Shown here: positions 1-64,000 of the stretch, piece after piece
Numbering within the stretch: position 1 is the stretch's first letter
Layout: every line of letters begins with the position of its first letter
From: Nitrospiraceae bacterium
GTDB lineage: Bacteria > Nitrospirota > Nitrospiria > Nitrospirales > Nitrospiraceae
Assembly: GCA_050246315.1 (NCBI GenBank)
Contig: JBFWWG010000004.1
Location: 257,127 to 321,126 of the forward strand
Direction: 5' to 3'
DNA: 64,000 bases
Position numbers and translations under genes: made by a program
The notes under the pieces: model-generated
Databases searched by the model: none
What the model was told of the DNA's origin: nothing
Seen by the model: only the letters and a program-made list of their open reading frames with translations

Positions 1-94
1 CCTCCGCTTCGGCCTCATTCGCCACCCGCTTTGATATGAAGGCACGAAGGCTGTCGTGGACTTGCTGCCAGATCTCCGTCACGACCTCCGCCAT
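1..94 (-). CDS. sigZ: ECF RNA polymerase sigma factor, SigZ-like (5' part only, runs off the window)
   Basis: Manual translation MAEVVTEIWQQVHDSLRAFISKRVANEAEAE matches the SigZ region-2 pattern (IW...H..L.AFI..RV). GAGG SD lies upstream. Not in the ORF track. Confidence 0.7.
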   Translation of the reverse strand, partial: MAEVVTEIWQQVHDSLRAFISKRVANEAEAE

Positions 95-139
95 GATGCC
101 CTCGCCGTGGGTTCTTCTACCGTACTGCGCCCAGCTTAG

Positions 140-360
140 CCCACATTATTCATGACGGTTCGTCACGAAACCACCAAGACGCCACGCGAGACAGGCACGC
201 GGAGCCGCGAGGAAGGAAGGCATACTTGAAACAGTATGTCGACCGACCGAGCGGCGAGCCTGCCCGCTTGGCTGCGGGAAACCGGCAGCCAAGCCCGTCG
301 CAGCGGCGTATCGGTGGTTGCATCGGTGGTTGCAGTAGAAGCGATCATGAATGATGTGGG
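140..360. mobile_element. MITE family A, copy 1
   Basis: Terminal IRs CCCACATTATTCATGA / TCATGAATGATGTGGG with TTAG on both sides (136-139, 361-364). Homologous inverted copy at 38932-39139. Confidence 0.8.
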
Positions 361-421
361 TTAGGACACGCAAGTCAGCGGCTCGTTCTGAACGCCGGCC
401 ACCGACCCCGAGGCAGCCTAA

Positions 422-622
422 CAGGCTGTTGAAAAACCTTTCGAGTACCCGCGAAATCCGGAACAGCGAGCGATCACGGACGATATCAGAACTGCGTGCA
501 GGATGGTCAAAAAGGTCGTCCAGCGAGGCCGCAGCGAGCGAGGAGGAGAAGCGTACTCTTCTCCGTACGGTGAGCCTCTGAGCGATGCGAGAACAAAGCT
601 GGCGGACTTTTTCACCATACTG
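422..622. mobile_element. MITE family B, copy 1 (201 bp)
   Basis: IRs CAGGCTGTTGAAAAA / TTTTTCACCATACTG with CTAA on both sides (418-421, 623-626). Homologous copy at 53269-53469. Confidence 0.85.
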
Positions 623-1033
623 CTAATGCTTCGGCACACAGCAGCCGGTATTCTTGAGCGGGCCAGTCACCTCCAACTGTTCGTAGACCGTAAAAACCTC
701 CCAGGCATTGCCGTCCGGATCGGTGAACCAGAGTTTGTCCTGCCGGGCGAAGCAACAGGCGACGTTGTCCTCGGCCCTATCGAGAATGCCCTGTTCCTGC
801 AGATGAGCTTTCCAGGCGGCAATCTCCTCGACGGACTCGACCTCAATTCCCAAATGATTCACCGAGCTGATCGTGCCCGTGGTGGAGACCAACGAAAGAT
901 TCAGCGCCGGCTTGGTTAAATCGAACTTGGCATAATCCGAGGTGACTTTCTGTGGCACTACTCCGAACACTCTCTGGTAGAACGCCACCGAAGCCGGCAC
1001 GTTGCGCACATCGAGCGACAGATGGGGTCTCAT
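623..1033 (-). CDS. ArsI/CadI-family VOC (glyoxalase-like) metalloenzyme
   Basis: N-terminal RPHLSLDV, NHLGIEV, and vicinal Cys pair in CCFARQDKLWFTDPDGNAWEVF. Confidence 0.85.
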   Translation of the reverse strand: MRPHLSLDVRNVPASVAFYQRVFGVVPQKVTSDYAKFDLTKPALNLSLVSTTGTISSVNHLGIEVESVEEIAAWKAHLQEQGILDRAEDNVACCFARQDKLWFTDPDGNAWEVFTVYEQLEVTGPLKNTGCCVPKH

Positions 1034-1161
1034 GAGAGGTCTCCTTGGTTCCGGCGAGGAGCCATTCCCTCGCTCTACCCTAAGAGACGAAGCATCCTGG
1101 AAAAGGACGCAACGTCTAGGCTGCGACTGTTTTGTCCATCGCTTCGCGCCTCACATGCCGA

Positions 1162-1190
1162 TTGACCAAAGATTCCAATCGGCGTAGCAT
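1162..1190 (+). promoter_or_regulatory. Putative sigma70 promoter
   Basis: TTGACC-N17-TAGCAT upstream of the ORF at 1353. Confidence 0.5.
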
Positions 1191-1352
1191 GGTTCCCTGT
1201 CGTTTCAGCGAGGGTGGCCGGCGTCTCTTCCGTGCGCTCCTGCCGGTGATTCTGCGCCCCGGATCTCCCCGCAGCCCCCTTCACTCCGACGCCGGATACC
1301 TCGCCGCTGATCGTCGTTTCCCAGATGCGGATCCCTTGGAACGAGGGTCCTC

Positions 1353-1823
1353 ATGGACGCGATTACCCGCCGTGAGTGCATTCCCCTCCTGGCACTGACC
1401 ATTGTGTCGTTGGTTCTCTTCGGGCTCCGCTCGAATGATCGTGAGGCCGGTGCAACTTCCTCCTCCCCGCTGGCTACCGTAGCCCCCACCGAACATCTGC
1501 TCCCAGCGAGCACCTGGGTGGACGACCTGGAAGACAAGCTCACCACCTACTTCGCAGAAAAATATCCTGCGTACGATTTTTCGCCGTACCGGCAGGAATT
1601 GGACCGGGTTCGGAGCGCGGCCAGCCGTGGTGATCGGTGGGCCGCGAAACGGGAAATGGGCGTGTTTCTCAAGATGGTGGGCAGTCGCGCCTACGGCTTG
1701 GCCGATGACGCCGCCGAGGAGTTGGCCGCCTCTTCTCAGGAGGCAATGCCCGACGAGGAGTTTGCCATCGTCTATCCCGGAGGGTTGGATCCGACGACGG
1801 ACGCGGCAGCGATGACTTGGTGA
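1353..1823 (+). CDS. Hypothetical protein with N-terminal hydrophobic anchor
   Basis: 156-aa ORF with a GAGG SD, an N-terminal hydrophobic segment and helical composition. Confidence 0.65.
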   Translation: MDAITRRECIPLLALTIVSLVLFGLRSNDREAGATSSSPLATVAPTEHLLPASTWVDDLEDKLTTYFAEKYPAYDFSPYRQELDRVRSAASRGDRWAAKREMGVFLKMVGSRAYGLADDAAEELAASSQEAMPDEEFAIVYPGGLDPTTDAAAMTW

Positions 1824-1858
1824 TAGGGGGTAAACCGCCCGGAAAGGAGGGACTGGTT

Positions 1859-2098
1859 ATGGCCTCGCATACACCTGTGGCCCATAAGATTCTTGGCGAA
1901 GTGAAACGGTCGCATGGCTGCGATCTGGATACCCTGGCGAATCGCCTGCCTGATCTGTCCTGGAACCAGGTCTTCCTCGAAGTCGATCGGCTGAGCCGCC
2001 AGGGAGAGGTGCTGGTGACCTTCGGTACGGAAGGCGGCTACATGATCCGGTTGCCGGATCATAAGAGGAAAGTCGTAACCCATTCGGGCAGGCCCTGA
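1859..2098 (+). CDS. Small hypothetical protein, possible winged helix
   Basis: Strong AAGGAGG SD before ATG 1859. LSWNQVFLEVDRLSRQGEV pattern followed by a beta-hairpin-like segment. Confidence 0.7.
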   Translation: MASHTPVAHKILGEVKRSHGCDLDTLANRLPDLSWNQVFLEVDRLSRQGEVLVTFGTEGGYMIRLPDHKRKVVTHSGRP

Positions 2099-2168
2099 TC
2101 GACAACAGCGCTGACCCGTCGCATTGCGAAGGTGAGCAGGCCGGTCTCCCTCCTTGAGGACCATCTAC

Positions 2169-2651
2169 TCAGTACCGAGACTCCATCTTGATCTCAAATC
2201 GAACTGGATCTCGGGAGGTCTCCGGAAATGCCATCATTGTGCCGGCCACGGTCGAGACTCGGGGAGAGGTGAAGGGACTGCCCGTCTCGTAGTCGGTCTT
2301 CAGGGTCGAAAGACTGCTGACAATGCCCCTGTGATCAAAATAGATCCCGAGATCGTATTGGGTATCGTATAGGCCGGGGCTATTGTAGAGGAAGCCGTAC
2401 AACAGCAGGTACTCCAGCGGATTGATCCTGCCGGACGCATAGCTATAGCCCCACCATTCTCTGGTCCATCCCCCCATCTCGATGCTTCGTTGATTGGACG
2501 GATTGCCGAGGAGGCTGGCGACCTGCTGTTTGGTCGTCTTCCCGACTGTGATCTGGGCCATCGTCTGGTCGTCGGCCAGATTCGAATTACCTGTCGAGAC
2601 ACAGCCGGCGAGCCACAACCCAAACAACGCCGGCCCAAGCCTGCTCGGCAT
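2169..2651 (-). CDS. SmpA/OmlA(BamE)-like lipoprotein
   Basis: GGAGGAGG SD before ATG 2651, lipobox LAGC, and motif ITVGKTTKQQVASLLGNP...WGYSY. Confidence 0.7.
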   Translation of the reverse strand: MPSRLGPALFGLWLAGCVSTGNSNLADDQTMAQITVGKTTKQQVASLLGNPSNQRSIEMGGWTREWWGYSYASGRINPLEYLLLYGFLYNSPGLYDTQYDLGIYFDHRGIVSSLSTLKTDYETGSPFTSPRVSTVAGTMMAFPETSRDPVRFEIKMESRY

Positions 2652-2772
2652 CGTCCTCCTCCAGTTCCGCGAACCGGGTCTTCTCCCGTCCGCCAACGTC
2701 CCCTCGCAAAACCTCGTCCAGACCCGGCGCATTGCAGCACCGGCGATGCACGATGTCAACAGGACTCCCGGC

Positions 2773-4683
2773 TTACCTGGCAAACACCAGCAAGCTGTTG
2801 GCGGGGAGGACGAGCGAGGCGGAATAGCCGAACCCGTGCAATGGATGCGGGTCGGCGACGACCTGGCCGCCGTTGCCGGCGACCTGAGGATTGACCCAGT
2901 TTTCGTAGACGTCGCTGTTGAAGACTTCGCGCCAGGCCCCGCCGGCGGGGAACCCAATGCGATAGCCGAAGCGGGTGAAGGTCGCCAGGTGCAGGACCAC
3001 GAGCACATCCTGCCCTTCACCTTCTACCCAGCGGTGAAAGGCCAGCACACGATTCTGGTCGTGCACATGTACCACGCGAAAACCCTGCCCCCGCATGCCC
3101 GGATGGTTCCGGCGCAGGCCGATCAACTCCCGTGTGAATCGCACGTGATCAAGCATCTGCTTGTCACCCCGGTCCAGACCATTCCAATAGAGCAGGAGGT
3201 CTCGGTCTAACTCGAAATTGTCCGACCACTGTTTGTCTTCGAGAAACTCCTGCCCCATGAACAGCATTGGGATACCAGGCGCAGTCAGGCTGAGGCCGGT
3301 CGCGACCCGGGCTCGGCTGCGGCCGTACCATGACCGCGGGTTTTCGGGATCGCCGAGTCGGGCAATCCGCTGTTCACGTCCTTTCAACACGATGTCGTGG
3401 TTCTCCGGTCCCTGCACGAAGCGCCAGGATTCATAAAAGCCGTCCGGCCAGAGGCTGTTCGCCAGGCCCGTCATGTTGAGCGCCCGTTCATCAGGCGCGC
3501 TGGCGTTCCCAATGACGTCGCGGATGGCGATGCGCAACCCGTCCGTCAAGGTCGTATCGAACCCAGCTCCGTCCGGAGCGGTTTTTACGACGTAGGGATT
3601 CACGTTCCAATACTCGGCATGGTTCAACGCGCTCGGCCGCCGTGCGTGCAGCGTGGACGTGAGATCCTGGCAGAACCGCCACCCGTGCGGCGCGCCGTCG
3701 TGGTCGATCACGCTCACCTGATCGTAGCGGAAGCCATCCACTCGGTATTCATCCAGAAAGAACTTGGCGTTTTGGATCAGAAAATCGCGCACCTCCGGCT
3801 TGGCATAATCGAACACCAGGCCGCCCGCATGGCCCTTGTCGGTGAAGTACAAGGAGTTGCGATTCCCTCCTGTGGTGGATTGCCGGTCGAGGAAGTAGAG
3901 GCTCTGGTCCCCAAAATCGCCGCCGGCATGGTTGTAGACGACATCGAGGATCACAGCCATTCCGTACAGATGACACAGATCCACCAGCGCCTTGAGCTGG
4001 TTCATCTCGCCGCGCAGCTCCTCCGTATGATATCTGCGCAGCCCCTTCGCATCGAGCAGCTTGTTGACCTCTGCTACAGAAGAAGCCAGCGCATCGCCCG
4101 ACACGGAAAAGTCCATCTCGGGAGAAAAATAGTCGGTGCCGTTGTAGCCGAGGCTGAACTGCGTTTGAAATTCCTGAATCGGCATGAGTTGCAGCGCGGT
4201 CACGCCCAGCTCGGCGAGATGCGGAATTTTTCTCGCTACGTCCAGGAACGTGCCGCCCTTGTCCGGCAGATTCGGCGTGAAGAACGTCCCGACATGCAGT
4301 TGATAGAGGATGAACTCATCGAAGCGCGGGGTGACATACCCGCTCTCGTGCCATGGGAAATCCGTCTTGCGAATGACGCACTCGCTTGGGAAGGGAGTCT
4401 CTAACTCGCGGGCGTAAGGGTCTCGCTTGGGCCCTTCGCTCCCCTCGCCGACGATGTAGAACATGTAACGCTGGCGGTCTCGCACGCCCGGGACGAAGCC
4501 GCGCCAATGTCCGTAGGCGTCGCGCGTGAGCAGGCTCGTATCGTTGCGCAGGCGGTTGTTGAAATCCCCAAGTACGTGGACAGAGCGGGCCTGCGGCGCC
4601 CAGACTCGAAACGTCGCACCGTCGGCGATGAGGTTGGCCCCCATCGGGGTACCGGAATGAATGTGGTCGAGCGAGGCCGGCAC
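2773..4683 (-). CDS. GH13 alpha-glucan enzyme with CBM48 (GlgB/TreZ-like)
   Basis: FRVWAP, DPYA, LDVVYNH and catalytic motifs DGFRYD, AEYW, NHD. GlgB-like C-terminal domain. Confidence 0.9.
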   Translation of the reverse strand: MPASLDHIHSGTPMGANLIADGATFRVWAPQARSVHVLGDFNNRLRNDTSLLTRDAYGHWRGFVPGVRDRQRYMFYIVGEGSEGPKRDPYARELETPFPSECVIRKTDFPWHESGYVTPRFDEFILYQLHVGTFFTPNLPDKGGTFLDVARKIPHLAELGVTALQLMPIQEFQTQFSLGYNGTDYFSPEMDFSVSGDALASSVAEVNKLLDAKGLRRYHTEELRGEMNQLKALVDLCHLYGMAVILDVVYNHAGGDFGDQSLYFLDRQSTTGGNRNSLYFTDKGHAGGLVFDYAKPEVRDFLIQNAKFFLDEYRVDGFRYDQVSVIDHDGAPHGWRFCQDLTSTLHARRPSALNHAEYWNVNPYVVKTAPDGAGFDTTLTDGLRIAIRDVIGNASAPDERALNMTGLANSLWPDGFYESWRFVQGPENHDIVLKGREQRIARLGDPENPRSWYGRSRARVATGLSLTAPGIPMLFMGQEFLEDKQWSDNFELDRDLLLYWNGLDRGDKQMLDHVRFTRELIGLRRNHPGMRGQGFRVVHVHDQNRVLAFHRWVEGEGQDVLVVLHLATFTRFGYRIGFPAGGAWREVFNSDVYENWVNPQVAGNGGQVVADPHPLHGFGYSASLVLPANSLLVFAR

Positions 4684-4687
4684 CCGG

Positions 4688-5242
4688 CTATTTCTTTCTT
4701 TTTGTCGCTGATTTCGTTGGCATTGATTTCTTTGTCGTAGGTTTCTTGGTCATGGATTTCTTCGTCATGGATTTCTTCGTCATGGAGCTCTTCCCCATTG
4801 ACCTCATCGTGCTCTCCGCCAGCTCACGCACGAATGATTCCGGATCGGCTTCGGCCATCCGCTTGACCCTGGCAGTCACTGCGGGAGACCTGAACCCGGC
4901 CGCCGACTTCAGAACAACCTTGCGGACCCCCATGTCCGAATCGTCCTGTAACAGTCCCGCGACCTTGTCCGCGTGAACCTCAGAGAGGTTGCGGATACCC
5001 GCCGCGACCGCAACCCGCAGGGTGGGCTCATTCCTTGCCACCGCCGCTTTTAGCACCGCGGCCGCCTTTTCGCCTTTGATCAGACTCGCCAGATAGGCTG
5101 CCTTCGCAGCCAACCCAAGGTCTCCGCCCTGTACCAGTTCCAAAAGAAATGGAATCGCCGGCACACCGAGCTTCTTGGCGCTTTGGTAATCTACTTCTTC
5201 CGCGTCAAGCCAGCGGCGTACATCTGTCATGGTCATCGCCAT
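4688..5242 (-). CDS. HEAT-repeat protein with Lys-rich tail
   Basis: Repeats LRVAVAAGI, DSDMGVRKVV, DPESFVRELA. C-terminal (SMTKK)n tail. Confidence 0.75.
   Translation of the reverse strand: MAMTMTDVRRWLDAEEVDYQSAKKLGVPAIPFLLELVQGGDLGLAAKAAYLASLIKGEKAAAVLKAAVARNEPTLRVAVAAGIRNLSEVHADKVAGLLQDDSDMGVRKVVLKSAAGFRSPAVTARVKRMAEADPESFVRELAESTMRSMGKSSMTKKSMTKKSMTKKPTTKKSMPTKSATKRKK
4741..4786. repeat. 15-bp tandem repeat encoding SMTKK
   Basis: Three TTCTT(C/G)GTCATGGA units with degenerate flanking units. Confidence 0.8.
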
Positions 5243-5251
5243 AGCGTCCCC

Positions 5252-6958
5252 CTAGGTATCAAAGGTCAGTGTGCTCGCCCTCATCGTATTCACCTCCGTC
5301 GAGCTGAGATCGGGCGGAGGATTCGTGATGTTCGCCGTCCCATTTCCGGTCATCAACTGATTATTGTTGGTGACATGATTCAGCCCCAACACATGCCCCA
5401 CTTCGTGTCCCAGGGTCCAGATCGTCGCACCTTGCGCCACCACCGCCCCAGGGCGCCCTTGCGGATGGGCCGCGCACCCGTTGTACGGGGGCACGGTGGA
5501 ACGCACAAAGTAGACCACCACATCGCGGCCCCACGCATTGTTGCGATTCCCAAAGAGCTGGGTCTGTTCAGCCGTCACCGTGCCACGCGTACAGCCCCCG
5601 ACATCCACATCGTTGAGGGCCGGCAAGCTGAGCGTCTCGGTACTGACCCGGTGCACGCGAATTCCCACCGACTCATAGACTTGTTGCATCGCCACCACCA
5701 TCCGATCGATCGAAATCGTGGGGTTGGTTAAGACCTTAATATGGAGACGAAGAGTTTGCTCGCCGACCTCAAAGCGGTTGTCCGCCGTGTTCAGCAGCCA
5801 CCCGCCGAACCGCGTGCCGTTCGGCGCCATCATCGGCACAGTAAAGGTATTGCCCGTCAGACGAAAGATGCCCATCCCCCAGGGACTCGTGACCAGGATA
5901 TCTTCCCTCCCGTCGCCAGTGAAGTCCGCCAAACTGTCGAACTGGTTGTCCGCCGTATTCAGCAGCCACCCGCCGAACCGCGTGCCGTTCGGCGCCATCA
6001 TGGGAACCGAAAAGGTGTTGCCGGAGAGTTTCAGGACTCCGACTCCCCAGGGACTGGAGATGAAGATTTCGGCCTTGCCGTCCCCGTCGAAATCCGCTGC
6101 CGGTCCTATGCGGTTGTCGAGCGTATTGAGCAACCAGCCGCCGAACCGCGTTCCATTCGGCGCCATCATCGGAGCGGTCAGAGTACTGCCGTTCAGCTTC
6201 AGCACCCCGATGCCCCAGGGGCTGGTCATGAGCAACTCCGCCTTACCGTCACCGTCCAAATCCACACTGGTCACCAGATGATTGTCCACGGTGTTGAGCA
6301 GCCATCCGCCGAACCGCGTCCCATTCGGAGCCATCATGGGTGCGGTCAACGCACTCCCGCTCAATTTCAGCACGCCGAGGCCCCAGGGACTGGTGATTAG
6401 AATCTCATCCTTCCCGTCTCCATCCATGTCGCCGACAGGGCTAAAGCGGTTATCGGCCGTATTGAGCAACCAGCCTCCAAACCTGGTTCCATTTTCCGCC
6501 ATCATCAGAACCGAGAAGGTATTGCCGCTGAGCTTGAGGATGCCGATCCCCCAGGAACTCGTGACCAGGATCTCCGCCTTTCCATCTCCGTCGAAGTCGC
6601 CCACTGGTCCAAATCGATTGTCCGCCGTGTTCAACAACCATCCTCCGAAGCGGGTTCCGTTCGGGGCCATCATCGGAGCGGTGAGTGTGGTTCCGCTCAA
6701 TTTCAGTACCCCGACACCCCATGGGCTGGTCACAAGCAATTCGGTTTTTCCGTCCCCATCGAAATCAGCCATCAGGTCGAAGCGGTTGTCCCCCGTGTTC
6801 AGGAGCCAGCCCCCGAAACGGGTCCCGTTCGGCGCCATCATCGGAGCGACCAGCGTATTCCCTGACAACTTCAAGATGCCGATGCCCCAGGGGCTCGTGA
6901 CCGGGATCTCCGCCCTTCCATCACCGTCAAAGTCACTTCTCTTTCCAGCCATTGCCAT
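5252..6958 (-). CDS. Seven FG-GAP/VCBS-like repeats (beta-propeller) fused to a metzincin Zn-metallopeptidase
   Basis: Seven ~56-aa repeats DxDGDG..E...SPWG.G.L...MMAPNGTRFGGWLLNT.DN. C-terminal HEVGHVLGLNH and Met-turn QLM. Confidence 0.85.
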   Translation of the reverse strand: MAMAGKRSDFDGDGRAEIPVTSPWGIGILKLSGNTLVAPMMAPNGTRFGGWLLNTGDNRFDLMADFDGDGKTELLVTSPWGVGVLKLSGTTLTAPMMAPNGTRFGGWLLNTADNRFGPVGDFDGDGKAEILVTSSWGIGILKLSGNTFSVLMMAENGTRFGGWLLNTADNRFSPVGDMDGDGKDEILITSPWGLGVLKLSGSALTAPMMAPNGTRFGGWLLNTVDNHLVTSVDLDGDGKAELLMTSPWGIGVLKLNGSTLTAPMMAPNGTRFGGWLLNTLDNRIGPAADFDGDGKAEIFISSPWGVGVLKLSGNTFSVPMMAPNGTRFGGWLLNTADNQFDSLADFTGDGREDILVTSPWGMGIFRLTGNTFTVPMMAPNGTRFGGWLLNTADNRFEVGEQTLRLHIKVLTNPTISIDRMVVAMQQVYESVGIRVHRVSTETLSLPALNDVDVGGCTRGTVTAEQTQLFGNRNNAWGRDVVVYFVRSTVPPYNGCAAHPQGRPGAVVAQGATIWTLGHEVGHVLGLNHVTNNNQLMTGNGTANITNPPPDLSSTEVNTMRASTLTFDT

Positions 6959-7047
6959 ACCTCCATCATCAACAATGTGAAGCGAAGGGGATGAACCGCC
7001 TGCGGTACCGACGCGTGTGTCTCAGCAGCTTCCTTCGGCAGCCGGGA

Positions 7048-7413
7048 TTACCGCTTTGAGTCAGATCGACTCTCCACGGCGATCTCGGCTGCCTTGCGTC
7101 CACAACGATTCGAGACAACAGTCTTTATACGTTTATGCAGCTCTTCGTTCAACCCGCCGGCGGTCAGGAACTGGCTGAAGAGGCCGAGGCTGTCGAGGCC
7201 CGTTTCCTCCAGGCGGACTTTCAGCCAGGTCTTGCCTCGCAAGAGAACGACTACCGGTGCCGAACGCAACCGGCATACCACTGAGAGTTCGGATGCGGAA
7301 TCGATGGAAGTGATTGTTATGACAGAGGCGAAAGGTGCGATCGTTGGATCGTGTGACTCAACGAACGCCTTGAGAGCGGTATCGGAATCGATACAGAGAC
7401 GTTATTGGAGCAT
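7048..7413 (-). pseudogene. Possible degenerate receiver-like gene with a stop at codon 4
   Basis: MLQ*RLCIDSDTALKAFVE...APVVVL...FL...EELHKRIKTVV loosely follows REC-domain spacing. TAA at 7402-7404. Confidence 0.25.
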
Positions 7414-7538
7414 TATCGGATCGGATACAGGGACCAGACCGACGGGAGACTAACAGGATGAATAGCCCTCGACGGGCCTCGCGCTCTGTCCGCGACTGAG
7501 CTTAGTCGTTAGAAACAGGTCAGCGCATATGGACATAT

Positions 7539-8497
7539 GGGGTCAGATCTTGTTTTGTGCGTACCGATGAGCTAGACTTAATGGCATGGCCCGCCCGCTT
7601 CGCCTTGAATTTCCGGGGGCGCTGTACCACGTCACCGCTCGGGGGAACGCCCGCCACGCCATCGTCCTCGACGACCAGGACCGGCAGCGGTTTCTCGATG
7701 TGCTGGCACGTGTGGTCGACCACTTTCACCTGCTGCTTCACGCCTATTGCCTGATGGACAACCACTACCATCTGCTGGTGGAAACACCGGAGGCGAATCT
7801 CTCGAGGGCCATGCGCCAGCTCAACGGCGTATATACCCAAGCCTTTAACCGCCGCCACCGGCGAGTGGGCCATGTGCTCCAAGGCCGCTTCAAGGCCATT
7901 GTGGTGGACCGGGACAGCTATCTGCTGGAACTGTGCCGGTACGTGGTCCTCAATCCGGTGCGCGCGAAAAGTACCCGCAAACCAGAGACGTATGCATGGT
8001 CCAGCTACCGGGCCACAGCTGGCCTCGCCGCCACGCCACCGTTTCTGGCCGTGGATTGGCTGCTCTCCCAATTCGGCCGCCAGCGCCTGGCCGCTCAGCG
8101 AAAGTATCGGACCTTCGTCGCCGAGGGCATAGGGCAGGGCTCCCCGTGGGAGCATGTGCAGGGGCAGGTGCTGCTCGGGAGCGAGCGGTTCATCGACCGA
8201 CTTCGGGTGGGGTTACAGGACAAGCGTGCCCTTCAGGAGATTCCCCGAGCGCAACGATTTGCCGCCCGGCCGAAGCTCAGCCACCTGTTTTCCGTCCGAC
8301 TCGGCACCGACCGCACGCGCCGCAACGAGGTCATCCGTCGTGCCCACGTGGACCACGGCTACAGCTTGTCCGAGATCGGGCAGGCGGTGGGGTTGCACTA
8401 TTCGACCATCAGCCGGATCGTGAATCGGCAGGCCACCGATAATGCACATCGCAAGACCCGACCCCGTGATGATAATGCACATAACAAGACCTGACCC
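7539..8497 (+). mobile_element. IR-bounded HUH/Y1 element 1
   Basis: 21-bp inverted repeats at 7540-7560 and 8477-8497 (19/21 match) enclosing a single Y1 gene. Confidence 0.75.
7586..8494 (+). CDS. HUH Y1 transposase-like nuclease (RAYT-like) with C-terminal HTH
   Basis: MARPLR..YHVTARGN, HUH motif LMDNHYHLL, catalytic RYVVLNPVRA, WSSY, and HTH YSLSEIGQAVGLHYSTISRIV. Confidence 0.9.
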   Translation: MARPLRLEFPGALYHVTARGNARHAIVLDDQDRQRFLDVLARVVDHFHLLLHAYCLMDNHYHLLVETPEANLSRAMRQLNGVYTQAFNRRHRRVGHVLQGRFKAIVVDRDSYLLELCRYVVLNPVRAKSTRKPETYAWSSYRATAGLAATPPFLAVDWLLSQFGRQRLAAQRKYRTFVAEGIGQGSPWEHVQGQVLLGSERFIDRLRVGLQDKRALQEIPRAQRFAARPKLSHLFSVRLGTDRTRRNEVIRRAHVDHGYSLSEIGQAVGLHYSTISRIVNRQATDNAHRKTRPRDDNAHNKT

Positions 8498-8607
8498 TTA
8501 GATGATGGCACTAGAAGGCACCTTGCCTGCATTTGACAATCGCCGCCTGAAGTACAGAAAGCAGGATCGACGCGTAACATAGGCTGCGGTGCCTAATGCC
8601 ATCAGGA

Positions 8608-8641
8608 GAAAAAAAGGAATCGGGTGTCTGTTCTCACCCGT
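8608..8641 (-). terminator. Putative intrinsic terminator after the gltBD-TA transcript
   Basis: Minus strand CGGGTG-loop-CACCCG followed by ATTCC and a T7 tract. Confidence 0.4.
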
Positions 8642-8822
8642 CCTCCGGCGGCACTCGCAGCCTCAACGCGCCGCTTGCGTAGGCGAGCCGAAGCGCCTCT
8701 TCGAGCCACGCAAGCCGTTGTGCCGGCGTGGCGAGCAGGGTCGCCGAGAGAAGCTTTTGATTGTCGGCATCCCAGTCCGGCTGCGGTGTCGGTTCTCGGG
8801 GAGGGTTCACGTTGGTCGTCAT
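8634..8822 (-). CDS. Small hypothetical protein, antitoxin-like
   Basis: 62 aa with TPAQRLAWLEEA, resembling small partners of nucleotidyltransferase-type modules. Lies next to a TA pair. Confidence 0.5.
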   Translation of the reverse strand: MTTNVNPPREPTPQPDWDADNQKLLSATLLATPAQRLAWLEEALRLAYASGALRLRVPPEDG

Positions 8823-8895
8823 GGGAGAGAAAGGCCTTGGTCTCCTGCGTCCCATTCATCCTAAGGTGAAGGATCTCCTCCAGCAACGGATCCGC

Positions 8896-9219
8896 TTAGG
8901 ATTTCGTCAGAGGCATCTCCACAAACGTCCCCGGTCGGATTTCTTTCAGATTCTCCTCGATCGCCGGTAGCAGCTCGATGACACGACGAACCTGATTTGT
9001 GGGAAGCACGATGACGGCCAAGCGTTTGCCGGAAAGATTCTGCTGGAAACGGACCTTCTGATCCGCAGTGACCAGCACGTCAAACTGCGCCTCAGCCCGG
9101 CGCAGCAACTCCCCGTTTTTGATTCCCGCCCATCCCATGTCCTGAACTGTCCGGATGGCAAGGTGCCCGAGGCGCTTTTGCACCACGTGAGGCACTGACT
9201 CATCGAGCAGAATGTTCAA
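8896..9219 (-). CDS. DUF5615 PIN-like toxin (VapC45-like)
   Basis: MNILLDESVP, GWAGIKNGELL, VLVTADQ. Confidence 0.85.
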   Translation of the reverse strand: MNILLDESVPHVVQKRLGHLAIRTVQDMGWAGIKNGELLRRAEAQFDVLVTADQKVRFQQNLSGKRLAVIVLPTNQVRRVIELLPAIEENLKEIRPGTFVEMPLTKS

Positions 9220-9457
9220 GCGGACTTCGCGAGCTTCAGAAGAGTGGCCTTGGAGAATTCCAACACTTGGATCGCATGCTGGCGGGTGACGGTAGGGAAA
9301 TTGCTCAGAAATTCATCGAGGGACAGGCCGGCTTCGAGGTTGGTAAGGAGTGCCTCTACGGGGACACGGGTGCCTTTGAACACGGGAGTTCCACTGACAA
9401 CCTCCGGATCGATGGTGATCGGGAGCTGTTTGAATTCTTTTTCGTCAATGGCGAGAT

Positions 9458-9461
<4 letters not shown>
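9216..9461 (-). CDS. DUF433 antitoxin (VapB45-like)
   Basis: IDPEVVSGTPVFKGTRVPV...G.SLDEFL.NFP.VT. Overlaps the toxin start by 4 bp. Confidence 0.9.
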
Positions 9462-10888
<1,427 letters not shown>

Positions 10889-10909
10889 ATCCGTGTATCC
10901 TAAGTACAG

Positions 10910-11004
10910 TGCTGAGTGTAGTCAGTGCTGAGTGTTGAGCCCTGAGCAGCGTCAATGGTCATTCGTCAATCGGACGAAATGTCCTTTACGATTGACGGAT
11001 GACG
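10910..11004. repeat. Heptamer-unit intergenic repeats (TGCTGAG units plus a CGTCAAT/ATTGACG hairpin)
   Basis: TGCTGAG-like units at 10910, 10926, 10933, 10940. CGTCAAT-like units at 10950-10970, inverted at 10991-11004. Confidence 0.7.
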
Positions 11005-11010
11005 CGTAAC

Positions 11011-15552
<4,542 letters not shown>

Positions 15553-15572
15553 AGACGGATGATCTATCCTCT

Positions 15573-15596
15573 TCAAAAGGCGGGAGATTTCTTCAT
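15573..15596 (-). CDS. Candidate 7-aa leader uORF MKKSPAF
   Basis: GGAGG SD 7 nt before the ATG. Its TGA overlaps the in-frame TTG of gltB (TTGA). Confidence 0.4.
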
Positions 15597-15678
15597 GACG
15601 CTCCTCCGAGACACGTCAACCCGCCTCATCCTCGGGCCCTCGTGTCTGAGGCGAACCTACCTGTCCAGGATGAGCAAG

Positions 15679-15708
15679 AACTTACTGGATGGCGCGCGAA
15701 ACTGTCAA
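15679..15708 (-). promoter_or_regulatory. Putative sigma70 promoter of gltBD
   Basis: TTGACA-N18-TAAGTT on the minus strand. Confidence 0.6.
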
Positions 15709-15792
15709 GGGAACAGCCGACGACCAGGTACTCCAATCCTCCTCCCCAATTGCCTGGTTTTCTGTTTACCCTCCCGCATCTCCAGGATAGCT

Positions 15793-18700
15793 TCATTCGC
15801 GGCACATCACGGTCGTCCCGCTCGGTCGGCCGAGCGGTTCCAGATCCTTGACGGTCAACGTCACCACCCCAAACTGTTCCTCAACGACCCCGCATACGAC
15901 ATAGGGATGATTAGGAAACAGGAGATGGCAACAGCGACGGTAGACCTGGGGAAACAGCGTGGCGTCATAGAGCGCCGTCTGGTCCTCGAACGTGGCAAAT
16001 TCCATCGGCAGCCCGTTTTTGGTCTCGGCGAATTTTTCGGTGATCAGCAACCCGACCATCGTGACAGGCCGCCCTACAAAGCGCGCCATCGCCGAACCAG
16101 GGATCGCGCCCAATCGTTCGACCTGCGCGCGATAGAGGTCCAACGGATGAATGCTCACAGGAAATCCCAGCGTCTCGATCTCATGCGCCAGCTTCCGCGG
16201 CGGCGCATACTCTTCCGGGATGGGCAATGGCCCCGCGCCCGAGCATCCCGCGTACAACCGCCACAGCAAGGCGGGGCGCGTCAGCTCGCCGGCCAGGGAA
16301 TCGCAGCAGCCGGACCGGATCAAGGCCCGCGCCTCTCCCCGATCCGGCTTCACCCGGAAGAGGAACTCCTGAAAGGACCGGAACGGACCGTCTTTCATTC
16401 GTCCCTCCACGATCCGCCGTCCCGTCGTTTCGGCTAACGCTTTGATCTGCATCAAGCCCATCCGGATCGTCCATGCCTTGCCGGTATAGCCCCAGTCGCT
16501 GGCGTTGACGTCCGGCGGCAGGATCGCCAATCCCATCCGCCGCGCCTCCGATAGATACGCAAAGGTGGAATAGAAGCCACCCTGATTGCTGATGACCGCC
16601 GCCATGAACTCGGCAGGATAATGAACGCGCAGGTAGGCCGATTTGAAAGACACCTGCGCGTAGCTGGCCGAATGGGGCTTGCAGAAACTATAGCCCGCAA
16701 AGCTCATGATCATGCTCCAGAGCGCCGCAATTGGCTGTGCGGGCAGGCCGTTTCGTTCCGCGCCCTCGCAAAACTGAATGTGGTAGTCGTGGAGCTGTTT
16801 CTGCTTGTGCTTCTTGCTCAGAACCTTGCGAAGCTGGTCGGCGTCCTCGACCGAAAAATCCGCGACCGCCATCGCCACCTTCGTGACATCCTCCTGATAG
16901 ACCATGATGCCGTACGTCTCGTCCAGGATCGCGCCGAGCCGCGGATGCCACGGTTGGTAGGGCGCCCCCTGCGCGCGCCGGATGAACGCGTTGATGAACG
17001 GATTCGCCGCCGGCCGTACGAGCGAGGAGACGATCACCAAATTGTCGAACACGTCGAGCTGCGCCAATCTGGAGGCCGGCATGCCGCCCCACAGTTTTTT
17101 CAACAACAGCCTGGTCGCCGGCGACTCGATGTAAAAACAGCCGATCGTGTCGCCGCGTCGAATCACTTCTTGCGTGGCGGCGTCGCGCAGCGGGTCCCAG
17201 GTCGTCTCGTCGATCGTGCGCCCGTGGTGTCGGGCGACTGCCGCCAGCGTGTCACGGATCACCGCCAACGATCGGTTCCCCAACAGGTCAATCTTGACCA
17301 GTCCGGCTTCCTCTGTCTGGTCCTTCTCCCATTGAATGACCGGCACACCTTTAGCCGCGATCTCCACCGGCACGTATCGCCGGATCTCGTCCGGCACGAT
17401 GACCACACCTCCGCAATGCACCGATAGATGCCGCAGGTGCTCCTGGACCTGTACCGCCAGCCGTAGAATGTCGGGCCAGGGGGGAGCCAGCCGAAGATCC
17501 CGGCTGAGACGAACCGTCCAATCCCCGTTCGTGTCCTCGCCCTCGGCGGCCGCCCGGTCCTCGGCATCGAACACATCCTTCCGGCGCGACACCAGCGACG
17601 ACACCCGTTTGATCTCCTCGGCCGGCATGCCGTAGACCTTCGCCACTTCGCGCAGCGACGCCCGCCATCCGAGTGTGTTCTGATTCGCCACCATCGCGGC
17701 CTGCCTGGCTCCGTATTGTTCGAACACCCAATTCACAATGCGGTCCCGTTCATCCCAGGGAAAATCGATGTCGATGTCCGGAGGATCTTGGCGACCCGGA
17801 TTCAAGAACCGCTCAAAGAAGAGGTTGTGCCGAATCGGGTCCACCTGGGTGATCTGCAAACAGTACGAGACAATCGACGCCGCAACCGACCCGCGCCCGC
17901 AAGTGCGCGCCGCCTGCTTGACGATTTCCTCCACGATGAGAAAGTAATGCGCAAACCCTTTGCGCCGAATGATGTCGAGTTCCTTCTCGATGCGGCCACG
18001 GACCTCAGGAGACAGCAGACCGCCATACCGGACGCGCGCCCCGTCGTAGGTCTTCCGGCGCAACAGGGCGCAGGCCTCGTCATCCGACAGAGCGCGAAAC
18101 GTCGGGAAGATCGTGTCGCGAAAGGCCCACTCGCTATGACAGGCTTCTGCAATATGCAGACTGTTCGCCAAGGCGTCGGGCACGTGCGGGAAGTGACGGG
18201 CCATCGCCGGCGGCGGCATGAGCCACTGGGTCGGCGCGCAACAGGCGTCCGGCGCCAGCCGCGAGAGCGTGGTATTCAACGCGATGGCCCGCAACAGGCG
18301 ATGGACGGCAAATTCCTCCGGCCGCACACAATACACCCGGTTCGTTGCGACCGGCGGCAGGCCCAGGCGGCGGCTCACCAGCAGCGCCTGATGCATCGCG
18401 GGACCGGGCGTCAGTTCCACATAGAGGTCCTGGCGGGATTGACCAGTCCAGGCGATCAACGCCTGTTCATGATCGGTCAGCAGGATCAGGCCGGTCCGGC
18501 GGGCGGCTACTGATGCAATGAAATCAAACGACGGATCGCAATGGCGATCGGAGAGCAGCCGACAGAGGTTCGCGTACCCCTCCGGCGTTTTCGCCAAGAG
18601 CACCGCTCGATGCGTGGCCGTCGCCAGTTCGGCGCCGAGGATCGGGCGCAGTCCGGCCCGGCGGGCGACCTCCACAAATCGAACGACTCCATACAGCCCA

Positions 18701-18828
18701 TTGGTATCGGTCAGCGCCAGCGCACTCGCTCCCTGCGCGCGGGTCGATTTGCACAATTCGGTGACCGAGGAAACCCCCTGCATGGGCGAATAGTCCGAAT
18801 GCACGTGCAGATGAACGAACTCGGCCAT
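15793..18828 (-). CDS. dnaE2: Error-prone DNA polymerase III alpha, DnaE2/ImuC
   Basis: PHP HLHVHSDYS, GRGS, PPDIDIDF, HCGGVV, YSFCKPHS. Short C-terminus. Directly downstream of imuB. Confidence 0.9.
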   Translation of the reverse strand: MAEFVHLHVHSDYSPMQGVSSVTELCKSTRAQGASALALTDTNGLYGVVRFVEVARRAGLRPILGAELATATHRAVLLAKTPEGYANLCRLLSDRHCDPSFDFIASVAARRTGLILLTDHEQALIAWTGQSRQDLYVELTPGPAMHQALLVSRRLGLPPVATNRVYCVRPEEFAVHRLLRAIALNTTLSRLAPDACCAPTQWLMPPPAMARHFPHVPDALANSLHIAEACHSEWAFRDTIFPTFRALSDDEACALLRRKTYDGARVRYGGLLSPEVRGRIEKELDIIRRKGFAHYFLIVEEIVKQAARTCGRGSVAASIVSYCLQITQVDPIRHNLFFERFLNPGRQDPPDIDIDFPWDERDRIVNWVFEQYGARQAAMVANQNTLGWRASLREVAKVYGMPAEEIKRVSSLVSRRKDVFDAEDRAAAEGEDTNGDWTVRLSRDLRLAPPWPDILRLAVQVQEHLRHLSVHCGGVVIVPDEIRRYVPVEIAAKGVPVIQWEKDQTEEAGLVKIDLLGNRSLAVIRDTLAAVARHHGRTIDETTWDPLRDAATQEVIRRGDTIGCFYIESPATRLLLKKLWGGMPASRLAQLDVFDNLVIVSSLVRPAANPFINAFIRRAQGAPYQPWHPRLGAILDETYGIMVYQEDVTKVAMAVADFSVEDADQLRKVLSKKHKQKQLHDYHIQFCEGAERNGLPAQPIAALWSMIMSFAGYSFCKPHSASYAQVSFKSAYLRVHYPAEFMAAVISNQGGFYSTFAYLSEARRMGLAILPPDVNASDWGYTGKAWTIRMGLMQIKALAETTGRRIVEGRMKDGPFRSFQEFLFRVKPDRGEARALIRSGCCDSLAGELTRPALLWRLYAGCSGAGPLPIPEEYAPPRKLAHEIETLGFPVSIHPLDLYRAQVERLGAIPGSAMARFVGRPVTMVGLLITEKFAETKNGLPMEFATFEDQTALYDATLFPQVYRRCCHLLFPNHPYVVCGVVEEQFGVVTLTVKDLEPLGRPSGTTVMCRE

Positions 18829-18884
18829 TGCGTCCCTGCCCGTTGATCAACCGAGACATCCTCTGTCCTGTGTCGTCCCCGGTT

Positions 18885-20069
18885 TCATGTCGTGCGTCCC
18901 CACCGAATCGCCCGCTCGCCGAACCGGTCGCGGAGTGCATCGAGCGTCACACAGAGCCGTTGCCGCCGTGCCCACCGAATCTGCTCGGCAACCGGCCGGA
19001 GATCGAACAATGTCAGTTGCTCCGCCGGCGGCCCCACCTGCTCCGCTCGCAGAATGATCCGTTGCACGCACACTCGCCGTCGCACGCACCGGAAGAACAG
19101 CGTCGTGAGCGCCGGCAGCAGGTCCATTTCCCAGCAGGTCCCGCCCACCACCCGATCGGCGTAGACCTCCTGCTGATCGCGATACCGCACGATCAGCGCC
19201 AGACGCCGACAGACCCGCTGTTGCCGTCGCAACGTCCGGCACAGATATTCGATGCCTGTGCAGCAACGTCCCAACAGAACCTGATCATCGATCTGTTCCG
19301 GGTCGAGCGCGCACGACCATTCAAGAGCCGGCTGCGTCGCCGGCGGATGCACGGGCGACGGATCGATCCCCTGCGCCCACTCATGCAGCAGTCTAGCGGT
19401 CGGCCCCATGGCACGTTCAAGCGCCGGCAGCGATACCTCGGCAATGGCGCCCAGTGTGCGCAGATTCAAGTCGTCCAGCAGGGCACGCACACGGGAGGCA
19501 TGACGGCGCTGCAACCCGGGCAGTAAGTCGGGCGAGAGCGGTGCAAGGAATGCCCGCTCGGCATGGGACTCGACGTGATGGAGTTGCGGTGGTCGCTCCA
19601 GCGTCATGGCCGCAAGGTGCGCGACGAGCTTGCTGCCGGCGATTCCGATTACGCCCGCGAGGCGGTGCCGTCGCGCCACTTCCCGCTCGACGCGGGCGGC
19701 GGCGTCCACCGTCGGACCATGGAGGCGGGTCGTACCGGTCAAATCCAGGAACAACGAGCCGGGCCGGACCGGTTCCCACAGAGGCGTAAATTCGGCCAAC
19801 AGATTTTGCAGCCGGCCATGCGCCGTGCGCAGGTGAAGGGGGTCCGACAATACAATTCGCAACGAGGGACAGAGGTGCCGCGCGAGATCGACCGTCATGC
19901 CGGGAAACAGCCCTTCGGCGAGCGCCTCATGAGACACTTCGCACAGCCTGGCGCGAGGCCTCTGCATCGGCGCCGTGGCGACGGGTCTGCCGTTCAGCGA
20001 TGCATCATCCGCTCGCGCCAGCGCAATGCCGAACAAGGGCACGTGAAAACACAGGATCTGCCGTTCCAT
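18885..20069 (-). CDS. imuB: Catalytically degenerate Y-family polymerase, ImuB-like
   Basis: Y-family layout (GLFPGMT, FLDLTG, GIAGSKLVA) lacking the acidic D..F and DE motifs. Clamp motif QLTLF and DALRDRFG. Confidence 0.8.
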   Translation of the reverse strand: MERQILCFHVPLFGIALARADDASLNGRPVATAPMQRPRARLCEVSHEALAEGLFPGMTVDLARHLCPSLRIVLSDPLHLRTAHGRLQNLLAEFTPLWEPVRPGSLFLDLTGTTRLHGPTVDAAARVEREVARRHRLAGVIGIAGSKLVAHLAAMTLERPPQLHHVESHAERAFLAPLSPDLLPGLQRRHASRVRALLDDLNLRTLGAIAEVSLPALERAMGPTARLLHEWAQGIDPSPVHPPATQPALEWSCALDPEQIDDQVLLGRCCTGIEYLCRTLRRQQRVCRRLALIVRYRDQQEVYADRVVGGTCWEMDLLPALTTLFFRCVRRRVCVQRIILRAEQVGPPAEQLTLFDLRPVAEQIRWARRQRLCVTLDALRDRFGERAIRWGRTT

Positions 20070-20101
20070 GCACGGACCATGGACTGTTTTCGTTCTGCCT
20101 G

Positions 20102-20141
20102 GATGTATCCAATGGTTACATCGCGGTGAGACGGCTGTCAA
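20102..20141 (-). promoter_or_regulatory. imuB-dnaE2 promoter with overlapping palindromic operator
   Basis: TTGACA at 20141-20136. Palindrome GATGTATCCAATGGTTACATC (20102-20122) covers the -10 position. Confidence 0.6.
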
Positions 20142-20279
20142 GACGAACATCACGGGCGGACCCCGGCCAAAATCGAGTCGCAAGAACAACGGCGGGCACG
20201 ACTTCCCGGATCATACGGTGCCTCGCGCGTTCGGCGAGAGATTCGAGCACATGAAGTCCGGAACATCGGCCTGTGCAAC

Positions 20280-20308
20280 TTGACTTGCCCTGCTCCCTGG
20301 CCTACTAT
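20280..20308 (+). promoter_or_regulatory. Putative sigma70 promoter, near-leaderless
   Basis: TTGACT-N17-TACTAT, 8 nt before ATG 20317. Confidence 0.6.
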
Positions 20309-20316
20309 CACGCGCC

Positions 20317-21321
20317 ATGTCGGATCAGCCGTCCATTTCCACGATCCAGACAATGGCCGATGTCTGGGACGCCTACCGTGCCGAACTCCAGGGCGTCGAA
20401 GAGCAAATCCACAAAAATCTCAATTCTCCGGTCGTCCTCGTCAACACCGTCGCCGGCCATATCCTGAGCAGCGGCGGCAAGCGGGTGCGGCCCTTGCTTT
20501 TATTGCTCTGTGCCCGTCTCTGCGGCTATACCGGGACGGACCACCATCTGCTCGGCTGCCTGGTGGAATATATCCACACCGCCACCCTGCTCCACGACGA
20601 TGTGGTGGACGACGCCGACCTGCGCCGCGGACGCCGGACGGCCCGCCGCGTGTGGGGTAACCAGATCAGCATTCTGGTCGGCGATTACCTCTATTCCAAG
20701 GCCATGCGGCAGATCGTGGATTTTCGCAGCCATACCGTGAATGAAGTATTGGCGGACGCCTGTTGGAAGATGGCGGAGGGCGAGGTCCTGCAGTTGTATT
20801 ACAACGGCAACCCCTCAATGCCTGAAACCGACTATCTGCGGATCGTCGAGCACAAGACCGCCGGCCTTATCGCAGCGGCCTGCCGCATGGGCGCCATCAT
20901 TGCGGACGCCTCCCCGGCCCATCAGACGGCCCTGTTCCGGTTCGGCCAACACCTGGGTATCGCGTTTCAGGTGGCGGACGACACCCTTGATTACACGGCG
21001 AACGGCGACTGTTTAGGCAAGGCCCTCGGGCAGGACCTACGACAAGGCAAGGCCACGCTGCCGTTGTTGCATCTATTGGGGCATTGTTCCGAATCCGACA
21101 GGAGCATGATCAAGGATCGGATGGAGACGCGTTCCCTGACGGACCAAGACCTCGTCCGCATCATCGGGCTCATGCATCAATACGGCTCGATCGTCTATGC
21201 GATGGATCGGGCCCGTCGTTTCGTGGACGTCGCCATCTCCGACCTCGACCAATTTGAAGACGGCACCCCCAAACGCGCGCTGATGGTTGCGGCCGAGTAC
21301 ATGGTGACGCGCGACCGGTAA
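20317..21321 (+). CDS. Trans-polyprenyl diphosphate synthase (IspB-like)
   Basis: GGKRVRP, LLHDDVVD...RRG, KTA, AFQVADDTLD, GKATLP. Confidence 0.92.
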   Translation: MSDQPSISTIQTMADVWDAYRAELQGVEEQIHKNLNSPVVLVNTVAGHILSSGGKRVRPLLLLLCARLCGYTGTDHHLLGCLVEYIHTATLLHDDVVDDADLRRGRRTARRVWGNQISILVGDYLYSKAMRQIVDFRSHTVNEVLADACWKMAEGEVLQLYYNGNPSMPETDYLRIVEHKTAGLIAAACRMGAIIADASPAHQTALFRFGQHLGIAFQVADDTLDYTANGDCLGKALGQDLRQGKATLPLLHLLGHCSESDRSMIKDRMETRSLTDQDLVRIIGLMHQYGSIVYAMDRARRFVDVAISDLDQFEDGTPKRALMVAAEYMVTRDR

Positions 21322-21371
21322 CCCTCCGCCCGCTGCAGCGATCCGACAGAGCGACCCGACAAAGGAGTTCC

Positions 21372-22697
21372 ATGGCACACGTCCTCCCCTTTCGAGGTGT
21401 TCATTTCGACCAGGCGCGTCTCGGGAACATCCGAGATCTGGTGGCACCACCCTATGACGTCATCGATGGAGCCGGCCAGAAAGCGCTGCACGATCGCCAT
21501 CCCAACAACGTCATCCGGTTGGAGCTGGGGTTCGAGCAGGCGGGCGATTCGGAAACGGATAACCGCTATACCCGCGCCGCTCGGGCTCTACGAGATTGGC
21601 AGGAACAGAACGTGCTCAAGCGGGACGCCTCTCCCTGTATGTACTTGTACCGGCTGACCTATCGAACGCCGGAACGAGGCTCGTCCACCACAAAAACGCT
21701 GAGCGGGTTCCTGGCCAACTTCAAACTGGCCGAACTCGACTCGGGGGAGATCTACCCGCATGAAAATACCCGGGCCGCAGCCAAGACGGACCGGCTCCGG
21801 TTACTCGAAGCCTGCCGGGCGAATTTCAGCCCGATCTGGTCCCTCTATTCCGACCCGGAGGAGGCCGTGAGCGGCCTTTTTGAACGAGCCGTTTCCGGGC
21901 AATCGCCGCGCACCGACTTCCACGACGAGGTCGGAGACCAACACAGTCTCTGGGTCATCGACAATCCCGACATATTGCGACAGGTGGCGGAGGCGATGCG
22001 CCCGCGTCCGTTATACATTGCTGACGGGCACCACCGCTATGAAACAGCCTTAAACTATCAGCGCCTGCGCCGCCAACAGGACGGGCCTTCGCCGGGACTT
22101 CAGCCTCACGATCAGGTCCTCATGTTGTTCTCCCGGCTGGAAGATCCGGGGTTGACCGTGCTGCCCACCCATCGCGTGTTGACCAAGCCGATGCCGCCGA
22201 CGCCACAACTCCGGACCATGCTGGAACCCTGGTTCGAAATTGTGCCGTTTCCCTTGGAGAGAACGGCGGAAGAAGCGGTACGGACAACATTTCTCCAGGC
22301 TATGCGCAACCGGGGGCGGACCAACCCTTGCTTCGGCCTGGCCGTTCGAGGTGGACTGGAGTATTGGCTCCTGATCCAACGTCCGGAGCATCGACTTCCG
22401 GACACGGCCTCGCCGCGCGATCGGTTGGATGTTTCAATCCTGCAGCTACAGGTGATCACGAAACTCTGTCCCACCCAACAGGACCTGGAGTCCATCGTCT
22501 ACACGAAAGACGAGTATGAGGCGCTCGATTGGGTCGCCAAGGGCACCGCGGAGGGCGCGCTGCTCCTGAATGCCACGAAGGTCGATGAGGTGCGGGCGGT
22601 GGCCGTTGCCGGGGAGCGAATGCCGCACAAGTCCACCTATTTCTATCCCAAGCCCGTGACAGGTCTTGTCCTGCACGTGATGGAGGACCGGGGGTGA
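21372..22697 (+). CDS. DUF1015 family protein
   Basis: APPYDVI, IYPHENT, IADGHHRYETA, MPHKSTYFYPK. Confidence 0.88.
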   Translation: MAHVLPFRGVHFDQARLGNIRDLVAPPYDVIDGAGQKALHDRHPNNVIRLELGFEQAGDSETDNRYTRAARALRDWQEQNVLKRDASPCMYLYRLTYRTPERGSSTTKTLSGFLANFKLAELDSGEIYPHENTRAAAKTDRLRLLEACRANFSPIWSLYSDPEEAVSGLFERAVSGQSPRTDFHDEVGDQHSLWVIDNPDILRQVAEAMRPRPLYIADGHHRYETALNYQRLRRQQDGPSPGLQPHDQVLMLFSRLEDPGLTVLPTHRVLTKPMPPTPQLRTMLEPWFEIVPFPLERTAEEAVRTTFLQAMRNRGRTNPCFGLAVRGGLEYWLLIQRPEHRLPDTASPRDRLDVSILQLQVITKLCPTQQDLESIVYTKDEYEALDWVAKGTAEGALLLNATKVDEVRAVAVAGERMPHKSTYFYPKPVTGLVLHVMEDRG

Positions 22698-24157
22698 AAG
22701 CCAAAATCCTCGTCGTCGACGACGATCCCGATATCCTGGTGATGCTTCAGGATCGCCTGGAGGCCGGCGGGTATCAGGTCACGACGGCGAAAGACGGCCG
22801 CCGCGCACTCGAACTCATCGAGCAGGAGCCGCCGAATCTGGTCTTACTCGACATCGAGATCCCCTATCTGACCGGATTGGACGTCCTGCGGCGCATGGGA
22901 CAGACCAAGCCGGGGCAGACTTCTATCGAGGCCTCCTCGACGAACCGGCATCTGCCCGGGGATCTGGACCCGCCCGTCATCGTCATGACCGCCCACGGCA
23001 CCATCTCCACCGCGGTCGAGGCGATGAAGCTCGGCGCCTACGACTTCCTCACCAAGCCCCTGGACAAGGACCACTTGGCGATCGTGATCCAGAAGGCCAC
23101 GGAGCGGGAATCCTTGCGCCGGCAGGTCGCCGTGCTCCGCGGCGAGATCGACAGCCGATATTCCACCATCGTCGGCAGCAGTCCGAAATTCACCGCAATC
23201 ATCGAGGGTGCCAAGCGGGCGGCCAACTCGGACGCCAGCGTGTTACTGTTGGGCGAAAGCGGGACCGGGAAGGAACTCTTCGCGCGTTCCATTCATCAAT
23301 GGAGCCCGCGCCGTCAGCATCCGTTGGTGGTCATCAACTGCGTGGCCTTGACGGAAACACTCTTGGAGAACGAATTGTTCGGCCACGAGCGTGGCGCCTT
23401 TACGGGGGCCGACCGGTTGTACAAGGGCAAGATCGAGATGGCGGATGGCGGCACCGTCTTTCTCGATGAAATCGGGGACATGTCGCTGCCGCTCCAGGCG
23501 AAGCTCCTGCGCGTATTGCAGGACCGGGAGTTTCAGCGAGTGGGCAGCACCAAGACGATTTCCGTCAACATCCGGGTGATCGCCGCGACCAACAGAGATT
23601 TGAAGCTGGCCGTGAAGGCCGGCCAATTCCGGGAAGATCTCTATTTCCGGTTGAACGTGATCAACTTCACCCTTCCACCGCTGCGCGAGCGCCCAGACGA
23701 CATCCCGGCACTCTCTGAGTTTTTCCTGAAACGCCACAGCCTTGAATCGAAGCAGACGGGTATGAAGTTGAGTGCCTCGGCGAAATCGGCCATGCAGAGC
23801 TATGCCTGGCCCGGGAACATCCGGGAACTCGACAACACGATCGCGCGGGCGGTGGTCCTGAGCCCCTCCGAAGAGATCGAGCCGGAATCATTGGGACTGA
23901 CGCCGACCGAGCCGGTCCATCCGCCGGCTCCCGGACGCGAGGCCTCGGACCAGGGTTCCGCACAGACCATCCAATACGTGAATCTGCCGTACCATCAATC
24001 GATGGAAGAGCACAGCCGCACGTTGATCTTGCGCGCGCTGAAACAGTCGGGCGGCAACCAGACCAAGGCCGCCGAACAGCTTCACCTACAGCGCACCTAC
24101 CTGGCCCGCCTCATGAGACAGAAGAATCTCGACAAGGAACTGCCGACCGACAGTTAG
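22694..24157 (+). CDS. Sigma54-dependent response regulator (NtrC/AtoC-type)
   Basis: REC domain (ILVVDDD), GESGTGKE, GAFTGA, FLDEIG, WPGNIREL and Fis-type HTH. Confidence 0.93.
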   Translation: MKAKILVVDDDPDILVMLQDRLEAGGYQVTTAKDGRRALELIEQEPPNLVLLDIEIPYLTGLDVLRRMGQTKPGQTSIEASSTNRHLPGDLDPPVIVMTAHGTISTAVEAMKLGAYDFLTKPLDKDHLAIVIQKATERESLRRQVAVLRGEIDSRYSTIVGSSPKFTAIIEGAKRAANSDASVLLLGESGTGKELFARSIHQWSPRRQHPLVVINCVALTETLLENELFGHERGAFTGADRLYKGKIEMADGGTVFLDEIGDMSLPLQAKLLRVLQDREFQRVGSTKTISVNIRVIAATNRDLKLAVKAGQFREDLYFRLNVINFTLPPLRERPDDIPALSEFFLKRHSLESKQTGMKLSASAKSAMQSYAWPGNIRELDNTIARAVVLSPSEEIEPESLGLTPTEPVHPPAPGREASDQGSAQTIQYVNLPYHQSMEEHSRTLILRALKQSGGNQTKAAEQLHLQRTYLARLMRQKNLDKELPTDS

Positions 24158-24217
24158 AGCCCTCCGTTCCCGCCAAGGTCCGCTACACGATCCACCTCAC
24201 GCTTGTGAACCATTCTG

Positions 24218-24979
24218 TTATTGGGTTGGAGTATGGGCGGGCGACGCATCGTTGCGCGCAGCCAGGGAGATGCGTCCGTTCGCAACGTCCCGTTCGGCCT
24301 GTGCATACCGTTCGGGCGTGCCGATGTCGGACCAGTAGCCGGTTAAATCGAATCCCAGCACCGGTTCGTCTCGCGCGATCGCGCTCAGATACGCCTCGAT
24401 GATCGAGGACGGTTGCCCGGCCCGCAAGGAGCGGAGCAGGCGGGGATGCAGCAGATGAACGCCGGCGAACATACGCGGGAAGCTCTCCTCCCGGCTCTCC
24501 CGGCCCTGGCCGTTGATGCGAAGGATGCGGCGGGCACCGTCGATTTCGACGAGGCCCCATTGTGCCGCATCGGGATCCTCCCGCAACACCAGCGTGGCGG
24601 CAGCCTCCCGCACCTGATGAAATTCCACGAGCTCGCTGAGATCCAACTCGAACAGGGTGTCGCCGTTCAGAACCAGTCCCGGCCTGCCGTTGAAGAACGA
24701 TTCCACCTGCTTAATGCCCCCTCCGGTTCCCAAGATCACGGGCTCGCGCGAATAACTGATCCGCATGCCGAACCGCCCGCCGTCGCCGAGGGCATGTTCG
24801 ATGAGCGGACCCAGATGATGCAGATTGATGACCACCTCGCGAAACCCATGGCGCCGCAGCAACAAGAGGTTCCAGACGATGAGCGGCGTGCCCCCGACCG
24901 GCAGGAGCGGCTTCGGAACCGTGTTGGTCAGCGGCCGCATGCGGGTCCCGAGACCGGCCGCCAGGATCATGGCTTTCAT
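24218..24979 (-). CDS. murU: Nucleotidyltransferase, MurU-like
   Basis: MKAMILAAGLGTRMRPLT..PKPL, LNGD, WSDIGT. Lies downstream of an AmgK-like kinase. Confidence 0.75.
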   Translation of the reverse strand: MKAMILAAGLGTRMRPLTNTVPKPLLPVGGTPLIVWNLLLLRRHGFREVVINLHHLGPLIEHALGDGGRFGMRISYSREPVILGTGGGIKQVESFFNGRPGLVLNGDTLFELDLSELVEFHQVREAAATLVLREDPDAAQWGLVEIDGARRILRINGQGRESREESFPRMFAGVHLLHPRLLRSLRAGQPSSIIEAYLSAIARDEPVLGFDLTGYWSDIGTPERYAQAERDVANGRISLAARNDASPAHTPTQ

Positions 24980-24986
24980 GGGGAAG

Positions 24987-25087
24987 TGCTCAGTGCTGGA
25001 TGCTGAGTGCTGAGTGCTCAGTGCTGAGTATGATCAGAGTTGATTCGTCCATTGATCGCCTTCCGGCTCAGCACTCCGGACTCAGCA
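24987..25087. repeat. TGCTGAG heptamer array with an inverted CTCAGCA arm
   Basis: Six units at exact 7-nt period (24987-25028), inverted units at 25067-25087. Confidence 0.8.
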
Positions 25088-25102
25088 TTCGTCCCGGAAC
25101 TG

Positions 25103-26215
25103 CTACTGCAGTTCCGGGACGTAGGGAGCGAGATGCTTCCGCAACACCGCCAATTCGGGATACGTCTCCAAATTTCTCCGCACGTACCCCAGTACACGAG
25201 GAATATCCGCCAGAAATTTCGGATTGTGCTTCACCCGATCAATGTACACAAACCGTCCCGCCGCCTTGAGATTGCGCTGGATGCTGGTGAGGTCGAAGGC
25301 TCGTCGAAAACCCCGCCGATCGATCCCGAAGGTCGCATGATCCGTGAAACGCTCCAAGTAGTGACTCACCAGCTCGTCCACGACTTCCTCGTCGAGCTGG
25401 ATGTAGGCATCGCGCAGGAGGGACGCGAGATCGTAAGCAGCCGGTCCCATCAGCGCATCTTGAAAGTCAATGACCCCGAGACGAACACCGTCCACCATCA
25501 GATTGCGCGAATGGTAATCGCGGTGTGTGAACACACGGGGCTGCCCTGCAACGAACTCGGCGATGTTGCGAAACTCGGCATGGATGAGTGGATAGTCCTC
25601 GGAACACATCGGCTTGCCATTTCTCGCCACCACGCCATATTCCAGGAAATGCTCGAATTCCCACATCAGCAAGGCCGGATCGAAGGATCGATGGAACACG
25701 ATACAGCCGGGGTCATTTGGCGCCGTCGCGCGGGAATGGATACGGACCAGCTCATCGACGGCCTGTTTGTAACAAGCCACCAGATCCGCCGCGCTTGCCT
25801 GCTGACAGGTTTCCATCAGCGTCTGGTCTCCAAAATCTTCAAGATAAAGGAGCCCGGCAACCTGATCGTAGTAATACAGCGTGGGAACCGAGACCTTCGC
25901 CTTCGCCAGATGACGTAGGACATTCACGAACGGCAACTCGCGGATTTGATGGCCTCCTCCGCTCACCGCTTCCTCGGAGGCTTTGAAGGCTTCCGGCTCG
26001 GCAAGTTGCATCAGGATCACTGAGGCTGGACGGCCGGCGCCCTCACCGACAAGGCGGATACGGAAGTACCGGCGATTTGAGGCGTCGCCGGCCAGCGGCG
26101 CCAGGGCGCCGAACCGAGCAGGAAAAGGCAGCTTAGTCTGAACGCTGGCTTCGACGAGTTGGTGGTCGGGCGGAGCGAGCGGCGCTGCCGGCGCCGAAGG
26201 ATTGGTCATCCCCAT
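25103..26215 (-). CDS. amgK: Anomeric MurNAc/GlcNAc kinase-like phosphotransferase (start 26215 or 26209)
   Basis: LAGDASNRRYFR, LEDFGD, HRDYHSRNLM, IDFQDA..GP..YDLASLL, QRNLKAAG.F. Confidence 0.8.
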   Translation of the reverse strand: MGMTNPSAPAAPLAPPDHQLVEASVQTKLPFPARFGALAPLAGDASNRRYFRIRLVGEGAGRPASVILMQLAEPEAFKASEEAVSGGGHQIRELPFVNVLRHLAKAKVSVPTLYYYDQVAGLLYLEDFGDQTLMETCQQASAADLVACYKQAVDELVRIHSRATAPNDPGCIVFHRSFDPALLMWEFEHFLEYGVVARNGKPMCSEDYPLIHAEFRNIAEFVAGQPRVFTHRDYHSRNLMVDGVRLGVIDFQDALMGPAAYDLASLLRDAYIQLDEEVVDELVSHYLERFTDHATFGIDRRGFRRAFDLTSIQRNLKAAGRFVYIDRVKHNPKFLADIPRVLGYVRRNLETYPELAVLRKHLAPYVPELQ

Positions 26216-26346
26216 ACCGTCGCGCATTATACCTGAACGGCCGTCGTTCACGAACAGGACTGCAAAATCAGACGGAAGGCCGAACGGACTCACTGCGGCG
26301 ATGGCGGAGGCTGGTAGATGGGCCGGTCGGCACGGAGAGAGAAGCG

Positions 26347-26391
26347 GAACCGCCTTCGGGCATCAACCGATGCCCGAAGGCCGGTTCATTT
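26347..26391. terminator. Strong hairpin just after the helicase stop
   Basis: GCCTTCGGGCATC-AACC-GATGCCCGAAGGC stem, extended by GAACC/GGTTC. Confidence 0.7.
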
Positions 26392-26399
26392 TCTATGGT

Positions 26400-27935
26400 T
26401 CAGTTGCCGGATTTCGGCTGTATGAACAGTCGGCGAGGACGCCTAGGCTGATGGCCCGGACCTGCCGCATGCGCATGGGGCCGTGGCGCGTGATCTTGAT
26501 GCATCTGGCTCTGTTGCGAAAACCCCCTCGGCTGTGACTGGCCTGTCCGACCGGCTTCAGCCACCCGGTTGCCATCAACCGGCCGGTTGAACTCACGCCG
26601 ATGCTGACCATCACCGCGACGGTGCGATTCGTCCATCCGATGCGCCTCGTGCCTCTTGGGTCCACCGGCACCATAGCCGGGACGGCCTCCTCCCCGATGA
26701 CCCGAGCCGCGACCGGAACCGGTCCCATGGGACTGAGGCGGCGGGCTCCCCGCCGCACGTGGCACCGGTCGGCCGAGCAGCTTCTCGATCGCCCGAAGCT
26801 GAAAGTGATCCTCACCCGTCACGAAGCTGGTCGCGCGCCCGATCGCCTTCATGCGGCCGGTCCGCCCGATCCGGTGCACATAGTCCTCAGGCGTATTCGG
26901 CAAGTCGAAATTGACCACATGACCGATGTTCGCCACGTCGATCCCGCGCGCCGCAATGTCGGTCGCCACGAGAATACGGTAGGTTCCACGCCGAAATCCT
27001 TCCAGCGCCGCACGACGCTGCGAGAGACGCCGCCCCGCGTGCAGCACCGCCACCCGGTGGCCCTTGTGTTCGAGCGCGGTTCCCAGCCGGTCCGCCCGAT
27101 GTTTGGTGCGCGTGAAAACCAGCACGCTGCCAGCCGGGTCCTGGATGAGATTCAACAGCAAATTGATCTTGTCGTCATGCGTCGTATGGTGCACCTCGTG
27201 AGTGACCGTGTGGGCCGCCGTAGCCGGCGGATTCACCATCACCTTGACGGGATTCTTCAACCCTGCCCGGGCCAACCCATCGAGATCCTCCGGCATCGTC
27301 GCAGAAAACAGCATCGTCTGCCGCTCCGGAGACAGGGCATCCAGAATCTGATTAAGCTGCGGCGCGAAGCCCATGTCGAGCATCCGGTCCGCTTCATCCA
27401 AGACCACGATCGTGAAATGTGCCAGGTTCACCGTCCCGTTCCACATATGATCGAGCAAGCGGCCCGGCGTCGCCACGACGATGGTCGGACGCTGGTGCAG
27501 CCCGCGCACCTGGATGCGGAGGTCTTCCCCTCCGATCAGGGCGGTCGCAGAGACCCGGCGGCTGCGTCCGAGCAAGCCGATCGTCCGTTGAATTTGAAAA
27601 GCCAGCTCACGAGTCGGAGTCAGGATCAACCCGCGCGGCGGGCCGACAGGCCCGCCGGCTAGTCGCTCGACCATCGGGATCACGAACGCGGCCGTCTTGC
27701 CGGTTCCGGTCTGGGCACAGCCGAGCAGGTCGCGGCCGGCGAGCCCCGAGGGAATGGCCTTGGCCTGAATGGGCGTCGGGTCTGTGAATTTCGCCTGGGC
27801 CAGATCCCGCAACAGGGCTTCGGAAATTCCCAGCGACTGGAACGTAACCGTTCCGTCCGGCCCCGGCTGGGTCGGCGCGATCGATTCATCGGAGGTGGAA
27901 GGCACAGTGGTAGAAACGGAAGAAGAAGTCAACAC
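26400..27935 (-). CDS. DEAD-box RNA helicase (RhlE-like)
   Basis: AQTGTGKT, PTRELA, TPGRL, DEAD, SAT, ARGID, HRIGRTGR and a basic Gly/Arg-rich tail. Confidence 0.95.
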   Translation of the reverse strand: MLTSSSVSTTVPSTSDESIAPTQPGPDGTVTFQSLGISEALLRDLAQAKFTDPTPIQAKAIPSGLAGRDLLGCAQTGTGKTAAFVIPMVERLAGGPVGPPRGLILTPTRELAFQIQRTIGLLGRSRRVSATALIGGEDLRIQVRGLHQRPTIVVATPGRLLDHMWNGTVNLAHFTIVVLDEADRMLDMGFAPQLNQILDALSPERQTMLFSATMPEDLDGLARAGLKNPVKVMVNPPATAAHTVTHEVHHTTHDDKINLLLNLIQDPAGSVLVFTRTKHRADRLGTALEHKGHRVAVLHAGRRLSQRRAALEGFRRGTYRILVATDIAARGIDVANIGHVVNFDLPNTPEDYVHRIGRTGRMKAIGRATSFVTGEDHFQLRAIEKLLGRPVPRAAGSPPPQSHGTGSGRGSGHRGGGRPGYGAGGPKRHEAHRMDESHRRGDGQHRREFNRPVDGNRVAEAGRTGQSQPRGFSQQSQMHQDHAPRPHAHAAGPGHQPRRPRRLFIQPKSGN

Positions 27936-28179
27936 AGAACACTCCTTGGTGAATGTGAGGCAGGATGCTACGCGGGCACAAGAGCGGATCAGCGGATCGC
28001 TCGGAGACGCACCCTTGAGAACCCTGCTATGAGCATCGCATGAGACGAGGTCAGAGGATCGAGGGAGGCAGAATCAGAAAGGAGTCCGCTCCGAGGAGGA
28101 TCTGAACGCGCTGCGATGACAAGGCCCGGAATATTTTATGGTTGCACGGTCGCCGGGCCGTCTCGACAGTGATGGGCAC

Positions 28180-28208
28180 ACCATACAGGACAACGCCCTC
28201 CGTGTCAA
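28180..28208 (-). promoter_or_regulatory. Putative sigma70 promoter of the helicase
   Basis: TTGACA-N17-TATGGT. Confidence 0.65.
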
Positions 28209-28235
28209 ATGGGACGACACCTCCGCTGTACCGCA

Positions 28236-28901
28236 TCAGGACCCGACGCGCGTGCCGAACGCGGTGAACAACTCGCCCGTGAGGTAGGGTGTTCTGTCCG
28301 TATCGCGCCGCTTTTTCCGCCGAAGGTAGTCGTTGAGGATCCGACCGTCGTCCGTCTGGTGGACATGTGGATGGGCCAGGTTCATCCGATACCGTTCCAC
28401 AGCGCCGGCAACCCGACTGATAAACAGGACGGTGCCGTCATCCTCGACTCGTTCGACCACGCCGACGTGGGTGAGCGGATCATTGACCGCGCCATCCTCG
28501 TTGGAGTCCCACGTATTGTCGAAGAATACGAGGTCGCCGGCCCGGACCACCGGTCCCTGATGGATGCGGCCATGCCGCCGCACGTGGTGATAGATCAGCC
28601 GGACGCCGTTGGCCTGCCGGGTTTCCTCCGTGTTCTCATACAGGTCGATGCCATGCTTCAGATAGATGGCGCGCGTCACCCCCGCACAGTCATAGGCAAT
28701 CCGCCGCCCGTTCACCTCGACCATACGGGCGCCAACAAGCGAGGCCGCGGTCTGTGCTACTGCCTGCTGTGGAGCAACCGTCTCGCCGGCCATGCAGCAT
28801 CCCCGCGCCGACACACGGACGGATCGATCTCCCGACGGGCCGGCGCAGGCGACCACCGCGATCAGAATCACTGAGCTGAGATGCCGAACGATGCGCGTCA
28901 T
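28236..28901 (-). CDS. NlpC/P60-CHAP-like lipoprotein peptidase
   Basis: Lipobox VVAC, YDCAG, GDLVFF, THVGVV. Confidence 0.8.
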   Translation of the reverse strand: MTRIVRHLSSVILIAVVACAGPSGDRSVRVSARGCCMAGETVAPQQAVAQTAASLVGARMVEVNGRRIAYDCAGVTRAIYLKHGIDLYENTEETRQANGVRLIYHHVRRHGRIHQGPVVRAGDLVFFDNTWDSNEDGAVNDPLTHVGVVERVEDDGTVLFISRVAGAVERYRMNLAHPHVHQTDDGRILNDYLRRKKRRDTDRTPYLTGELFTAFGTRVGS

Positions 28902-29034
28902 GTCTTTACACTGCGATTCAAACCAGTATAGCTAAGCGGAGCCAATATGCACGCCACTTCCCGAAAGCATCCGGCGCCCCTGTCTCCGCTCCGCCCTCTC
29001 GACATTCCCGTGGTCAAGGCCCTATAAGGAGCGC

Positions 29035-30006
29035 ATGGAATACGTGCATCTCGGCCGGGCCGGTGTAAAGGTCAGCCGCCTTTGTCTCGGCACCATGAAC
29101 TTCGGTCCGCTCACGAGCGAGGCCGACAGCTTCGCCATCATGGATCGGGCGCTGGAATTGGGGATCAATTTTTTTGACACCGCCAACGTCTACGGGTGGA
29201 AGCTCGGCGAAGGGGTGACGGAACAGATCGTCGGGCGTTGGATTGCACAGAGTCAGGGACGGCGCGAGAAGGTCGTATTGGCGACCAAGGTGTTCGGCCG
29301 CATGGGGGACTGGCCGAATCACTCACGACTCTCGGCACTTCATATCAAGCGGGCCTGCGAGGACAGCCTGCGCCGTCTCCAGACCGATCATCTTGACCTC
29401 TACCAGATGCACCATGTCGATCGGGAATCGCCCTGGGAGGAAATCTGGCAAGCCATGGAGCAGCTCGTCCGCGAAGGGAAAATTCTCTACGTGGGCAGCA
29501 GCAACTTCGCGGGGTGGCACCTGGCACGGGCGCAGGAACTCGCGGCAGGTCGGAACTTCCTGGGCCTCGTCTCGGAACAGAGCCTCTACAACCTCCACGA
29601 ACGGACGATCGAGTTGGAAGTGATTCCGGCCTGCGAGGCCTACGGCATCGGTCTGATCCCCTGGAGTCCGCTAGCGAGAGGGTTGCTGGCCGGGGCCTTG
29701 CAGCCGGTTTCGTCGGGTCGTCGCGCCGACGACGACCTTCGCAAGGAAGTCGAAAGCAACCGCGCGCGACTGGAAGACTATGAAACGCTCTGCGCCCAAC
29801 TCGGAGAGCGGCCAGCCGATGTGGCCTTGGCCTGGCTGCTCCAGCAGCCGGCCGTGACCGCGCCGATCATCGGTCCCCGCACCCTGGATCAACTGAACGG
29901 ATCGATGCGAGCCCTGGCCTTGTCGCTGACCCAGGCCCACCTCAAGCGCCTGGACGAGATCTTTCCCGGACCGGGAGGGCGGGCGCCTGAGGCCTACGCC
30001 TGGTGA
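29035..30006 (+). CDS. Aldo/keto reductase
   Basis: LCLGTMNFG, FFDTANVYG, DLYQMH, WSPLARG, PIIGP. Confidence 0.93.
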   Translation: MEYVHLGRAGVKVSRLCLGTMNFGPLTSEADSFAIMDRALELGINFFDTANVYGWKLGEGVTEQIVGRWIAQSQGRREKVVLATKVFGRMGDWPNHSRLSALHIKRACEDSLRRLQTDHLDLYQMHHVDRESPWEEIWQAMEQLVREGKILYVGSSNFAGWHLARAQELAAGRNFLGLVSEQSLYNLHERTIELEVIPACEAYGIGLIPWSPLARGLLAGALQPVSSGRRADDDLRKEVESNRARLEDYETLCAQLGERPADVALAWLLQQPAVTAPIIGPRTLDQLNGSMRALALSLTQAHLKRLDEIFPGPGGRAPEAYAW

Positions 30007-30436
30007 CATCAGACGATGCCGTCATGCGCCGCCACCACACCGCAGCCAGCGCCGCCCCGACGGCAGCTCCCATCGCATCGGCCGTCAGATCCCACGGATC
30101 GGCTTCTCGGGGCGGGACGAGGACTTGATGGAGTTCATCGCTCACCCCATACATCGTCGCCGTCAGGATCGACAGCCATAGGGCGTGCTGCGCTCCCCAT
30201 TGGCCTGCCGCCCGCCGGAAGGCCCGGTAGCACAGCGCTCCCAAGACGCCGTATTCGATCAGGTGCAACACCTTGTCGCTGATCCCGCTCAGGAACGAAG
30301 GCAGGTCATTCTCCGGATGGGGTAACGTCGAGAGCAGGAAAATGACTCCGGCATACACGACCGGCGGGACCCAATAGCCAATGAGGCGAGCCGTATCGAG
30401 CGGCGGGGTTGGAGCCGCCGCCTTGTCCCGAGTCAT
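29942..30436 (-). CDS. VanZ-like membrane protein (3' end overlaps the AKR gene)
   Basis: DKVLHLIEYGVLG, YGVSDELHQ..VP.R....DL.AD. Confidence 0.8.
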   Translation of the reverse strand: MTRDKAAAPTPPLDTARLIGYWVPPVVYAGVIFLLSTLPHPENDLPSFLSGISDKVLHLIEYGVLGALCYRAFRRAAGQWGAQHALWLSILTATMYGVSDELHQVLVPPREADPWDLTADAMGAAVGAALAAVWWRRMTASSDVTRRRPQAPALPVRERSRPGA

Positions 30437-30528
30437 TGATCGCGACCTCTATTGTCGAACAATTGCGGACTTGCTAGGCGCATGACATACTCCACTTCAG
30501 CCTCCCGAACAACGAAAAAGGGCCGGAT

Positions 30529-32730
30529 ATGAAACGCGCCGCGCTGTGCTTCCTCTGGCACATGCATCAACCCTACTATACCGATCCGGTCACGAAATCG
30601 GCGAGCATGCCCTGGGTACGGCTCCACGCCACCAAGGCGTATTTCGACATGGCCTACCTGCTCGATCGGTTTCCTCACATCTCCGCCACCTTCAACTTTA
30701 CGCCGTCGCTGCTCATGCAGTTGGAAGAGCTGACCGCCGGCACGATTACGGACGTCTTTCTGGAGCATGCGAGGAAACCGGCTGCGGAATTGTCTCCGGA
30801 GGAACGCGCCTTCGTGATCCGTCATTTTTTTGCGGCCAATTGGGCCACCATGGTGCGCCCGGCCCTACGCTATCAGGAACTCCTGGTCAAGCGCGGGTTG
30901 CAGGTGGCCCCGCAGGACCTCGAGCCGCTAGCCAAGCGGTTTACGATACAGGACCTGCTCGAATTGCAGGTCTGGCATAACCTCGCCTGGTTCGGCTACG
31001 GCGAGCTGCACCGGTTTCCCCACCTGGCCGAACTACGGGAAAAAGGACGGGGATTTTCTGAACAGGATAAGGCCGACGTGTTGGATCTTCAGTTCGCCGT
31101 CATGCGCGAGGTCGTGCCCTCGTATCGGACGCTGGCAGCGCGCGGCCAAATCGAACTCACGACGAGCCCGTTCTACCACCCGATCCTGCCGTTGCTGATC
31201 GATACCGAGATTGCCCGGCGCTCGCTGCCACACCTCCCAGCTTTGCCGCAGATCAAGGCTCCGACGGATGCGGAGACTCAGATCCAAAAGGCCGTCGAGT
31301 ATCACCGGCGCGTCTTCGGTGAATCCCCCAAAGGCCTGTGGCCGTCTGAGGGCTCAGTCTGCCCGGAGTTGGTCCCCCTTCTCCACCAAGCCGGCCTCCG
31401 TTGGTTCGCCACGGACGAAGGGATCCTCGCCCGATCGATCGAGATGCAGCAGGGGCCCTGGCATCGTTCGGTCATGCTCTATCAACCCTATGAGATCGAG
31501 TTCCAGGGCCGAAGCCTCCACGCGGTCTTCCGCGACCGGGATTTTTCCGACGCCTTCGGTTTTCGCTACCATCGGACCTTGCCGCAACTCGCCTTGGAAG
31601 ATGTCATCCGTCGGCTCCGCACGATTCCGCACGAATCGCCTCGGGAAGACCTCCTGATCCCGGTCATCCTCGACGGCGAAAACCCCTGGGAGCATTACCA
31701 TGACGGCGGCGAGGAGTTCCTCTCGTTGCTGTACCAGAAACTGACTGCACAGGCTGCCGACGAGCCGGGCCACTTCGAGATCCGGACCAAGACCCTGTCC
31801 GACGCGCTGACCTCCAGTCCCGTTCCGGCCAAGCTATCCCATGTGCATTCCGGCTCATGGATCAATGCCGATTTCACGATTTGGATCGGCCATGAGGAGG
31901 ATCAGCGCGGCTGGGAATTGTTGCGGCACACCAGGCAGCGACTCGTGGAGGTCTCACCGTCGCTCGATCCTGATATCAGACAGGCGGCCTGGGAAGAGCT
32001 CTATGCCGCGGAAGGGAGCGATTGGTTCTGGTGGTACGGAGACGAATTTGAAACGGATTACAAACTCGAATTCGACCGCCTGTTCCGAGCCCACTTGCGT
32101 AACGTGTGGACCAAAGCCGGCCTCATCGCCCCGGACCACCTGCACCAACCGATCGTCTCGCTTGCCCCGGCTCAGCAGGATCTGGTCGCCATGCCGACCG
32201 CCTTCATTTCGCCCAAGCTCGATGGCATGGTGACGGACTTCTTCGAATGGTACGGAGCCGGCACCCTACGGGTTACTCCGCCGCTCGGCGCCATGTGGAG
32301 CCCCGCCCGGTATTTCGCCCATATCGCCTTCGGCTTCAACCTGGAGACATTGTTTCTGCGACTGGACCCGGACCGTTCCCTGAAGGACCAAGAGCCTCCA
32401 CTGTCCGTCGAGTGGGACATCCACACCAACGGCACCGTCTACAAGGTCACGTTCCCGCTGATTCCTCCGGCCGAAGGTACCTATCTCCTGACCCGCGGCT
32501 CCCCGGGAGAGCCGTTTGAATACGCCAGGGAACTGCCCGGATTGGCGAGACAGCGTATCATCGAAGTCGCCGTCCCCTTCCGTGAGCTTGGGTTGACGGC
32601 CGGCCGATCGTTCACGTTCAGTGTCTTAGTGACGCGGCAGCGGCTGGAGTTGGCGCGCTATCCGCACCAACAACCCGTGATATTGGAAGTGCCCACGTCC
32701 GATTTCGATGCTATGATGTGGCGCGTCTGA
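30529..32730 (+). CDS. Glycoside hydrolase family 57 (amylopullulanase-like)
   Basis: WHMHQP, PWVRLH, HPILPL, WPSEGS, LDGENPWE, AEGSDWFWW. Confidence 0.92.
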   Translation: MKRAALCFLWHMHQPYYTDPVTKSASMPWVRLHATKAYFDMAYLLDRFPHISATFNFTPSLLMQLEELTAGTITDVFLEHARKPAAELSPEERAFVIRHFFAANWATMVRPALRYQELLVKRGLQVAPQDLEPLAKRFTIQDLLELQVWHNLAWFGYGELHRFPHLAELREKGRGFSEQDKADVLDLQFAVMREVVPSYRTLAARGQIELTTSPFYHPILPLLIDTEIARRSLPHLPALPQIKAPTDAETQIQKAVEYHRRVFGESPKGLWPSEGSVCPELVPLLHQAGLRWFATDEGILARSIEMQQGPWHRSVMLYQPYEIEFQGRSLHAVFRDRDFSDAFGFRYHRTLPQLALEDVIRRLRTIPHESPREDLLIPVILDGENPWEHYHDGGEEFLSLLYQKLTAQAADEPGHFEIRTKTLSDALTSSPVPAKLSHVHSGSWINADFTIWIGHEEDQRGWELLRHTRQRLVEVSPSLDPDIRQAAWEELYAAEGSDWFWWYGDEFETDYKLEFDRLFRAHLRNVWTKAGLIAPDHLHQPIVSLAPAQQDLVAMPTAFISPKLDGMVTDFFEWYGAGTLRVTPPLGAMWSPARYFAHIAFGFNLETLFLRLDPDRSLKDQEPPLSVEWDIHTNGTVYKVTFPLIPPAEGTYLLTRGSPGEPFEYARELPGLARQRIIEVAVPFRELGLTAGRSFTFSVLVTRQRLELARYPHQQPVILEVPTSDFDAMMWRV

Positions 32731-32738
32731 GAACACAA

Positions 32739-32815
32739 TGCTGAGTGCTGGGTGCTGAGCGGAACTCGATGAGCAGCGAACCAATCCGTCAAGACCCAGC
32801 ACTCAGAACTCAGCA
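32739..32815. repeat. TGCTGAG heptamer hairpin
   Basis: Three units at 32739-32759 and three inverted units at 32795-32815. Confidence 0.75.
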
Positions 32816-32838
32816 CTAACTAATGGTGGAGAGGAAGA

Positions 32839-33843
32839 ATGCCCGAACTACGTCGTGATCCGATCGTCGGCCGGTGGGTGATCATTTCAACCGAACGCGG
32901 GGTGAGGCCGCGCGATTTCATCGCCGCCCAACCGCCTCAGACTTCCTCGGCATCGTTGTGTCCATTTTGTCCGGGGCAGGAATTGCTGACCCCGAAGGAG
33001 ATCCTGGCCTATCGCCCGCAAGGCAGCGAGCCCAACAGTCCTGGCTGGAGCGTTCGCGTCGTGCCGAACAAGTTTCCGGCGCTTCACGTAGAAGGCGAGC
33101 TGGGACGCGAGGGGTTCGGCATGTACGATCGCATGAACGGCGTCGGCGCGCATGAAGTCATCATCGAGACGCCTCGTCATCAGGAGACGTTGGCGGAGAT
33201 GCCCGTCAAACACATCGAAGACCTCTTGTGGACCTATCGCGACCGGCTGCTCGACCTCAAAAAGGACCCGCGGTTTCGCTATATCCTGATTTTCAAGAAT
33301 CGCGGCGCCGCGGCAGGGGCCACGTTGGAGCACACCCATTCGCAACTGATCGCGCTGCCGGTCGTCCCCACGGCAGCCGTGCAGGAGATGGAGGGTTGCC
33401 GCCAGCACTTCACGGATAAAGAACGCTGTCTGTATTGCGACATCGTGCGGCAGGAACTGGCCGACGGCTCGCGCATCGTGGTGGAGAATCCCGAGTTCGT
33501 CACGCTCACGCCCTACGCGGCGCGATTCCCCTTCGAAATGTGGATCCTCCCCAAGCGCCACGCGGCCTACTACGAGGAGAGCCAGAAGGCGCAATTCGAA
33601 TTCATGGCACCGATTCTATCCGAAACCTTGCGGCGGATGGATCGCATGCTCGCCCGGCCTGCTTACAACCTGATGCTGCACACCTCGCCGCTCCACGAGA
33701 GCAGCGGTTCCTTCTACCATTGGCATGTGGAGATCATCCCGAAACTGACCCAGGTGGCCGGATTCGAGTGGGGCACCGGGTTCTACATCAATCCCGTCTC
33801 ACCTGAGGAAGCCGCCAAGGTCTTGCGTGAAGCCGAACTGTGA
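32839..33843 (+). CDS. galT: GalT-family hexose-1-phosphate nucleotidyltransferase
   Basis: MPELRRDP, CPFCPG, NKFPAL, HTHSQ, AGFEWGTG. Confidence 0.88.
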   Translation: MPELRRDPIVGRWVIISTERGVRPRDFIAAQPPQTSSASLCPFCPGQELLTPKEILAYRPQGSEPNSPGWSVRVVPNKFPALHVEGELGREGFGMYDRMNGVGAHEVIIETPRHQETLAEMPVKHIEDLLWTYRDRLLDLKKDPRFRYILIFKNRGAAAGATLEHTHSQLIALPVVPTAAVQEMEGCRQHFTDKERCLYCDIVRQELADGSRIVVENPEFVTLTPYAARFPFEMWILPKRHAAYYEESQKAQFEFMAPILSETLRRMDRMLARPAYNLMLHTSPLHESSGSFYHWHVEIIPKLTQVAGFEWGTGFYINPVSPEEAAKVLREAEL

Positions 33844-33854
33844 CAACCGCCATG

Positions 33855-33943
33855 CGTCACTCGTCAATCGTCACACGAGAGGACACGCATCCCTCTCCTG
33901 GTTCGACTGCGCGCCTCCCACGATTGACGACTGACGCATGACG
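33855..33943. repeat. CGTCAAT/ATTGACG heptamer hairpin
   Basis: Three units at 33855-33875 and three inverted units at 33923-33943. Same unit as 10950-11004. Confidence 0.7.
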
Positions 33944-34072
33944 AAACGGTAGAAAGATGGAACAGTCACCTGTTGGTCCTCAGGTGGGTACAGGTCGATT
34001 AGCGGAGGATCGCGAGAACCTCGCACGTGCCCCTCTTGCTCCTGTTCCAGGTTGCGGCATAATATCGTCCCG

Positions 34073-34330
34073 ATGAGAGTCCATCTCAGCCATCCCGAGC
34101 GGCAGATCGAGGTCAAGGGGCCCAAGCGTGTCCAGGACCTGCTGCGTGACCTCAACCTGCTCGTCGAAGCCCATCTCGTCATCCGCGGCAGCGACCTTAT
34201 GACCGAAGACGAGGTCGTGGCCGATAGCGACAGTATCGAGGTCCGCCCCGTGATCTCCGGCGGCTCCTCGAGACAGGTGAATCTCCCGGCAGGGCGGGGT
34301 ATTCCATTTCACCCCGACCCCTCTTGGTGA
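34073..34330 (+). CDS. ThiS/MoaD-like sulfur carrier (TtuB-like) with a 21-aa extension after GG
   Basis: Ubiquitin-like size and pattern through IEVRPVISGG, then SSRQ...PSW. Confidence 0.75.
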   Translation: MRVHLSHPERQIEVKGPKRVQDLLRDLNLLVEAHLVIRGSDLMTEDEVVADSDSIEVRPVISGGSSRQVNLPAGRGIPFHPDPSW

Positions 34331-34496
34331 TCTTCTGCTTCGAGAAGGCTCGCGGATCTTTCTGGTCTCACACCGCACCCTGTACCGGACGGCTGCCGCG
34401 CTCCGAAAAACCCGCGGACGGACGATCAGACCTATCTGAGCAAGCCCATTCGCTCCAGCTTCTCGCCTACTCTTCCACCCTTCATCCCTGACCTGG

Positions 34497-35669
34497 CTAC
34501 CGGCTCGCGCGCAAATTCGCCTGCCGCAAATGATTCGGCAGGAGCATGATGCAGTTGGGGTTGTACCCCTGAGCTTTCAGCGTATCGATGCTTCCGATGA
34601 CCTTGTCCTGTGTCAGATCAATCACCGTAATGGAGCCGTCGCTCAGTCCGTCCAGGTTGAGCAGACTATTTTGGACGAACAGATACTGCTCATCGGGTGA
34701 GAGCACGGTATGATGAGCGCCGGCGGCAGCCGGAATGGTCTTGAGAAACTTGGGCCGTCGCGGCTCGCGGTTGTCATACAGATTCACAAATCCGGGTTTG
34801 GCCGTCGTGACGTACAGCCGGTCCCCCTTCGTGTTGTAGAGCATCTCTAAAGGCATTCCTTGTTGTCGCGGTCCGAAGTCATCGACCTGAGCGAACGAAA
34901 AGGTTTTCGTCGTCGGGTCCCAGACTCCGGCCCACAGCGTCCCTTCCATCATATTCGTGATGTGCACCACCGGAGGATCGGCCAGCGGACTGAACATGAT
35001 TTCGATCGGGGCCGACTTGGCTGGAGACGGCTTCGAGGCGATGAGATGGGTGGACAACACCTTCCCGGTGCTGGCCTCCAATACGGTCACCGTGTCGCCG
35101 ACATCCGACAGGTCCGGCTTCACAGTGCTGGTGATGAGCACCCGATCGATGCCGTTGTGAATCGCAATCCCATGCGGATAGGCGATGAAGGCGTCGGCCG
35201 GTGCCGGTGCGCTGATCGTCTTGATCGGCCGATCAGTGACGGCATCGCCGAGGATCACAGTGTTCGACCCCATGCAGGTGAGGTACCAGGTCCGGTTATC
35301 CTCGGAGACCACCAAATCTTCCGAGACCTGACAATCCGGCACCGCCACCGCCTGAAGCCGATAGGGAAACCGGGTGAGATCCACGACGTGCAATAGACTT
35401 TTGCCCAAAGCCGTGACATACGCTTTGGTCCGATCCCGGTTGAAAAAGATGTGGTGCGCGACGAGGTCTGACGGAAGCGGAATCTCCATCAGAATCTTTC
35501 CGAAGTCGGAAGACTCCGGATCGATATCCATAATGGCGATGCCTTCCCGTCTCACCGGCTGGTTGGACTTGCTTTCATAGTTGAGCAGCGCAAGAATTTC
35601 AGCCGATGCTGAAACCGTCCCGGCCAGCAACAATCCTCCTATCAACAAGAGCAGTCGTAATGGTTTCAT
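34497..35669 (-). CDS. Secreted YncE/YVTN-like beta-propeller protein
   Basis: Signal peptide (ASA-E) and blade motifs AHHIFF, YPHGIA, GAHHTVLSPD. Confidence 0.75.
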   Translation of the reverse strand: MKPLRLLLLIGGLLLAGTVSASAEILALLNYESKSNQPVRREGIAIMDIDPESSDFGKILMEIPLPSDLVAHHIFFNRDRTKAYVTALGKSLLHVVDLTRFPYRLQAVAVPDCQVSEDLVVSEDNRTWYLTCMGSNTVILGDAVTDRPIKTISAPAPADAFIAYPHGIAIHNGIDRVLITSTVKPDLSDVGDTVTVLEASTGKVLSTHLIASKPSPAKSAPIEIMFSPLADPPVVHITNMMEGTLWAGVWDPTTKTFSFAQVDDFGPRQQGMPLEMLYNTKGDRLYVTTAKPGFVNLYDNREPRRPKFLKTIPAAAGAHHTVLSPDEQYLFVQNSLLNLDGLSDGSITVIDLTQDKVIGSIDTLKAQGYNPNCIMLLPNHLRQANLRASR

Positions 35670-35776
35670 GGCAGCCTCCTCGTGAATCGTAGGAACCGGC
35701 TATCTCCGGCCTTACGCGGTGATGTCGTCTGCGAAGATTGAGCGATCGCTTCTCGCATTCTTGGTGAACCTTCCCG

Positions 35777-36598
35777 TCACCGTCGAATGCCGATGACTTC
35801 CAGGTATTCGGCAAACACCGTCGTGCAGTCCGCTCCGGCCTGATTGTGTGCGGTCCAGAGCGTTTCCAAATCCCGATGCAATCGCGCTTGCCCGTCGGCG
35901 TCAAGCGACGCGAACGCCCGATTCGTCGGCCCGTAGTAGAGGCGAAAGAATTCGACGACCTCCGACGGCGGGAAGGAATAATCAAAGCGGTACTGTCGTC
36001 GGGTCAGACTCAGTGCTGAGAGTTCGAGGCCGAGCCTCTCACGCACGACGGCTTCCTCGCCCCATAACACCGGTGCCGGCATCCCGGACGGCGCAATGAA
36101 TCGTGACACGCATGCGAACATCTGCCCAACGAATCCCTGCGGGGTCCAATTCGCCATGGCAATGGTGCCGCCCGGCACGCATACGCGGAGCAATTCCCGG
36201 GCGACCAATTGAGGTCGCGGAGCGAACATGGCACCGATCAGACTCACGACCACGTCGAACGTTCCGTCCTCAAACGGCAGCGCCTCGGCGTCGGCTGTTT
36301 CAAACCACGCCTGGAGGTTTTCAGCCTTGGCCCGAATCCGCGCCCGTTCGATCCAATTCTCCGCGATGTCCACGCCGATGACGTCGAGCCCATCCCGCGC
36401 CGCCATGAGCGCCAGTTGGCCGGAGCCGCATCCGACGTCCAGCAGCTTGGAACCCGGCATCAGGGCGAGTCGGTCATAGAACTCGCGCGCCCCAGCTTCC
36501 ATGGGGCGCGAGAATCGGTCGTAATCACCGGCTGACCACATCACCTTGAGACGGGTCTTCAACCCGCTCTCCTCCGCTGTCACGGTACTGATCGTCAT
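35777..36598 (-). CDS. Class I SAM-dependent methyltransferase
   Basis: LLDVGCGSG, DAEALPF.D..FDVV, GAMFAP. Confidence 0.9.
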   Translation of the reverse strand: MTISTVTAEESGLKTRLKVMWSAGDYDRFSRPMEAGAREFYDRLALMPGSKLLDVGCGSGQLALMAARDGLDVIGVDIAENWIERARIRAKAENLQAWFETADAEALPFEDGTFDVVVSLIGAMFAPRPQLVARELLRVCVPGGTIAMANWTPQGFVGQMFACVSRFIAPSGMPAPVLWGEEAVVRERLGLELSALSLTRRQYRFDYSFPPSEVVEFFRLYYGPTNRAFASLDADGQARLHRDLETLWTAHNQAGADCTTVFAEYLEVIGIRR

Positions 36599-36784
36599 GA
36601 TGTCCCTCCTGGATGATTGGTGGTTGTGGCGCCCTGTCCATGCTCACACTAGCCGAGATGCCCCGGCCGCCGCTTTGCCGCCCGTCTGGCTCTCTAATCA
36701 TCAGCGTGCTAAGCTGCGCCGTCGCTTATCCAAGCGTCCGCCCGGCTTAGCCGACGCGCGCTGTTCTGGGCTGTGGCCATCGTT

Positions 36785-37487
36785 ATGGATGTGCTGTCTG
36801 AAGTCCTCAGAGCCGTACGACTCGATGGCGCCGTCTTTTTCAACGGAGAATTTTCCGCCCCCTGGTGTGCGCGAGAGCCGGACGCCGGAACGATGGCAGC
36901 TTATCTCTCGGCTCATTCCAAACATGTCATCATTTTTCACCTCGTCGCCGAAGGACAGGCCTATGCCCGCATCGAACGCGACGGTCGCCCCGTCTCCCTG
37001 GCGGCCGGAGACATCGTCATGTTCCCTCATGGCGACGCACACGTCCTGGGAAACGGTCCTCCCGTTCCTCCGGTCGACAACACCGCACAACTTCGAGTCC
37101 TCCTTGCCGAGCGCGGTATCCTGGCTCAATCCGGGAGAAGCGGAGAACTGACTAAACTGGTCTGCGGCTATCTGACTTGCGACCAAGAATTGAGTCAGGT
37201 GTTCCTCGCAGGACTTCCAGCGATCGTCCAAGTCACATTGTGAGACAACTCATCGGGGCGGTGGGTGGAAGAGACACTCCGCTCTTCCGTGGACCACGCG
37301 GACGCCTCCGGACCCGGTGGCGACGCCGTAATGGCCAAGCTATCGGAAGTCTTGTTCGTGGAGACCCTTCGGCGATGTGGGATACGAGTCCGAGCCTTCC
37401 TTCAACCGCGCCTTTAAGCGGAAGTTTGGAGTCCCCCCGGCGCGATTCCGCAGCCAGGCCAGGCACTCTCTCAAGCAGGCTCGCTAG
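36785..37487 (+). pseudogene. AraC-family (cupin_6 + HTH) regulator pseudogene
   Basis: In-frame TGA at 37241-37243 with homology continuing to ETLRR, then a frame jump near 37375 into DVGYESEPSFNRAFKR.FG.PPA.FR. The central region is missing. Confidence 0.85.
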
Positions 37488-37500
37488 CGATCGGCCGTCG

Positions 37501-38895
37501 TCAGGAAGCAGAGTCAGGTTTGATTCTGTCCGGCGGCGGAGTCGACGGCTCGTCGTCGGACAGTTTCTTGTGGAGGTACTTGCGACTGAGGTTGGTGATG
37601 AGAAATGCGAGACCTACCGCGATCGGCACAAACACGGCCGATGCAACGGAGGCATTCCGAAGCCATCCGACCTCCGAAAGGCCTTTGAAGAGATAGCCCG
37701 CCAATCCGCTTAAGTAGTACGCAATCACGATCACCGATAGGCCTTCGACCGTATTCTGCAACATGACCTGGCTCTTTGTCGTTTTGTCCACGCTTCTGAG
37801 CAGGGTGAGATTTTGCGCCTCCAACATCAAATCCACGCGGGCTCGGATAATGGATATGATGCCCTCAAACCCGCTCCGCAGCGTATCAATCCGCTTAAGC
37901 AATTGCTGATAGCCCTCCGCCACACCGGTGATCCCGCTGAGCACGTAATCGGAAATGGGCCTGTAGGTCGAGAGGGTCTGCTCCCCCAACGCCGTGATCG
38001 TCGTATGGACAATCCTGTCGTAGGGCACGGAGCCGGAAAATTCGGAGTGAAGCCTCCCCGCCAAGCGATTCGTTTTCAGCAAGTCTTCCGTCAGGGCATT
38101 GAGCCACCGTTGAAGCGTCAGCGAATCGGCGCCTCCGATGCGCGTCGTGATGATTTCCCGCTGCTTCAAATGGACCTGCTCGAACCGATAGACCTGATCC
38201 ACGGCGGCTGAAAAGAGCGGCTTCTGCATGAGCAAGAGATGATAATAGGTTTCGATCCTGACGATCGCATCCACGACTTCCTGCACGGATGAATGTCGTG
38301 ATCGAGGCGACGCGACGCTGACGAAATACCGTTCCCGGTCGTGTTCATCGTGGGCAAAACTGGTTATCAGGGATGTCTCTTCGTCAAGAATCCGACTCCC
38401 ATAAAGGAGCGGTCCGGGAAACCGCTGCCGCAGTGTTTCGTTATCCGGCAACCGTTCCTCAGTCAGCACGATGTCCAATCGACAGACCTCAACTCCCAAC
38501 GGCGTGATCGGAAATCGATATTGGGGGAAGGCGATCGGACCAAAAGCGACGTTCGATTGCGATGGCGGAGGCAGATGCCAAATCTGATAGCTGTAATATT
38601 CGGTGTGTGTTTGCCACACGACAATCAGCCGGTCCCCGGTCACCGCAACGTTCACACCATAGCCGAACCTTTCTCGGATGGATCTCGCTTCCATCGGAAC
38701 CTGAAAAGCTTCCAACAGAGCTGTGAATTCCTCGCGGCTGGCCGGTCGCTGAGTCGGAGGATCGACCATCCGATAGGCATGGTGGTGGACATGCGCGGGA
38801 GCCCGTAACCACTCTGCGAGGGGCATTTTGGGTCTCTCGTGGAGTTCGCGAATGCGTTCTCCGGCAACGGATTTGGCACCCTCTGACGAGCTCAT
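37501..38895 (-). CDS. DUF3422 family membrane-anchored protein
   Basis: ELHERP, W..HTEYYSY, IETY..L, LQNTVEGLSV...YY and two C-terminal TM segments. Confidence 0.8.
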   Translation of the reverse strand: MSSSEGAKSVAGERIRELHERPKMPLAEWLRAPAHVHHHAYRMVDPPTQRPASREEFTALLEAFQVPMEARSIRERFGYGVNVAVTGDRLIVVWQTHTEYYSYQIWHLPPPSQSNVAFGPIAFPQYRFPITPLGVEVCRLDIVLTEERLPDNETLRQRFPGPLLYGSRILDEETSLITSFAHDEHDRERYFVSVASPRSRHSSVQEVVDAIVRIETYYHLLLMQKPLFSAAVDQVYRFEQVHLKQREIITTRIGGADSLTLQRWLNALTEDLLKTNRLAGRLHSEFSGSVPYDRIVHTTITALGEQTLSTYRPISDYVLSGITGVAEGYQQLLKRIDTLRSGFEGIISIIRARVDLMLEAQNLTLLRSVDKTTKSQVMLQNTVEGLSVIVIAYYLSGLAGYLFKGLSEVGWLRNASVASAVFVPIAVGLAFLITNLSRKYLHKKLSDDEPSTPPPDRIKPDSAS

Positions 38896-38931
38896 TGAAC
38901 TACCTCGTGTAAGCGCGCACCCACGATCTAC

Positions 38932-39139
38932 CCCGAATTATTCATGAGCGCTTCTACTGTAATTGCGGATTCGCTGCTGCGACTGGCTTGGCCGCAAGCT
39001 TCGCGCGGCCAGCGGGCGGGCTCGCCGGTCAGCCCCTCACCATGCTGGTTCAAGTATGCTTCGGGCCTTGGCGCCTCCACGCCCCCGTCTCACGACGCGA
39101 CTCCGTCATTTCGTCACGAACCGTCATGAATAATGCGGG
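38932..39139. mobile_element. MITE family A, copy 2 (inverted)
   Basis: IRs CCCGAATTATTCATGA / TCATGAATAATGCGGG, flanked by CTAC and CTAA. Reverse-complement homology to 140-360. Confidence 0.8.
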
Positions 39140-39320
39140 CTAAGAGCACCTTCGCCGAGGGTTGCTATCATAGCGTAGGTGGCTCCGGCTTCGCCATTGT
39201 CAGGAGACTCGACAACAATGGTCAAGATAGACCGACAAACACAGGATCTGGCCGCTCACGTCATTGATCTTGCCGGCGTTTGCTTTCGCGCGCCGGATGA
39301 CCGTATGATTTCCAACAATT

Positions 39321-40259
39321 ATGAAATGTGCCAAGTGCAAGACCAAAGCCGTGATCGGCCTGCCGCGGCACAATGCGGCCTTCTGCAAGCCCTGCTTTAT
39401 CGGATATGCGCATGAGCAGGTGGCTCGCGCGATCAAACACGAGCGGATGTTCGGCAAGGACGATCGTATTCTCGTGGCAGTCTCGGGGGGTAAGGACAGT
39501 CTGGCCCTCTGGCATATGCTGCTCACGATGGGCTACCGCGCGGACGCGCTCTATGTCGATCTCGGTATTCCTGGCTACTCATCCCGCTCGCGCGAGAAAG
39601 TCGAGACCTTTGCCAACAGGATTGCGGCTTCTCAGGGCGCGCAACTCCTCATCCACCAAACCCAGGAAGAAGAAGGAGCCGGCATCCGCGAGCTGGCCCA
39701 GTTGATCAACCGCCCGACCTGCTCGACCTGCGGGACGATCAAGCGGTACCAATTCAACCGCGCCGCCGTGGAGCACGACTACGATGTGATGGCAACCGGC
39801 CACAACCTTGACGACGAAGCGGCCCGGCTCCTCGGCAACGTGTTGCACTGGCAGGAGGAGTATCTCGACAAACAAGGCCCGACCCTTCCCGCCTCGGTCG
39901 AGGGGTTTTCCAAAAAGGTCAAACCGCTCTACCGCTTGACCGAGCGCGAGGTGGCCGCCTATGCCCTGCTCAATGGGATCGACTATGTGGTGGAAGAATG
40001 CCCGATGGCGAAGGGCTCCAAGATGCTGCTCTATAAGGATGTCCTCAACCGATTGGAGACCGAGTCGCCGGGCACCAAACAGTCCTTCTACTGGAAATTT
40101 CTCGAACGGCAGGCCAAAGCACAAGCGAACAATCTCTCCATGAGTGAGAAAGATCAGACCACGTTGCATCCCTGCCCGACCTGCGGCCAACCCACCACAT
40201 CTGAGACTTGCTCCTACTGCAAGATGATGGCGCGGGCGAAGGCCGGCTCGACCCGCTGA
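39321..40259 (+). CDS. ttuA: tRNA 2-thiolation enzyme, TtuA/Ncs6-type
   Basis: N- and C-terminal Zn fingers, PP-loop SGGKDS, CSTC, TGHNLDD, ECP. Confidence 0.8.
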   Translation: MKCAKCKTKAVIGLPRHNAAFCKPCFIGYAHEQVARAIKHERMFGKDDRILVAVSGGKDSLALWHMLLTMGYRADALYVDLGIPGYSSRSREKVETFANRIAASQGAQLLIHQTQEEEGAGIRELAQLINRPTCSTCGTIKRYQFNRAAVEHDYDVMATGHNLDDEAARLLGNVLHWQEEYLDKQGPTLPASVEGFSKKVKPLYRLTEREVAAYALLNGIDYVVEECPMAKGSKMLLYKDVLNRLETESPGTKQSFYWKFLERQAKAQANNLSMSEKDQTTLHPCPTCGQPTTSETCSYCKMMARAKAGSTR

Positions 40260-40331
40260 CGTTCCATCGCTCCTCTTGCATCTCTACATTCGGACTGGCA
40301 TAAGCTGTCCGGCGGTGTTACACCACATCCT

Positions 40332-41702
40332 ATGGTTCCTGTGTCTCGACGATCGCTCATCGCCGCGGTTCTGAACACCATCGCGAGACCCCGGCTTGTG
40401 TCCGTTCTCCTCTCCGCCATCGCCGCCGTGGCATTTATCGCTTGGCTCTCGGCCGTGGACCTCGGCGCCGACACGCCGCAACCGAACTCCCATGTCACCT
40501 TGCGGTTTGTGTCCTGGAAACCGGATCATCCGCGGGCCTGGGACGAGGCGATCGCGCGTTTCCAAGAAACCCATCCCGACATCTCGGTGATCCGCGAGAT
40601 CGCGCCCCATTCCTCCACCGCCTACCACGACCTGCTCACCCAGAAGCTGAAGAATCGCGACCGCAGCGTCGATCTCTTCTTCATGGATGTGATCTGGGTG
40701 CCTGAATTTGCGGCAGCCGGCTGGGTCTTGCCCTTAGACGCTCTCTTCCCCGAATCGGAACAGGCGTCCTTCCTGCCGACGACGATCGTGACCGGCCGTT
40801 ATCAGGATCACCTCTATGGAGTCCCGAGCCGCATCGACGCCGGCATGCTCTACTATCGCGCCGACCTGCTGAGCAAGTATGGCTATACAGCTCCTCGTAC
40901 CTGGATGGAGTTGGTGGAACAGGCCGAGACCATCGTGAAGGGCGAAGCGTCGAGTCAGCCGACCTTGCGCGGCTATTCGGCGCAGTTCAAGCAGTACGAG
41001 GGCCTCGTCTGCAACATGCTGGAGTTGGTCGGCAGTCACGGCGGTTCATTGATCGCCGAAAGGGACGAGACCTCGACCTTGGCCGCTCCCGAGACGCTGG
41101 CCGCGCTGCGATTCGCACGCGATCAGCTCATGGGCCGCGTGGCGCCGCGCGCTCTGCTCACCTATCAGGAACCGGAATCATTGGCGGCATTTGTCCAAGG
41201 CCAGACCGTCTTCCATCGCAATTGGCCCTATGCCTGGGAAGTGGCCAACGACCGGGAGCGGTCGAAGATCGTCGGACTGGTTGACGTCGCGGCCCTGCCC
41301 GGGACCACGGATCATCGGGGAGTGGCCACGCTCGGTGGATGGTTGTTCGGCATCAGCGCGCTGTCGGTGAATCAACGGGAAGCCTGGACCTTCATCTCCT
41401 TCCTGTCGAGCGAGGCAAGCCAGAAACATTTCGCGCTTGCCGCCGGCATCGCGCCGTCGCGGCGTGCCCTCTACGACGACCCCGCGCTCCTTGAAGCCCA
41501 TCCCCATTGGCGCAACCAACTGACCGTCCTAGAGTCGGCCACTCCGCGGCCCCGCACGCCCGTTTACCCTGCGGTGTCCCATATCTTGCAGCGGTTCTTC
41601 AGCCGGGCGCTCGCCTACCCGGCCATCGACCTAGCCGGCGAGGCCGCCAAGGCGGACGAACAGATCACCCGATTGCTGGAACTTACCAGGAGCACCAGGT
41701 GA
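40332..41702 (+). CDS. Carbohydrate ABC transporter substrate-binding protein (trehalose/maltose-like)
   Basis: DVIWVPEFA, LYYRADLL, QYEGLVCN, RNWPYAW, LGGW, PRPRTP.Y. Confidence 0.88.
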   Translation: MVPVSRRSLIAAVLNTIARPRLVSVLLSAIAAVAFIAWLSAVDLGADTPQPNSHVTLRFVSWKPDHPRAWDEAIARFQETHPDISVIREIAPHSSTAYHDLLTQKLKNRDRSVDLFFMDVIWVPEFAAAGWVLPLDALFPESEQASFLPTTIVTGRYQDHLYGVPSRIDAGMLYYRADLLSKYGYTAPRTWMELVEQAETIVKGEASSQPTLRGYSAQFKQYEGLVCNMLELVGSHGGSLIAERDETSTLAAPETLAALRFARDQLMGRVAPRALLTYQEPESLAAFVQGQTVFHRNWPYAWEVANDRERSKIVGLVDVAALPGTTDHRGVATLGGWLFGISALSVNQREAWTFISFLSSEASQKHFALAAGIAPSRRALYDDPALLEAHPHWRNQLTVLESATPRPRTPVYPAVSHILQRFFSRALAYPAIDLAGEAAKADEQITRLLELTRSTR

Positions 41703-42634
41703 CCGAACCGATCACAGCTTCCATCACAGCTCTCGCGGCTCGCGCGCGATGGCGCGATCGGCTCCAGGCCTGGTGGATGATCGCGCCGGCCCTGCTCTTC
41801 ACGCTGGTCTTCGCGCTCTATCCGGTGATCGAATCGTTTTTGCTCAGCCTCCAGCGGGTGTTTCTCGCGGTGCCGTCGCTCGGCCACCAGTGGGTGGGGT
41901 TGGACAATTTTCGCCTGCTCGCGCAGGACCCGGTGGTCCGCCAGACTTTCGGCATCACTGTCGGATTCGTCTTGCTCTCGACGGCCCTGGAGGTTGCACT
42001 CGGCCTTGTCATCGCCCTGGTCATTCACGAACAGTTCAAGGGTCGAGGCTGGGTACGGGCGGCGGCATTGATTCCGTGGGCTATTCCCACGGTGGTGGCC
42101 TCGCAGATGTGGCGCTACATCTTCAACGATCAATACGGCTTCGCCAATCTCCTGTTGTTCGGGGACGACGTTGCTCGCTATGTCCCCTGGTTGGCCTATC
42201 CCGGTTTCGCGTTCGTGATCATCGTCCTGGCCGATGTCTGGAAGACCTCGTCGTTCGCCGGGCTACTTCTCTTGGCCGGCCTCCAAGTCATCCCCGACGA
42301 TCTGTACGATGCCGCCAAGATCGACGGGGCGACACGCTGGCAACGGTTCTGGCACATTACCTTGCCGATGTTGCGGCCCGCGTTGCTGCTCGCCCTCCTG
42401 TTTCGCACGATGGACGCGTTCCGCGTCTTCGATCTGGTCTTCGTGATGACCCAAGGCGGTCCCGGCGACGCCACCCAGGTGCTGCAATTTTACGGTTACA
42501 AGACCCTCTTCACCGAAGGTCGGATGGGCTATGGGGCGGCGATCTCCGTCACCGTGTTCATGACCATCCTTCTGTTGTCCTTGATCTACATTCGTGCGGT
42601 CGGCTCGCGACTCTTGGAACGGGAGGCCCGATGA
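41699..42634 (+). CDS. Carbohydrate ABC permease (MalF-like)
   Basis: GTG overlaps the previous stop. EAA-like loop YDAAKIDGA. Confidence 0.88.
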   Translation: MTEPITASITALAARARWRDRLQAWWMIAPALLFTLVFALYPVIESFLLSLQRVFLAVPSLGHQWVGLDNFRLLAQDPVVRQTFGITVGFVLLSTALEVALGLVIALVIHEQFKGRGWVRAAALIPWAIPTVVASQMWRYIFNDQYGFANLLLFGDDVARYVPWLAYPGFAFVIIVLADVWKTSSFAGLLLLAGLQVIPDDLYDAAKIDGATRWQRFWHITLPMLRPALLLALLFRTMDAFRVFDLVFVMTQGGPGDATQVLQFYGYKTLFTEGRMGYGAAISVTVFMTILLLSLIYIRAVGSRLLEREAR

Positions 42635-43446
42635 CGAAAGGGATTCTGCTTGGAACCGGCATCGTCGGTATCGTGGTGGGAAGTTTGTTCCCCTTCGTCT
42701 GGTTTGTGCTTACGTCGCTCAAATCCCAACGCGAGATCGAGGCGGTTCCGCCCACCTGGTGGCCGGGCGGCGGATGGCACTTTTACCGCTCCGCCTTGAT
42801 CGACCACCAATTGACGGATTACATACTGAACAGCATCGTCGTCGCTGGGTCCACGACCCTGTTGGCGCTGGCCGTCGGCATCCCTGCCGCCTATGCCCTG
42901 GCGCGACTCAGCCTGCCGGGCCGATCGTGGATTATGGGCGGGCTGCTCTGCATCTCGATGTTTCCCCAAATCGCGATCGCCGGTCCCGTGTGGCAGATCC
43001 TGGAACGGATCGGCGGCCTGAATACCCACTGGGGGCTGGTGCTGCCCTACGTCACGCTTACGCTGCCGCTGGCCATCTGGATTCTGGCCAGCTTTTTCAA
43101 GGAACTGCCGACGGAACTCGAAGAGGCCGCGCGCGTGGACGGCTGCGGGGTTTGGAGCGCCTTGCTGCGCATCATGCTGCCGCTCGCGGCACCAGGCATC
43201 TTTACCGCCGCCATTCTGATCTTTGTCTATGCTTGGAACGAATTCTTCTTCGCCTTGCTGATCCTGACGCAACCGGAACAGCAAACCTTGCCCGTCGGCA
43301 TCGCGCTGTTCCAGGGCGAATTCACGATGCCCTGGGGAGAACTAGCCGCCGCCTCCGTGCTGGCGACCTTGCCGCTGGTCCTGCTCGTGATCCTGTTCCA
43401 GCGCTGGATCATCAGCGGGCTCTCGGCGGGAGCCGTGAAGGGATAA
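42631..43446 (+). CDS. Carbohydrate ABC permease (MalG-like)
   Basis: ELEEAARVDG, WNEFFFAL. ATGA overlap with the previous gene. Confidence 0.88.
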   Translation: MTKGILLGTGIVGIVVGSLFPFVWFVLTSLKSQREIEAVPPTWWPGGGWHFYRSALIDHQLTDYILNSIVVAGSTTLLALAVGIPAAYALARLSLPGRSWIMGGLLCISMFPQIAIAGPVWQILERIGGLNTHWGLVLPYVTLTLPLAIWILASFFKELPTELEEAARVDGCGVWSALLRIMLPLAAPGIFTAAILIFVYAWNEFFFALLILTQPEQQTLPVGIALFQGEFTMPWGELAAASVLATLPLVLLVILFQRWIISGLSAGAVKG

Positions 43447-43460
43447 GGGACGATACTGCT

Positions 43461-44561
43461 ATGGCCGATCTGGAGCTACGCAATCTCACGAAACGCTTCG
43501 GCGAACAGACGATCCTCCAAAACATCTCGCTACGCGTGGCAGACGGCAGTTTCACGATCCTGTTGGGGCCGTCCGGCTGCGGAAAGTCGACCGTGCTCCG
43601 GATCATCGCCGGATTAGAACCCCAGACCGACGGGCAAGTCTTCATCGGCAACCGGTTGGTCGATGGGCTTTCTCCCAAGGACCGGGATATCGCGATGGTC
43701 TTTCAACACTATGCCCTCTATCCCCACCTGACGGTGCGGGAGAATCTGTCCTTTGGACTCAAGATGCGAGGCGAGCCGCGCGGCGTGATCGAGCCCCGCA
43801 TCGAGGAGGCCGCGCAGTTGCTGGAAATCCATTCTCTACTGGACCGCAAGCCCAAGGACTTATCCGGAGGCCAACGGCAACGAGTGGCGATGGGCCGGGC
43901 GATCGTCCGCCAGCCGAAACTCTTTCTCTTCGACGAGCCGCTGTCCAATCTCGACGCCAAGCTCCGCAGTTCCATGCGAATCGAGCTCAAGCGGTTGCAC
44001 CAGCGGTTGGGGGCCACGATGATCTACGTCACGCACGACCAGGTCGAAGCCATGACCCTGGGCGATACGATCGTCGTGATGGAAAAAGGCCGCATCCGGC
44101 AGGTCGATCCACCCGGGCGCATCTATACCACGCCCGCCGATCCCTTTGTCGCGGGATTCATCGGCACTCCCCCGATGAACCTCCTGGAAGGCTCGCTACA
44201 ACATCAGGGCTCGCACTGGACCCTTCAGACCGACTCGATGACGATCCCGATTCCACTGGTGAAGGGGCCGACTCCGATCGGACGGATCTCTCGCGTCGTC
44301 TTGGGCATCCGCCCCGAGGACCTGCGACTCGACAAGAGTGGCGAACCGGCCACCGAGATCGAGGCCCAGGTCGAGCTGGTGGAAGACTTGGGCTCCGACC
44401 TCATTCTGCACCTGTCGATCGGCCCTCATCGACTGATCATGCGCGCGCAGCCGGGCCGTTGCCCAGCCGAAGGCACGACGATTCCACTCTATTTGCCCCA
44501 CGACAAACTGCACCTCTTCATCGACGACCGCCGCGCCGACTGGGCCTATGCACGATGTTGA
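43461..44561 (+). CDS. Carbohydrate ABC ATPase (MalK-like)
   Basis: GPSGCGKST, LSGGQRQR, DEPLSNLD, YVTHDQ and TOBE region. Confidence 0.92.
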   Translation: MADLELRNLTKRFGEQTILQNISLRVADGSFTILLGPSGCGKSTVLRIIAGLEPQTDGQVFIGNRLVDGLSPKDRDIAMVFQHYALYPHLTVRENLSFGLKMRGEPRGVIEPRIEEAAQLLEIHSLLDRKPKDLSGGQRQRVAMGRAIVRQPKLFLFDEPLSNLDAKLRSSMRIELKRLHQRLGATMIYVTHDQVEAMTLGDTIVVMEKGRIRQVDPPGRIYTTPADPFVAGFIGTPPMNLLEGSLQHQGSHWTLQTDSMTIPIPLVKGPTPIGRISRVVLGIRPEDLRLDKSGEPATEIEAQVELVEDLGSDLILHLSIGPHRLIMRAQPGRCPAEGTTIPLYLPHDKLHLFIDDRRADWAYARC

Positions 44562-44610
44562 ATGTTGAAAAAGGCCGCCAGCTTTGTTCTCGCATCGCTC
44601 AGAGGCTCAA
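44551..44610. mobile_element. Truncated MITE family B end
   Basis: ATGTTGAAAAAGGCCGCCAGCTTTGTTCTCGCATCGCTCAGAGGCTCAA matches the reverse complement of the right end of 422-622 and stops abruptly. Confidence 0.75.
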
Positions 44611-44618
44611 TGTCGTCC

Positions 44619-44719
44619 GTGAACGGCGGGGGTCACGTGACCGGTGACCGGGGTCAGTGAACGGGGTCAGGGGTCAGTGAACGGGGTCACAGTGAACGGG
44701 GTCACAGTGAATGGGGTCA
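44619..44719. repeat. Irregular tandem array of (GTGAAC)GGGGTCA
   Basis: GGGGTCA at 44629, 44650, 44663, 44670, 44683, 44698, 44713. Confidence 0.9.
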
Positions 44720-45731
44720 GATCTTGACTTTGACATCTGATAACTTCGCGAGCTGCACCGCCCAGCGCCGATCCGCCGCCAACTGCCGCTCCACTGCGCT
44801 CACCCGCCGACTGACGGCACTGTACGTCACACCCATCCGGCGCGCAATCGCAAGTAAGCTCTCCCCCGCCCACCGGCGTAACCCATAGAGCGCCACTTGA
44901 CGCGCTTCGCTCGGCCGCCGTGTCGGCCGCACGAGGTCCGTCACCCGCAGACCATAATGCTGCGCCACCCGCTCCAGTACAGTCTCTGGACGCAACCAGC
45001 ACGGCCGCCGTTGCGCTCGCGGGATTTCGCTTTCGCTGCCTCGGGATGTCCGGTGCCGCTGCACCCGCCGAACGAACGCCTCCCCTCCCAGATAGACCTG
45101 CCCTACGACCTGCTCCCACGGCTGCCCCTGGTGCTGGATCCCCTCGGCTACGAACGCGCGATACTTCGCCTGCGCCGCGCCCCGCCGCAAGCCAAACTGC
45201 TCCAGCACCCAGTCCACTGTCAGCCACGGGGGCGCCGTCATCAGCCCTGCCGTCGCCCGGTAGCTGCTCCAGCGGTACGCCTGCGGAGTGGATACAACCC
45301 GCGCCCGAACGGGATTGAGCACCACATACCGGCACAGTTCCAAAAGATAGGCCTCCTTCTCTACCACGATCGCCTTAAACCGTCCGTGAAACAGGTGCCC
45401 CACCCGGCGATGCCGTTGGTTGAACCTCTGGGTATAGACGCCGTTCAGATGCCGCAGGGCCTGGGAGAGATTCGGAGAGGGGGTTTCCAGCAGGAGGTGG
45501 TAGTGGTTGTCCATCAAGACCCAGGCATGGCACTGCACCCGATAGTGCTCGACCATGGCCGCGAGCGTGTCGACGAAGCGGGCGCGATCCGTGTCATCTC
45601 GCACGATCGCCTTGCGCTCGTTGCCCCGGGCGGTGACATGATAGACGCCACCGGCAAAGGTAAGTCGTAACGGCCGGGCCATGATGCGCTCAGGGTAGAC
45701 CCATCAATTGCATAATTCAAGGCATGACCCC
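44713..45731 (-). mobile_element. IR-bounded HUH/Y1 element 2
   Basis: Ends GGGGTCAGATCTTG (44713-44726) and CAAGGCATGACCCC (45718-45731). Confidence 0.7.
44717..45682 (-). CDS. HUH Y1 transposase-like nuclease (RAYT-like) with DnaA-C-like HTH
   Basis: LMDNHYHLL, RYVVLNPVRA, WSSY. C-terminal ARQVALY...SLLAIARRMGVTYSAVSR. Confidence 0.9.
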   Translation of the reverse strand: MARPLRLTFAGGVYHVTARGNERKAIVRDDTDRARFVDTLAAMVEHYRVQCHAWVLMDNHYHLLLETPSPNLSQALRHLNGVYTQRFNQRHRRVGHLFHGRFKAIVVEKEAYLLELCRYVVLNPVRARVVSTPQAYRWSSYRATAGLMTAPPWLTVDWVLEQFGLRRGAAQAKYRAFVAEGIQHQGQPWEQVVGQVYLGGEAFVRRVQRHRTSRGSESEIPRAQRRPCWLRPETVLERVAQHYGLRVTDLVRPTRRPSEARQVALYGLRRWAGESLLAIARRMGVTYSAVSRRVSAVERQLAADRRWAVQLAKLSDVKVKI

Positions 45732-45818
45732 TGCTACTGTGACCCTGGGAATCGTTCCTCCTCCTTGGCATTGGCTTTCCCCTTCTCGGCATAGTCGGAC
45801 CCTGGGCACACTGAGGCA

Positions 45819-45849
45819 TGAAGCTCCCCCCAGCAAGCTGCGGGGCATC
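45819..45849 (-). mobile_element. Orphan IS200/IS605-like end hairpin
   Basis: Minus strand GATGCCCCGCAGCTTGCTGGGGGGAGCTTCA: a palindrome followed by TTCA. Confidence 0.5.
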
Positions 45850-45954
45850 ACCGAACCAAAAATATTCGGGGTTGTCGGTGCTCTTCGCGGGGTTGCCCTT
45901 GCCGCTGAACGCACTGTTCAACTGCAAAGATCACAAACATCCTGCTAACCTTGC

Positions 45955-45983
45955 TTGCAAACAGCAAAGAGAGTTCGTACAGT
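45955..45983 (+). promoter_or_regulatory. Putative sigma70 promoter
   Basis: TTGCAA-N17-TACAGT upstream of the J-protein gene. Confidence 0.55.
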
Positions 45984-46036
45984 GAGATCGGAATTCGATT
46001 CACGAGCGGGAGATTATCCGCGTTCCCGAACGAGTC

Positions 46037-47020
46037 ATGGCTACGACTCAACGAGATTTCTACGACATCCTGGGCGTTCCGCGCAGCGCGAGCGCCGATG
46101 AGATCAAGAAGGCCTACCGCCGCCTGGCCAGGCAGTACCACCCCGATCTACATACGGGTGCCAAGAAGACCGACATGGAGCGCAAGTTCAAGGAACTCAA
46201 CGAAGCCCATGAGGTGTTGAGCGACCCGGACAAGCGCAAGAAGTACGACCAGTACGGCCATCGGTGGCAGGAAGCCGAGGCCTACGAAAAGGCCCGGCAG
46301 CAGGCCCGCCAATCGGGCGCCGGGGGGATGGGGCAAGACGAAGGATTCGAATATCAATTCGGCGGTGGCGGTGATTTCAGCGATCTCTTCGAATCGTTTT
46401 TCGGCCGGGGCGGGCGTGCCGGGCGACAGGGAGGCCCACGCGGTTCAACGCCAGGACAGGACGCCGAAACCATCGTTCAGCTCTCTCTCCAAGAAGTCCT
46501 CAACGGCACGACGAAGCGTGTCCAGATGATGGAGCAGGGCGCCAACGGACGATTGGAAGCAAAGACGATCGACGTCCGCATTCCGGCCGGTGTGCAGGAC
46601 GGCACCCGAGTCCGGGTGCCGGGAAAAGGCCAGCCCGGATTCAACGGCGGGAAGCGCGGCGATCTCTACCTGCACGTGCACATTCAAGACGACCCCGTCT
46701 TTCGTCGACAGGGCAGCGACATCCACGTGACCCTGCCCGTCTGGCCTTGGGAGGCCGTGCTCGGAGCCGAGGTCACGGCGCCGACGTTGGCCGATCCGGT
46801 CAAGGTCCGTGTGCCGGCCGGGAGCAGAGCCGACAGCAAGCTCCGCCTGAAGGGGAAGGGCCTTCCTACTGCGTCCGGCGGCCATGGCGACCTCTTTTAC
46901 ACCTTGCAAATCGTCGTGTCTTCCTCCCCGCCGGACGACGAGCGAAAACTCTACGAGCAGCTCAACCACCTCCCCCATCTCGACCCCAGAGCGGAACTGA
47001 TCCGCCTCACGCGCCGCTAG
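46037..47020 (+). CDS. DnaJ class B / CbpA-like chaperone
   Basis: J-domain with HPD, G/F region, no Zn fingers, DnaJ_C domain. Confidence 0.92.
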
Positions 47021-47261
47021 GAGCCTGTCCGACATTGCCGTTCGTGACGAGGTAAAGGTTGCACCCATTGCAAGAAGCTGGACAGTGGGTACCCGGTCAG
47101 ATGCACGGCCGCAGGCCACGAAATCCCGGAAACATGTTCGCTGGAATCTGGACCCATTGCAATCCTGGAGCAATGGGTACCCCGGATTATGCGAGGCCGA
47201 GAACGAAGCAGATGCCGATACATCATTCGCCGCAGTCGAACGGTCGATGTCGGACAGGCTC
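47021..47261. mobile_element. MITE family C (241 bp)
   Basis: Perfect 15-bp IR GAGCCTGTCCGACAT / ATGTCGGACAGGCTC starting right after CTAG. The right flank TTCG is an imperfect duplication. Confidence 0.7.
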
Positions 47262-47326
47262 TTCGGCATGACGGCCGCATCGTCCGCGACCTTGCCTCCA
47301 CCTCCCAATCAACCGCAGGTGCTCCG

Positions 47327-47965
47327 ATGGACCTGACGGAGTATGCCCTGTTCTGTTTCGGCACACTCTTCGTCATCGTCGATCCTGTGGCTGCGGTGCC
47401 GGCCTTCATCGCGATGACGGTCAGCCACAGCATTCCTGATCGGGTCCGGACGGCGCGCCTGGCCTGTCTCGTGACAGCAGGGCTTCTTGGTCTGTTCGCG
47501 TTTATCGGCCAGCCGCTGTTCCGCATCCTTGGCGTCAGCCTCCCGGCGCTCCAAATTGCTGGCGGTCTGCTATTGCTCCTGGTCTCCCTGGATATGCTGC
47601 GTGCGCAGCGGTCCCCCGTACAGGAGACGGCCGAGGAAACCGCCGCCGGGGTGGATAAGCATGATGTCGCCATCACCCCGCTGGCGATCCCGATGATGGC
47701 CGGGCCCGCCGCCATTTCCAGCTCGATCCTGCTCGGTTCACAGGCCCAATCATGGCTCCAACAGGCCGTGTTGCTCGCCTGCATCGGCGCGGTCGGATTG
47801 ATCAGCTATGTGATCCTTGTATTGGCCAGCCGGGGCACGCGCTGGCTGAGCCCGATCGCAGAAAAAATTATGACGCGTCTCATGGGCCTCTTGCTCGCAG
47901 CGCTCGCGGTGCAGTTCATCATCAACGCGCTTCACGACATCGGCTTGCCGACGGGACGACCGTGA
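47327..47965 (+). CDS. MarC family membrane protein
   Basis: VIVDP...P.F, IAGGLLL, PLAIPMMAGPAAI, RLMGLLL. Confidence 0.9.
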   Translation: MDLTEYALFCFGTLFVIVDPVAAVPAFIAMTVSHSIPDRVRTARLACLVTAGLLGLFAFIGQPLFRILGVSLPALQIAGGLLLLLVSLDMLRAQRSPVQETAEETAAGVDKHDVAITPLAIPMMAGPAAISSSILLGSQAQSWLQQAVLLACIGAVGLISYVILVLASRGTRWLSPIAEKIMTRLMGLLLAALAVQFIINALHDIGLPTGRP

Positions 47966-48054
47966 CTGCCGACTTTTTCCGGCCCATGATTCTTCCCAAG
48001 GCCGGACCACATGGTATGATGAGTGATCGATCATCACCTACAGAGGAGGGCATC

Positions 48055-48639
48055 ATGTCTCGTTTGATCGTTTCCGGAATGCTGGCAGTGATCATGGCCT
48101 TCGGCTTCTCCCTCACGCCCGTGTTCGCCGATCCGGAAGGAAAAGGCTACGAACATGGGAAGAAGGACGGGTACAGCCGCGAAGGTCATGGCTATGGCGG
48201 CGGCATGGGTGGCCACGGTATGGGCATGATGCACAGCAGCACCGGCCATTTGATCCGCCATCTGCTCAAGCACGAGAAAGAGATCGGCTTGACGGATGAA
48301 CAGGTCACAAAGCTCAAGGCCATGCAACTCGATCTCGACAAACTGCGGATCAAGAGTGAGGCGGATATTCAGGTCGCCGAGCGCGAATTGAAGGCCCTGG
48401 TGGACGATGAGAAATCTGATCTGGGCGCGATCGAGGCCAAACTGAAGCAAAGCGAGGATTTCCAAGTGTCGCTGCGTCTTGCGTCGATCAAAGCCCGCCG
48501 CGACGTGCTCGCCCTGCTGACTCCCGAACAACGGGGGAGGGAGAAAGCCGAACACGATAAGATGATGCAGCAGCATAAGGAGAGGGGCACCGGCCACGGA
48601 GGAGGAAATCCCCACGGCGGCATGAAGAAAGATTCGTGA
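48055..48639 (+). CDS. Spy/CpxP-like periplasmic protein
   Basis: GAGGAGG SD, signal peptide, His/Met/Gly-rich segment, and LTDEQ and LTPEQ motifs. Confidence 0.8.
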   Translation: MSRLIVSGMLAVIMAFGFSLTPVFADPEGKGYEHGKKDGYSREGHGYGGGMGGHGMGMMHSSTGHLIRHLLKHEKEIGLTDEQVTKLKAMQLDLDKLRIKSEADIQVAERELKALVDDEKSDLGAIEAKLKQSEDFQVSLRLASIKARRDVLALLTPEQRGREKAEHDKMMQQHKERGTGHGGGNPHGGMKKDS

Positions 48640-48880
48640 CCGATAATCGTCGGGGCGGCGATTCCGCCGTCCCGGCCCGGTCCGAACACCTCCACAGAGA
48701 ATCTTTTCTCCGTCAAATTCGGTCGCTCATTTGGGACACCGCGCGGCTCACCGCCCCCACCCGCTCCAGCTCTTGACTCAGATTCACCCGCGCGACCGTT
48801 GACCGCCGGTCCATTCCTATGCCAGAGTTCCGCTCTTCAACGCCTATCGGTCTGATTTGGAGAAAAACAAAGGAGTGTCC

Positions 48881-50554
48881 ATGAGCTTGTCCCTGAAGCA
48901 CAAGAGCAGCGATCTTACCGACGGTCCCGACCGCGCCCCCGCACGGGCCATGCTCAAGGCGGTGGGATTTTCCGACGACGACCTGGCCAGGCCGCTCGTG
49001 GGAGTGGCCAACACCTGGATCGAAGTCATGCCTTGCAACTATCACCTGCGACGGCTTTCGGAACGGGTGAAAGCAGGCATTCGCCAAGCGGGTGGCACTC
49101 CCATCGAATACAACACGATCGCGGTCTCCGACGGCATTGCCATGGGCACGGAAGGCATGAAGGCTTCACTGATCAGCCGGGAGGTGATCGCCGATTCGAT
49201 TGAACTGGTCGCCCGGGGTCATCTCTTCGATGCTGTGGTGGCCCTCTCAGGCTGCGACAAGACGATTCCCGGCACCGTGATGGCACTGGCCCGCCTCAAC
49301 GTGCCTTCCCTGATGCTGTACGGCGGATCGATCATGCCCGGCACATTTCAAGGACACAACGTGACCATCCAGGATGTCTTTGAAGCAGTCGGGAAACACG
49401 CAACCGGCAAGATGACCACCGTCGAGCTCAAGGATCTAGAGGACCATGCCTGCCCCGGTCCCGGCGCGTGCGGCGGGCAGTTCACGGCCAATACGATGGC
49501 CATCGCCTTTGAATTTCTCGGCATCTCACCGATGGGACGCAACGGAGTTCCGGCAATGGACGCTCGGAAGGACGACGTGGCGTTCGAATGCGGCCGACTT
49601 GTGATGGATCTCCTCAGGCGCGACCTTCGCCCGCGCAAGATCATCACGCGCAAATCGTTGGAAAACGCCATCGCGGCGGTGGCCACCACCGGCGGGTCTA
49701 CGAACGCCGTGCTGCACCTGTTGGCCATTGCACGTGAAGCCGGCGTGCGGCTGACCATCGACGACTTCGACCGCATGAACCGGAGAGTCCCGTTGCTCGC
49801 AGACCTGAAGCCGGGCGGTCGTTTCACCGCCTTGGATCTCTTCACCGCAGGTGGCACGACGTTGGTGGCGAAGCGTCTCTTGGAGGCTGGGCTACTGCAC
49901 AAGGATCAACCCACGGTGACCGGCCGGACGATCGGCGAGGAGGCGCAAGGGGCGAAGGAAACGACCGGGCAGCAGGTGCTCCGTCCATTAAATAACCCGA
50001 TCAAGCCGTCTGGCGGCCTCGTCATCCTCAAGGGCAATCTGGCTCCGGAAGGCTGCGTGGTCAAGGTCGCCGGACATTCCCTGATGAAATTCAGCGGACC
50101 CGCCAAGGTGTTCGACCGAGAAGAAGATGCGTTCGCGGCGGTGCAAGCCAACCAAATTAAAGCGGGAGAGGTGGTCGTGATCCGCTACGAGGGTCCCTCC
50201 GGCGGACCGGGCATGCGCGAGATGTTGGGCGTAACGGCCGCGATTGTCGGCGCCGGACTCGGTGATAAGGTGGCATTGTTGACCGACGGCCGCTTTTCAG
50301 GAGCCACGCACGGGCTTATGGCGGGACACGTGGCGCCGGAGGCCGTCAAGGGTGGACCGATTGCCGCAGTCAAAAGCGGCGACATGATCGTGTTCGACAT
50401 CAAGGCCAGGACCCTGACGGTCGAGCTGAGCCGGCGTGAAATTGCAGCCCGACTCAAGAAGGTGAAGCCCTTCGTGCCTCGCTACACAACCGGCGTCATG
50501 GGCAAATACGCGCGCCACGTTTCCTCAGCCTCTGAAGGGGCCGTGACGAGCTGA
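48881..50554 (+). CDS. ilvD: Dihydroxy-acid dehydratase
   Basis: PCN, SDGIAMG, CDKT, TANTM, GGSTN, GPGMREM, TDGRFSG. Confidence 0.96.
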
Positions 50555-50690
50555 TCCTACCTGATGGAGTCAGGAGCGACACCTCTCGATGAGAAGGAGC
50601 GCAGATCCGATGTGATGGGCGGAGGAGCGCTGGAAGGAACACCATACGAGCATCCCTCCCTCTGAATGGAGTTAGTTGTCTGGGTCCGGC

Positions 50691-51929
50691 TTACTCTGAT
50701 TCAACGACGCGCTTCTGAGGTGGCTCGGCCGCAACCTTTTCCAGCAGACCCTTCGCTTTGGCCTCGAGCTCCTCTGCCTCATCAGGCCGCTGCTTGCGCT
50801 TCAGCAGCAGGGCATAGTTCTTCAACGCATCCGCATGGGATGCCTGAGACTGCCCCTTGCCGTTTTCGTAGATCCGGATGGCCTGACGGTACAGGTTGTC
50901 GGCTTCAGCCAACCGTCCCTCGTTCTGGTACAGCTTGGCGATCTGCGTGAGGGTCGTCGCCACCTGCGGATGCTTGGGGCCCAGGTTGGCCTCGCGAATT
51001 CCAAGTGCCTGCCGGTGCAGCAGCTCGGCCTTGCCGTTCCGCCCCTGCGTTTCATACAGCTTCGCCAACTGCGTCAGGTTCGAGGCAACAGCCAGATCTT
51101 CCGCTCCCTTATTGCGCTCAACGATCGCCAAGGCCCGTTCGAACACGGATTCTGCGCTCTCAAACTGCCCCTCCCCGACGTAGGCGCGGGCCAGCAAGCT
51201 CAAGGTCGTGGCCACCAGGAGATGGTCCGGACCGAACGCCTTCTCCCTGATCGCCAGCGCCCGTTGGAGAATCGGCTTGGCCATCCCTGATTGTCCCTGC
51301 AGGAGATACGATTCTCCGATCACGTTCAGCAAACTTCCAACCCGAGGATGGTCTTTCCCGAGACTCTGTTCGAGCCCCGGCAATGCCTGTTGGTACAGAG
51401 CCAGCGCCTCCTCGGTCCGTCCCTGCGCCCGGTAGACGTCGCCCAACTGACTCAGCGTGTTGGCGGTCTCCGGGTGGTGCGGTCCCAGTACTTTGTGGCG
51501 GATGGCATAGGCTCGGCGAAGCAATGGTTCCGCCTTGGCGTATTTCTGCTGGGCCTGGTATACCTCCGCTAAATGGGTCAAGCTCGCCACGGTTTCGAGA
51601 TGATCCGGCCCGAGGGCCTGTTCTCGGATCGTCGCGGCCCGCTGACACACAGCCTCCGCCTCCTGATACTGCCCCTGCATGAAATGCCACTCGCAGAATT
51701 TGTCGAGCGTCGCCGCGGTGAAATAGCCGTCGTGCGGCTCCAACTTCTCGGCGTAGCGCTGCGCCTGAAGCAATGATTCGTGGGCCTTCTCATATTGATG
51801 AGCGTTCAGCGCGATGTTCCCTTCTTCCATCGCGTTCCGCCATCGCTGATCCAGCGCGCAGCCGCCGAGGAGCACGCCGATCAGTCCGCCGATGAGAATT
51901 CGGGTCCGCTGGGTCGTTTGGTTATTCAT
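50691..51929 (-). CDS. TPR-repeat lipoprotein (42-aa KLC-type repeats)
   Basis: Lipobox LGGC and repeated RA..IRE..LGP.H...A..L..LA. Confidence 0.85.
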   Translation of the reverse strand: MNNQTTQRTRILIGGLIGVLLGGCALDQRWRNAMEEGNIALNAHQYEKAHESLLQAQRYAEKLEPHDGYFTAATLDKFCEWHFMQGQYQEAEAVCQRAATIREQALGPDHLETVASLTHLAEVYQAQQKYAKAEPLLRRAYAIRHKVLGPHHPETANTLSQLGDVYRAQGRTEEALALYQQALPGLEQSLGKDHPRVGSLLNVIGESYLLQGQSGMAKPILQRALAIREKAFGPDHLLVATTLSLLARAYVGEGQFESAESVFERALAIVERNKGAEDLAVASNLTQLAKLYETQGRNGKAELLHRQALGIREANLGPKHPQVATTLTQIAKLYQNEGRLAEADNLYRQAIRIYENGKGQSQASHADALKNYALLLKRKQRPDEAEELEAKAKGLLEKVAAEPPQKRVVESE

Positions 51930-52073
51930 CTCGCACCACCTTCGTCGGACGAATAGAATCGTTCAGACTTAGCGCATATCCCAGTCGGAAGGCAATATGT
52001 TTTTCGGGGCGCTGGGGATGGCGTCCGCTCCCGTCCTCATCGGACGAGGCGAAATCTAGCCGTTGACGAGGTG

Positions 52074-53252
52074 CTATGCGGCGCGAGAACGGGGCTGTTG
52101 TTCCAGCTCCGAGAGGAGTTGATCGTATACCTGCTCTTGCCGGCGGACCATTTCATGACAGTCGAACTGGATGGGCAACCGGGTTCCTCTGAGCCCCATT
52201 TGCTTGGCATGAGTTGGATGACTGAGCAGCCAGAGGACCCGGCCCGCCAGCCTTGACACATCTCCGGGCTCGACCAGAAAACCGTTTACTCCGTCGCGAA
52301 TGACGTCCGACGCCCCGTCTACCCTCGTACCAACCACGGGGACCCCGCTGGTCATGGCCTCCAAATACACTCGAGGCAATCCTTCCCAGCGAGATGTCAG
52401 CACGAACACGTCTAAACAACGAAGGATGTCCCACACATCCCGCCGCCACCCGGCGAGGAACACATGGCCGTTGAGCCCGGCGCGCTGCACTTCGTCCGTG
52501 ACGGCTTCGCGAAGCTCGCCGTCGCCGACGAGTAGAAATCGGACGTCGGGTCGCTGCTGATGGATCACCGCCGCCATGCGAACAAAATCTACCGGCGCCT
52601 TTTGCGGTTTGAAGGGTGCGACCATGCCGACCAGCGGTCCGGCAGACTCAAGGCCGAGTTCCCGGCGTGCGCGCGTGACATCCACCCGCCGTTTCCTGAT
52701 CGCTTCCAAATCCACCCCCGGAGGCAGCCACATCGCCTGGTCGTCGGTGAAGAGTCCCAGCTCAACCCCTTGCCGAAGATTCATGGACGAGGCCGTAAAG
52801 ACCTTGGTCGTAATGCGCCCGGTCCGCCGCTCGCCCCAGATGAGCAGGCGACGCAGCCAAGGCTGCTGGGCCGGAGTGAACCCGTAGCCATGGACGTAGT
52901 GGAGAATGATGGGCACGCCAGCCAACCGGGCCGCCCATCTTCCCAGAAAACCGGCTTTCGAACTGTGCGTCTGGACGATCGTCGGACGCAACCGGATCAG
53001 GAGTCGCGTCAACTGATACAGCGCAATGGCGTCGGACCAGGGATGGATGGGGCGGACCAGCGCGGGAACCCGATGAAACTCCAAACCGGCAATGGCGCGG
53101 GCCTCCTCGTCCAGGAGGCCCGGCTCGCCCGCGATCAGAATCGGGGCATACTTCGACCGGTTGAGCTGAGCAACGGTAAAGAGCGCGACTTGCTGCGCGC
53201 CTCCGAGTTCGAGCTTGGTGATGATATGGGCGACTCGGATCAGGGAAGACAC
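52074..53252 (-). CDS. Glycosyltransferase family 4
   Basis: GGAQ, THSSKAG, SRWEGLPRVYLEAM. Confidence 0.9.
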   Translation of the reverse strand: MSSLIRVAHIITKLELGGAQQVALFTVAQLNRSKYAPILIAGEPGLLDEEARAIAGLEFHRVPALVRPIHPWSDAIALYQLTRLLIRLRPTIVQTHSSKAGFLGRWAARLAGVPIILHYVHGYGFTPAQQPWLRRLLIWGERRTGRITTKVFTASSMNLRQGVELGLFTDDQAMWLPPGVDLEAIRKRRVDVTRARRELGLESAGPLVGMVAPFKPQKAPVDFVRMAAVIHQQRPDVRFLLVGDGELREAVTDEVQRAGLNGHVFLAGWRRDVWDILRCLDVFVLTSRWEGLPRVYLEAMTSGVPVVGTRVDGASDVIRDGVNGFLVEPGDVSRLAGRVLWLLSHPTHAKQMGLRGTRLPIQFDCHEMVRRQEQVYDQLLSELEQQPRSRAA

Positions 53253-53268
53253 CGTGCCTGCTCGTTAG

Positions 53269-53469
53269 GCGGATATTGAAAACCCTTTTGCCTGCCCGTG
53301 GAAGCCGGCACAGCAAGGCATCACGCATGATCTCAGAATCCCGTGCAGGATGGTCAAAAAGGCCGTCCAGCGCGGCCGCAGCGAGCGAGGTGGCGAAGCG
53401 TACTCTTCTCCGTACGTTGAGCCCCTGAGCGACGCGAGAACAAAGCTGGAGGACTTTTTCAACATACGG
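53269..53469. mobile_element. MITE family B, copy 2 (201 bp)
   Basis: Colinear with 422-622, flanked by TTAG and CTAG. Confidence 0.85.
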
Positions 53470-54783
53470 CTAGGCGGCGCGCGACCACCGTTCCATGAGG
53501 CGCCCGGCCGTCTGTTTGCCTTGGCCGATGGCGTCCTCCATAGAGGTATGCTCCCAGCGGCCGTACCGGCCGATCGAATAAATGCCGCGCCGTTCCAGTT
53601 CCCCGAGAATCCCAGGCAGTACACGGGCTCGGTGCCGATCGAACAGCACATAGGCATACTGGATATCTTTTACGTCCTGCACGACGAATGCATCCGTCGC
53701 ACGCAGAACCCCGGCCCGTTCCAGGCCGCCTCGGACCTGCCTCAGTAATTCAGCCTCCGGCAACAGGACGGTCGGCCGGTGGGACATCTCGACATATAAG
53801 GAGCTGCAACCGGGGCGGCCGAGTTCCGGAGAAAAATTCATGGGGAAGCCGGCCCGATAGAAGGGATATTCCGGTTCCGGGAAGTAAATCCAATGTTTGT
53901 CCGTAATGCCGGCGCGGGCCACCCCCACATTGACGCTATAGACCGAGACCCATCGAAGGGAGGCCGCCGCTTCCTTCACGGCAGGCGGCAGATCGACACA
54001 ACGCTTGACGAGCTCGGTCACGGGAATAGTGGACACCAGGCTATCATACGACTCCTCCCGACAGTCTTGGCCCTTGCGGAAGAGGGCCCGGCGACGACCC
54101 GTGTGGATCTCGACCAATTCTTCACCCAGCGAAAGATTCTCGATGAATGGGACGAAGGCTTCGGGCAGGATCCTGATCCCGCCATTCGTCGGATAGAGGA
54201 ACGAGGGGTTGTATCCGAACGCCTTGTCTTTGATGCCCAGGGCCCCGTTCACAACATCCTTGATATCCGGTTTCGGTACGAGCCAGGACACCCAGTCGGC
54301 CGTCAGTTCATCCAAGCGTACCTGCCAGAGTTTCTCGTTGAACGGTACCATGAAATGTTTCGCGATCCCCTCGCCGAGATTGGAGAGAATCCATTGCTGG
54401 AGCGACCGCTCGCCGTCGGCAGCCTCCGCCTTCGCGCTCAATGTCGCAATGAATCCCAGAAGACAATCACGCACAACTTCGGGAGGAAGCCCATGGGTAT
54501 TCACCTGGAACGGATATTCGGTGTAGGTCTCATGCGAGTAGATATAGGACCGACGTCCGTGCCGCGTGAGCCGCCCCGCCAGCAACCCCTCTACCAGGGA
54601 TTTAATCTCCGGCTGCCTGAAGTGGAGCAGGTGGCCGGTCATGTCGAAGGTGAAGCCCTCCTTGGTGTAGGACCGACAGAGCCCGCCGACCTCCGACTCT
54701 TTTTCATGCAGCCGGTACGGCAGGCCCTTCAAATGATAGGCAGTGCTCAAACCGGCCAGGCCGGCACCGACAATGTGGATCAT
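53470..54783 (-). CDS. FAD-dependent oxidoreductase (UDP-galactopyranose mutase/PPO-like)
   Basis: ATG 54783 overlaps the upstream stop. GAGLAG, VGGLCRS, GHLLH, GRYGRW. Confidence 0.8.
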   Translation of the reverse strand: MIHIVGAGLAGLSTAYHLKGLPYRLHEKESEVGGLCRSYTKEGFTFDMTGHLLHFRQPEIKSLVEGLLAGRLTRHGRRSYIYSHETYTEYPFQVNTHGLPPEVVRDCLLGFIATLSAKAEAADGERSLQQWILSNLGEGIAKHFMVPFNEKLWQVRLDELTADWVSWLVPKPDIKDVVNGALGIKDKAFGYNPSFLYPTNGGIRILPEAFVPFIENLSLGEELVEIHTGRRRALFRKGQDCREESYDSLVSTIPVTELVKRCVDLPPAVKEAAASLRWVSVYSVNVGVARAGITDKHWIYFPEPEYPFYRAGFPMNFSPELGRPGCSSLYVEMSHRPTVLLPEAELLRQVRGGLERAGVLRATDAFVVQDVKDIQYAYVLFDRHRARVLPGILGELERRGIYSIGRYGRWEHTSMEDAIGQGKQTAGRLMERWSRAA

Positions 54784-55838
54784 GCGGATCGCGCCTTCCT
54801 GGCGGTCCGGATCGAGGTAGGCGCCCCCGACGCAGCGGCCAACGACGCCCTGGTATCGACCCGGAGCAGGGCATAAGCAGCGGCCAGTGCGAGTGCCCCC
54901 GAGAGGAGGCAGATGACGAGCGCCGCCTGGCGATCGGCGAAGATCAAGAGAATGCCGAGCCCGCCGAAGAAGGCTGATGCCGCATAGCTGACGGCGACAA
55001 CCTGCGTCACGCTGAGTCCCCACCGGCGAAGACGGAGCGGCATGTGGTCGGGACTCCCAAGAAACATCGGCAACCCCCGACGGTATCGGACATACATGAC
55101 AAACAGGGTGTCGAAGATCGGGACACCCAGAATGAGGATGGGAGACAGCAGCGCAAGGTCTTGCCGGGCGGCATATTGTCCAATCATGGAGAGCGCGCCC
55201 AGCATGAGTCCGATGAACATGGCTCCGGTATCGCCCATGTAGATGTTGGCGGGATGCCAATTGTAGCGGAGAAATCCCAGCAGGCTACCGACCAACGCCG
55301 CCGACATGACGGCGGTGCCCTGGTCGCCGTTCAGTAAGGAGACGATCAAGAGGCAGGTGGCGCAGACCACGCCGACGCCCGCCGCCAGCCCGTCCATGAT
55401 GTCGAGGAGATTGAACGCGTTGATGAGTCCTACCATCCACCAGACGGTCAGCGCCAGATCGAGCCAATCCGGCAAGGCGGCGATACTGATCCGAATCCCG
55501 CTTTTGATGAGAATAAACACCGCGAGCAACTGACCGATCAACTTGGTCATGGGCGAGAGCACTCCGAAATCGTCGATCAGCCCCAGCATGACCACGATGG
55601 TCCCCCCCAGAATAATCCCCAGCACGTCATGGCGAAATTCAAACGTGAAGGCGAGGCTCATGAGAAACGCCAAGTAAATCGCCAGGCCTCCCAAATAGGG
55701 AACCGGTTCCCGCTGCTGTTTGAGTTTGCCGTCCGGCTTGTCGACGATGTTGTAGAGCAGCGCGGCTCGCCTTGCGAGCGGCACCCCATAGAGAGCCAGC
55801 GCAAGCGCCAGCACACAGGTCACGGCGTAAAGGTGCAT
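54780..55838 (-). CDS. WecA/MraY-family polyprenyl-phosphate GlcNAc-1-P transferase
   Basis: PYLGG, GLIDD, NAFNLLDIMDGL, YMGDTG and multiple TM segments. Confidence 0.9.
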   Translation of the reverse strand: MHLYAVTCVLALALALYGVPLARRAALLYNIVDKPDGKLKQQREPVPYLGGLAIYLAFLMSLAFTFEFRHDVLGIILGGTIVVMLGLIDDFGVLSPMTKLIGQLLAVFILIKSGIRISIAALPDWLDLALTVWWMVGLINAFNLLDIMDGLAAGVGVVCATCLLIVSLLNGDQGTAVMSAALVGSLLGFLRYNWHPANIYMGDTGAMFIGLMLGALSMIGQYAARQDLALLSPILILGVPIFDTLFVMYVRYRRGLPMFLGSPDHMPLRLRRWGLSVTQVVAVSYAASAFFGGLGILLIFADRQAALVICLLSGALALAAAYALLRVDTRASLAAASGAPTSIRTARKARSA

Positions 55839-55847
55839 ATCGTGGCT

Positions 55848-57020
55848 TCACCCCTGGGCGGAGGAGGCCCAGGCTCCTCCGGCGCCGCCCATTAAGGACC
55901 AGGCGCCATTCTTGACAAGATAGTCCTCGTATAATCGTTCATGTTGCCCGACTATCGACTGGATGCCAAATGATTTGCGAACACGTTCCCGACCCCACAG
56001 TCCCATCTCTCTGCCTCGATCCGGCCGCCTGAGTACGGCCTGGATGGCATTCGCGAGTGCAATGGGGTTCCCGGGTTCGACCAACAGCCCCGACTGTCCG
56101 TGTTCGACAAACTCCCCAATCCCGCCGACGGTGGTCGCCACCACCGGCCGCGCCGCCGCCATGGCTTCGAGAATGGCGATCCCGAACCCTTCATAGAGCG
56201 AGGGGAGCACAAACAGGTCAAGGACCGGCAGAATATGCGGCACGTCCCGACGCTCACCGGCAAACACGACGGAATCGCCAAGACCCAATTCTCGGCTCAA
56301 TGCTTCGAGGCGGCCTTTCGCAGGGCCGTCACCCACAATGAGCACCTGGCAGTCAACAGCCGGCGCGTTCCGTTGGATCTCCGCAACCGCCTCCAGCAAG
56401 ATACGAAGGCCCTTCTTCGGTTCAACCAGGCGACAGACCGTACCGATGACGGGACAATGCGTGCGCAGGCCGAGCGCCGCACGCTCCAGCGGTCCGATAG
56501 CCTTGAAGTTCACCAGATCGACGCCGAACGGGATGATGACCGTCCGTCGCGACGATCCTCCGATGCGATCGGCCACCGAACGGCTGACGGCCTGGGAGCA
56601 ACAGACCAGCGCCTCGGTCCAGCGGAGTGTGATTCGATCCATCGTCCGAATGATCCATCCTTCGGTGGCCACCTCATCGTGATAGGAAGACAGGACGATG
56701 CACGATCCGCTCAATCGCCCGACCAGTCTAGCCGCAAGATTCGCCCAAAATAGGAAGGCATGAATGACATGAGGGCGTTCCCTGCGCACAAATCGCCAGA
56801 GCCTGAACAGTATTCGTCCGTCGCCTTTTCCGCAGCCGTCCAGCGTCACCACCCTCACGCCCCGGCGCTCCAACTCCAGGCCCAATCGTCCGCTGCCTTT
56901 CAACGAGCAGACCGTCACATCGAATCGGCGTCGATCCAGCCGCGTGGCCAACTCCAAAACATGCGTCTCCGTCCCCCCGACATCGAGTCCGACGACTAGG
57001 AGCAGGATCTTGTATCTCAT
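55848..57020 (-). CDS. Glycosyltransferase family 4
   Basis: GGTE, PSLYEGFGIAILEAMA. Confidence 0.9.
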   Translation of the reverse strand: MRYKILLLVVGLDVGGTETHVLELATRLDRRRFDVTVCSLKGSGRLGLELERRGVRVVTLDGCGKGDGRILFRLWRFVRRERPHVIHAFLFWANLAARLVGRLSGSCIVLSSYHDEVATEGWIIRTMDRITLRWTEALVCCSQAVSRSVADRIGGSSRRTVIIPFGVDLVNFKAIGPLERAALGLRTHCPVIGTVCRLVEPKKGLRILLEAVAEIQRNAPAVDCQVLIVGDGPAKGRLEALSRELGLGDSVVFAGERRDVPHILPVLDLFVLPSLYEGFGIAILEAMAAARPVVATTVGGIGEFVEHGQSGLLVEPGNPIALANAIQAVLRRPDRGREMGLWGRERVRKSFGIQSIVGQHERLYEDYLVKNGAWSLMGGAGGAWASSAQG

Positions 57021-57062
57021 AGCTCGCCGTCCGCCCTCCGCATGTGCATCAGCGGCGATGAA

Positions 57063-58502
57063 TCACCCCAGGGCCCGCGAAGCCTCTCTCTTGTCATATC
57101 CATCCGTTCCGCCCATGGGAGAGTCTTCATACGGATGAATCGCTCCCTGCCGATCACCCATCAGGATTTCTTCAAACCACTCAAGGTAGGCGGTCACTTG
57201 ACGGCGCACGTCGAACCGCTGCCTGGCGTCCTGCTCCGCTCGTCGACCATGGCCAGCCAGGAGAGCAGGCTGCCGCAAGAGCTGAACGATGCGGCCCGCC
57301 ATCCCGTCCGCATCTCCGGCCGGCACAAGAAACCCCGTTTGCCCCTCCACTACTTGCTCGTCGATGCCCCCGACCGCCGTCGCAACCACTGGAAGGCCAC
57401 AAGCCAGCGCCTCGAGAACGGTATTGGGGAACGTATCGGCCCGCGCCGCATGCACGTAAATATCCGCGGCTTGGTAGTACCGAGCGACTTTCCTCTGATC
57501 GTCCTGAAACGGAACAAAGCGGATCTTGCCCTCCCCGCTCTCTTCCCAGTCCCCCTCCTCTCCCAACGCCAAGAAGATCACTTCCTGTCCACGCAGATGG
57601 GCGGCCACCATCCGCACAGCTTCCTTCATCGTGGCATAGTCCTTCCAGATGTTGCCTCTTACTCCATGCGCGACGAAGAACAGCACCTTCGCCTGCTGAG
57701 GGAGCCCGAGATCCTCACGAGCCTGCCGCTTCTCGGCGTGCTGGAACACGGATAAGTCCACGCCGTTCGGGATCACCCGGGACGAGATGACGGCGGGCGC
57801 CAACATGGATTCCTGCACTCGCCGCATCAGCCAGTGACACGGCGTGGAGACAAAAACCCGACTCTGGCCGAAAATCGTTTGTTTGCGGCGCCAATTGTAG
57901 GCGGTGGCGTCCCTTCTGATGGCCGGGTAAATCGTCAGGTCCGGACATTCCCCACACCCATGTTTCCACCGATCACAGCCGAAGGAATGGGCGCAATGAC
58001 CGCTGAGCAGCCAAGCATCATGCAGTGTCAGAATCAGCGGAATCCGACGACTCAACCAGGGAAGCGCTTCAAGGTCAAAGTAGCCGCCGCTCGGCAGCCA
58101 CGCCCCATGCAGATTGTGGCACTGTACGATATCTGGGGTAGTCCGGAGCCGCTCGTTCATGCGCCAGATTTCAGGAAAAGCGAAATCCTCACGCCCTCGC
58201 CAGATGTTGAAGGCCCGTACCGGTTGGCCGACGGCCGATGTGCAGAGGCGGCGCAATCTCGAGGCTCCTCGCACCCTCCCTTCAAGCGGTCGAAACGTAT
58301 CGCCTACCCGTTGCCACCCTCGAGCCCAAGGCCCACGGCATTCATCGCGCAGGAGACTGATGACATCCGGATCGGTACTCCGCTTCAACCCAACGACCAG
58401 TTGAGAGTCATGTCCCAAGCGGCGATAGGCGTGAAGCAGTTGCCAGGCCACCGCTTCAGCCCCACCGGCGATGTCCGCGGTATTGATTTGGAGAATATGC
58501 AT
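57063..58502 (-). CDS. Glycosyltransferase family 4 (WcaC-like)
   Basis: GGA, TLHDAW..SGHC, CGECP, DTFPNTVLEALACG. Confidence 0.88.
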   Translation of the reverse strand: MHILQINTADIAGGAEAVAWQLLHAYRRLGHDSQLVVGLKRSTDPDVISLLRDECRGPWARGWQRVGDTFRPLEGRVRGASRLRRLCTSAVGQPVRAFNIWRGREDFAFPEIWRMNERLRTTPDIVQCHNLHGAWLPSGGYFDLEALPWLSRRIPLILTLHDAWLLSGHCAHSFGCDRWKHGCGECPDLTIYPAIRRDATAYNWRRKQTIFGQSRVFVSTPCHWLMRRVQESMLAPAVISSRVIPNGVDLSVFQHAEKRQAREDLGLPQQAKVLFFVAHGVRGNIWKDYATMKEAVRMVAAHLRGQEVIFLALGEEGDWEESGEGKIRFVPFQDDQRKVARYYQAADIYVHAARADTFPNTVLEALACGLPVVATAVGGIDEQVVEGQTGFLVPAGDADGMAGRIVQLLRQPALLAGHGRRAEQDARQRFDVRRQVTAYLEWFEEILMGDRQGAIHPYEDSPMGGTDGYDKREASRALG

Positions 58503-58520
58503 CTGCCGGAGGATCAGCGG

Positions 58521-59435
58521 TTACACCACAAATCCGGTCACGACTGTCCATTCTCTGGCGGCGCCATTCCAGGTCAGGACCGGGGCGGGATACACCAGAC
58601 GGAGACAGGACAACGCCGACAACAGCCCGGAGGGAACCTTCGCGAGCGAGTATTGCCGAAACACCTTCCAGATAATCCCTCGCAGCAGACCTTCCGGACG
58701 ACTGCAGGGCCACGCCCCTCTGGCTCGAAGGGTCGCTTCCGCTTCCGCCATGTATTCTACTCGATGCTCAACCGACCGTTGGCTTCCGTGTGCGCGAAAG
58801 CCTCCCAGCAGAGCCCCGACACCGTAGAGGTCCGCATGATCATAGAAGCGAGCCCAGAGTTCGAAGTCGGCAGCATATCGAAGGCGCGTGTCGAGGCGGC
58901 CGCCCGCTCGCTCCCAAAGGGATCGTCTCCAAAAGGTCGACTCCTGCTGGATCCACCGTCGGCCATAGGATCCTTCCGCTGGAAAATTCCCGCCCTTCAT
59001 GTACGAACGTCGATTGAATCCGCCTGTGAAATCGACGGCCACAGCATGGCCGCTGGGATTCCAACTGATCGGATGCACGCTCGTGATCCAATCCACCCCG
59101 GGAAAGGTGGTGAAGATTTCAGCCACAACCGCAAATGCCCATGGCATGTACTTATCGTCGCTGTTGATCCAGGCCATGATGTCGCCACTCGTCCGCTGAA
59201 ACCCCTTGTTGATCGCATCATATTGGCCTCCGTCCGGCTCGCTGACCCACCATGCCAATCGGCTTTCATGTTTCCGAATGATGTCTACGCTGCCGTCCGA
59301 CGATCCACCGTCAACCACGACATATTCGAAATGAGGATAGGTCTGGGCAAGGACGGATTGGATCGTCTCATCCAAGAAGGGAGCGTGATTGAAGGACGGT
59401 GTGACGACCGATATCGTGGGGACTCCGGCTCTCAT
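58521..59435 (-). CDS. Glycosyltransferase family 2
   Basis: [27 protein letters not shown]. Confidence 0.9.
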
Positions 59436-59444
59436 GGGTGCCCG

Positions 59445-60275
59445 TCAAGGCAACAGCCGGCTCAATTCGGCCTGCATCAGCTCGTTTTGCCGTGCCCGCT
59501 GCTCCGGTGTCGCATAATAATGATGCCGCCTGAACTGGCCCCTCTCCCTCACAAACACGATATCCGCCTGCGACAGCGCCCGATCCAACGGCCGATACTG
59601 AAGCCCAACGATGTCATAAGGCACAAAACCTCGATCCCGCATGGAGGTCAGGAGGTCGCAGCACTCGATCCCCCGATCGAAAAATTTGAAGAACGACACT
59701 TCCAGCACCGCAAACTCGCAATCCCTCAACGTCGCGTTGGCACCGTTGAGCACATCCAGTTCCGCCCCCTGCACGTCCAGCTTGAGAAGAAACGGGCCCG
59801 CAACCCGCTGTTCCCGGACGACGCTGTCGATGGTCACCGCGCGGACCCGGCGCGGGACGCCGTTCACATCCGTCCCCTGCTCCACTTCTCGATAGAGGGA
59901 CGACCCGACGAGATCAGGGTGAACATGGATGTCGATCTCGCCGGACACGGACGAGGCTGCCGCGCAGAGGACATCCATCCCCGGCATGGTCCGCTTGAGT
60001 CGCTCCAACACCGGCAGATACTCCCTGAGCGGTTCAAGGAGGAGATACCGGGCCTCCGGGAATATGGTTCTGCATTCCTGCGCAAACGAGCCGAACGCGG
60101 CACCGATGTCCAACACCGTGGTGGGAAGGAATCCCACATTCCGTGCCTGCTGGAGGGAATGCAAAACGGTCACCCTCGGCCCCGATCCTTCGTTGAGATG
60201 GGAAAGTCGACGGATATCCCATCCGGCCGCTTGAAACACTCTCCGAATTCCGGTCTTGAGCAGCCTCGGAACCAT
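59445..60275 (-). CDS. FkbM-family methyltransferase
   Basis: VLDIGA..G, LEP, LKLDVQGAELDVL.G. Confidence 0.85.
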   Translation of the reverse strand: MVPRLLKTGIRRVFQAAGWDIRRLSHLNEGSGPRVTVLHSLQQARNVGFLPTTVLDIGAAFGSFAQECRTIFPEARYLLLEPLREYLPVLERLKRTMPGMDVLCAAASSVSGEIDIHVHPDLVGSSLYREVEQGTDVNGVPRRVRAVTIDSVVREQRVAGPFLLKLDVQGAELDVLNGANATLRDCEFAVLEVSFFKFFDRGIECCDLLTSMRDRGFVPYDIVGLQYRPLDRALSQADIVFVRERGQFRRHHYYATPEQRARQNELMQAELSRLLP

Positions 60276-60286
60276 CACGCCCCTTC

Positions 60287-61342
60287 CTACACAGCACCGT
60301 CGAACCACGCCTTTACGGTGGAGGCAAACTGCTCGCCGCTCCAATTCCGCACCACAAATCGTGGAAGTTCGTAGGCATTGGTTCCTCCCGTCACCGTGTC
60401 CGGGTAGTTTGAGCACGCGCACGAGAATCCTTGTTCTCGAACCAGCGCCGCCGTCTGTTCCGTATAGTCCGCCCTCGTCCCATAGGGGTAGGCGAAACTC
60501 GTCACGGGACGTCCCAGGATGTCCTCCAGACATCCTTTACTCTCGACAATTTCGCGGAGCTGACTGTCGATCGGTAACGCGGCGAGCACGGGGTGCGACA
60601 TGGTATGAGCCCCCACTCGAATCCTCCCCCCGCCGGCGAGCTGTCGGATTTCTTGACTCGTAAGGAGTCGAGCATCACACGCTCCTTCACTCTCATAGCC
60701 GGCCCACTCCCAAAGGAGGTCGAGGAGAGTCTGTCTCGCCGCGGCCGTCATCGGCCTCAGGATCCTGCACAGGCTCCGGTAGATACGATGCCGCGCGGTA
60801 GGATCCTCGCTCCGTAACACGTTCCAGGCACGGTGGAGGACCTCGCGTTCTCTCCGATAGCAGGCATCACTTCCGAGATCCCATTCATGCACTTGGCCGG
60901 CAATCTCCAATCGCAGCAGCTTGGGGAGCGAAGATGCACGGAGAAATATCCGTTCCAGGTCATCCCACCAAAAACATCGCTGTTGGTCGAGAGACCCTGT
61001 TGCCACGAACACCGTCGCAGGCATGCCGTGCGCCTCAAGAATAGATTTCGCATGATGGAGATTGTCGGCGTAGCCATCGTCAAACGTCACAGCGACCAGA
61101 CGTGCGGTACCCCGTTCCCCACCGGCGAGCCGTTCTATGAGTTCCTCAAGACCGACGACTTGGTAGCGGTCGGAGAGGTGAGCCAAATGCTGGAAGAACC
61201 TCTGCGGCGTGACGCTGAGCAGTTGCGGATCAGACGACGGTTCGGCCACGCGATGATACAGGAGGATCAACCCCGAAGGTCGATAGCGATTGCGTACCCG
61301 TTTCCATTCCCGACGGATTCTCGAAAGGCCGGGCAGGTGCAT
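60287..61342 (-). CDS. Polysaccharide deacetylase (CE4/NodB)
   Basis: LLYHRV, VTFDDGY, GAHTMSHP, FAYPYG. Confidence 0.9.
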   Translation of the reverse strand: MHLPGLSRIRREWKRVRNRYRPSGLILLYHRVAEPSSDPQLLSVTPQRFFQHLAHLSDRYQVVGLEELIERLAGGERGTARLVAVTFDDGYADNLHHAKSILEAHGMPATVFVATGSLDQQRCFWWDDLERIFLRASSLPKLLRLEIAGQVHEWDLGSDACYRREREVLHRAWNVLRSEDPTARHRIYRSLCRILRPMTAAARQTLLDLLWEWAGYESEGACDARLLTSQEIRQLAGGGRIRVGAHTMSHPVLAALPIDSQLREIVESKGCLEDILGRPVTSFAYPYGTRADYTEQTAALVREQGFSCACSNYPDTVTGGTNAYELPRFVVRNWSGEQFASTVKAWFDGAV

Positions 61343-61591
61343 GATGCGTGGTCTCTAGCTCGACGGTGCGCCATCCACGGCTTCGCGCATCGCCGTGACA
61401 ATTCCATTTGCGGGCGAGCCGTCGGATGCCTCCAACATCCGATGAAATCAGGCACAGGTCAAGCGCTTTACGGATTTGTTCCGTCATCCGCACTCGCAGG
61501 GATTCACCCGGAGACTCCATTGCCGCTCGTGTCCGCGACCGGCTCTGACCGGGTCCTCGTGGCCGGATTTCCCCATTGCGGCAACTCGCGG

Positions 61592-62347
61592 TCACGCATG
61601 CCTGGCCTCTCCCGCTCCGGTCACATCCGGCTTGAACGCACGAGCGGTAATGACCATCTGATAGTCTTCATCCTGCTGATCGAGGCAGCCAGGATCGATC
61701 TCGTCGAGCGTCAGCCCATGGAGATAGGCAATCGCAAGCAGCACATTGCCGTGCGCTTGCACTTCCACATTCTTCGACGGCCAACATTCCTCAAGTAATC
61801 GTCTGGTCGATGCCGTGGTAAATCTCCAATAGTCCCCCCAACGATTCATGTCATACCGGCTGATTTGGCTGATTCCGGTCCCCGACATCAAAAGCACCCC
61901 TCCGGGCCGAAGCAGGCGGTACAGTGTCTTCACCGCCGCGTGGACGTCGTAAATGAATTGTAAGGTCTGTGTGCAGATGATGCAGTCGAAGGTTTCGGAT
62001 GGGAGGTGATCGGCACGAGTCAGATCGGCCACAATCGTGACTCCGGCATATCCCGATTGGACATGGAGGACATCCCCCTGCACAACGGCCGAACCGCCGA
62101 ACGCCCGGGTGTAGCGGTCGTCCCCGATTTCCAGCACGTGCCCGCGAATATCCGTTCGGTGTCGGTGCAGAAACCTCTCAATGAACACAATGTCGAGGCA
62201 CCGCTCTCGCTTGCCTCGATCCAGCCCGAACACCCGGCTGATCGGCGTCGCCCTCTGAAGACTTCCAAACCGGACTCGCCCGATTGGAGGCCACGCAGCC
62301 AGACGCTGGCATCGCGCGATGCCAGCTCGGACGATCGACCAAACCAT
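61592..62347 (-). CDS. Class I SAM methyltransferase (glycan-associated)
   Basis: IRGHVLEIG, ADL, FDCIICTQTL, LRPGGVLL, DYWRFT. Confidence 0.85.
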   Translation of the reverse strand: MVWSIVRAGIARCQRLAAWPPIGRVRFGSLQRATPISRVFGLDRGKRERCLDIVFIERFLHRHRTDIRGHVLEIGDDRYTRAFGGSAVVQGDVLHVQSGYAGVTIVADLTRADHLPSETFDCIICTQTLQFIYDVHAAVKTLYRLLRPGGVLLMSGTGISQISRYDMNRWGDYWRFTTASTRRLLEECWPSKNVEVQAHGNVLLAIAYLHGLTLDEIDPGCLDQQDEDYQMVITARAFKPDVTGAGEARHA

Positions 62348-62405
62348 TCGTGCAGACTCCGTTTCCTCCTGGACTCGACAGGTGAGACCCGGTTCAGGCC
62401 GCCGC

Positions 62406-63191
62406 TCAGACGGCCGGCCGATATCGAGGCACCCAGTCCAGCGGTTTCTGGATGCGCGCGCAGATCAGTACCGGGACGTCCGGATCGACGGCGTCCAACT
62501 CGTCTGCCGTCATTTCCTCTGCCGGGATTCCGGCCATATACGCGGTGAGCGAAAAAAAATTTCCGTATGTCTTGACATCACGGTAGGCGTCGTCAATTCC
62601 CATCTCGGAACATACAGAATCGACAAGGCGCGGGGTAAACCACCAATAGACATAGGCGCAGCACCCATCGCCGAGAGGGATGCCGTTGACAGGATATCCG
62701 CTTCGACAGGGGAAGTTGATCAGGAGCACTCCACCCGGCTTCAATATTCGAATACTATGGTAGAGGGCGGCCCGGAAGTCATAAATGATGTGACTCGTGA
62801 ATTGGTTCACAAAGCAATCGTACTGATCCGGCGCCAGATGATCCGCTCTGGCTAGATCGGCCACTACGGTGACGCTGGCACTCGATCGCGTAATGTCGAG
62901 AGCTTCGACGGATGTCACGTTGTGACCTCCGAAATGGCGAACCGTCCCCGTCACGCCGATCTCCAGCGCTCGCCCTCGAATATCAGCTCGTCTTTCATCG
63001 AGGAAGCGGCTCCAGTAGTAGCGCACCACCTGAGTTCCGGCAGCGCGGCCAGGATACGGCACCTCGGTTCGACGCAAGGAGAGACATCGGAGATGCCTGA
63101 CCACGGGGAGTCGCAGCCATTGTTGCCGCCATGAAACGGCACGCGTCGTCAAACGAACCCGCAACGACTCCACGGATGCTGAGAAGTCCAT
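62406..63191 (-). CDS. Class I SAM methyltransferase (paralog of the previous gene)
   Basis: IRGRALEIG, ADL, YDCFVNQFT, LKPGGVLL, YWWFT. Confidence 0.85.
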   Translation of the reverse strand: MDFSASVESLRVRLTTRAVSWRQQWLRLPVVRHLRCLSLRRTEVPYPGRAAGTQVVRYYWSRFLDERRADIRGRALEIGVTGTVRHFGGHNVTSVEALDITRSSASVTVVADLARADHLAPDQYDCFVNQFTSHIIYDFRAALYHSIRILKPGGVLLINFPCRSGYPVNGIPLGDGCCAYVYWWFTPRLVDSVCSEMGIDDAYRDVKTYGNFFSLTAYMAGIPAEEMTADELDAVDPDVPVLICARIQKPLDWVPRYRPAV

Positions 63192-63211
63192 CCCTTCACA
63201 CGCCCTTCACC

Positions 63212-63922
63212 CTATCTCACTCCCAGGCGCTTGGCATAGATCAGCAAAAAGTACTGGCTCTCTGGGACGAGTCTGAACGGCGGCTGCACTCCTCCATTGG
63301 TTTCAGAGTCGAAATCGTTGAGGAGATAGTCGAACCCCTGTCGATCGAGGAGATCCAAGATTCGATGCAGTGTGCGGGGCAGAGTGGGCAAATGGTGGTA
63401 TTCGATCACCATTTCTCTCACCATCCGCAACCGCTCTCCGCAGTCGGCGAGGGTTTCCCATTCCGCGCCTTCGATGTTGATCTTGAGAAAATCGATCGGT
63501 TGCGTGAGATAGCCCCGCAAGCGCACGCAAGGGACATCGTGCCGGGTCCAGCCTATCGGAAGCACGGCCGTGCCGGAGACAAGATTGCTGCCGTACTTGC
63601 CGTCTGAGTGAAAGGCCAATGTCCCCTCCCGCCCCGCGACCGCCGCTTGAACCAGTTGCACGTCGTTCAGTCGGTTCCTCGCTATATTGTCCTGCAGGTA
63701 GCCATAGACCAGGGGATCGGGTTCAAAGACAATGATCCTCGCCATTGGATAGACTTGCTTATAGTAGAGGACCGACATCCCGATGTTTCCGCCACAATCC
63801 ACAATCATCGGATCAGGGATGGTCGAATCAAAATGGTAGATCCGATTGATGAAGATGTCCTTGTACTGCATGAAAAAATTCAGGCCGTCGTTGAAACTCA
63901 CAATGTACGATCCGCAGGACAT
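63212..63922 (-). CDS. FkbM-family methyltransferase (start uncertain)
   Basis: IVDCGGNIG, FEPDP, DFLKINIEGAE, IEYH. Confidence 0.85.
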   Translation of the reverse strand: MSCGSYIVSFNDGLNFFMQYKDIFINRIYHFDSTIPDPMIVDCGGNIGMSVLYYKQVYPMARIIVFEPDPLVYGYLQDNIARNRLNDVQLVQAAVAGREGTLAFHSDGKYGSNLVSGTAVLPIGWTRHDVPCVRLRGYLTQPIDFLKINIEGAEWETLADCGERLRMVREMVIEYHHLPTLPRTLHRILDLLDRQGFDYLLNDFDSETNGGVQPPFRLVPESQYFLLIYAKRLGVR

Positions 63923-64000
63923 CAGCGCTCCCGCCTAGGCGTCGAATTATATAACCCTCAACCGAACCACAATCCATATAGCAATCCAAACTCACAACCC

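Follow-up and report, generated by a model that had tools for sequence, protein, structure and literature searches.

The window, the whole 64,000-nt stretch of DNA that was analysed, carries two paralogous elements, E1 and E2 (Table 1). E2 is a TIRtron, a single-gene mobile element of ~1.0 kb at 44713-45731. The product of its gene is a TIRYT, in which a RAYT-like Y1/HUH tyrosine nuclease is joined to a DNA-binding tail of the DnaA-domain-IV type. Among Pfam families, the open reading frame matches Y1_Tnp (E 7e-12) and Bac_DnaA_C (E 1e-7; 32.3 bits against a cut-off of 31.5, residues 232-294), and it scores 84.5 bits with the NCBIfam model REP_Tyr_transpos, whose cut-off is 80. The N-terminal part has the Y1/HUH nuclease residues H60-Y-H62 and Y119, which are invariant in a protein alignment of four paralogues; Y119 is presumably the catalytic residue, by analogy. 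The C-terminal part, approximately residues 232-307, is a DnaA-domain-IV-like helix-turn-helix, and a phmmer search against PDB sequences matched this tail to DnaA domain IV of 2hcb/1l8q (E 1.4e-4) and gave nothing for the nuclease domain. A consensus scan of 44500-46050 revealed no promoter at the E2 left end.

Table 1. Features of the window at and around E2, with the paralogous element E1.
Feature	Position	Strand	Description
Element 1 (E1), paralogous TIRtron	7539-8506	+	Left-end repeat from 7539; ORF 7586-8494, 302 aa
MITE piece	44553-44613	+	Left part (~60 nt) of a member of an inverted-repeat MITE family, full length ~135 nt
Stutter array outside the right end	44616-44712	+	Six extra GGGGTCA copies
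Right-end terminal inverted repeat (3' end of gene)	44713-44737	+	GGGGTCAG; PWM 22.2 bits at C4:301840
TIRYT gene of E2	44717-45682	-	321 aa; Pfam, NCBIfam, alignment, PDB DnaA match
Left-end terminal inverted repeat	45707-45731	-	GGGGTCATGCCTTGAATTATGCAAT on the - strand; PWM 28.0 bits at C4:302856
Outer unit at the left end	45732-45745	-	8-nt spacer and extra GGGTCA (TGACCC 45740-45745 on +)
Piece resembling the MITE right end	45936-45949	+	aacatcctgcta; weak similarity

E2 is bounded by inverted repeats of ~25 nt that start with (G)GGGTCA. The right end, GGGGTCAG, agrees with GGGGWSAS, the repeat motif of the main TIRYT group (PMC3733652), at 8/8 positions and the left end, GGGGTCAT, at 7/8. 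The stop codon lies inside the right-end repeat, as the earlier note had described, its TGA being that of the terminal TGACCCC within the heptamer. The same note had described E2 as a diverged paralog of E1 with the same design and a shared end, and this holds: the two ORFs are 57-60% identical, and GGGGTCAGATCTTG is present at both 44713 and 7539, its only exact occurrences in the window and in the whole 4.39-Mb genome. The left-end repeat begins 48 nt ahead of the ATG and has diverged from the right end with which it pairs. It is the only copy in the genome, where a search for a donor of this odd end found no other; in a 97%-identical relative, unlike here, the left and right ends pair almost perfectly.

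Of 80 related loci, 65 likewise have the gene between inverted ends (an ungapped inverted-repeat score of at least 12), and no other stretch of the TIRtron inverted repeat is as well conserved as the heptamer. Subterminal hairpins of the kind present in IS200 and REP systems were considered and rejected, as the terminal 40 nt display no excess hairpin potential (mean folding z 0.10, n=112; ~0 on both strands) and the single-stranded array gives a z of -1.27. An inverted repeat that reaches outward past the heptamer, placing the spacer inside the element, holds for a minority only. Beyond the heptamer, left and right TIRtron ends have only positions -1 to -3 in common, and 5 of 53 loci share at least 7 of 10 outer bases between their ends, compared with 2.2% of shuffled pairs.

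Besides its own place, the E2 gene has 10 matches in the genome at 36-60% identity, several of them broken; overall, the genome contains ~10 diverged TIRYT gene copies and 45 TIRtron ends. The presence of E2 is polymorphic among four members of the genus. Copies at different sites, presence polymorphism and deletion derivatives identify the family as mobile, which removes the suggestion of an HUH system distinct from a classical insertion sequence; the further suggestion of an undescribed system fails because E2 falls within the TIRYT/TIRtron definition. As a member of an already described class E2 is ordinary, and the part worth keeping is the stutter of the end motif at its junctions.

On the + strand, GGGGTCA starts at 44629, 44650, 44663, 44670, 44683, 44698 and 44713, with spacings of 21, 13, 7, 13, 15 and 15 nt, and one inverted copy of the heptamer lies at 45725-45731 in the left end. 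The six extra copies at irregular 7-21-nt spacing and the extra TGACCC at 45740 are therefore present as first described. The spacers are mostly of the GTGAAC(G) type, copied from the local flank GTGAACGG at 44618-44625. Across the window the heptamer is not enriched (14 copies against 10.7 expected, a count reached by 21 of 100 shuffles), and in the genome it numbers 481 against ~844 expected from base composition. It is the clustering that stands out: the genome has only 11 clusters with at least two copies within 60 nt, the seven copies at E2 form the largest, and the longer unit GTGAACGGGGTCA is found three times in the genome, always at the E2 site. Local duplication had been reported for all four ends of the two elements. 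It is evident at the E2 right end (seven heptamers), the E2 left end (one extra copy) and the E1 right end, where a 33-nt tandem unit is present in 2.1 copies (8438-8506); the E1 left end shows only a weak 7-nt flank repeat, CATATGG, that 6.8% of random windows equal.

A separate feature of the locus is a partial mirroring of the E2 spacer between the two ends (CAGTGAAT and CAGTAGCA); the outer arms 44684-44704 and 45725-45745, of 21 nt each, are 81% complementary. A purely local-flank origin of the spacers leaves this mirroring unexplained.

Assemblers handle short tandem repeats poorly, and the draft genome that contains the window is split into 30 contigs; an assembly or sequencing artefact was considered for the E2 array. 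It is hardly credible, since runs of three other studies independently yielded the same 152-nt array contig and comparable arrays are present in dozens of unrelated public records. The copy number of the E2 array changes fast between near-identical strains: the seven heptamers of this genome compare with one full and one degenerate heptamer in the 97%-identical relative. Metagenome contigs of four runs from four studies contain a long form and a two-heptamer form of the array, at depths (long/two-heptamer) of 44.5/38.5, 26.5/23.6, 4.7/10.5 and 0/11.1. Per run, these depths sum to about the depth of the E2 body (79.4, 44.7, 17.6 and 11.1), which itself displays only 0-2 differences. The array-length heterogeneity that the earlier note had proposed to look for is thus found both in metagenome contigs and between relatives. 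The two metagenome alleles lie several steps apart and may represent two co-occurring strains rather than ongoing change.

Stutter at other TIRtron ends was measured as a direct repeat of at least 9 nt with a period of 5-25 nt in the outer 50 nt of an end. In this genome, 18 of 45 ends are stuttered, compared with 0.75% of 20,000 random windows, 0/45 inner windows and 0/44 far windows. A survey of homologue flanks, also proposed beforehand, was positive as well: at loci from many phyla stutter is present at 38/116 ends, against 2/116 inner and 1/108 far windows, and by the same measure the ends of an unrelated MITE family give 3/71. Stutter is real and recurrent at about a third of TIRtron ends in many bacteria, ~60-67% of ends being without it. 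The + strand of the genome has 20 direct GGGTCA pairs at close spacing, 15 of them at TIRtron ends and 5 elsewhere. The extra copies adjoin the end in direct orientation and mirror its motif variants (GTGTCA, GGGTCG, GGGACA). They are present too at ends with no intact gene beside them, in broken or gene-less copies, which implies either that action in trans is required or that the stutter is old.

The array outside the mobile unit is a hypervariable junction minisatellite made in place, in which the heptamer and 0-15 nt of host flank are re-duplicated in tandem. Two derivatives of ~470-490 bp, 95.5% identical, are alike exactly from GGGTCA to TGACCC, and their outer arrays differ (spacers CTTTGTG versus TGACATC); no target-site duplication is evident at these copies. 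At the paralogue L003, a 98%-identical copy in a relative has TGACCCCATCAACGCTCGG twice, including flank specific to that site, in place of which this genome has TGACCCCATCAAA. These comparisons, together with the 97%-identical relative, uphold the claim that duplications are generated at the ends: they are local and in place, and are neither carried sequence nor chance.

The neighbourhood of E2 is rearranged. The MITE beside the array belongs to a family with 29 blastn matches in the genome, its own site counted (copies aligned), and with many short matches in three relatives of the genus; it breaks off at ~44613, just ahead of the array, as the initial description had it. The 97%-identical relative differs by 2.7 kb and by a swapped left end, and these differences and the truncated MITE show that adjacent rearrangements exist. 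Two 88-89%-identical relatives (G001 and G003) lack the block 44549-45949 and have 46-48 unrelated or diverged nt instead. Clean empty sites that would define target and boundaries were obtained neither for this block nor for six further sites: the cluster at C1:499.5-509.5 kb is mostly unmatched in relatives, the flanks of L003 are rearranged in a relative, the C12 site has no match, the C16 and C1:235 kb sites have partial matches only, and C6:90271 is polymorphic by replacement instead of clean insertion. Insertion into a palindromic GGGTCA|TGACCC target was tried as a candidate and found no support, the 12-mer GGGTCATGACCC occurring once in the genome and no such empty site being found.

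The arrays might also pre-date the element or be built by nesting, either through a preference for end-like targets or through repeated insertion and loss that leaves solo end pieces. IS200-type relatives choose targets by sequence, and the empty site of the two relatives, CACGAACGGAGGGTTTG, resembles the outermost flank and heptamer in this genome, CGTGAACGGCGGGGGTCA. Such a target, however, would need the terminal 7-12 nt of the element and the same local flank in tandem. The lack of heptamer enrichment in the genome, the rarity of arrays away from ends (the 5 of 20 close pairs), the single GGGTCATGACCC and the mirroring of end variants by the extra copies also speak against this origin, which we regard as very improbable.

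The stutter has a fixed inner breakpoint right after GGGTCA. Extra copies are present at 36 ends, and at 32 of these all copies end no more than 2 nt beyond the hexamer; the shared outer flank ranges from 0 to at least 15 nt. Slippage multiplies whichever unit arose first, so that the copies of one array do not count as separate events and the breakpoint is supported by ~36 ends, some of them related. The breakpoint is not absolute, as 4 of the 36 ends carry longer repeat pieces; larger duplications, of 33 and 61 nt, take in the whole repeat.

The reading that we favour, at a probability of roughly one half, is that the junction array of this TIRtron results from nicking by the enzyme at a specific site, re-synthesis of a short stretch and resealing, followed by slippage. 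The enzyme would nick one strand at GGGGTCA|GG, the border between heptamer and repeat core; host polymerase would extend or re-copy a short stretch across the junction; the enzyme would reseal the strand with one unit gained; and ordinary replication slippage would then expand and contract the array. The same nicking activity could cause the rearrangements beside the ends. The original proposal of a footprint of enzyme-driven nicking and re-synthesis stands insofar as the fixed inner breakpoint after GGGTCA fits a site-specific nick and adjacent rearrangements are present; the part of the enzyme stays conditional. A more specific form, which is tentative and has less than even odds, holds that each abortive cycle of nicking at GGGGTCA|GG, strand-displacement synthesis and resealing adds one heptamer-plus-flank unit, so that the stutter would be a TIRYT footprint, the ends self-made hypervariable minisatellites and the breakpoint the cleavage site.

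The main rival dispenses with the transposase: arrays would arise by replication slippage or unequal exchange at a junction made slippery by a G-rich heptamer and a protein-bound or paused end. Once two units are present, slippage alone explains the copy-number differences, and the flank-only tandem repeats without an extra heptamer at 14 of 38 stuttered ends, the broad unit periods of 5-24 nt and the stutter at broken or gene-less copies are what it leads one to expect. Yet this requires a separate founding duplication at between a third and two fifths of the ends, against 0-4% in controls and unrelated MITE ends, and arbitrary microhomologies do not predict an inner breakpoint fixed at the hexamer border. 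Enzyme-free slippage is accordingly judged unlikely, if still a serious contender.

Selection offers another route, in which the extra heptamers serve as iteron-like sites to which the enzyme, or its DnaA-type helix-turn-helix, binds and are kept to load more protein at an end. Some viruses and plasmids have repeated Rep-binding motifs next to their HUH nick sites. What is repeated at TIRtron ends is also the best-conserved stretch of the inverted repeat, the copies are direct and adjoin the end, and the protein has a domain of the DnaA type; in DnaA itself this domain binds repeated boxes (PMC6006769). Most ends, however, are without extra copies, the number and spacing of copies are irregular (7-21 nt at E2), many stutters repeat flank only, and the arrays lie outside the unit common to near-identical copies and vary in number between near-identical strains. 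A binding-site role is therefore improbable, a little less so than an array that pre-dates the element.

If the nicking reading is correct, the breakpoint would show where the enzymes of this transposase class cleave, and they would act on inverted-repeat ends by a route different from the hairpin-guided peel-and-paste of IS200 relatives. The stutter provides a concrete, testable prediction of cleavage position, and the gain of a junction unit an inexpensive measure of activity. TIRtrons are widespread: a single scan gave 615 candidate stretches, of which 602 encode TIRYT relatives, and these come from Nitrospirota, several proteobacterial classes, Acidobacteriota, candidate phyla and others. 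The small hypervariable loci and rearrangements that TIRtrons make beside themselves matter for strain typing and for the assembly of Nitrospira and other environmental genomes.

Among known systems, IS91/ISCR elements, Helitrons and HUH Rep origins share a nick by an HUH enzyme at an end followed by DNA synthesis, and in these elements read-through and re-initiation give duplicated or tandem ends and flank capture. Unlike E2, these systems have Y2 or Rep-helicase proteins of other families and asymmetric ends, and there is no sign here of rolling-circle copying of the element. With IS200/IS605 elements (TnpA of IS608 and ISDra2), E2 shares the Y1/HUH core (Pfam Y1_Tnp) and the lack of an evident target-site duplication. 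It differs in its inverted-repeat ends, where IS200/IS605 elements have same-strand subterminal hairpins and no terminal inverted repeats, and in its extra DNA-binding domain; its protein scores 19.8 bits with the NCBIfam model transpos_IS200 (NF033573), below the cut-off of 55. The symmetry of the E2 ends implies that the enzyme works on both strands or on a double-stranded substrate.

RAYT/REP systems have a related nuclease domain and a gene flanked by its own repeat in inverted orientation. Di Nocera 2013 (PMC3733652) describes REP clusters that are reiterated in tandem together with flanking DNA segments, a close analogue of the E2 stutter. A REPtron has dispersed, high-copy palindromic REP units and a single-copy, vertically inherited gene, whereas E2 has no palindromic REP hairpin (no hairpin excess), no GTAG tag and a heptamer that is not dispersed (481 against ~844); the gene is multi-copy (10 matches), the element is mobile and polymorphic in presence, and the protein is about twice as long owing to the helix-turn-helix tail.

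The closest counterpart is the TIRYT/TIRtron class itself (Di Nocera, De Gregorio, Rocco 2013, BMC Genomics 14:522, PMC3733652), which equals TnpA_REP subclass 2.1, with a Bac_DnaA_C or helix-turn-helix tail, of Quentin, Siguier, Chandler, Fichant 2018 (PMC6006769). In the literature searched, TIRtrons are known only from two sequence surveys, with no biochemistry found for the class, and a full-text search with the repeat sequence gave unrelated primer matches only. The TIRtron passages of the two papers describe whole repeats that occur singly, as dimers and in groups and make no mention of junction stutter, although supplementary TIRYT lists or alignments might already show some of these repeats. 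Subclass 2.1.2 in the classification passages of PMC6006769 has a C-terminal extension with Bac_DnaA_C, HTH_23 or HTH_28; the E2 protein has such an extension through Bac_DnaA_C, an assignment by domain and not by tree placement. As in the TIRtrons of those passages, E2 combines a RAYT-like Y1 protein with HUH and Tyr and a C-terminal DnaA-type helix-turn-helix with GGGGWSAS inverted repeats in place of REP hairpins, its stop codon overlaps the repeat, and the repeat occurs also as gene-less copies in the genome.

Extra copies of the end motif, together with flanking DNA, lie outside the ends of TIRtrons, single-gene elements with terminal inverted repeats whose RAYT-like Y1/HUH tyrosine transposase is the TIRYT. 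This stutter is solidly established as a real, end-specific, general and quantified property of TIRtron-family ends. The features of the TIRtron under study, E2, are listed in the table.

Features of E2 in window coordinates
Feature	Position	Strand	Source
E2, whole element	44713-45731		
E2 ORF, 321 aa	44717-45682	-	ORF call
GGGGTCA copies, right end (starts)	44629, 44650, 44663, 44670, 44683, 44698, 44713	+	
Inverted heptamer copy, left end	45725-45731		
Additional TGACCC, left end	45740-45745		

The unusual feature of the E2 heptamers is their clustering and not their total count: the motif is not enriched window-wide (14 copies against 10.7 expected), and the E2 cluster is the largest of only 11 in the 4.39-Mb genome (G000). 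The 14-mer GGGGTCAGATCTTG begins at the last plus-strand heptamer, has two occurrences in the whole genome, and is found elsewhere in the window only at the left end (7539) of the paralogous TIRtron E1. The E2 stop codon is the TGA within the terminal TGACCCC. What the earlier note had stated about the sequence (heptamer copies, shared end, stop inside the repeat, extra TGACCC) is all confirmed. The flank GTGAACGG upstream of the outermost heptamer recurs as the spacer GTGAACG. The outer spacer is also partly mirrored between the two ends (GGGTCA-CAGTGAAC-GGGGTCA and GGGTCA-CAGTAGCAG-GGGTCA), with 21-nt arms at 44684-44704 and 45725-45745 that are 81% complementary, and a few relatives (L033, L036, L037, L052, L071, L103) have 6-8 of 10 outer bases common to both ends. 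A purely local-flank origin leaves the mirrored E2 spacer unexplained.

The N-terminal part of the E2 protein matches Pfam Y1_Tnp (E 7e-12) and the C-terminal part Bac_DnaA_C (32.3 bits, cut-off 31.5); DnaA domain IV of PDB 2hcb and 1l8q aligns to residues 234-307 (E 1.4e-4). An NCBIfam model names the protein REP-associated tyrosine transposase (84.5 bits, cut-off 80), while its score against the NCBIfam IS200 model is below cut-off (19.8 bits, cut-off 55). Four intact paralogues, aligned at the protein level, all have H60-Y-H62 and Y119. Beyond the gene itself, the genome contains 10 protein matches at 36-60% identity, several of them broken, and every copy in gene orientation starts with (G)GGGTCA-nnn-CTTG and finishes with CAAG-nnn-TGACCC(C). 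A weight matrix built from 25 ends (consensus GGGTCAGGTCTTGCAATCAYRCAT) detects 45 ends in the genome at a threshold of at least 18 bits, which far exceeds the number of genes; many ends therefore stand alone or are part of small derivatives. Across 112 ends from other genomes, the outermost 40 nt display no excess folding (mean z 0.10). The ends are true inverted repeats and not hairpins of the IS200 or REP type. Element identity, hairpin-free inverted-repeat ends and mobility of the family are established.

Among relatives, 15 of 60 left ends versus 1 of 52 right ends have TTG with a -10-like hexamer 16-18 nt downstream, and CTTG(A/C)A of the left repeat is the predicted -35. In 42 of the 60 left ends, GGGTCA and the start codon are 44-48 nt apart, so that the leader would be very short or absent, and leaderless transcripts are suggested for many TIRYT genes. 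Several loci (L099, L060, L072, L092, L045 and others) have TTGCAA or TTGAAA as -35 in the left repeat, a good -10, and ATG ∼6-9 nt later. In E2 the start codon has the typical spacing (48 nt), and scanning for consensus promoters gave no hit.

At least one extra direct copy of the end's own terminal hexamer is present within 60 nt outside 10 of 44 ends in this genome (22 copies), compared with two copies in inner windows and none in far windows; one copy is inverted. When stutter is defined as a direct repeat of at least 9 nt with a period of 5-25 in the outer 50 nt (plus 7), it is detected at 18 of 45 ends, but in 0.75% of 20,000 random windows, 0/45 inner and 0/44 far windows, and at 3 of 71 ends of an unrelated ∼135-nt MITE family. 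The plus strand of the genome has 20 direct GGGTCA pairs at close spacing, 15 of them at TIRtron-family ends. The earlier note had proposed surveying the flanks of homologues. Scanning one genome per species yielded 80 loci spread over many phyla; after exclusion of 3 without enough flank and 12 below 12 in an ungapped inverted-repeat finder, 65 loci with 130 possible ends remained, 116 of them placed. Excess duplications are found at these ends: repeats of at least 9 nt occur outside 38/116, inside 2/116 and far from 1/108, and extra hexamer copies outside 28/116 and inside 2/116. Left and right ends are similarly stuttered (22/61 and 16/55), and stutter affects one or both ends in 30 of 63 loci.

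The MITE family has inverted-repeat ends (consensus start TAGCAGGATGTTGAAAAAGTCCGCCAGC), a piece in the window at 44553-44613 and a weakly similar one at 45936-45949, and examples in G000 at C4:51922, C6:191071 and C5:59992. It gives 29 blastn hits in the genome, window copy included, and 71 terminal-arm matches; it is also present in three genus relatives, with TAG directly at the start of many copies, and this analysis linked no transposase to it. The window further contains a tandem repeat at 5770-6848 (period 168 nt, 6.4 copies, 71% matches) that probably codes for repeat domains, and another type of heptamer stutter, with no sequence relation to GGGGTCA, in which short arrays of AGTGCTG or TGCTGAG occur with the complement CAGCACT (24985-25029, 32739-32759, 32797-32817).

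The arrays formed locally and do not belong to the mobile unit. Contig C1 carries two ∼470-490-bp deletion derivatives, 95.5% identical to each other, whose likeness extends exactly from GGGTCA to TGACCC; their outer arrays differ (TGACCCC-TTTGTG twice versus five heptamers with TGACATC-type spacers). Both have internal stops and belong to three degenerate TIRtron copies within 8 kb of G000 (C1:499500-509500, L111), a region mostly unmatched in relatives and perhaps either a hot spot for landing or a graveyard. The paralogue L003 has a 98%-identical copy with different flanks in the genus relative G002, the similarity starting at GGGTCA; at the left end, G002 has two units of TGACCCCATCAACGCTCGG that continue into the local flank, and G000 has three of TGACCCCATCAAA with an additional 8-nt unit. 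Where the end motif varies, the extra copies vary with it (this genome: GTGTCA and GGGTCG; L085: GGGACA). Arrays that pre-existed in the target are not credible, as such a target would need tandem copies of the element's end joined to identical flank. Target preference or nesting is very improbable.

The 157 ends together have 63 extra hexamer copies, extended into the inner repeat by 0 nt in 44, 1 nt in 8, 2 nt in 7 and at least 4 nt in 4, about what chance extension yields. The copies share between 0 and 15 nt or more of upstream flank, and every copy ends at the hexamer border in 32 of 36 ends. Exceptions are duplications spanning the whole repeat at the right ends of E1 (33 nt) and L003 (61 nt), as well as cases in L057, L068 and L104. 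The inner breakpoint is fixed and the outer one variable.

Array length also turns over fast, and the heterogeneity that the earlier note had suggested looking for is present. G002, 96-97% identical across the region, carries E2 at the same site with the array gtgaacggcgtgaacgggtcgggcggGGGTCA, one full and one degenerate copy versus seven in G000. Logan contigs of four metagenome runs from four studies contain the G000 form as a 152-nt contig (44599-44750, no differences) and a second form in which 44628 is joined to 44707 via 20 other letters, with two heptamers in total.

Depth of the two array forms and the element body in Logan runs
Run	Long form	Short form	Element body
X3	44.5	38.5	79.4
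X7	26.5	23.6	44.7
X10	4.7	10.5	17.6
X18	0	11.1	11.1

The depths of the two forms sum to about that of the body, a single contig with 0-2 differences; with the G002 form, at least three array alleles exist on a nearly invariant element. The two metagenome alleles are separated by more than one step, and the contigs are compatible with two co-occurring strains or ongoing change. Slippage without any enzyme, the main rival, is a less likely origin of such arrays; the fixed border and the end specificity speak against it. That the arrays are functional binding sites is very unlikely; copy number varies on the same element.

Rearrangements accompany the ends. The MITE copy at 44553-44613 ends ∼60 nt into its consensus just ahead of the E2 array, and the block 44549-45949 is absent from two genus relatives (G001 and G003, 88-89% identical) with 46-48 other bases in place. 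G002 has 2.7 kb of ordinary genes, missing in G000, between the E2 left end and the equivalent of 45746; when window 45683-45745 is compared with G002:C29:16640-19432 (L012, L019), left-end repeat and 5' leader are completely different. In G002 the left end matches the right end almost perfectly as an inverted repeat and has a stutter of its own (TGACCCTTGTTCTGTGTT twice), and the G000 genome has no second copy of its E2 left end. Another large size difference sits exactly at a TIRtron junction, with 1.6 kb directly outside the stuttered L003 left end in G000 (C1:569979-571566, L112 3479-5066) and 68 nt in G002. The adjacent deletions proposed earlier fit these rearrangements, but the same is seen beside many insertion sequences.

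In the reading we favor, with a probability of about 0.5, the enzyme of the TIRtron would nick one strand at the border of hexamer and core, a short stretch across the junction would be re-copied and the strand resealed, adding one unit, and slippage would then alter copy number. The stutter thereby offers a testable prediction of the cleavage site for a little-studied transposase class.

The class itself is described, and the earlier suggestion of an undescribed system fails because E2 matches the TIRYTs and TIRtrons of PMC6006769 and PMC3733652. In Quentin et al. 2018 (PMC6006769), TnpA_REP subclass 2.1 comprises long proteins with a Bac_DnaA_C or HTH tail and no REPs nearby; it is treated there as the same group as the TIRYTs of Di Nocera et al. 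2013, whose flanking inverted repeats mostly contain GGGG[AT][CG]A[CG]. Di Nocera 2013 (PMC3733652) defines TIRtrons and TIRYTs and gives the motif GGGGWSAS, which the E2 right end GGGGTCAG fits. Literature searches on the class returned no further work in the library searched, and a search with the repeat sequence matched only unrelated primers. E2 is an ordinary new member of this class; what stands out is the stutter, which does not appear in the available portions of the two papers. Its close analogue there is the reiteration of REP clusters in tandem together with flanking DNA (Di Nocera 2013, PMC3733652).
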